Source of the DNA: Chiloscyllium plagiosum
Lineage: Eukaryota
Assembly (NCBI RefSeq): GCF_004010195.1
Contig: NC_057719.1
Span: 2,364,384-2,406,451, forward strand
DNA: 42,068 nt
Direction: 5' to 3'
Below, in pieces: positions 1 to 42,068 of the stretch. The notes beneath the pieces are model-generated. The model made no database searches. It saw only the letters and a program-made list of their open reading frames with translations, and was not told the origin of the DNA. Position 1 is the stretch's first letter; every line of letters starts with the position of its first letter. The translations under genes and the position numbers were made by a program.

Positions 1-105
1 TCTCTGTCACCTCCTCCAGCCCCTACACCCCCTCCCTATCTCTGTCACCTCCTCCAGCCCCTACACCCCCTCCCTATCTCTGTCACCTCATCCAGCCCAC
101 ACACC
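1..105. repeat. 38-bp tandem repeat (minisatellite), ~2.7 copies, truncated by window edge
   Basis: Unit TCTCTGTCACCTCCTCCAGCCCCTACACCCCCTCCCTA recurs at 1, 39 and 77. Confidence 0.9.
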
Positions 106-194
106 TCCCGGTGACCTGGAGAGTAGATAAGGAGGACAGTGACCAAGGAGCCCAGTTTGAAGGTGAGGAGAGAGAGAGGTTGAGAGGCAATTTA

Positions 195-420
195 AAGATT
201 TTATTTCTCATCCAGAGGGTGATGGATATCTGAAGGGGTGGTAAAGACAGGAAGGTTCAAGACATTTCAGAAATATTTGGATGAACATTTGAACCCCAGA
301 GTGATTCATAACGTTATGGGCCAAGTGTTGATAATGGGATTGGACCAGATGGATGTTTTGTGACTAGTGCTGCCATGATAGGCTGAGGGATCTTGTTGCC
401 ATGCTGTAAAACCTCTCTCA
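195..420 (+). mobile_element. Highly decayed CR1-type LINE 3' end
   Basis: Degenerate match to the CR1 3' region seen at 1140-1370 (CAGAGGGTG...TTGGATGAACATTTGA...TATGGGCCAAGTG...ATGGGATT). Confidence 0.55.
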
Positions 421-679
421 GTCTCAGTCTCAATCTCATCAAGTCTCATAGCTCCAGCCTCTTGAAATCCCTGATGTAAACCACTTTTAAATTAGGCAGC
501 TGCCTGGCCCCTAGATATTGCAATTCTTTCCCTAAATCTCTCTCTCTCACTGTCCTCCTTCCAAATTTTTCTTAATAGCCTCCCTCTAAACTCCTAATAC
601 CCTACAGTCTGAGTGCCAAATTACCTTTAACAACATGCAAGTGAGTCATATGGGATGTTTTACAGTGCTCACTTGAGAG

Positions 680-765
680 CAAAAATAAAGACAGAAAGTG
701 CTGGAGAAACTCAGCAGGTCGGGCTGCATCCGTGTGAGAGAGACAGAGTTCATGTTCCAGGTCAG
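680..765 (-). mobile_element. Penelope-like terminal-repeat fragment (family also at 4229 and 40550)
   Basis: ACAGAAAGTGCTGGAGAAACTCAGCAGGTC...GAGACAGAGTT is the reverse complement of the sequence downstream of the hammerhead-like core at 4250-4320. Confidence 0.7.
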
Positions 766-908
766 AGGTGGGGGTTGCTTGGGGATCTAACAGATACTGA
801 GCAAACCCGGAGGGACGGAGATGGGAGAGGTGGACAGTGGGGCAAGACTGGGATTAGGCTGGAGGACAGAAGCAACTCGGTGCAAAGGAGTTGGAAATAA
901 AAAGTGCA

Positions 909-1372
909 GATATTGCCAGGGTTGGAGGGTTTGAGCTACAGGGAGAGGCTGAACAGGCTGGGGCTGTTTTCCCTGGAGCGTTGGAGGCTGAGAGGTGACC
1001 TTATAGACGTTTACAAAATTATGAGGGGCATGGATAGGATAAATAGATAAAGTCTTTTCCCTGGGACTGGGGAGTCCAGAACTAGAGGGCATAGGTTTAG
1101 GGTGAGAGGGGAAAGATATAAAAAAGACCTAAGGGCCAACCTTTTCACGCAGAGGGTGGTACGTGTATGGAATGAGCTGCCAGAGGAAGTGGTGGAGGCT
1201 GGTACAATTGCAACATTTAAAAGGCATTTGGATGGGTATATGAATAGGAAGGGTTTGGAGGGATATGGGCCCGGTGCTGGCAGGTGGGACTAGATTGGGT
1301 TGGGATATCTGGTTGGCATGGACGGGTTGGACGAAGGGTCTGTTCCCGTGCTGTATATCTCTATGACTCTAT
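909..1372 (+). mobile_element. CR1/HER1-type LINE, 5'-truncated 3' fragment
   Basis: Encodes the ORF2 C-terminus (LPGLEGLSYRERLNRLGLFSLERWRLRGDL...FTQRVVRVWNELPEEVV) and ends in a CTCTATGACTCTAT microsatellite tail. Confidence 0.95.
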
Positions 1373-1384
1373 AATATTTTAACA

Positions 1385-1695
1385 CTTTCATGTGGATATC
1401 ACTGGCTGATTCAGCATTTATTGCCTTCCCTAATTGAGTGGCTAAGGGTCAACCGCATTTCTGTGGGTCTGGAGTCAGACCAGGTCAGGATAGCAGTCTC
1501 CCTCTCTGGAGAACATCAGTGACCCAGATGGGTTTTGTGACAGAGACAAAGACTCTGTGGTCATTGCTGGACAGTGTAGTGCAGATTTACAGTGACGCTA
1601 ATGTTTCACCATCTGCTGTAGTGGGACGTGAACCCAGAACATTACCTGGGCTGGTGGAACACTCGCTCACTGACAACACCATGAGGCCATTCTCT
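1385..1695 (-). mobile_element. tRNA-derived shark SINE whose 3' tail is shared with the second LINE family
   Basis: Homologous to 4955-5300 and 14310-14550. The tail resembles the LINE tail at 19500-19570. Confidence 0.75.
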
Positions 1696-1754
1696 TTACT
1701 CACTGTCGAAAGCAAGAGCTGGGTTGAAAAGCTGTGGTCTGTGTTATAGAAGGA

Positions 1755-1850
1755 ACCTGGTGAAGAGTTTATGCCTGAAACATCGACTCTCCTGCTCCTC
1801 GGATGCTGCCTGACCCAGTGTGCTTTTCCAGCACCACACTCTTTAACTGA
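1755..1850 (+). mobile_element. Penelope-like terminal repeat with degenerate hammerhead core
   Basis: CTGGTGAAGAGTTTATGCCTGAAACATCGACTCTCCTGCTCCTCGGATGCTGCCTGACC is homologous to 41667-41755 and 7233-7348. Confidence 0.75.
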
Positions 1851-2337
1851 AAACACATTTAATCACTCTCCCATGCAGTTGTTTGGGAATTGACTGTAAG
1901 TTCTGAGAAAGGTGACTGTATTTCTTCCCGTTAATTTTAGTAGGAATCCTGGATGGTTTTCCGACTCCAACTGACATTATCCCTGGAAATGTCAGCTCAC
2001 TCCTCGATGTTCCATCCACTCCCAGATTTCTGCCAGCGCCATGGAGGGGGGAGGGGGGAGTGTTAGGGAGCAGTGGAGGAGGGTCTCCTGAGCCAGAGAT
2101 CGTCTGCTCCAGCCACCTTCATTTCATTTCTCATTTTCTTTGTGCACCATCACTTACCGGTGGTCCTGAGATTGGACAGTAATGGTGGCAGTGAGAGGGC
2201 ACCATGGACTTTGATGGAGGCAGGGGGGGAGTGAGCCCAGTGTGGGGGAATGAGGGTGGGGAGAGTGAGCCCTTGCTTAGTTTTCCAGGTCAAGCAGTGG
2301 ACGTGACATTGGAATCAGAGACCTCTTTGTCAATGGA

Positions 2338-2740
2338 GATGACATCACTAGGCCTAGCGCAGTATGATGACATCACTAGGCCCAGCGCAGTATGATGACA
2401 TCACTAGGCCCAGCGCAGCACGATGAGATCATTAGGCCCAGCGCAGTATGATGACATTGCTAGGTCCAGCGCAGACTGATGCCTTCACTAGGCCCAGCAT
2501 GGTGTGATGACATCACTAGGCCCAGCGCAGACTGGTGACATTGCTAGGCCCAGCGCAGTATGATGAGATCATTAAGCCCAGCGCAGTATGATGACATTGC
2601 TAGGCCCAGCGCAGACTGATGACATCGCTAGGCCCAGCATGTATGATGACATCGCTAGGCCCAGCGCAGTATGATGACATTGCTAGGTGCTAGGTCCAGG
2701 GTGATATGATGACATTGCTAGGCCCAGCGTGGTATGATGT
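2338..2740. repeat. 28-bp minisatellite, ~14 copies
   Basis: Unit TATGATGACATCACTAGGCCCAGCGCAG repeats with period 27-29. Confidence 0.95.
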
Positions 2741-2779
2741 TGGTGGATCTGGTACAGGTGGTGGTGAGGTTGTTGCGGA

Positions 2780-3055
2780 GGAGGGTCAGCCCATCGGCAA
2801 AGATGGTGTCTGAGATTTGGCGATATCGATGATGGTTGGGTCTGGTGTAAATGGCAGGAAGTGGGTGGAGAAGGGAGGGTGTTGCTAACAGTGATGAGCT
2901 GGCTCAGGACTGACAGACCCTCTTTAAACTATAACCTTCTATTATTTTCCTAATCCTTAAATTATTCAAAATGGTGCCAAATCGTGGTGATAAGTGAAAG
3001 CTTTTCACTATATTTTATTGTTTTTTACCATAAAATACACATGACAATAAAATCA
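2780..3055 (+). mobile_element. Short non-coding interspersed element with Rex1-like 3' terminus (copy A)
   Basis: Its reverse complement aligns to 33960-34152 plus 37515-37592. It ends AAAGCTTTTCACT...TACACATGACAATAAA, like the Rex1 3' end at 29410-29450. Confidence 0.65.
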
Positions 3056-3496
3056 TTGGTTCATGCTCTGCCTATTGGCAAGTGAGGGTCTCTGTTATCA
3101 TTTAAAACGTAGGCTTTCGCTTGTCTACTGAACGTTAAACTTTCATTGATGTTGACCTCAGGAGCATCCCGGAGAGCTGAGAGAGAACATGGTTGAGCCA
3201 TTTTCTGTTGCAAGGCAGTTATGGGATGCCTTGCCAACAACTAACAAAAACTCCGTCCAATTCCTTTCAGCTGCCAAGTCTCCGTTTATTAGGTACACCA
3301 GTCCAAACACGTCCAGCTGGAACTTTAAATATAAACTCTCAGCAATTTCAGATCAAACTTCTAGTTCAGCAGCAGTTTGTGGCATCCCCGGGAATTATCT
3401 CTAACTTTGTGGCCGTACCTCACTCGCTGTGTTGTTTGTTCTTCATTAATGGTGAAGGAATTTCCCCCGCAGTGTGACCCTGAAGCCCCACAACCA

Positions 3497-4227
3497 GAAC
3501 ATAGAACATAGAACAATACAGCACAGAACAGGCCCTTCGGCCCACGACATTGTGCCGAACATTTGTCCTAGATTAAGTACCCATCCATGTACCTATCCAA
3601 TTGCCACTGAAAGGTCACCAAAGATTCTGACTCTACCACTCCCACAGCAGCACATTCCATGCCCCCACCACTCTCTGGGTAAAGAACCTACCCCTGACAT
3701 CTCCCCTATACCTTCCACCCTTCACCTTAAATTTATGTCCCCTTGTAACACTCTGTTGTACCCGGGGAAAAAAGTTATACTCCATAGGCCTTCTTACAAA
3801 CTCTATCCACCTGAGTGGCAACCTTCAAAGATCTATGTACATAGACCCCAAGATCCCTCTGTTCTTCCACCTCACTAAGAACCCTACCGTTAACCCTGTA
3901 TTCCGCATTCTTATTTGTCTTTCCAAAATGGTCAACCTCACACTTGGCAGGGTTGAACTCCATCTGCCATTCCTCAGCCCAGCTCTGCATCATATCCAAG
4001 TCCCTTTGCAGCCAACAAGAGCCCTCCTCACTATCCACAACTCCACCAATCTTTGTATCATCTGCAAATTTACTGACCCACCCTTCAACTCCCTCATCCA
4101 AGTCATTAATAAAAATTACGAACAGCAGAGGACCCAGAACTGATCCCTGCGGAACTCCACTTGTAACTGGGCTCCAGGCTGAATATTTACCATCTACCAC
4201 CACTCTCTGACTTCGACCGGTTAGCCA
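3497..4227 (-). mobile_element. CR1-type LINE RT fragment with internal deletions
   Basis: ORF 3775-4245 contains [14 protein letters not shown] and FADDTK RT motifs. (GTTCTAT)n tail at 3497-3515. Confidence 0.95.
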
Positions 4228-4228
4228 G

Positions 4229-4325
4229 AGCTGAGGAAGGGCCACCGAAACGTTAACTCTGATTTCTCTTCACAGATGCTGCCAGACCTGCTGAGCTTTT
4301 CCAGCAACTTCAGTTTTTGTTTCTA
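4229..4325 (+). mobile_element. Penelope-like terminal repeat with hammerhead-like core
   Basis: CTGAGGA-AGGGCCACC-GAAA-CGTT-AACT, followed by the same downstream sequence as the Penelope 3' end at 40554-40670. Confidence 0.8.
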
Positions 4326-4954
4326 TGTGTACCTTCTGCTCGGTTTGGAAAAGTGAACATGCCCCACTTCATCAGGAATACCTTCCCTTTTGACATTGCT
4401 TTTGACTGCCCTTTTAGGAACATCCCCAATGTTTCTGGTAATTTTTATTTCGCCTCCCCTCAGTCACACTCCGTGCCCAGCTAAATAAATATAGGAGTGG
4501 CTGACATTGTCAGGAATTAGCTGCATGGGCGGTCAAAAGACTTCTGGAATTTCTCTCTTGCTTGTTCTTGCAGAACTGCTTTGCTCGAGTAGAGAATCCT
4601 GGAGGTTCCCCCACACTATGCACGTTGTCTGAATCTGGGTTTTACACAGCCCCCTCATCATTCGAAGGTAATAAGAGCACAGCGACAGGGGGAGGCCATT
4701 CTCCATCGATTCTGTCCTATATTCATCTCATCAACACTACTTTGCCGCATCATCTCACTTCCTGTTCATCTCCATAAATCGATCAATTTCTGTCCTGAAC
4801 CCACTCTATGACAGAGCTTCCTTGGTCGTAGAGAACTCGGGGGTTTCACCAGCCTCTGAAGAAATTCTCCCTGATCTCAGTCTTAAACAGCTTACCCCTT
4901 ACACTGAGATTATACTGTAATCCTGATCCTAGAATCACAAGCTGGGGCCACGTT

Positions 4955-5300
4955 TCTTTTTAATTCTTCGGGAAGAGGGTGTCACTGGCCGGGCCAACGA
5001 TTATCGCCCATCCCTAATTGTCCAGATGGCTGATAAGAGTCAACCACATTGCTGTAGGTCTGGAGTCACATGTAGGCCAGAGCAGGTAAGGATGCCAGTT
5101 TCCCTCCCTGAGGAGCGTTAGTGAACCAGATGGGTTTTTCCAACAATCCATAATAGTTTCAGGATCATCATTAGACTCTTAATTCCAGATTTTAGTGAGT
5201 TCAAATTACACCATCGGTCGTGGCTGGATTCGAGCCAACATCCCCAGAACGTTACCTGGATCAACAGTGTGGAGATAGTACCACTAGACCATCACCTTCC
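4955..5300 (-). mobile_element. tRNA-derived shark SINE, near full length
   Basis: tRNA-like head at ~5220-5300, with body and tail homologous to 1385-1695 and 14310-14550. Confidence 0.8.
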
Positions 5301-5633
5301 CTGGTTGTAATGTCAGTTACATCCTCCATCATGTCCTTTGGGAGTTTTGTAATTCTCTGTGGATTGCTGCTCGTTCTTTCAGTCTCTGGAATACAGATCC
5401 AATCTCCTCAATCTCTTCACACAAAACCATCCCAAGATTTAACTGCAGCGTGGCCTCTGTGGTTAGTAAATGTTGCCATCAATTCAGAGTCCAAAACTGT
5501 CCATAACACTCCCAGCGCATTCTCACCAAGACGCTACGCAGCTGCAGCAAGACCTCTTTACCCCTGAACTCAAATGTTGTGGTAGTGAGGGGCAACATAC
5601 CACTTGTTTTATGAATTGCCCTGAGGTTGTGAT

Positions 5634-6412
5634 GTATAAATGTGAGGTGATGCACTTTGGGAAGAATAACAGGAAGGCAGAGTACTGGGTCAATGGAAAG
5701 ATTCTTGGTAGTGTGGATGTGCAGAGGGATCTTGGAGTCCATGTGCATAGATCCCTGAAAGTTGCCACCCAGGTTTATAGTTCTGTTAAGAAGGCATACG
5801 GTGTGTTAGGTTTCATTGGTAGAGGGATTGAGTCCCGGAGCCACAATATCACGCTGCAACTATACAAAACACTAGTGCGGTCACACTTGGAATATTGTGT
5901 ACAGTTTTGCTCGCCATATTTCGGGAAGGATGTGGAAGCATTGGAAAAGTGCAGAGGAGATTTACCAGGATGTTGCCTGGTCTGGAGGGAAGGTCTTATG
6001 AGGAAAGACTGAGAGACTTGAACCTGTTCTCATTGGAAAGAAGGCGGCTAAGAGGGGATTTGATTGAGACATTCAAGATGATCAGAGGATTAGATAGGAT
6101 AGACAGTGGAAGTCTTTTTCCTAGGATGATGATGTCAGCATGTACGAGGGACATAACTACAAATTGAGGGGTGATATATTTAAGACAGATGTCAGAGGCA
6201 GGTTCTTTACTCAGGGAGTGGTAAGGGTGTGGAACGCCCTACCTGCTGATGTAGTCAACTCAGTCGCAATAGGGAGATTTAAACAGTCCTTAGATAAGCA
6301 CATGGATGATGATGGGATAGTGCAGGGGGATGAGCTGAGAATAGTTCACAGGTCGGCACAACATCGAGGGCGGATGGGCCTGTTCTGTGCTGTATTGTTC
6401 TATGATCTATAG
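5634..6412 (+). mobile_element. CR1-type LINE 3' fragment
   Basis: KCEVMHFGKNN...HLEYCVQF...LFSLERRRLRGDL...FFTQGVVRVWNALP, frameshifted, with a GTTCTAT tail. Confidence 0.95.
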
Positions 6413-6594
6413 ACAAAGACACATAGGTCCTTTTGGAATCCTATTTTAGTTCCCCTCTAACTGGGGGAGTTAGCGTCAAAGTATCTATTATGTTAAAGCC
6501 TCTCAACATTGAAATTTCAATGAGATCAACTCTCACCCTTCTAAACTCCAATCTACCCAACCTTGCTCCCTGTTGCCAGTCTATAAGGTCATTA

Positions 6595-6735
6595 AATTTG
6601 GGATAGAATTAGGCCATTCGGTCATTCAGTCCTTTGACTCTGCTTCACCATTTGATTCTGGCTGTTATGTTTCTCAAACTCATTCTCCTTCCTTCTCTCC
6701 TTAACCCTCGATCCCCTTCCCAACGAAGAACCAGC
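6595..6735 (-). mobile_element. CR1-type LINE 3' tail fragment
   Basis: Homologous to the CR1 tails at 8995-9130 and 38250-38400. Confidence 0.6.
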
Positions 6736-7193
6736 CCCCTTCCCAGTTCTCTGCAGACCTGGGGATGTGTGGTACACGGCTGTCACCATCCGGGACTCTC
6801 GTTGAGTGCCGTCTGCGGTAGGAGTTGAGTGAGTGGGAGCTCTGGCTCTGGGTTGTGCTGATGTTTGCGGATGGGTTGGAGGTGAGGCCTCTGTTCGTGT
6901 CGGGCTTCGGCTGACAACCAGTAACTGGCTGGTCTGTGGATGAGTCATCAGTTAACAAGGCCTTCTGCCTGGCAACAGCCGAATGATTGGCTGAACAGCT
7001 TAAGGTGTGAATGTTCAGGTGAGAAACCACTGGATCTCTGGCCAAGAAGGGGGTATTATTACTCTTCAGCAAGGGAGATCTGAAGGAAGGAAGCAGCCAG
7101 GCTATTGCCCCTCAGTAGTTACTGTACACTCTCTTCTCTAATTGATAACGCAAAGATCTTTATAAACATGAATCAGACACCCTGTTCTCCCTG

Positions 7194-7348
7194 GAACAGC
7201 GCAGCAGGTCAGGCAGCATCCAAGGAACAGGAGGGCTCATGCCCGAAACGTCGATTCTCCTGCTCCTTGGATGCTGCCTGACCTGCTGCGGTTTTCCACC
7301 AACACATTTTCAGCTCTGATCTCCAGCATCTGCAGCCCTCACTTTCTC
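7194..7348. mobile_element. Fold-back Penelope-like mini-insertion with 16-bp TSD
   Basis: Inverted arms CGCAGCAGGTCAGGCAGCATCCAAGGAACAGGAG / CTCCTGCTCCTTGGATGCTGCCTGACCTGCTGCG, flanked by CACCCTGTTCTCCCTG (7178-7193) and CACCCTGTTCTTCCTG (7349-7364). Confidence 0.85.
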
Positions 7349-7467
7349 CACCCTGTTCTTCCTGTAAAGCAATGGAAGTATGTGGAGAGTAAAGAGTGAG
7401 AAGCAGCTTTCTGATCATTTAAACAATTATCTCAGCAAATCCTGTGGACAGGGGCCACAGCCCATTG

Positions 7468-8270
7468 TTTGGGCTGCAAGGTGGCAAATGGAGTTCAATG
7501 TCGATAAACGAGAGGTGATGCACTTTGGGAAGAATAATAGGAAGGCAGGGTACTGGGTCAGTGGAAAGATTCTTGGTAGTGTAGATGTGCAGAGGGATCT
7601 TGGTGTCCATGTGCATAGATCCCTGAAAGTTGCCACCCAGGTGGATAGTGCTGTTAAGAAGGCATACAGTATGTTAATTGGTAGAGGGATTGAGTTCCAG
7701 AGCCACCGTACCATGCTGTAACTATACAAAATACTGGTGCGGCCACACTTGGAATATTGTGTACAGTTCTGGTTGCCATATTTTGGGAAGGATGTGGAAG
7801 CATTGGAAAAGGTGCAGAGGAGATTTACCAGAATGTTGCCTGGTCTGGAGGGAAGGTCTTATGAGGAAAGGATGAGAGACTTGGGTCTGTTCTCATTGGA
7901 GAGAAGAAGGCTAAGAGGGGATTTGATAGAGACATACAAGATGATCAGAGGATTAGATAGGATAGACAGTGAAAGTCTTTTTCCTAGGATGATGATGTCA
8001 GCATGTACGAGGGGGCTTAACTACAAATTGAGGGGTGATAGATTTAAGACAGATGTTTTTTACTCAGGGAGTGCTAAGGGCGTTGAATGCCCTACCTGCT
8101 AATGTAGTCAACTCAGCCACATTAGGGAGATTTAAACAATCCTTGGATAAGCACATGGATGATGATGGGATAGTGTAGGGGGATGAGCTTAGATTAGTTC
8201 ACAGGTCAGCGCAACATTGAGGGCCGAAGGGCCTGTTCTGCGCTGTATTGTTCTATGTTCTATGTTCTAC
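7468..8270 (+). mobile_element. CR1-type LINE 3' fragment (same subfamily as 5634-6412)
   Basis: WQMEFNVDKREVMHFG...HLEYCVQFW...; ends GTTCTATGTTCTATGTTCTA. Confidence 0.95.
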
Positions 8271-8799
8271 ATTCAATGATCTAAACAGGGGATCTGTAAG
8301 TGGATCATCTCTGGACTGAGGATCCACAGGCAATGGGATCATTAAATTGGGAATCTATCAACCTGAGATAGACGGCCTGTTGACCTATAATCTGGGGATC
8401 TACTAATTGGGGATTGGCTCTGGTGCTCATAAGAACTGTGAAGACAACAGAATGGATCAAGCTTCACTCCTGATCACCCCCCTCCCTCTGAGATCAGGAT
8501 CATGGTAATCATCACAGAGAGAGATTGGCGGAGGGACCTGTGATTAGATTGATTAGCTTCCTGCCTGATGTGGGATAGGATCAGAGGGGTGATAACAGCA
8601 GCTACAGTCAGGCTTGTGTGATTTACTAAATGAGCAACAAGGGAGCTCCCTGTTTATTTTAGAATCTATATCTTGCATGTGATTTGAGGGGTGACTCAGT
8701 TCCTGTGTCTGAAGTTGAAAACAAAGGTTTTTGTCAATAAACAAGATGCAAAAACTGCCTTATGTACGAGCAAACTGCTACAGCCTCAGGAGATCAGAG

Positions 8800-8970
8800 A
8801 CACACACAGACAGAATACTGCAGAAAGGTAACAGGGCTGGCAGGCAGGTCCTGAGGACAGAGGAACACAGTTACTGCTTTGAGTCCAATCTAGCTGTTCC
8901 TCAACAAAAGGTCCGTTCAGATTTGAAATCCCCAGATGCTCCCTGACCTGCTGAGTTTCTCGAGAAATCC
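8800..8970. mobile_element. Degenerate fold-back Penelope-like terminal repeat
   Basis: A decayed minus arm (ACAGAATACTGCAGAAAG...GGCTGGCAG) is followed by a plus arm CAGATGCTCCCTGACCTGCTGAGTTTCTC. Confidence 0.5.
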
Positions 8971-8994
8971 CTTTAACACCAGAGAAAAAAACAG

Positions 8995-9640
8995 AAATAG
9001 GCCATTCAGCCCATCAGGTCTGACCCACCAGTGAATGAGATTGTGACTGATCTGATCATCTTCAACCCCACTCTCCTGCCTTCCCCCCCCCCCAACCCTC
9101 GATTCCCTTCCTGACTACAAACTTCTCTCTCTCTCTCAGCCTTGAATATCCTGAACGCCCCCGACTCGACAGCCCCCTGTGGGAAAGAATTCCATGGATT
9201 CACTCCCCTCGGAGAGAAGACATTCCTCCTCATCCCTGTCTTATTTGGGCGACACTTTATTCTGAGATGATGTCCCCCTGGTCCCAGACTCTCCCACACA
9301 AGGGGAGACATCCTCTCCACATCTCCCCTGTCACATCCCCTCAGAATCGTGTCTGTTTCAATCAGGTCACCTCTCATCCTTCTAAACTCCAGTGAGTACA
9401 GGCCCAACCTACTCAACCTCTATCCCATGAGACAGTCCCAACATCCCCGGGATCAGCTGAGTGAACTTTCTCCAGACTGTCCTCAATGCCAGTCGATTTT
9501 TCTGTAGGTAAAGGGCCCAAAAAGCTTCACAGCTGTGGTCTGACCAGTGCCTTGGACAATTTTAGCAAGACCTCCCTATTTTCACATTCCATTCTATTTG
9601 GAATAAAAGCCCCCAGTGCCTTTGAGCTTCCGGCTGAACA
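8995..9640 (-). mobile_element. CR1-type LINE 3' fragment
   Basis: ORF 9006-9416 reads RLGLYSLEFRRMRGDLIET...WNSFPQGAV. Confidence 0.9.
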
Positions 9641-9849
9641 TGTGGGTGGGACTGAATGTCCCCTTTCTCATTAACCATGGGTGGATGGCGGGTTGCTCTG
9701 TGCTGCCACCTATTGACTCATGTTTTGATCTGAGCAGCTGCCTCCTGTTTACAGGGAGTCCCCATCCCCCTCCTCAACACGATGTTGAAGAACAGCCGGG
9801 CTAGGCTGCCCAGACCACCCCCCCCCGCCCCCAACCAATCACCCCCAAG

Positions 9850-10095
9850 TCGCTTAGGGAGTGCTGCTTTACTGGATGTGCTCTCTCCTGGATTAGACAC
9901 AAATTAGAGGTTCTGTGGTCACCATTTCCTCCCATTGTCATGGTCACATCATTTATCCTTCATTCGACACTCTGAAAAGCTGGTCGTTCTCACAGTGCTG
10001 CTTGTGGGAGCTTGCTGTGCCAAAATTGACAGCTGTATTTCCTACATTACATCAGGCACTACGCTGACAGATGGATTTCTATGGCTGTCAAATGA
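9850..10095 (+). mobile_element. Decayed DeuSINE (SacSINE1/AmnSINE1-like) fragment
   Basis: TGCTGCTTGTGGGAGCTTGCTGTGCCAAAATTGACAGCTGTATTTCCTACATTACA resembles the Deu domain; homologous to 27270-27465. Confidence 0.65.
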
Positions 10096-10430
10096 TTTAA
10101 CATCTCCATCTGCACAATCCACCCCAGCTTCACAACCTTCCATGCATTCCTCTATTTCTACCCTTTTCCCACCACACCCCCCACCCCCAATTATAATCAT
10201 TACATGGTACTGCCTTATTCCTAAATTCTGGAATTCCCTTCAGAAATCTCTCCGTCTCTCTTTCCTCGCTAAATTACCCTCTTCGAAATCTTGCCTCACC
10301 TGTCTTAACATCTTATGACTATTGGTGTCGCTCCTTATATTAAAGAGGTCCTGCAAAATTTTATTACTTCAAGAGCGCTCTATAAATGTAAGTTGTTGTT
10401 GTGATCCCTGCTCAGCGTAGTTGTGAGGTG

Positions 10431-10511
10431 GTGCCAGCAGATGGCACTATTGATACACATTTGTCAATGGTGGTGCTGCAGCGGCACCTTCTGGTATGAA
10501 GCAGTATTGCA
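10431..10511. promoter_or_regulatory. Candidate convergent CTCF motif pair
   Basis: Plus strand GTGCCAGCAGATGGCACTA (10431-10449). Minus strand TGCAATACT-N5-ATACCAGAAGGTGCCGCTG (10511-10479), i.e. core plus upstream motif. Confidence 0.5.
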
Positions 10512-10734
10512 GAGTGCAGGAAATTCGGGAGAAAACTTAACATCAAGGAAAAGTAGGAAATAATGGGAATTACGGCCAGATTCAGAGTCTCCTGCCGCAG
10601 TCAAACAAAAGGATTTCTCATGGAGCTGACAAGTGATAGGAAGAGGAATCCTGGGCATTGAGTCCAATTGAACATTGTTGACTGTGCCACTGTGACACCA
10701 TGGGGTTCATAGCCCACACTAACACTCCACCTCA

Positions 10735-11211
10735 GCTGAGGGAGTGCCGCACTGTTAGAGGGTCAGTGCTGAGGGAGTGCCGCACTGACAGAGGGTCAGT
10801 GCTGAGGGAGTGCCACGCTGTTGGAGGAACAGAACTGAGGGGGTGTCACACTGTTGGAGGGTCAGTGCTGAGGGAGAGCCGCACTGTTGGAGGGTCAGTA
10901 CTGAGGCAAGGCAGCACTTTCGTAGGATCACTGCTGAGGGAGTGCTGCACTGTTGGAGGGTCAGTGCTGAGGGAGTGCTGCACTGTCGGAGGGTCAGTGC
11001 TGAGGGAGTGCCGCACTGTTGGAGGGTCAGTACTGAGGCAAGGCAGCACTTTCGTAGGGTCAGTGCTGAGGGAGTGCTGCACTGTTGGAGGGTCAGTACT
11101 GAGGGAGTGCCGCACTGTCAGAGGGTCAGTGCTGAGGGAGCGCCGCGCTGTCGGAGGGTCAGTGCTGAGGGAGTGCCGCACTGACAGAGGTCAATGCTGA
11201 GGGAGTGCCGC
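10735..11211. repeat. 33-bp minisatellite running into an assembly gap
   Basis: Unit CTGAGGGAGTGCCGCACTGTCAGAGGGTCAGTG, ~14 copies. Confidence 0.95.
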
Positions 11212-11711
11212 NNNNNNNNNNNNNNNNNNNNNNNNNNNNNNNNNNNNNNNNNNNNNNNNNNNNNNNNNNNNNNNNNNNNNNNNNNNNNNNNNNNNNNNNN
11301 NNNNNNNNNNNNNNNNNNNNNNNNNNNNNNNNNNNNNNNNNNNNNNNNNNNNNNNNNNNNNNNNNNNNNNNNNNNNNNNNNNNNNNNNNNNNNNNNNNNN
11401 NNNNNNNNNNNNNNNNNNNNNNNNNNNNNNNNNNNNNNNNNNNNNNNNNNNNNNNNNNNNNNNNNNNNNNNNNNNNNNNNNNNNNNNNNNNNNNNNNNNN
11501 NNNNNNNNNNNNNNNNNNNNNNNNNNNNNNNNNNNNNNNNNNNNNNNNNNNNNNNNNNNNNNNNNNNNNNNNNNNNNNNNNNNNNNNNNNNNNNNNNNNN
11601 NNNNNNNNNNNNNNNNNNNNNNNNNNNNNNNNNNNNNNNNNNNNNNNNNNNNNNNNNNNNNNNNNNNNNNNNNNNNNNNNNNNNNNNNNNNNNNNNNNNN
11701 NNNNNNNNNNN
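11212..11711. other. Assembly gap (500 N)
   Basis: Run of N. Confidence 1.
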
Positions 11712-11967
11712 TCCTTCACTGTCACTGGGTCAGAATCCTGGAATTCCCTCCTTATTCGTGTTGTGGGTGATGGTGATACTGGACAAGTCAAATCACAGAG
11801 TGAAACCTCGGTAGATAGATCATCAGTTTAATGCTTGCAGTTGGCTCTGTGGTGGTTAATTACTGAATAAATTCACACAACTCTGCCAATGTTCTGTAAC
11901 AGAAAAACACAAGTTTATTACACAAAGTATCAAATAAAGGCTATATTTGGATATGAGACAATTTATG

Positions 11968-12092
11968 GGGAGAAAGTGAGGACTGCAGATGCTGGAGATC
12001 AGAGCTGAAAATGTGTTGCTGGAAAAGCGCAGCAGGTCAGGCAGCATCAAAGGAGCAGGAGAATCGACGTTTCGGGCATAAGCCCCTCTTCT
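11968..12092 (-). mobile_element. Penelope-like terminal repeat with hammerhead-like core
   Basis: Minus strand reads CAGAAGA-G-GGGCTTATGCCC-GAAA-CGTC-GATTCTCCTGCTCC; same family as 7194 and 41667. Confidence 0.85.
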
Positions 12093-12442
12093 GGTTTATT
12101 TCAACATAGCATCTCAGCTTGTTTCCCATACGTAAACCTAGAGAAATGTAACCTCCATCTCAACTCTTACATTCCTTATTTCACGAGCTCTGAAGGTTTC
12201 CTTCTTGGGCTGCAAAGACAATGTTCTGACTTCTTCCCAATTCTGTCTACTTGATCTTCCTTTTAGTTCGGGTGATGTGATACAAACTCTCACAGCTTGG
12301 AAACTTCACAAACTTTTTATCCTGAACTTAATTTCTGATTCGAGTGTTCTGAACAAGGGTCACGGGAACTGAAAAATTACCTCTGCGTTCTCTCCACGGC
12401 AGCTTCTTCTGATGAAGAATTGTACAGTTGTGATATTAAACT

Positions 12443-13310
12443 CCAATGAAACAGTCTTAGGCTTTTGTCAGTGAATCCCTCCAAAGAAAAACTCACAAAG
12501 TGCAGTGTTCTGTGCAAATGGCAATCTCTTCAGGGTATATCAGTTCTAAGAAGCTGAACAGGTATCAATGAAATGAATGAAGGAATTGTTTGTGATATTG
12601 GGTTCATCGCTGACAGAGTAAACAATTTAAGGTAAATAGTTTACTTCTGACTTCAGAAGAGAAGGTTCAAAGTTTGTTCAGAAGAATCTGGAGTTGTGTT
12701 CGGAAGATAGAGTTGTTTTCTCCTGGCAGGTGAACCAGTCCGTTCAGCAGAACAGCTTCACAGTCTGGGCAGTTTCTGACCCAGGAGAGTTTGGATAGAG
12801 ATCTTCAAATGGTTAGAACTGACAGAAGTTACACCATCAGAATTATGAAAGATTCATGGTATAAATCTCAGAAAGGCATCATAAATTTATCTCTATATTC
12901 AAGAAAAGAAAGAAACGAGTCAATGTCATCTAAGAAAAGACTTAACAAGTTTGGATAGACCTGATCTTTTTGGAACAATGGTATTGGGTAATAGGTTGAA
13001 ATTGTGTTTTGATGTTGTTTGTGTTAAGTTCATCCTTCTTGATGCCTGCCTCTATGAGAGAGAATGAGAGACAGAGAGAGAGGGAGAGACAGAGGGAGAG
13101 ATAGAGAAACAGAGAGAGAGAGAGTGTGGTTTGTTTTTCCTCTTCGTTTGGAAACAAACTTACATTTTGTGTTAAAGGACTTCAACAGCCCCATTTAAAC
13201 ATGTTTCAATAAGTTAACCAACTTCACAATTTAAATATATGACCAATCAAGCCTAGTTCAACTCTGGGATCTCACCAATCCAGAATGAACATCATCTGGG
13301 ATCTTACCCA
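12443..13310 (+). mobile_element. Possible solo LTR (Gypsy-like)
   Basis: Non-coding AT-rich block starting TGTGAT and ending CATCTGGGATCTTACCCA. No TSD could be confirmed. Confidence 0.3.
13055..13125. repeat. (GA)n-rich microsatellite
   Basis: GAGAGAGAATGAGAGACAGAGAGAG... Confidence 0.9.
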
Positions 13311-13544
13311 AATCAATTCTGAAGATCGACAGTTCGGGCAGTAGGAGGAACTGAAAAGGAAAATACAAACTGACAAAATAGGTTTCCCTGCAATTGCAGT
13401 CTGCATTAACCGTTTGGGATATATAGATGTCATGATGTGATTGGATGAGACAGTCATCTTATTAGCTTGGAATGTGAGCTATGCAAATACAATTGGGGGT
13501 ACACAGGGTGGTAAAAAGGTGTAATGTGTGATTGAAAGTTTCAG

Positions 13545-13905
13545 ATAGAGTCATAAAGTCATAGAGGTGTACAGCATGGAAACAAACTCTTCAGTCCAAC
13601 TCGTCCATGCCGACCAGATTTCCTAAATTAATCTAGTTGCATTTACCAGCACTTGGCCCATATCCCTCCAAACCCTTCCTATTCATATACCCATCCAGAT
13701 GTGTTTTAAATGTTGCAATTGTACCAGCCTCCACCACATCCTCTGGCAGCTCATTCCATACACGTACCACTCTCTGTGTGAAAAAGTTGCCCCTTAGGTC
13801 TCTTTTATATCTTTCCCCTCTCACCCTAAACCTACGCCCTCCAGTTCTGGACTCCCCAACCCCAGGGAAAAGACTTTGTCTATTTATCCTATCCATGCCC
13901 CCTTC
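13545..13905 (-). mobile_element. CR1-type LINE 3' fragment
   Basis: ORF 13633-13911 reads FFTQRVVRVWNELPEDVV, with a CTATGACT tail. Confidence 0.95.
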
Positions 13906-14309
13906 ATGCAATTTGCTTTAAGGAACCCAAGGTCATGAAAGGTGCTACAGAAATTGAAGGTCATTCTCTCTTGTATCCTGGCTGCATAAACCTCCAGATA
14001 TTAAATCTGCATAACCATTCTCTGCTCATAGTTCCTTGTACCAGAACAATATTTGCTTAGTCTCAAATGATATCCGACAGGACTGACAGATTTCTCTACA
14101 TCTCTTTGCCTCACCAGTCTATTGCCGACTGAATTCCAACATTGAATCGAGCAGCTTTAGATCACAACCTCTTCCCAGGATAAACATAAGGAACTGCAAA
14201 TTCTGGAAATCTGAAACAAAACCAGGAAGTGCTGGAGAAACACTTTGGTGTGAAAAAGACTTTCCAATTTGTTCTCCTGAACCTTTTCTCTCATTTGTTT
14301 CATTCCTGA

Positions 14310-14550
14310 AGGCAGGTGATGGCCTTGCGTGAGTATCTCTGGACTGTTAACCCAGAGACCCAGCTAATGTTCTGGGGACCCAGGTTCAAGGCAGATGGTG
14401 GAATTTGAATTCAATATACAATCTAGAATTAAGACTCTAATGATGACCGTTCCTGATTGCTAGGAAAATCCCATTTGGATCAATAATGTCTTTTAGGGAG
14501 GGAAACTGCCCTCCTTACCTGGTTTGGCCTACATGTGACTCCTGACCAAT
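14310..14550 (+). mobile_element. tRNA-derived shark SINE (3'-truncated)
   Basis: GGACTGTTAACCCAGAGACCCAGCTAATGTTCTGGGGACCCAGGTTCAA head; homologous to 4955-5300. Confidence 0.8.
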
Positions 14551-15029
14551 CCGTAAAAAATTACTGTGGCACATTTGTCATTGCAGTAAACTTTGAGTTG
14601 TATGCCATGGTCTTGATGTTTACATATCCCGTGCAGGCAAGTAAACATGTTTAAACAGAGGAACGGAGTCGTGTCTGATCTAAGAGGCAACGCAGGGTTA
14701 AACTCACCTTTGAATCCCTTCTATAGGGATGTGCTGCACTGTTCCAACAAAGACTTCATTCTTTACTCAGTCACTCAGAAATCTAACTGTATACTGTGGG
14801 ATTGGTTTGCAATCTCCTCCAATCAATACTCTCTTATCATTAGTCTCTCAGCATCAGGGACTGACTTGGTCCAGTGTCTCTCAATATCATCCTTGGTTGA
14901 AACCTTGCTGGAAGGAGAATTGGAGGTTGAAGACTTTCATCTCGCACTCATCAAAACGAGGAAGTTGCAAACACACTGACACCCTCAGGAGGCTGCTGGT
15001 GAGCTGCCATCTTGAAGCATGATATTTTT

Positions 15030-16030
15030 CACAGCCCCATTCTCCTGCCTTCCCCCTTAACCTTTGACCCCCTTCCCAATCGAGAACCTACCTGTCTCTG
15101 TCTTAAATACACTCAATGACTTGGTCTCCATGCCCCTCTCTGGTAATGAGTTCTCCAGATTCCCAATTCTCTGGCTGAAGAAATTCCTTCTCATCCCATT
15201 CCTGAGGCTTGTCCATTCAGTCTGAGGCTGTGTCCTCGGGTCCTAGTCTCCCTTACTATTGGAAACATCTTCTCTACGTCCGCTCCATTCAGAGCTCTCA
15301 GTATTCTGTGAGTTTTAATCAGATATCCCCTCATCCTTCTAAACTCCATCAGGTACAGACCCAGGATCCTCAACCATTCCTCATACGACAAGCTCTTCAT
15401 CCCCAGGATCACTCTTGTGAACCTTCTCTGGATCCCCCTCCAACACCTACACATCCTTCCTTAGATACGGGGCCCAACCCTGCTCACAATATTCCAAGTA
15501 CCTACTCAGTTCCTCTGCCATTTCTTTGTTCCCCATTACCATTTCTCCAGTCTCATTTTCCAGTGCCTCCCTCTTCCCTTTTATATGTCTAAAAAATACT
15601 CTCGCAATCTTCTTTCATATTACAAGCTAGATTACTCTCACATTACATCTTTTCCTCCCACATTGCTTTTTGCAGTTATTCTCTGGCTGGTCTTTAAAGG
15701 TTTCCCAACCCTCTGATTTCTTCACCACATTGTGTGCTCTTTCTTTTGCTTTTATGCTGTCCCTGACCTCCCTTGTCAGCGTTGGTTGCCTTATCCTCCC
15801 GTTAACATATTTCTTCTTCCTTGGGATGGGTTTCTGCTCTGTCTCCTGAATTACCCCCAGGAACTCCTGCTGTTGCTGCTCCACCATCTTCCCTGGTGGT
15901 GCATGTATGGAATGAGCTGCCAGAGGAGGTGGTAGATGCTGGTACAATTAGAGTCATAGAGTCATAGAGATGTACAACACAGAAACAGACCCTTCGGCCC
16001 GACTTGTTCATGCCGAGCAGGTATCCTAAA
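15030..16030 (-). mobile_element. Cluster of CR1 fragments (mostly minus strand; short plus piece at 15895-15950)
   Basis: ORF 15191-15454 reads QRRFTRVILGMKSLSYEEWLRILGLY; a mid-ORF2 fragment lies at 15500-15890 and a tail at 15950-16030. Confidence 0.85.
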
Positions 16031-17190
16031 GTGACTGGTTTCTTTTCTTTTTCAGTTTCTCAGTAGTCTCAGGAATTCAGAACAGTGGGAATGGCGGTTA
16101 CGGCAGTTGAATGTTCCTCCTGCAGAATGTGGGAGGTAAGGATGACCACTAGTGTCCCTGCTGACTGCATCAACGGGAAGTGACCCCAACTCCAGCTCCT
16201 CGAAAACAGCGTGAGGGAACTGGGGCAGGAGCTGGATGAACTTCGGGAGGTAGGGGGGTTATTGAGAGGAGTTACAGGGAGGTAGTCTCACCTCAGGTAC
16301 AGGAAGAAGATTACCATCGGGGACAGAGAGGGAACCGTCAGGCAGTGCGGGGAACCTATGTGGCCGTTCCCCTTAATAACAGGTATACCCTTTTGGCTAA
16401 TGTTGGGGGGGGGTGGGGGCGACTTACCAGGGGTAAGCCATTGGGTACCAGTCTCTGGCACAAAGTCTGTCCCTGTTGCTCAGAAGGGAAGAGGGGGAGA
16501 AGAGCAGAGCATTAATCATTGGGGATTCCATAGTTAGGGGACAGACAGGAAGTTCTGTGGGGACGAGAGAGACCCATGGTTGGTGTGTTGCCTCCCAGGT
16601 GCCAGGGCTTGTGATGTCTCGGATCGTATTTTCAGGATCCTTGAGGGGGAAGGGGAGCAGTCCCAAGTCATTGTCCACATAGACACTAATGACACAGGCA
16701 GGAAAAGGGATGGGGATTTAAGGCAGAAATTCAGGGAGCTAGGTTGGAGCTTAGAGCTAGAAGAAACAGAGTTGTTATCCCTGGTTTGTTGCCCGTGCTA
16801 GTGAGGTGAGGAATAGGGAGAGAGAGGAGTTGAACATGTGGCTGCAGGGATGGTGCAGGAGGGAGGGTTATGGATTCCTGGATAATTGGGGCTCATTCTG
16901 GGGAAGGTGGGACCGCTATAAACAGGATGGTCCACACCTGAACCAGAGGGGTACCAATATCCTGGAGGGGAAATTTGCTAATGCTCTTCGGGTGGGTTTA
17001 AACTAATTCAGCAGGGGGAAGGGAACGCAAATTGTAGTTTGAGTATACGGGAGGATGAGAGTAGTGAAGTTAGAACTGGGATTTCAAGGTTGCAAGAAGG
17101 CACTGGCAAGCAGGAGGTTGGTTTGAAGTGTGTCTACTTCAATGCCAAGGGCATCCAGAATGAGGTGGGTGAACGTGCAGCATGGGACAC
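16030..17190 (+). mobile_element. CR1 LINE 5' part: degenerate ORF1 (Cys-rich/zipper plus SGNH esterase) and start of ORF2 endonuclease
   Basis: MAVTAVECSSCRMWE at 16092, then ALIIGDSIVRG, CCLPGAR, VIVHIDTND and DGPHLN motifs; LKCVYFNAKGI near 17125. Frameshifted. Confidence 0.9.
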
Positions 17191-17191
17191 C

Positions 17192-19570
17192 GAATTGACA
17201 AATTAACATCTAGCAAGTAATGTTCGTGCCACACAAATACCAGGCAATGGCCATCTCCAATAAAAGACAATCTAATCACTGCCCCTTGACATTCAATGGT
17301 GTTCCCATCACTGAATCTCCCAGTATTAACATCCATGGGGTTACTGTTGACCAGAAACTCAACTGGACTAGCCATCTAAATACAGTGACTACAAGAGCAG
17401 GCCAGAGATGAGGAATCCTGCGGAGAGTAACTCACCTCCTGACTCCCCAAAGCCTGTCCACCATCTACACGGCACAAGTCAGGAGTGGGATGGAATTCTC
17501 CCCACTTGCCCTGGGTAGGGGCAGCCCCAACAATAATCAAGAAACTCGACACCATCCAGGGACAAAGCAGCTGTTTGATTGGCACCACATCAATGGAATA
17601 ATATCGGAAGAGTAGGACCGGTCTTAAACGAGGAATCAAGTGGGCTAAAAGGGATCATGAAATAGCTTCAGTGAGCAGAATTAAGAAGAATCCCAAAGCC
17701 TTTTATTCTTATATAAGAAGCAAGCGGGTAACGAGAGAAAGGATTGGTCCACTAAAGGATAACGAAGGAAGGCTGTGTGCCGAACCTGAGAGAATAGGTG
17801 AGAATCTGAATTATTACTTTGCATCAGTGTTCACTGAGGAGAGGGACAAGATGAAAGTTGAGATTAGAGATAGAAGTTTGATTACTCCGGATCACATTGG
17901 CATAAGTAGGGAAGATGTGTTGGGTATGCTAGAGGTTATTAAGGTGGACAAATCCCCAGGACCGGATGGGATCTATCCCAGGTTGCTGAGGGAGGTGAGA
18001 GACGAAATAGCTGGGGCCCTGACAGATAGCTTTGTGGCATCCTTAAATACCGGTGAGGTGCCGGAGGACTGGAAGGTTGCTCATGTTGTCCCCCTGTACA
18101 AGAAGGGTAGTAGGGATATTCCGGGTAACTATAGACCAGTGAGCCTGACGTCAGTGGTGGGAAAGTTACTGGACAAGGTACTGAGTGATAAAATCTATTT
18201 ATATTTGGAAAATAATGGACTTATCAGTGATAGGCAACATGGTTTTGTACAGGGTAGATCGTGCCTTACCAAGTTAATAGAGTTCTTTGAGGAAGTGACC
18301 AAGTTAATAGATGAAGGAAGGGCTGTTGATATCATATACATGGACTTTAGTAAGGCGTTTGATAAGGTTCCCCATGGTAGACTAATGGAGAAAGTGCAGT
18401 CAATGGTGTGCAGGGTGTTCTAGCCAGGTGGATAAAGAACTACTTGAACAACAGGAGACAGAGAGTAGTAGTTGAAGGGAGTTTCTCGAAATGGAGAAAG
18501 GTGACCAGTGGTGTTCCACAGGGGTCAGTGTTGGGGTCACTGTTGTTTGTAATATACATAAATGATCTGGAAGAGGGCACGATCTGGGAGTTCAGATCCA
18601 TTGTACCCTGAAGGTTGCTGCACGGGTGGATAGAGTGGTCAAGAAGGCATATGGTATGCTTGCCTTCATCGGACGGGGTATTGAGTATAAGAGCTGGCAA
18701 GTCATGTTAAAAATGTACAAGACATTGGTTCGGCCGCATTTAGAATACTGTGTACAGTTCTGGTCACCACATTACCAAAAGGATGTGGACGCTGTGGAGA
18801 GGGTGCAGAGATGGTTTTTGAGGATGTTGCCTGGTATGGAAGGTGCTAGCTATGAAGAGAGGTTGAGGAGGTTAGGATTATTTTCATTAGAAAAAAGGAG
18901 ATTGAGGGGGGACCTGATTGAGGTTTACAAAATCATGAAGGGTATAGACAGAGTAGATAGAGACAAGCTTTTTCCCAGGGTGAGGGATTCAATAATGTGA
19001 GGTCAGGCTTTCAAGGTGAGAGGTGGAAAGTTAAAGGGGGATACACGTGGAAAGTACTTTACACAGAGGGTAGTGGGCGTTTGGAACACGTTGCCAGCAG
19101 AGGTGGTAGAGGCAGGCACGATAGATTCATTTAAGATGCATCTGGACAGATGATTGAGTAGATGGGGAGCAGAGGGATACAGATGCTTAGAAATTTGGTG
19201 ACAGATTTAGACAGTAGATTTGGATCGGCTCAGGCTTGGAGGGCCGAAGGGCCTGTTCCTGGGCTGTAAGTTTTCTTTGTTCTTTCTTTGTTTATCCACC
19301 AACACCCACTCCCTCCATCACCGCACTCAGTAGCAGCAGTGTGTACCATCTACAAGATGCACTGCAGAAACTCACCAGAGATCCTCAGACAGAGCGTAGA
19401 GTTCTGGAACCCTGGACATCTCTCCCTAAGGGCATTGTGGGTCTACCTACAGCATATGGACTGCAGCGGTTCAAGAAGGCAGCTCACCCCTACCTTCTCA
19501 AGGGGCAACTAGGGACGGGTAATAAATGCTGGGCCCAGCCAGCGATGTCCATGTCCACTGAACGAATAAA
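17192..19570 (+). mobile_element. 3' fragment of second LINE family (CR1/L2 superclade), split by a CR1 insertion
   Basis: WQVMFVPHKYQAMAISNKR...LIGTTS at 17192-17593 resumes at 19292 (HSLHHRTQ...YKMHCRN) and runs to the tail at 19500-19570. Confidence 0.8.
17594..19291 (+). mobile_element. CR1 LINE ORF2 (RT) fragment, nested insertion
   Basis: ORFs 17671-18423, 18408-18611 and 18626-19000 carry KSPGPDG, NYRPVSLTS, QHGF, DFSKAFDKV and [16 protein letters not shown] tail. Confidence 0.95.
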
Positions 19571-19749
19571 TGATAATAATTACCACACAGAACGAGTCGT
19601 CTGGCCCAACGCGTCCATGTTAACTAAAACCACCCAAACCCTCCAGTGGCCCACTATCACCTCACCCTCTCAGGGTGACTGTTCCTTCCTGCCTCAGTGA
19701 CCTATCTAACTTCTCCATGAATGCATCTAGACTGTTTGATTCAGCTTTC

Positions 19750-19835
19750 GTTAAAATCAGAACATATTGGAGAAACTCAGCAGCTCTGGCAGTTTTGTGG
19801 AGAGAGAAACCGAGTTCACCTTCTGAATCAAACAT
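19750..19835 (-). mobile_element. Decayed Penelope-like terminal-repeat fragment
   Basis: TGGAGAAACTCAGCAGCTCTGGCAG...GAGAGAGAAACCGAGTT is homologous to 680-765. Confidence 0.6.
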
Positions 19836-19964
19836 GACCAAAGTTCCAGTCACAGTCAGGAGTTCTCAGCATAGTAACAACTTCTTGATTGGTTCCTGGG
19901 TGAGAGCTGTCGCTCTGTGTTTAAACAATACACAGAAACATCCAGCCTGTGAAAGAAAAAAACC

Positions 19965-20565
19965 TCTTCCCCACCTCTCTCTCTCTTTCTCTTTCTCTCT
20001 GCCTCTCTCTCTATCCTCTCATTCTCTCTCCCCCCCTTCTCCCTCCTCTCCCTCTCTCTCTTTCTCTTTCTTTCTCNNNNNNNNNNNNNNNNNNNNNNNN
20101 NNNNNNNNNNNNNNNNNNNNNNNNNNNNNNNNNNNNNNNNNNNNNNNNNNNNNNNNNNNNNNNNNNNNNNNNNNNNNNNNNNNNNNNNNNNNNNNNNNNN
20201 NNNNNNNNNNNNNNNNNNNNNNNNNNNNNNNNNNNNNNNNNNNNNNNNNNNNNNNNNNNNNNNNNNNNNNNNNNNNNNNNNNNNNNNNNNNNNNNNNNNN
20301 NNNNNNNNNNNNNNNNNNNNNNNNNNNNNNNNNNNNNNNNNNNNNNNNNNNNNNNNNNNNNNNNNNNNNNNNNNNNNNNNNNNNNNNNNNNNNNNNNNNN
20401 NNNNNNNNNNNNNNNNNNNNNNNNNNNNNNNNNNNNNNNNNNNNNNNNNNNTCACTCTCTCTCTCTGGCCTGTCTGTTTTTCTCTCCCTTAGCCCACTCC
20501 TCCTCTCTCTCTCTCTCCCTCTCTCCCTCTTTCTCTCCCCCTCTCTCTCTGTCTCTCCCCCTCGT
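19965..20565. repeat. (CT)-rich low-complexity tract spanning assembly gap 20077-20451
   Basis: Polypyrimidine on both sides of the N-run. Confidence 0.9.
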
Positions 20566-20567
20566 TG

Positions 20568-20703
20568 GTCATAGAGTCAGAGCCATACTGAATGAAAATA
20601 AACCCTTTGGTCAAACTCCTCCATGCCAACCAGTCATCCCAATCTGACCATGTCCCGTTTGCCAGCATTAGGCCTATATCCCTCTAAACCTTTCCTATTC
20701 TTC
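20568..20703 (-). mobile_element. CR1 3' tail fragment
   Basis: Homologous to 13545-13690. Confidence 0.75.
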
Positions 20704-21113
20704 ACTGTAATTGGAGTTGCATCCATCTATGCAAGGGGGGAGTATTCCCTCACACTCCTGACTTGCGCTTTCTGGCTTTGGGGAGTCAGGAGGTGAGTTA
20801 CTCACCACAGGATTCCTAGCCTCTGACTGCTCTTGTAGCCATTGTATTTATGTGGGGAGTCCAGTTGAGTTTCTCGTTAATGGTAATCTGAAGGACGTTG
20901 TTAATAGGGGATTCAGTGATGGTTATTAGAGATGGACATTTGTGTGGTGTAAATGTTACTTGCCACCTGTCAGCCCAAGCCTGGATATTGTCCAGATCTT
21001 GTTGCATTTGAGCAGGGACTGCTTCAGTATCTGAGTGGTGCTGAACATTGTGCAATCATCGGTGAGCATTATGATGGAGGGAAGGTCATTGATGAAGCAG
21101 CTGAAAGTGATTG

Positions 21114-23668
21114 AGAAATTCTAAGAGTAGAAAGACCCTAATGGGAGTTTACCCACAGGCCCCCAAACAGTAGCCTGGATGTAGGGTGTAAGTTGAATCA
21201 GGAGCTGAAATTGGCCTGTCACAAAGGTATTACTACAGTTGTTATGGGGGATTTCAACATGCAGGTAGACTGGGAGAATCAGGATGGTACTGGAGCTCAA
21301 GAAATAGAGATTGTGGAGTGCCTCTGAGGTGGATCCTTAGAACAGCTTGTACTGGAGCCTACCAGGGAGAAAGCAATTCTGGATCTGGTGTTGTGCAATG
21401 AACCGGATTGCATCAGAGACCTCGAAGTGAAGAAGCCATTAGGAGGGAGTGGCCATAATATGAGAAGTTTTAGTCTGCACTTTGAGAGGGAGAAGGGAGA
21501 ATCTGAAGTGTCAGTATTGCAGTTGAACAAAGGGAACTATGGAGCGATGAGGGAGGAGCTGGCCAAAGTTCAATGGTGCAATACCCTAGCAGGGATGGCA
21601 GTGGAGCAACAATGGGAGGTATTTCTGGATTATAATGCAGAAGGTACAGGATCAGTTCATTCCAAAGAGGAAGGAAGATCCTAAGGGGAGGCAGGGTGGC
21701 CATGGCTGAGAGGGAAGTTAAGGACTATATAAAGATAAAAGAGAAGTGCAACATAGCAAAGATGAGCAGGAAGCCGGAGGACTGGGAAACTTTTAAAGAG
21801 CAACAGAGGATAAGTACAAAGGCAGTACGCAGAAAAATAATGAGATATGAAGGCAAACTGGGCAGAAATATAAAGGAGGATAGTAAAAGTTTTTTAGGTA
21901 TGTGAAAAGAAAAGAATGGATAAGACTAAAATTGGGCCCTTGAAGACAGAAACAGATGAATTTATTACGGGGAACAAGGTAAGGCAGAAAAGTTGAATTG
22001 GTACTTTAGATCTGTCTTCACTGGGGAAGACCCAAGCAATCTCCCAGATGTAACAGTGGCTAAAGGACCCAGGGTAATGGATGAACTGAAGGGAATTTAT
22101 ATTTGGCAGGAAATGGTTTTGGAGAGACTGTTAGGTCTGAAGGTTGATAAGTCCCTGGGACCTGATGGTCTACATCCCAGGGTACTGAAGGAGGTGGCTC
22201 GAGAAATCGTGGATGCATTGGTGATCATTTTCCAATGTTCTATCAATTCAGGATCAGTTCCTGCGGATTGGAGGGTGGCTAATGTTATCCCACCTTTCAA
22301 GAAAGGAGGGAGAGAGAAAACAGGGAATTATACACCGGTTAGCCTGACTCAGTGGTTGGAAAGATGATGGAGTCAATTATAAAGGATGAAATTATGACAC
22401 ATCTGGATAGTAGTAACAGGATAGGTCAGAGTCAGCATGGATTTATGAAGGGGAAATCATGCTTGACTAATCTTCTGGAATTTTTTGAGGATGTAACTAT
22501 GAAGATGGACAAGGGAAATCCAGTAGTATACCTGGACTTTCAGAAAGCCTTTGATAAAGTCCCACATAGGAGGTTAGTGAGCAAAATTAGGGCGCACATA
22601 GGGGACAAAATACTGATTTGGGTTGAAATTGGTTGGCTGACAGGAAGCAACAGAGTAGTGATAAACGGCTCCCTTTCGGAATGGCAGGCGGTGACCAGTG
22701 GGGTACCACAGGGATCAGTGCTGGGACTGCAGCTGTTTGCAATATACATTAATGATATAGATGAAGGTATTAAAAGTAATATTAGCAAATTTGCTGCTGA
22801 CACAAAGCTGGGTGGCAGGGTGAAATGTGAGGAGGATGTTAGGAGATTACAGGGTGACCTGGACAGGTTAGGTGAGTGGACAGATGCATGGCAGATGCAG
22901 TTTAATGTGGATAAATGTGTGGTTATCCACTTTGGTGGAAAGAACAGGAAGGCAGATTACTACCTAAATGGAGTCAAGTTAGGTAAAGGGGCAGTACAGA
23001 GAGATCTAGGTGTTCTTGTACATCAGCCAATGAAAGCAAGCATGCAGGTACAGCAGGTAGTGAAGAAAGCTAATAGCATGCTGGCCTTCATAACAAAGAG
23101 ATCCTTCTGCAGATGTCCAGAGCTCTGGTGAGACCACACATGGGGTATTGTGGGAAGTTTTGGTCTCCAAATTTGAGGAAGGACATTCTGACCAATGAGG
23201 GAGTGCAGTGTAGGTTCACAAGGTCAATTCTCAGAATAGCGGGACTATCATATGTTGAAAGGTTGGAGCGACTGGGCTTGTATGCACTTGAGTTTAGAAG
23301 GATGAGAGGGGATCTGATTGAGACGTATAAGTTGGACACTCTGGAGGCAGGAAGCATGTTTCTGTTGATGGCTGAGACCAGAACCAGAGGACACAGTTTA
23401 AAAATAATTTACAACAGAGATGAGGAGAAACTTCTTCACCCAGAGAGTGGTGGGTGTATGGAATGCTCTGCCCCAGAAGGCAGTGGAGGCCCAGTCTCTG
23501 GATATTTTTAACAAAGAGTTGGATAGAGCTCTTAAGGATAATGGAATCAAGGGTTATGGGGATAAGGCAGGAACTGGATACTGATTGAGGATGATCAGCC
23601 ATGATCATAATGAATGGTGGTGCAGGCTCAATGGGACAACTGGCCTATACCTGCACCTATTGTCTATT
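21114..23668 (+). mobile_element. CR1 LINE ORF2 (end of APE endonuclease plus RT plus 3' tail), frameshifted
   Basis: VMGDFN and ILDLVLCNEP (endonuclease); [19 protein letters not shown] and KFAADTKLGG (RT); tail ends ~23668. Confidence 0.95.
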
Positions 23669-24371
23669 GGGTCTTGGACATTATCCTGAGGAACTCCTGC
23701 AGGGATGTCCTGCAGCTGAAATGACTGACCTCCAACAACCATAACCATCTTCCTATGTGTCAGGTATGACTCCAACCAGCGGGAAGTTTCCACCAATAAC
23801 CATTGATGCCAGTTTTTCACCTCTGGAATCCAGCTCTTTTGTCCATGTTTGAGCCAAGGCTGTAATGAGGTCAGGAGCTGAGTGACCCTGGGGGAACCCA
23901 AACTGGGCGTCACTGAGCAGGTTATTGCTGAGCAGGTGCTGCTTGATAGCACTGTTGGTGACATCTTCCATCACTTTCCTGATGATTGAGAGTAGACTGA
24001 TGGGGCAGTAATTGGCCGGGTTGGAATTGTCCTGGTTTTTGTGTACAGGACATACCTGGGCAATTGTCCACATTGTCGGGTAGGTGCCAGTGTTGTAACT
24101 GTACTGGAACAGCTTGGCGAGGGGAGCGGCAAGTTCTAGAACACAGGTCTTCAGTACTATGGCTGGAATGTTCTCAGGGCCCATTGCCTTTGCAGTATCC
24201 TGTACCTCCAACCATTTCTTGATATCACGTGGCTGGAGCCTGGTATCTGTGACGCTGGGGAACCATTGGAGGAGGCTGAGATGGATCATCGACTCGGCAC
24301 TTCTGACTAAGTTTGCTGCGAAAGCGTTAGCCTTATCATTTGGACTGATCTGCTGGGCTCCTCCATCATTG

Positions 24372-24512
24372 CCAAGAGTCTGGTGCTGGAATTGCACAGC
24401 AGGTTAGGCAGCATCCGAGGAACAGGAGATTCTCCTGCACCTCAGACCTGCTGTGCTTTTCCAGAACCACACACTCGACTCTGATCTCTAGCATCTGCAG
24501 TCCTTACCTTCT
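24372..24512. mobile_element. Fold-back Penelope-like mini-insertion with perfect 15-bp TSD
   Basis: GCTCCTCCATCATTG at 24357-24371 and 24513-24527 flanks inverted arms of the 7194/41667 family. Confidence 0.85.
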
Positions 24513-25547
24513 GCTCCTCCATCATTGAGGAGGGGGATATTTGTGAAGCCGCCTCCTCCATTGGGTTGTTTAATCACCCACCACCATTCACAACTGGATG
24601 TGGCGGGACTGCAGAGCTTAGATCTGATCCATTGGTTGTGGGATCACTTAGCTCTGTCTATCACATGCTGTATAGCCCATTTGGTACACAGGTGGTCCTG
24701 TTTGGTGGCTTCCCCAGGTAGACACCTCATCTTCAGGTATACCTGGTGCTGCTCCTGGCATGCCCTCCTGCACTCTCCACTGAACCAGGGTTGATCCCCT
24801 GCCTTGATGGGAATGGTTGAGTGGGGGATATGCCGGGCCACGAGGTTACAGACTGTGCTGGAGTACAGTTCTGCTGCTGGTGATGGCCCAGAGTGCCTCA
24901 TGGATGCCCAGTCTTGAGTTGCTCACTCTGCTCCAAGTCTGTCCCACTTAGCACAGTGATGGTGCCACACAACACAGTGGAGGGTATTCTTAACGTGAAG
25001 GTGGGAATTTGTCTCAAGGACTGTGCGGTGGTCACTCTTACCCAATACAGTCATGGACAGATACTTCTGCAGCTGGCAGATTGATAAGGATGAGGTGAAT
25101 TATGTTTCTCCCTCTTGTTGGTTCCCTCACCACCTGCCGCAGACATAGTCTCGCAGCGACGTCCTTTAGGACCCAGCCAGCTCAGTCTGTAGTGCTGCTG
25201 ACTGCCGAGCCCCTCTTGGTGGGAGTGGGGGGCATTGAAATTGGATACTATTTGAATAGACCTAGTGTGCAGGAATATGGGAAAACAGGTAGGAGATTGG
25301 CATGAGGGGATAGGAACAGCACAATGGCCACTTTCTGTGCTACCCTGGGCCTGATGGTATGGGACAGACTGACTGCTGGTGATCCTGCGTGGTCGTGACA
25401 GATGCTTTTGGCAGACATTACCAGAAAGAATGACCAACACAAATCATTAAAGACCATGCGCACTGCATCCTATCCTCCATCCCCTCCCCCCAGTCCCCTG
25501 AGAGGGAATTCCAGAGCTTGGGATGAACTGCCAATGGATTTTATTTC

Positions 25548-25735
25548 TATTCATTCCTGGGATGTGGATGTCACTGGTTGGGCCTAGCATTTATTACCCG
25601 TCCCTAATTGCCCCTTGAGAAGGTGGGGGTGAGCTGCCTTCTTAAATGACTACAGTCCATGAGCTGTAGGTAGACCCACAATGTCCATAGGGAGGGAATT
25701 CCAGGATTCTGACCCAGTGACAGTGAAGGAACAAG
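25548..25735 (-). mobile_element. 3' tail of second LINE family
   Basis: Reverse-complement homolog of 19400-19570 and 11712-11770. Confidence 0.75.
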
Positions 25736-25842
25736 GAGCAATTAAATTTAGGACTGTTCCAATGACCAGAATTGGAGGGGGGTTGTGACCCCAGTGGATT
25801 ATATCACTGGAAGAGGGTGATATAGGCAGGATTGTTTTTTAA

Positions 25843-26122
25843 GATTAGATTTCCTTCAGTGCGGAAACAGGCCATTTGGCCCAACAAGTCCCCACCGACT
25901 CCCCGAAGAGTAACCCATCCAGACTCATTTCCCTCTGACTATTGAACCTTACACTATAGGTAATTTAGCACGGCCAATTCACCTAATCTGCAGAACTTTG
26001 GATTGTGCGAGGAAACCCACGCAGACACAGGGAGAACGTGCAAACTCCACACAGATAGTCGCCCGAGGCTGGAATCGAACCTGGCACCCTGGCGCTGTGA
26101 GGCAGCAGTGCTAACCGTGCAG
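25843..26122 (-). mobile_element. HE1-type V-SINE
   Basis: tRNA-like head (GGTTAGCACTGCTGCCTCACAGCGCCAGGG...GGTTCGATTCC), V-domain TGTGTGGAGTTTGCACGTTCTCCCTGTGTCTGCGTGGGTTTCC, and CR1-like tail. Confidence 0.9.
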
Positions 26123-26637
26123 TCCTGTGTTGAGTTCTCTGGATGGCACAGAGATCTCAAAGCTGGATACATCTTGCCCAGGATAAAGTTAATCATGAGC
26201 ATACAATTCTGCAGAGTTAACCTTGTTGTTGGATCTAATATTCATGTGGAGACCATGGACACAGCTGGGAATATGCCAAGTCAGAGAGTGAGGGAACTGT
26301 ATTGCAATGTCGCTATTCCCGTCCAGCATTGGGGTCAGTGGGATAGCAGGGCAGTGCAAGGCTGAGGGGTGGGATGGAGGAGGTTGACCACAGGATCTGG
26401 GGGATAGGGGAGGAAGGTGAGAGTCTGGCAGGGCTGGTAGGAGCCTGGGGATGGACTGGATGGGATGTGGGAGATGGAGTGTTCCACTGATCCTCTCAGC
26501 CACAAGAATTGCTGCAATAGGAGCCGGCCTTGCCCTCTGGACTGAAATCTCCAGAAGGAACAAAGTGCATTTACATAGTTCCTTTCGGAGGGTGGGGGGT
26601 GGGTACGGTGGGGAGGTTGGGGTGGTGGGGTGGGGGT

Positions 26638-26790
26638 GGTGGACGGCTCAGTTGGCTGCACAGTTGCATTGCAATGGAGAGCAATACCAACCCCATGAGT
26701 TCAATTCCCGTACCAGCTGAGGTTAGTTTGAAGGAGTCTCCTTCTTAACCCCTTCCCCCTGTCTGAGGCACGGTGACCCTCAGTTAATCC
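26638..26790 (+). mobile_element. tRNA-derived SINE fragment (different family)
   Basis: A-box-like GGCTCAGTTGG and B-box-like GAGTTCAATTCC, followed by a non-tRNA body. Confidence 0.6.
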
Positions 26791-26792
26791 AT

Positions 26793-27265
26793 CGAGTCAC
26801 AGAGTCATACAGCACAGAAACAGACCCTTTGGCCCAGCTCGTCCATGCTGAGCAGGTTTCATAAACTGCTCTCGTCCCATTTGCCTTGGTTTGGTCCATA
26901 TCCCTCTAAACCTTCCTATCTATTTATTTATCCAGATGCCTCTTAAATGTTGTAATTGTACCAGCCTCCACCACTTCCTCTGGCAACTCATTCCATATAC
27001 GTACCACCCTCTGCGTGAAAATGTTACTCCTTAGGTCACTTTTAAATCTTTTCCCTCTCACTGTAAACCTGTGCCCTTGAGTTCTCCCCCACCCTGGAGA
27101 AAAGACCTTGTCTACTTACCCTATCCATGCTCTTCATGATTTCATAAACCTCTGTAAGGTCACCCCTCAGCCTCCGACACTCCAGGGAAAACAGCCCCAG
27201 CCTGTTCAGCCTCTCCCTGTAGCTCAAACCCTCCGACCCTGGCAACATCCTTGTAAATCTTTTTT
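26793..27265 (-). mobile_element. CR1-type LINE 3' fragment
   Basis: ORF 27042-27248 reads MLPGSEGLSYRERLNRLGLFSLECRRLRGDL. Confidence 0.95.
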
Positions 27266-27269
27266 GCTT

Positions 27270-27465
27270 ATTGTTTCATTCCTTGCAGCGCCGATGTCAT
27301 TCTCAAGATCCCAAAGTCGATTACAGTCTTTCTAACAGCACAGTCACTGCAGTGATGCAGAAAACAGAGCAGCCAGACTGTGCACAGCAAGATCCCACAA
27401 ACAGTGACAATAAAACCTGCTGCAGTGATGTTGGTTGAGGGATAAATATTGGCCCCAGGCCAGCA
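27270..27465 (-). mobile_element. DeuSINE fragment
   Basis: Minus strand reads GGCCAATATTTATCCCTCAACCAACATCACT...GTTTGTGGGATCTTGCTGTGCAC (Deu domain). Confidence 0.75.
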
Positions 27466-27609
27466 CACCGTGAAATCTGGGTATGACAATCTGCCAGTTA
27501 CCTGCATGTACCTCTGAATCCCAGCCTCTTGGCCAGTCACTCTCCTATTGGTAGCCCTGCCTTCAGCTACCTTGTCTCTGAGCACTGGGATTCCCTCTTT
27601 AAAACATTC

Positions 27610-27628
27610 GGCCTCTCTCTCTCTCTCC

Positions 27629-27669
<41 letters not shown>

Positions 27670-28540
27670 TAACGGTCACTCTCCCTCGATCTCTCTGATG
27701 CATTCTCTCCCGCTATCTCTTTGCCCCTCTCTCCATCTCCCCCTCTCTACCTCTATCTTGCTGCCTCTCTCTCTTTTCACCTTTCTCCCTCTTCATTTCT
27801 CTGCCTCTATCTGTCTCTGTTACTCTTTTTCTCTCTCTCCGTCTCTCTGCCTCTCTCTCCCCATGTCTCTGACTCCCTTTCTCTGCTCGTCACTTTCTGC
27901 CTATCTCTCCCCCTCTCTGTTTCTTGCACCTGCCACCTATCTCTGCTCCTCTCTGTCTCACTNNNNNNNNNNNNNNNNNNNNNNNNNNNNNNNNNNNNNN
28001 NNNNNNNNNNNNNNNNNNNNNNNNNNNNNNNNNNNNNNNNNNNNNNNNNNNNNNNNNNNNNNNNNNNNNNNNNNNNNNNNNNNNNNNNNNNNNNNNNNNN
28101 NNNNNNNNNNNNNNNNNNNNNNNNNNNNNNNNNNNNNNNNNNNNNNNNNNNNNNNNNNNNNNNNNNNNNNNNNNNNNNNNNNNNNNNNNNNNNNNNNNNN
28201 NNNNNNNNNNNNNNNNNNNNNNNNNNNNNNNNNNNNNNNNNNNNNNNNNNNNNNNNNNNNNNNNNNNNNNNNNNNNNNNNNNNNNNNNNNNNNNNNNNGC
28301 CTCTCTCTCTCCCCCTTGCCTCTCTCTTGCCCCCCGCCTCTCTCTCTCACCGCACCTCTCTCTCACCCCCTCGCTTCTCTCTCACTTCCCCTCACTGCCT
28401 CTCTCTCTCTTCCCACACCTCTTTCTTTCTCCCCTCTGCCTCTCTCTCACTTCCCCTCACTGCCTCTCTCTCCCTCCTCTCCACCTCTCTGTTCCCCCCT
28501 CCACCTCTCTATCCCCCCACCTCTCTCTCTTTCTCTCTCC
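27610..28540. repeat. (CT)-rich low-complexity tract spanning assembly gap 27963-28298
   Basis: Polypyrimidine on both sides of the N-run. Confidence 0.9.
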
Positions 28541-29394
28541 AATCTACAATATTTGTGGACGAGGTATGAACTGTGAAGCCTTGTGTTAGTAATGGTTTCA
28601 GGATCTAGATCCAGTCAGTTCATTATGATTCGCGTGCACAGTCTGTTACTGAGACAGTGAAAGCTGTGGCTAGTGATTTTATTTGTCAGAAACGAACAAG
28701 CAGTTTTTCACCAAATTGGACAGGAAATTGACAAGTTTGGGAAGTGTGTGTGCGTGTGTGTGAAGTGTCTTGAGCTTATAAGGTTCTGAACGTTACCTTC
28801 GGTTAAGTTCATCACTGCTGCTACAGCTGACTCGGTCACAGATAAAACTCATTTCAAACAGCTAACTTTGGTGTCTCAGTCTGAACAGTACACAGCTGGG
28901 AAAATACATTTTTAAAAAAGTTTTGTTTGAAAGTAAACCCACTTCCTGTCTCATTTTAACCCAGTGAGGACTGAAATAGTAGCTTTAAAAAATCTGACTC
29001 AGATTGTTGGAGACACAGAGAGAGGCTGACACACAGAGCATGACACAGTGATTAGGAGGGAGAGAGAAACTGGAAGATTGAGAAGGGGAGGCATTGGGAG
29101 AGAGACAGAGGGCACATTTTGAGTCAAGTTATCATTACCTGGTTCCTTCATTGAGGTAAGACTTTTAAACAAATAGATTTTATTGATTATTAAGTGTTTT
29201 GGAGGATTGTGAGTTGCAAATTGTGTGTTTTTTTAATAAATGCAAGGTTTATGATTGTTTCATTTCATGTTTAAGTTCAATGACAGCAGTTTCAAGGTAC
29301 AGTTCTCTGCTGGTGTTTATATAAATTAACCAGAGGTTCTTGACTGAGCTTAGATCTAGTTGGAGTTTATATGAAAACGCTCAAGATTGCAGAA

Positions 29395-30670
29395 GAATTG
29401 AATTGAATTGAATTTATTGTCCCGTGTACCGAGGCACAGTGAAAAGCTTTGTTTTGAGAGCAAAACAGGCAGACCCCTGAGTTAAGTAGCGTGGATAAGT
29501 AAATAATAGGTGAACAGCAGCAAAAACAAAAACACAGGTACGGGCGAATGTTAGGAGTTTGTGAGTCCATTCCGTATTCTAACAACAGTCGGGTAGAAAC
29601 TGTTCCGAAACCGGCTGGTGCGTGTGTTCAGGCTTCTGTACCTTCTCCCCGATGGTAGAGATTGTAGAAAAACATTGTCAGGGTGGGATGGATCTTTGAG
29701 AACGCTGGCGGCCTTTCCTTGACAGCGGGTCTGGTAGATGGATTCTATAGATGGGAGGTTGGCCTTCGTGATTGTCTGAGCCGAGTTCACCACTCTCTGT
29801 AACCGTCTCCGATATTGAATGGTACAGTTGCCATACCAGGTAGTGATACATCCAGACAGAATGCTCTCGGTGCACCTATAAAAGTTGGCAAGGGTATTCA
29901 CCGTCATGCCAAATTTCCTCAGCTGCCTGAGGAAGACGAGATGTTGTTGGACCTTTGTAACTAGTGCGTCCACATGAAGAGTCCAAGAAAGCTTGTTGTG
30001 GATGACCACTCCCAGGAGCTTGACACTTTCCACTTGTTCTACCTCTGTGCTGTTAATGTGTAGGGGGGCATGAGTAAAATCCTGCTGAAAGTCAATAGTG
30101 GGTTCCTTGGTTTTGCGGACTGTTTGAACATGGCCCCAATCAGCTGATTCCAGACAGTACCAGAGTTGATCCTCTGCCACATCCGACCTTCACTGGACCT
30201 GTATCTGCGAGGGGGAATCTCCTGCTTGAGCTTTTGCCTGTAAGCAAGGAGAAGAAACACTGCATTATGGTCAGAGTTTCCGAAATGAGGGTGGGGGGAT
30301 GGAGCGGTAGGCATCTTTCACAGTGGTGTCGCAGTGGTCTAAAATGTTCGGGCCCCTTGTGGGGCAGGTAATGTTCTAGTGGTACTTGGGCAATACCTTC
30401 CTTAGATTGGCTTGATTGAAGTCGCTGCTTACAATAACAGGGCCTCGGGTATTCCATCTCCAGGGTGTTAGTGGGGGGGGTACAGCACATCCAGAACTTC
30501 CTCAACCTTTGCTTGTGTCAGCATGAACCCAGCAGTTAGTGTAGCAGCGGGAAATTCCCGTGATAGATAGAAGGGGCAGCATTTGATGGTGAGGAGTTCA
30601 AGGTATGGGGAGCAATGGCTGCCCAGGGTTGCAATGTCCGTGCACCACAAATTGTTGATTAAAAAACAAA
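29395..30670 (-). mobile_element. Rex1/Babar LINE remnant with large internal deletion
   Basis: The endonuclease region (HFGNSDHNAVFLL) is fused directly to the RT C-terminus (KTKE..DF, FLRQLRKFG, FYRCTESILSGCITTWYGN, LPSGRRYRS...RFRNSFYP); (AATTC)n tail. Confidence 0.9.
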
Positions 30671-31444
30671 CCCCCCCACCCTTTGAGATGGAGGAGATAT
30701 GAAACTCAAAACAAAATCAAATAGATTGAAGGAAGTGGCAAGAGGCAATAAAAGACAATTTCCAAACCTTTAATTGACAGCATATAATCAACTAGCTCTC
30801 TGTAAATCACTGCAACTTAAAGACAATTCACTTTCCTCAACATACGCCAAAGAAACATTCATCTATTTCTTTGACAGAATCATTCTCTGTTCATTTCTGT
30901 GGGACTGTATTCCCCATCTTTCCCCAGTTAAAATGTCTAGAAAAACAGGAGGAGATTATTCAGCCCATTGGGCTGATTCCACTATTTTCCAGGACCACGG
31001 ATGATCTTCTACTGTGATACCATAGTAACAGGAGCCAATGTAGGCCAGTCCTCCCAGTGAGTCTGATCTTCTACTCCTCCTGCCAAGACATGGAACTTCA
31101 CCTGTTCCCCATCTGCAAGTGTTTGCTCACTCGTCCATATCACCACCCTCCCACTCTCTCCCCAGGGCCCTTAATCTTTGTGGTACTCACAAATCTATCA
31201 ATCTCAGCAACAGAACATTGATCCCTCTCTGGGGAAGAGAATTCCAAAACTTCACCAGGCTCTGAGTGAAGAAATCACTCCTTCTCTCAGTCTTGCACTG
31301 GGACAGTGGGCCAGTGCTCCACCTCCTACCATAACCATGTCTAGCCCATCAGAGTGCACTGGGCTGAGGGATCTCAGTTTCAGGATAGAGACAGAGTCAG
31401 ACATACTCTGGAGAACCATCATGGTTTTCCTAACCTCTGGGGCA

Positions 31445-31679
31445 TTGAGTCCACACCAACCCTCCAAACAGCATTCCACCCAGCCCCACCCCCCCACCCT
31501 ATCCCTATAACTCTGCATTTCCCTTAACTCACCCACCTAGCCTGTACATCCCTAGACACTATGGGGCAATTTCCCATGGCCAATCCACCCTAACTTGCAC
31601 ATCTTTGGACTGTGGGAGGAAACCGGAGCTCCCAGAGGAAACCCACGCAGACACAGGGAGAATGTGCAAACCCCACACA
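31445..31679 (-). mobile_element. HE1-type V-SINE (head missing), left arm of inverted duplication
   Basis: V-domain plus tail; homologous to 32976-33240. Confidence 0.85.
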
Positions 31680-31871
31680 ATATTCCAGAAGCGCCCTAAC
31701 CAATGTCCTGTACAGCCGCAATGTGACCTCCCAACCCCTGTACTCAATACTCTGACCAATAAAGGAAAGCATACCAAACGCCTTCTTCACTATCCTATCT
31801 ACCTGCGACTCCACTTTCAAGGAGCTGTGAACCTGCACCTCAAGGTCTCTTTGTTCAGTAGCACTCCACAG

Positions 31872-31977
31872 CAGAAAGGAAGGACTGTAGATGTTGGAGA
31901 GTCAAAGCACAGTGGGTCAGCCAACACTCGAGGAATGGGAGAGTCCACGTTTCAGGCATTAGCCCTTCGTCAGGAAT
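31872..31977 (-). mobile_element. Penelope-like terminal repeat with hammerhead-like core
   Basis: Minus strand reads CTGACGA-A-GGGCTAATGCCT-GAAA-CGTG (31973-31946). Confidence 0.75.
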
Positions 31978-32580
31978 GGTACAGGAGTTGGGAGGTCATG
32001 TCGCGGTTGTACAGATCATTGCTTAGGCCATCTTTTGGAAAACTGTGTTTAGTCTGGCCTCCTTCGTATCAGAAGGATGTTGTGAAACTTGAAAGGGTTC
32101 AGAAAAGATTTACAAGGATGTTGCCAGGGTTGGAGGATTTAAGTTATAGGGAGACGCTGAACAGGCTGGGGTTGTTTTCCCTGGAGCGTTGGAGGCTGAG
32201 GGGTGACCTTATAGAGGTTTACAAAATCATGAGGGGCATGGATAGGGTAAATGGACAAGGCCTTTTCCCTGGGGTGCGGTGTCCAGAACTAGAGGGCATA
32301 AGTATAGGGTGAGAGGGGAAAGATATAAAAGGGACCTAAGGGGCAACAGTTTCACACAGAGGGTGGTGCGTATGTGGAACGAGCTGCCAGAGGAAGTGGT
32401 GGAGGCTGTTACAATTATAACTTTTAAAAAGCATCTGGATGGGTATATGAACAGGAAGGGTTTGGAGGGATATGGGCCAAGTGCTGGCAAATGGGACTAG
32501 ATTGAGTTGGGATATCTGGTTTGCCTGGACGAGTTAGACAAAAGGGTTTGTTTCTGTGCTGTACATCTCTATGACTCTAT
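31978..32580 (+). mobile_element. CR1-type LINE 3' fragment
   Basis: YRSWEVMSRLYRSLLRP...FTQRVVRMWNELP, with a CTCTATGACTCTAT tail. Confidence 0.95.
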
Positions 32581-32975
32581 CTCAGGGGTTTCCCCCTCCA
32601 CTTATGTAATTAAGTGTTAAATAATCTTGTTTTCTGATCTTCAGTAACTACCTTGTACATTCTCAGGGAGATATGTGAGCCGCCACCAAAGCTCTGAGTC
32701 AGCCCCGTCAACGGACATCTGTCATGGCATTTTGTCAAACTCACTGCTTGCTGTGTCCCTGCACTTCCCCTTTGGAAAGACACTTCTCCAGAGAGCTGGA
32801 GGAGGTTTCAGCTCTCTCTCACGCCACACTGACTCCCACTAACTGAATTTCCACTCACACAACCTGGAGATTTTTCTTAAGGTTCTGATCTCCACTTTGA
32901 AAATAAAATTTTTATTCCGATTTGTTCCAAAATACTGCCAGCTCTCCAATTACTTTAGCTTAAGGCTTGTAAGGT

Positions 32976-33240
32976 GACTGTCTGTGTGGAGCTTGCACAT
33001 GCTCCCTGTGTCTGCGTGGGTTTCCTCCAGGTGCTCCGGTCTCCTCCCACAATCCAAAGATGTGCAGTGGATTGGCAATGGGAAATTGCCTGTAGTGTTC
33101 AGGGATTTGTAGGCTAGGTGGGTGAGCCGTGAGGAATGCAGGGTTACAGGAATTGGATAAGGGGTTGGGTCTGGGTGGGATAGTATTTGGAGGGTTGGTG
33201 TGGACTCAATGGGCCAAATGGCCTGACCCCACACTGTAGG
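32976..33240 (+). mobile_element. HE1-type V-SINE, right arm of inverted duplication
   Basis: TGTGTGGAGCTTGCACATGCTCCCTGTGTCTGCGTGGGTTTCC V-domain plus tail. Confidence 0.85.
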
Positions 33241-33371
33241 AAAACCACGATGGTTCTCCAGAGTATGGCTGACTCTGTCTCTATCCTGAAGCTCAGATCC
33301 CTCAGCCCAGTGCACTCTTGTGGGCTAGACAAAGTCATGGTAGGAGATGGAGCACTGGGCCACTGTCTCAG

Positions 33372-33412
33372 TGCTGCCTGACCTGCTGTGCTTTTCCAGC
33401 GCCACTCTTTTT
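33372..33412 (+). mobile_element. Penelope-like terminal-repeat fragment
   Basis: TGCTGCCTGACCTGCTGTGCTTTTCCAGCGCCACTCT. Confidence 0.75.
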
Positions 33413-33959
33413 GAAAATACTCCCCAGGTCCTTACCATTAAGTGTATAAATCCTGCTCTAATTTGCTCTTCCAAAATGTAGCAGCTCACATTTATTTAAA
33501 TTAAACCCCACCTGTCACTCCTGGGCCCATTGGCCCATCTGATCAAGGTCTGGGATGTGGTTGGGCTGGGGTGGTGGTTGATGGTCAGGGAAGGGGAATG
33601 TTTGGTCTGTATTCAGCTGGCAGTGTATCTGGTGAGACTCTATTTCTGAGAGATGAACCCAGGCAGATCCCTGACTATATTTTCCTGTCTCCTCTGGGGC
33701 CGGCCCTGAACTGGTCACTGAGAAAGTATCGATGTCTCTCCAGCTTCCCCAGGCTTCTCCCTAATTTAACTCAGTTTCTGTGGCATGATGTAAACCCGAC
33801 AACAATATCTGGACCTTGCATCTCATGGTTTACTGAGATAGGCTGCAGCATTTTGCAATTGTTCAGGAAACAAAACCATTGTGGTTCGTGACAGAAGAAA
33901 CGATGAAAATTATACCTTTTTATATAAGCATTGCTGGCTGGTTTCCCACATTGCGCTGT

Positions 33960-36900
33960 TTGATTTTATTTTGACTTTATTGCTGCATGTATTTTAAGTA
34001 AGAATACAATAAATGAGAGTGAAAAGCTTTCTTGCATCACCACGATGTGGTGCCATTTTGAATAATTTATGAATAAGGGAAAAGAAAGAAATATACAACT
34101 TGAAGAGAGTCCATCGGTCAGTCCTGAGCCAGTTCATCACTGACAATGATACCTTCACCACCATCACTCCATTACCACCATCACTCCATCACCACCATCA
34201 CTCCTTCACAACCATCACTTCTTCACCACCATCACTCCATCACCACCATTACTCCATCAACACTATCACTCCATCACTACCATCACTCCATCACCACTAT
34301 TACACCTTCACCACCATCACTCCATCACCACCATTACTCCATCAACACCATCACTCCATCACTACCATCACTCCATCACCACTATTACACCTTCACCACC
34401 ATCACACCCTCACCATCATCACTCCATCATCACCATCAAACCATCATCACCATCAAACCATCACCACCATCACTCCACCACCATCACTCCTTCACCACCA
34501 TCGCTCCATCACATCACTCCATCACCACTATCACTCCATCACCACCATCACTCCATCCCCACTATTACTCCTTCACCACCATCACTCCTTCAACACCATC
34601 ACTCCATCACCATCATCACTCCATCACCACCATCACTCCTTCACCACCATCACTCCTTCATCACCATCACTCCATCACCACCATCACTCCATCACCACCA
34701 TCACTCCTTCACCACCATCACTCCTTCATCATCATCACTCCATCACCACCATCACTCCTTCACCACAATCACTCCTTCACCACTATCACTCCTTCACCAC
34801 CATCACTCCTTCATCACCATCGCTCCATCAACACCATCACTCCTTCACCACTATCACTCCATCGCCACCATTACTCCTTCACCACCATCACTCCTTCACC
34901 ACCATCACTACATCCCCACTATTACTCCGTCACCACCATCACTCTATCAACACCATCACTCCATCACCACCATCACTCCATCACCACCATCACTCCATCC
35001 CCACTATTACTCCTTCACCACCATCACTCCATCAACACCATCACTCCATCACCATCATCACTCCATCACCACTATCACTCCATCACCACCATCACTCCAT
35101 CACCACCATCACTCCAACACCACTGTTACTCCTTTACCACTATCACTCCATCACCACCATCACTCCTTCTCCACCATCACTCCATCACCATCATCACTCC
35201 ATCACCACCATCACTCCATCACCACCACACTCCATCACCACCATCGCTCAATCACCACCATCACTCCTCTTTCACCACCATTACTCCATCACTACCATCA
35301 CTCCATCACCACTATCACTCCATTACCACNNNNNNNNNNNNNNNNNNNNNNNNNNNNNNNNNNNNNNNNNNNNNNNNNNNNNNNNNNNNNNNNNNNNNNN
35401 NNNNNNNNNNNNNNNNNNNNNNNNNNNNNNNNNNNNNNNNNNNNNNNNNNNNNNNNNNNNNNNNNNNNNNNNNNNNNNNNNNNNNNNNNNNNNNNNNNNN
35501 NNNNNNNNNNNNNNNNNNNNNNNNNNNNNNNNNNNNNNNNNNNNNNNNNNNNNNNNNNNNNNNNNNNNNNNNNNNNNNNNNNNNNNNNNNNNNNNNNNNN
35601 NNNNNNNNNNNNNNNNNNNNNNNNNNNNNNNNNNNNNNNNNNNNNNNNNNNNNNNNNNNNNNNNNNNNNNNNNNNNNNNNNNNNNNNNNNNNNNNNNNNN
35701 NNNNNNNNNNNNNNNNNNNNNNNNNNNNNNNNNNNNNNNNNNNNNNNNNNNNNNNNNNNNNNNNNNNNNNNNNNNNNNNNNNNNNNNNNNNNNNNNNNNN
35801 NNNNNNNNNNNNNNNNNNNNNNNNNNNNNCCACCATCACTCCTTCACCACCATCACTCCATCGCCACCATCACTCCCATCATCACCATCGTTCCATCACC
35901 ACCATCACTCCTTCACCACCATCACTCCATCACCACTATCACTCCATCACCACTATCACTGCTTCACCACCATCACTCCATCACCATCATCACTCCATCA
36001 CCACTATGACTCCATCACCACTATCACTCCTTCACCACCATCACTCCATCACCACCATCACTCCATCACCACCATCGCTCAATCACCACCATCACTCCAT
36101 CACTACCATCACTCCATCGCCACTATCACTCCATCACCACTATCACTCCATCACCATCATCACTCCATCACCACCATCACTCCATCACCATTATCACTCC
36201 TTTACCAGCATCGCTACATCACCGCCATCACTGCATCACCACCATCACTCCTTCACCACCATCACTCCATCACCACCATCACTCCATCACCACCATCGCT
36301 CCATCACCACCATCACTCCTTCACCACCATCACTCCATCACCACCATCGCTCCATCACCACCATCACTCCATCACCACTATCATTCCATCACCACCATCA
36401 CTCCCACACTACCATCACTCCAGCACCACTATTACACCTTCACCACCATCACTCCCGCACCATCATCACTCCATCATCACCATCAAATCATCATCACCAT
36501 CAAACCATCACCACCATCACTCCATCACCACTATCACTCCATCACCACTATCAATCCATCACCACCATCACTCAATCACTACTATCACTCCATCATCACC
36601 ATCAAACCATCACCACCATCACTCCACCACCATCACTCCTTCACCACCATTACTCTATCACCACCATCACTCCATCACCACCATCACTCCATCACCACTA
36701 TCACTCCATCACCTCCATCACTCCATCACCACTATCACTCCTTCACCACGATCGCTCCATCACCACCATCACTCCATCACCACCATCACTCCATCACCAC
36801 TATCACTCCATCACCACTATCACTCCATCACCACCATCACTCCATCACCACCATCACTCCATCACCACCATCGCTCAATCACCACCATCACTCCGTCACT

Positions 36901-37592
36901 ACCATCACTCCATCACCACTATCACTCCATCACCACTATCACTCCATCACCATCATCACTCCATCACCATCATCACTCCATCACCACTATTACTCCATCA
37001 CCACTCTCACTCCTTCACCAGCATCACTCCATCACCACCATCACTCCATCACCACCATCGCTCCATCACCACCATCGCTCCATCACCACCATCACTCCTT
37101 CACCACCATCACTCCTTCTCCACCTTCACTCCATCACCACCATCACTCCATCACCACCATCGCTCCATCACCACCATCGCTCCTTCACCACCATCACTCC
37201 ATCACCACCATCGCTCCATCACCACCATCAGTCCATCACCACTATCACTCCATCACCACCATCGCTCCATCACCACCATCACTCCATCACCACTATCACT
37301 CCATCACCACCATCACTCCATCACCACTATCAATCTATCACCATCACTCCTTCACCACCATTACTCCATCACCACCATCACTCCATCGCCACTATCACTC
37401 CATCACCACCATCACTCCATCACCACCATCACTCCATCACCACCATCACTCCATCAACGTCATCACTCCATCACCACGATCATCCATCACCACTATCACT
37501 CCATCACCACCATGCTTCCTTCTACACTGGACCCAACCAACGTCGAAACCACCAATCCTCAGATGCCGTATTTTTCCCCGGGGCCTACCCTG
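33960..37592 (-). mobile_element. Copy B of the Rex1-tailed short element, split by the 17-bp satellite
   Basis: Both satellite flanks align collinearly with the reverse complement of 2780-3055. Confidence 0.7.
34152..37513. repeat. ~17-bp satellite (CATCACTCCATCACCAC)n, includes 500-N gap 35330-35829
   Basis: Continuous degenerate array. The period is not a multiple of 3, so the long His/Thr/Ser/Pro ORFs are artefacts. Confidence 0.95.
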
Positions 37593-37862
37593 CCAATGTA
37601 GCAGTCACTTTGTTGCCTTTCCAATGATATCAGTTTATCCTGGGGACGATGCAGAGCCCTCAATCAGTTGACCTGGCAGCCACCCATCTCTGTCCTTGAA
37701 TTGACATTTTCGGACTGCCTTTTCAAATCTAGATGTGAAATCCTTCACAGACTCACCTGATTCCTGTTTTAGTTCTTGAATGGTCCTTCCTTTGGCTGGA
37801 GTTATCAGCTGAATGCTTCAAACATACTGGCTGCATCTCCACTTACAGGCCGTTCTGCTATA

Positions 37863-38177
37863 TTTTTTTTCTTTCATCTCCTGTTTATTTTTTTTTTCTT
37901 TTCGTTTTTTCTTTTTCTTTTTTGTTTTAACCCCCACACTACCACCTTAGTGCGGTAGTGCTTATTTTATCCCCAGCACCCATGGTGTGTGTGTGCGCAG
38001 GTGTGAGACACAGTGAAAGACACAAAGTGCACCAATCTTTATTCAAATTCCACCACCAGGAAGATAGGAAAACACCCGGGTGGCCAGTGACAAACACTGC
38101 CCTTCACATCAAAGGGCAGTGTTGTGTGATCAAAACAGTGAAGGGGAGGGTAGGGACTAAATCAAAATAGAGTTGGA
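37863..38177 (-). mobile_element. Poly(A)-tailed retroposed 3' fragment, probably L1/Tx1-like, with 14-bp TSD
   Basis: GCCGTTCTGCTATA at 37849-37862 and 38178-38191; T-rich tract at 37863-37928; internal hairpin CACTGCCCTT..AAGGGCAGTG. The clade assignment is inference. Confidence 0.75.
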
Positions 38178-38249
38178 GCCGTTCTGCTATAATGTGCCTT
38201 TCCCCAGCGCCAATTGGCTGCAACGTGATTGAGGAATTGTGGATGTTAA

Positions 38250-38610
38250 GACCATAAGACGAAGAAGCAGAAGTTAGACCATTCGACCCATTGAGTCTGC
38301 TGTGCCATTCAATCATGGCTGCTAGATTTTAAAATCCCATTTCTCCCCTTCTCGTGACCTTTGATCCCCTTGACAATGAAGAACCAGTCTATCTCTGTTT
38401 TAAATACACTCAATGACCTGGCCTCCACAGCCTTCTGTGGCAATGAGCTCTGGCTGAAGAAGATCTCTGTTCTGAAAGGTCCTCCCTTTACCCTGAGACT
38501 GTGCCTTTGGGTCCTAGTCTCTCCTACCAACAGAAACATCTTCCCAATGACCACTCTGTCCAGGCCATTCAGTATTCTGTATGTTTCAGTCAGATCTCCC
38601 CTCATCTTGG
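38250..38610 (-). mobile_element. CR1-type LINE 3' fragment
   Basis: ORF 38309-38605 reads MRGDLTETYRILNGLDRV. Confidence 0.9.
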
Positions 38611-38867
38611 TGTTTGCCTAACACAAACTTTCTACTGAATGGGTATAGCCATTGTCTATTTGTGATTTTCTAAAGCGTGAGATTGCAGGGGAACACAAAT
38701 GTCACATTGTGGCAGAATGACCTGTATCCTCTTCACTCAGCTCCGAGCCATTAAATAAACTCTCCTTCCCCTAAAAGGATGGAGGTGATCATTCCCTCTG
38801 TACTTATGCTTTTAGAAATTTCCTGAATCCTACCTTAGGTTAAACCTTTCAAATGCCTGTATGACAT

Positions 38868-39585
38868 TGCAGTTTGCAGATGACACCAAAGTTGGAGGTG
38901 TAGTGGACAACGGAGAGGGTTACCTCAGATTACAACAGGATCTTGATCAGATGGGCCGGTGGACCGAGGAGTGGCAGATGGAGTTTTATCTAGATAAATG
39001 TGAGGTATTGCATTTTGGAAAGGCAAATCAGGTCAGGGCTTATACACTTAATGGTGTGGCCCAGGGGAGTGTTGCTGAGCAAAGAGCAGGTTGATAGTTC
39101 ATTGAAAGTGGAGTCGCAGGTAGATAGGATAGTGAAGAAGGCGTTTGGTATGCTTTCCTTTATTGGTCAGAGTATTGAGTACAGGAGTTGGGAGGTCATG
39201 TTGTGGATGTACAGGACATTGGTTAGGCCACATTTGAATATAGCATTCAATTCTGGTCTCCCTGCTATAGAAATCATGTTGCAAAACTTCAAAGGTTTTG
39301 AAAAGATTGACAAGGATGTTGACAAGGTTGAAGTGTTTAAGTTATAGGGGGGAGGCTGTATGGCACAGGTATGGAATGAGCTGCCAGAGGAAGTGGTGGA
39401 GGCTAGTACAATTACAACATTTAAAAGGCATCTGGGTGGGTATATGAATAGGACGGGTTTGAAGGGATATGGGCCAAATGCTGGCAAATGGGACTCGACT
39501 TATTTAGGATACCTGGTCAGCACGGGTGAGTTGGACCGCAAGGTCTGTTTCCGTGCTGTACATCTCAATGACTCAATGACATTGT
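38868..39585 (+). mobile_element. CR1-type LINE RT and 3' fragment with deletions
   Basis: FADDTKVGGVVD...WQMEFYLDKCEVLHFG...WNELPEEVV. Confidence 0.95.
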
Positions 39586-40401
39586 GAGCCTTTTAAATCA
39601 TAAACCACAGCAGCAGTAAGGTTCCCCTTGTCCTTACCTACCATCCCATCAACATCCACATCCAGAGGATCATCAGCCACCATTTCTGCTATCGATAGCT
39701 AGATGCCACCACCAGACACATATCCCCCTCCCCTCCCTTCCACAGGGACCATCCCCTCTGGGGAACCTGGTCCACTCTTCCTTTACTCCCAATGCTCCCC
39801 CCACAGCCTCCTAGCACCTTCCCTTGTAACTCTCTCTCACTCTCCAAGGGTTCAGATGCACCTTCCAGGTGAAGCAATGATTTCGCTTCACTTCACTCAG
39901 TCTAGTCTAGTGTACTCACTGCTCACAATGTGGTCTCCTCCACACTGGGGAGATGAAGCGCAGATTAGGTGACCCCTTTGTGGAACATCTATATTCAGCC
40001 TGCAGAAGTGAACCTGAGCTTCCTGTGATCTGTCACTTCACCACCCCACCCTGTTCCCTGACCAATGTCTCGGTCTCAGGCTTGCTGCAGTGCTCCAGTG
40101 AAGCTCAGTGTAAGTTGGAAGAACAGCACCTCATTGCAGCCTTCTGGACTCAACGATTTTATGGTGTGAGCACCTTCTCTCAGGTCTTCACCCCAGTCTT
40201 CAAACGCTAGGCCATGTCATCACATAGGCTGCTACCATAAACCAACCCATTGTCAGCTAATAGTCCTCATTAGCAGCTATTCATTCCCCAACACCTTTAC
40301 CCATTCCTTTATCTGACCAACTATTATTCTATCTCTATCTCCATCTACCGTTTACTCCTTCCCTCTTCACCTATCACCCCCACCCATCTTCAGCATTTTC
40401 C

Positions 40402-40531
40402 GACGATGTTAGACTGGGGTGGACAAGGTGTAAGGTCACATGACACCAGGTTATAGTCCAACAGGTTTATTTGAAATCACAAGCTTTCGGAGCGCTGCTC
40501 CTTCATCAGTTGAACTCATGTGACTTCTAAA
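40402..40531 (-). mobile_element. Third Penelope-like terminal-repeat family, nested in the Penelope 3' UTR
   Basis: Flanked by TTTTCC on both sides; carries a hammerhead core; short inverted arm AGGTCACATG/CATGTGACTT. Confidence 0.75.
40477..40513 (-). ncRNA. Minimal type-I hammerhead ribozyme motif (best-preserved copy)
   Basis: TCAA-CTGATGA-A-GGAGC-AGC-GCTCC-GAAA-GCTT-GTGA: intact core boxes, perfect 5-bp stem II, palindromic AGCT stem III, CUU cleavage triplet, one mismatch in stem I. Confidence 0.7.
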
Positions 40532-40684
40532 GTTTTCCTCGCTACCATCAGTTCTGAGGAAGGGTCACCGAGCCCGAAACATTAATCTGCTTTCTCTTCC
40601 CAGATGCTGCCAGGCCTGCCGAGCTTTTCTGGTAATTTTTGATTTTGTTTCTGATTGCCAGCATCTTTGGTATTGTTTAATTTA

Positions 40685-40960
40685 TTTGCCTTTCAAACTG
40701 CCTGCTGAACTTTTGCGTTGACCATCTTCACACGTACACCGTTTCTGTGTGAACACAGACAGTTGCAGGTTTCACACCTCTTTGGCAGTGATCTGCTTTT
40801 CTATTTTCATGATAACCTCACACTTCCCCGCACTGTGTTCCAGTTGCTAGCTCGTTGCTTACTCAGTGGGCTCAATGTAACTTTGCAGCTTTTCAACCCT
40901 TTGTTCCCCTCCCCAGAGGTTGCTGTTCCACCTGAGTTTGCGTCTTCTGCAAACCTCGAC
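40685..40960 (-). mobile_element. Very old CR1 RT fragment
   Basis: Minus strand TTTGCAGAAGACGCAAACTCAGGTGG resembles FADDTKLGG; AAGTGTGAGGTTATC encodes KCEVI. Confidence 0.6.
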
Positions 40961-41661
40961 GCAATATTACCAGGAACGCGAAGCTCCCGGAGATCCAGCA
41001 GAGCACCAGAAAGTGCTGCAGAATCTGTGCAAAGAGAGGAACAAAATTAACATATTGGCAGGGATTCTGTGGCGATGATAATGCAGCTGTGATTGGGCAA
41101 CTCGGCTTTGTCATTTACATTGAGCAACTTTGTTCTCTTTCGTTGATGATTGCTACAACAATAAACCACTAGGCTTCAAATGAAAGCAGATAGCCAAGTC
41201 AGGTTCAATTGAGATTATTGGATGATAATATGGATTGAAATGATGCACAGGGATATGGGGAAGAGGCAGGAGATTGGCGTTAGTGAGCAGAACTGCTGTA
41301 GACACGATGCACAGGAACAATACCCGACACCGGGAGAGCAGGAAGGGACGCAGACACAATGTGCATCCCCCTCCCCCTCATCGTTGATCAGCCAGTTGGT
41401 GCTGGTGCCTGGGGAAAGCTGTCAGATGATGAACCTCCCACAAAGCTGCCTGTTTGTGCCCTGGGGTCGGACGCTGTGACCTTTGAGAGCAGTTAAAAAA
41501 AAGTAAAACAGTAAATAACAGCTGGGTGCGGTGTTTCTGGGAATTAACCCCCGTTGTCAGACCCACCCACCTCACTCCAAGCCCAGGTCTCCACTAGAAA
41601 CACAATAATCCCTGCCAATTCCCATGTGGATATTAGGAGTTGCCAATTCTCCCAGTGTCAT

Positions 41662-41755
41662 CCTTCCTGATGAATGGCTTTTGCCTGAAACGTCGATTCT
41701 TCTGCTCCTCGGATGCTGCCTGACCTACTGTACTTTTCCAACACCACACTCTCCA
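41662..41755 (+). mobile_element. Penelope-like terminal repeat with hammerhead core
   Basis: TC-CTGATGA-ATGGCTTTTGCCT-GAAA-CGTC-GA, with the GUC triplet retained. Confidence 0.8.
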
Positions 41756-41806
41756 GTATTCTGGGTTCTGGGTAATCCAAGGTGGAGGATGGGAAAACTT
41801 TCTGGC

Positions 41807-42068
41807 TGTAACAGCTGCTCCTTTTTTTTTGAAGTATTTTAGGTGCTGGAGGTGATTTCCTCGAATTCCAGGAGCAGCAATTCCTGTTTTATATGCTGTT
41901 GCATTGTTTTGGAACTTTGGAAAAAAAAAGTCAAAACAACAGCAGTTTTAAAAGGGAGAAGAGCAGAGAAAGGAAGCACATGGTGAGGTCAGTGCAGGAG
42001 AGAGAGAGAGAGAGAGAACCTGCACAGTTACTGCCTTTGCTGTTTGAATTCGTGTATCGCTGGACATC
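41807..42068 (+). mobile_element. Possible LTR-type repeat start, truncated by window end; contains (GA)n at 41998-42017
   Basis: Begins TGTAACA; non-coding; resembles a shark interspersed repeat from recollection only. Confidence 0.3.

Follow-up and report, generated by a model that had tools for sequence, protein, structure and literature searches.

A decayed insertion with putative Penelope-like ends and an apparent, partial inverted copy of the adjacent DNA

Captured host DNA of 0.9 to 1.5 kb has been described in Adineta vaga, where it lies between pLTRs, is accompanied by a target-site duplication (TSD), and has an empty site on record (Arkhipova et al. 2013, PMC3846280); a plan of inverted pLTRs plus a tail is published for Penelope-like elements (PLEs) (PMC3846280; PMC8557442). 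Among somatic L1 insertions, fold-back inversions of 52 to 220 bp upstream of the inserted element were reported in 4 cases (0.4%) and ascribed to extra DNA synthesis during resolution, with a nearby pre-mRNA co-inserted once (Nam et al. 2023, PMC10191854). The purified Poseidon PLE protein cuts and extends both strands and initiates at two positions on the RNA, which mark the limits of the tail (PMC11167929). Metazoan PLEs carry minimal hammerheads, which are mentioned as occurring in opposite-strand pairs 100 to 700 bp apart (Cervera and de la Pena 2014, PMC4209133), and the link between Penelope sites and inversion breakpoints is, as described, only cytological (PMC3681739). No report of a kilobase-sized local inverted copy between Penelope arms was found in the literature searched, which consisted mostly of open-access main texts.

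Here we describe an old, dead jumping-gene insertion that probably bears the mark of a copying accident during the landing of the element. All inferences about it draw on a single window (the whole 42,068-nucleotide stretch of DNA that was analyzed) plus published papers.

Structure of the locus

The window is repeat-rich vertebrate DNA on a gapped scaffold with runs of N, of which about 37 kb are usable. Among 23 sequencing-run entries listed, 18 contain part of this stretch, in fractions of 0.40 to 0.70 for one organism, 0.21 to 0.33 for a second, and 0.21 to 0.26 for a third. The insert (31872-33408 of the window sequence; 1,537 bp) interrupts a LINE fragment and consists, in order, of a long, tailed Penelope-like arm, a 1,396-base interior, and a short, tail-less arm, with both arms facing outward. 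The labels shark for the DNA, HE1 for the SINE, and CR1 for the LINE are putative assignments from the character of the repeats. HE1 is a SINE name from elasmobranchs (PMC10468316). RVT_1 was matched by four of the eight window ORFs tested against Pfam, and peptides of the locus resemble, by protein comparison, window LINE fragments that hold this domain; two locus peptides searched directly matched no Pfam family. The features of the locus are as follows:

31040..31294, minus strand: decayed, old 3′ fragment belonging to a second subfamily of LINEs (E = 2e-15 in nhmmer, the profile being built from 12 window LINE 3′ parts)
31295..31432, unstranded: flank, left (presumed original) copy, 138 bp, 126/138 to 33374-33237
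31433..31679, minus strand: left copy of the SINE (putatively HE1-type), which breaks off at ACACA and lacks 15 bases close to its 3′ end
31675..31679, unstranded: ACACA microhomology at the SINE/LINE joint, marking a 939-bp deletion relative to the insert
31680..31871, minus strand: interrupted LINE, left half (putatively CR1-type), from the region downstream of the RT core, 91.7% to 39086-39241
31860..31871, plus strand: left copy of the target-site overlap, degraded, 9/12 to 33416-33427
31872..31978, minus strand: long Penelope-like arm with a 3′ tail, a minimal hammerhead core (31949-31973), and two internal deletions
31979..32583, plus strand: LINE 3′ part within the insert, 81 to 89% to three other window copies
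32584..32972, unstranded: spacer, single copy in the window and missing from the left copy (window self-comparison)
32973..33243, plus strand: right copy of the SINE, 5′-truncated (window comparison)
33237..33374, unstranded: flank, right (presumed derived) copy, its terminal TGC common to the short arm
33372..33408, plus strand: short Penelope-like arm without a hammerhead, stopping at the tail-less end of the family
33409..33550, minus strand: right half of the interrupted LINE, 80% to 38939-39073, with target-site overlap 33416-33427 inside

That a minus-strand CR1 is split by the insert, as the earlier note had it, is upheld by the collinearity of the two halves against an intact copy at 38939-39241. 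The halves overlap by about 12 bases (4 to 5 codons in translation); as evidence to the contrary, the right half is 20% divergent from that intact copy, and the adjoining left part 4.3%. The two versions of the overlap agree at 9 of 12 positions (8/9 in the core, 12/21 when extended), which is poorer than the target duplications of two compact fold-backs in the same window (15/16 for 7192-7348 and 14/14 for 24373-24513). Judged by its sequence, the overlap may be a degraded target-site duplication; the possible aged TSD suggested earlier would then lie 4 bases further to the right than had been proposed.

Other repeats abound in the window. Two LINE 3′ parts (5636-6410 and 7504-8263) form a direct pair, 89.6% identical over 777 bp and 1.9 kb apart with a fold-back between them, and may be young copies of one family or the product of tandem duplication on the spot. 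Inverted two-copy matches of 75 to 84% occur in three more places (2889-3055/33972-34142, 17305-17509/20731-20922, and 19407-19568/25548-25709) and are probably dispersed repeats. A 17-bp satellite occupies 34134-37527 (about 170 units read, with one 500-base gap) and is open in several frames, giving His/Thr/Pro-rich nonsense ORFs; minisatellites with 28-bp and 33-bp units lie at 2338-2739 and 10735-11211, respectively. A 212-codon open frame at 29551-30189 on the minus strand belongs to another retroelement type and matches Pfam ALKBH8_N (E = 1e-6), a model known to match LINE-derived sequence.

The inverted match and its flank

Self-comparison, which the earlier note had suggested, recovers an inverted match between 31295-31679 and 33374-32983 (328 matches, 47 mismatches, and 27 gap columns; BLAST E = 9e-111) and a second between 31675-31743 and 32048-31979 (80%), the latter including the LINE overlap, in which 31680-31743 meets the first 64 bases of 31979-32583 in reverse (51/64). 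Flank, SINE, and LINE follow one another in identical order and orientation in both copies. The earlier description of 31978-33374 as a 1.4-kb inverted copy is borne out for only about 450 of the 1,396 interior bases (some 385 + 64 bp); for the other 939 bp, no remnant was found on either side, within 28600-31978 or 33428-34130. An assembly artifact is very improbable as a source of this arrangement: the window is gapped and inverted PLE structures are described as troubling assemblers (PMC8557442), but the copies differ at 47 sites plus several indels and the nearest gap is 1.8 kb away.

Judged from sequence, the argument for a local copy is carried by the flank. Its two copies are identical at 126 of 138 positions (91.3%), with 12 substitutions and no indel, exactly as an earlier hand count of 12 mismatches had indicated, and no third copy was found in the window. 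The flank had been called non-SINE, which is right for nearly all of its length but not for about 7 bases that are the SINE's own 3′ end. A structured RNA or a second hammerhead was considered for it and rejected, as its folding is not notable (z = 0.18 and −0.11) and Rfam returned no match anywhere in the window.

The SINE and LINE parts are less telling. The two copies diverge by 8.7% over the flank, by 16.7% over the part of the SINE tested, and by 20.3% (13/64) over the LINE overlap; the difference from the flank has p = 0.048 for the SINE part and Fisher p = 0.036 for the LINE overlap (p = 0.21 without CpG-context sites), and overall heterogeneity across six segments, one of them mis-registered, is not significant (chi-square p = 0.10). 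Both SINE copies carry a block of about 29 bases that is missing from the third SINE copy in the window, which has a different 3′ flank. The copies of the LINE overlap are 14.8% and 13.1% divergent from the unrelated copy at 38939-39241, unrelated members of this LINE family differ by 10 to 16%, and no shared derived change is visible between the two; because the overlap is no closer than unrelated copies, it backs the inverted copy by order and orientation only.

These family-level likenesses bear on the unlikely alternative that the interior is a host segment moved via RNA (a read-through transcript from here or elsewhere) by the Penelope machinery, or that flank plus SINE form a dispersed repeat of low or middle copy number, the resemblance to the left neighbor then being one of family. 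The match does end at element junctions on both sides, the window holds other two-copy repeats (e.g., 19407-19568/25548-25709, 84%), and trans-mobilized host segments between pLTRs with a TSD are published (PMC3846280). Yet the two copies lie only 1.8 kb apart, with none elsewhere in the 37 kb of usable window, they keep three parts in the same order, and the flank lacks a notable fold.

The left edge of the match can be read in two ways. The match stops exactly where the old LINE fragment begins (its alignment starts at 31294), and a natural element end on the left would explain this edge equally well under a dispersed or RNA-transduced origin. Alternatively, the flank may be the decayed upstream continuation of LINE fragment 31040-31294, which would make the left copy the original and explain the coincidence of edges. 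The LINE 3′ profile found no match to the flank alone. Tests of the flank as decayed LINE gave, in local form, p = 0.004 (left copy) and 0.056 (right copy) against one of nine LINE copies (pooled, 0.10 and 0.33) and, in anchored form, p = 0.001 against one of four (pooled, p = 0.12). The indication of contiguity with the left neighbor is suggestive only, and this weak sign speaks against a dispersed origin.

Arms, junctions, and a possible order of events

The arm family occurs at six loci in the window, three of them solitary, and its copies, once aligned, show two alternative end points separated by about 35 bases. The 37-bp short arm ends at the same point as the copies at 1757-1844, 24373-24432, and 41663-41752, and the long arm extends about 35 bases past that point, as also happens in the two fold-backs (7192-7348 and 24373-24513), each of which pairs one long arm with one short inverted arm. 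The likeness of the outward arm geometry to the fold-backs at 7194 and 24372, noted earlier, is thereby confirmed down to the pairing of a long tailed with a short tail-less arm. From its terminal pieces (architecture and hammerhead motif), the insertion is putatively assigned to an EN+ Penelope-like family.

A hammerhead core (CTGAnGA..GAAA) is present only in the left arm, at 31949-31973, where stem II folds. Hammerhead cleavage needs an NUH triplet; the presumed cleavage triplet of the left arm, GTG, is not of this type, and four other copies in the window have GTC or ATC. Describing both Penelope ends as hammerhead bearing is thus correct for the left arm, with a decayed triplet, but not for the right arm, which at 37 bp has no core. 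Divergence from seven other copies is 21 to 28% for the left arm and 7 to 19% for the right, a difference that is not significant (p = 0.23 to 0.79).

Including their target duplications, the compact, Penelope-type fold-backs span 7178-7364 and 24358-24527. Both of their short arms carry CCTGTTCC, where long arms read CCTGC-CC. The long arms at 7233-7349 (in a fold-back) and 11969-12085 (solitary) are 96% identical and represent a younger subfamily; no target duplication was found around the solitary one. A second repeat family with a hammerhead core (CTGAGGA..GAAAC) is represented by copies at 4231-4324 and 40554-40652, which are 80% identical.

Both ends of the interior abut the Penelope arms exactly. 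The 5′ end of the long arm is similar to the stretch of the left LINE just past the point where the copy ends (11/13 with one gap), a likeness reached by 3.5% of 5,000 random positions; the TGC common to the short arm and the end of the flank is at chance level (0.05; 6 to 34% of random sites). In the left copy, the SINE meets the LINE at ACACA (31675-31679), where sharing of at least 5 bases has a chance of 0.005. Both this join and the absence of about 0.9 kb from the left side, as noted earlier, prove correct, the missing stretch amounting to 939 bp present in the insert. The inverted repeat has a center of 235 bp. Long inverted repeats of this kind are expected to be unstable, which fits the loss of that stretch from one arm.

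Because the interior ends abut the arms, the arms show the long/short pairing of the family, and the LINE halves overlap, a single insertion event appears to be the simplest reading. We lean, with modest confidence, toward one Penelope insertion primed at both DNA ends, its gap bridged by a reverse copy of the neighboring DNA and the original reduced by 939 bp through microhomology. Acting in trans, an endonuclease-bearing Penelope-like element would use a short pLTR as template; its nuclease would make a staggered cut within the LINE copy, and both free 3′ ends would be extended on the element RNA. The first priming, from the tail end, would give the long arm, copied as far as the hammerhead front, and the second, from the internal start, would give the short arm; the two-site, two-strand start of Poseidon predicts just this, one arm with a tail and one without, located at opposite ends of the cut and extended toward each other. 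Direct joining of the two products would be the usual outcome, producing fold-backs of 130 to 150 bp like those elsewhere in the window, and here one growing strand would have moved over to neighboring sequence and made a reverse copy of about 1.4 kb. The long arm may have folded back onto its own strand some 130 bases upstream of the cut, with synthesis then leading away from the cut; or else the short arm may have invaded 1.5 kb upstream, with synthesis leading toward it. An RNA of the locus is an alternative template. The ends would then have been joined at short homologies, and the inverted repeat would have lost 939 bp of its original arm by microhomology deletion, afterwards or during fill-in.

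Much the same scheme, a single insertion with a template switch and partial deletion, had been put forward in the earlier note; coincident boundaries, arm pairing, and the LINE overlap speak for it, but the switch itself, a plausible step onto the flank, is only inferred. The single event, the status of the left copy as original, the enzyme, the template (DNA or RNA), and the timing of the deletion are likewise what we infer.

Two other histories would produce a similar arrangement. A plain Penelope fold-back could have come first, with its hairpin center breaking later and host repair (snap-back or theta-type) copying the neighbor, so that the element acted as a fragile site; we regard this as rather unlikely. 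Both window fold-backs have lost the hammerhead front at their centers, yet the long arm here retains the entire front, and 1.4 kb is long for the polymerase theta pathway. On the other side, the arms (4/22) and the target overlap (3/12) look older than the flank pair (12/138), an age gap that is not significant (p = 0.10 with the target overlap mis-registered), and polymerase theta is described as making stem-loop extensions and inverted templated insertions (PMC11292364). The second history, which strikes us as improbable, invokes separate origins: an inverted duplication or inversion that is older and has nothing to do with Penelope, two separate arm insertions at its ends or close to them, and two unrelated LINE fragments. 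Such arms are common in the window (six loci, three of them solitary), and the two arms, like the two LINE halves, differ in divergence. It nonetheless needs an arm placed exactly at each breakpoint, with the long/short outward pairing, as well as a pair of LINE fragments sharing about 12 bases in element coordinates, for which we roughly estimate a chance of about 1%.

Two further schemes were rejected. A LINE 5′ inversion by twin priming, with 31680-31871 as the inverted piece of 31979-32583, fits the geometry but does not account for the match of flank and SINE, for the right half of the LINE, or for the short arm. Four events would be needed for a tandem duplication with subsequent inversion between two arms, a scheme that also gives no direct overlap at both outer ends.

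Generality and relation to described systems

The locus is a neutral fossil, a single degraded example without function. Host DNA is enclosed by only one of the three divergent arm pairs in the window, and none of the three solitary arms has a local copy within 3 kb; on these counts, the earlier conclusion of a PLE-driven structural-variation mechanism overreaches from one locus. We consider it doubtful that two-ended insertions of this very abundant Penelope family across the lineage bridge their gaps at a measurable rate by copying DNA from within about 1.5 kb of the cut, seeding many local duplications; under this tentative reading, the duplications would be up to a kilobase in size and some would be inverted, and they would then decay by deletion. 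If true, the second-strand and joining step of Penelope could be read from the genome through the way captured pieces are oriented and how far away their sources lie. How Penelope-like elements finish insertion is, according to the accounts available, not established (PMC11167929; PMC8557442). One degraded locus proves little, but a unit with element-derived sequence at both ends, an overlap of target sequence, and an inverted filler matching local DNA constrains that finishing step, in that both DNA ends would be primed and the joint could be host templated. If recurrent, the process would generate small structural variants wherever a genome contains many Penelope-like elements.

Of the described systems, the PLEs of Adineta vaga share with this locus head-to-head arms with a 30- to 40-bp tail on one arm only, a short target duplication (at this locus a candidate one), 0.9 to 1.5 kb of enclosed host DNA, and no need for an element ORF in cis (PMC3846280). 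There, direct pLTRs surround the captured gene, which has been relocated to another site, whereas here the enclosed DNA apparently derives from the immediate neighbor and is inverted between two inverted arms. A few other captures are mentioned for that system, in the text consulted without their source or orientation. The L1 cases resemble the present locus in pairing a retroelement insertion with an inverted duplicate of sequence that lies upstream of the target (PMC10191854); unlike them, the present locus is Penelope-like, germline, up to 1.4 kb in extent, and closed by a second element-derived arm. Minimal hammerheads of PLEs match the left arm in CTGAnGA, an extra base before a 4-bp stem II, GAAA, and a palindromic minimal stem III (PMC4209133), but here the core is found in one arm only and the cleavage triplet is altered. 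Two-site priming by the anole Poseidon element accounts for a tailed and a tail-less arm at one cut (Frangieh et al. 2024, PMC11167929); that work is in vitro, and the text consulted describes neither the copying of host DNA nor the filling of a gap. Enclosure of host DNA by Penelope ends has been described before, as has fold-back duplication at L1 sites, and what appears to be new here, by comparison with the literature searched, is the kilobase-sized, local, inverted form for Penelope.
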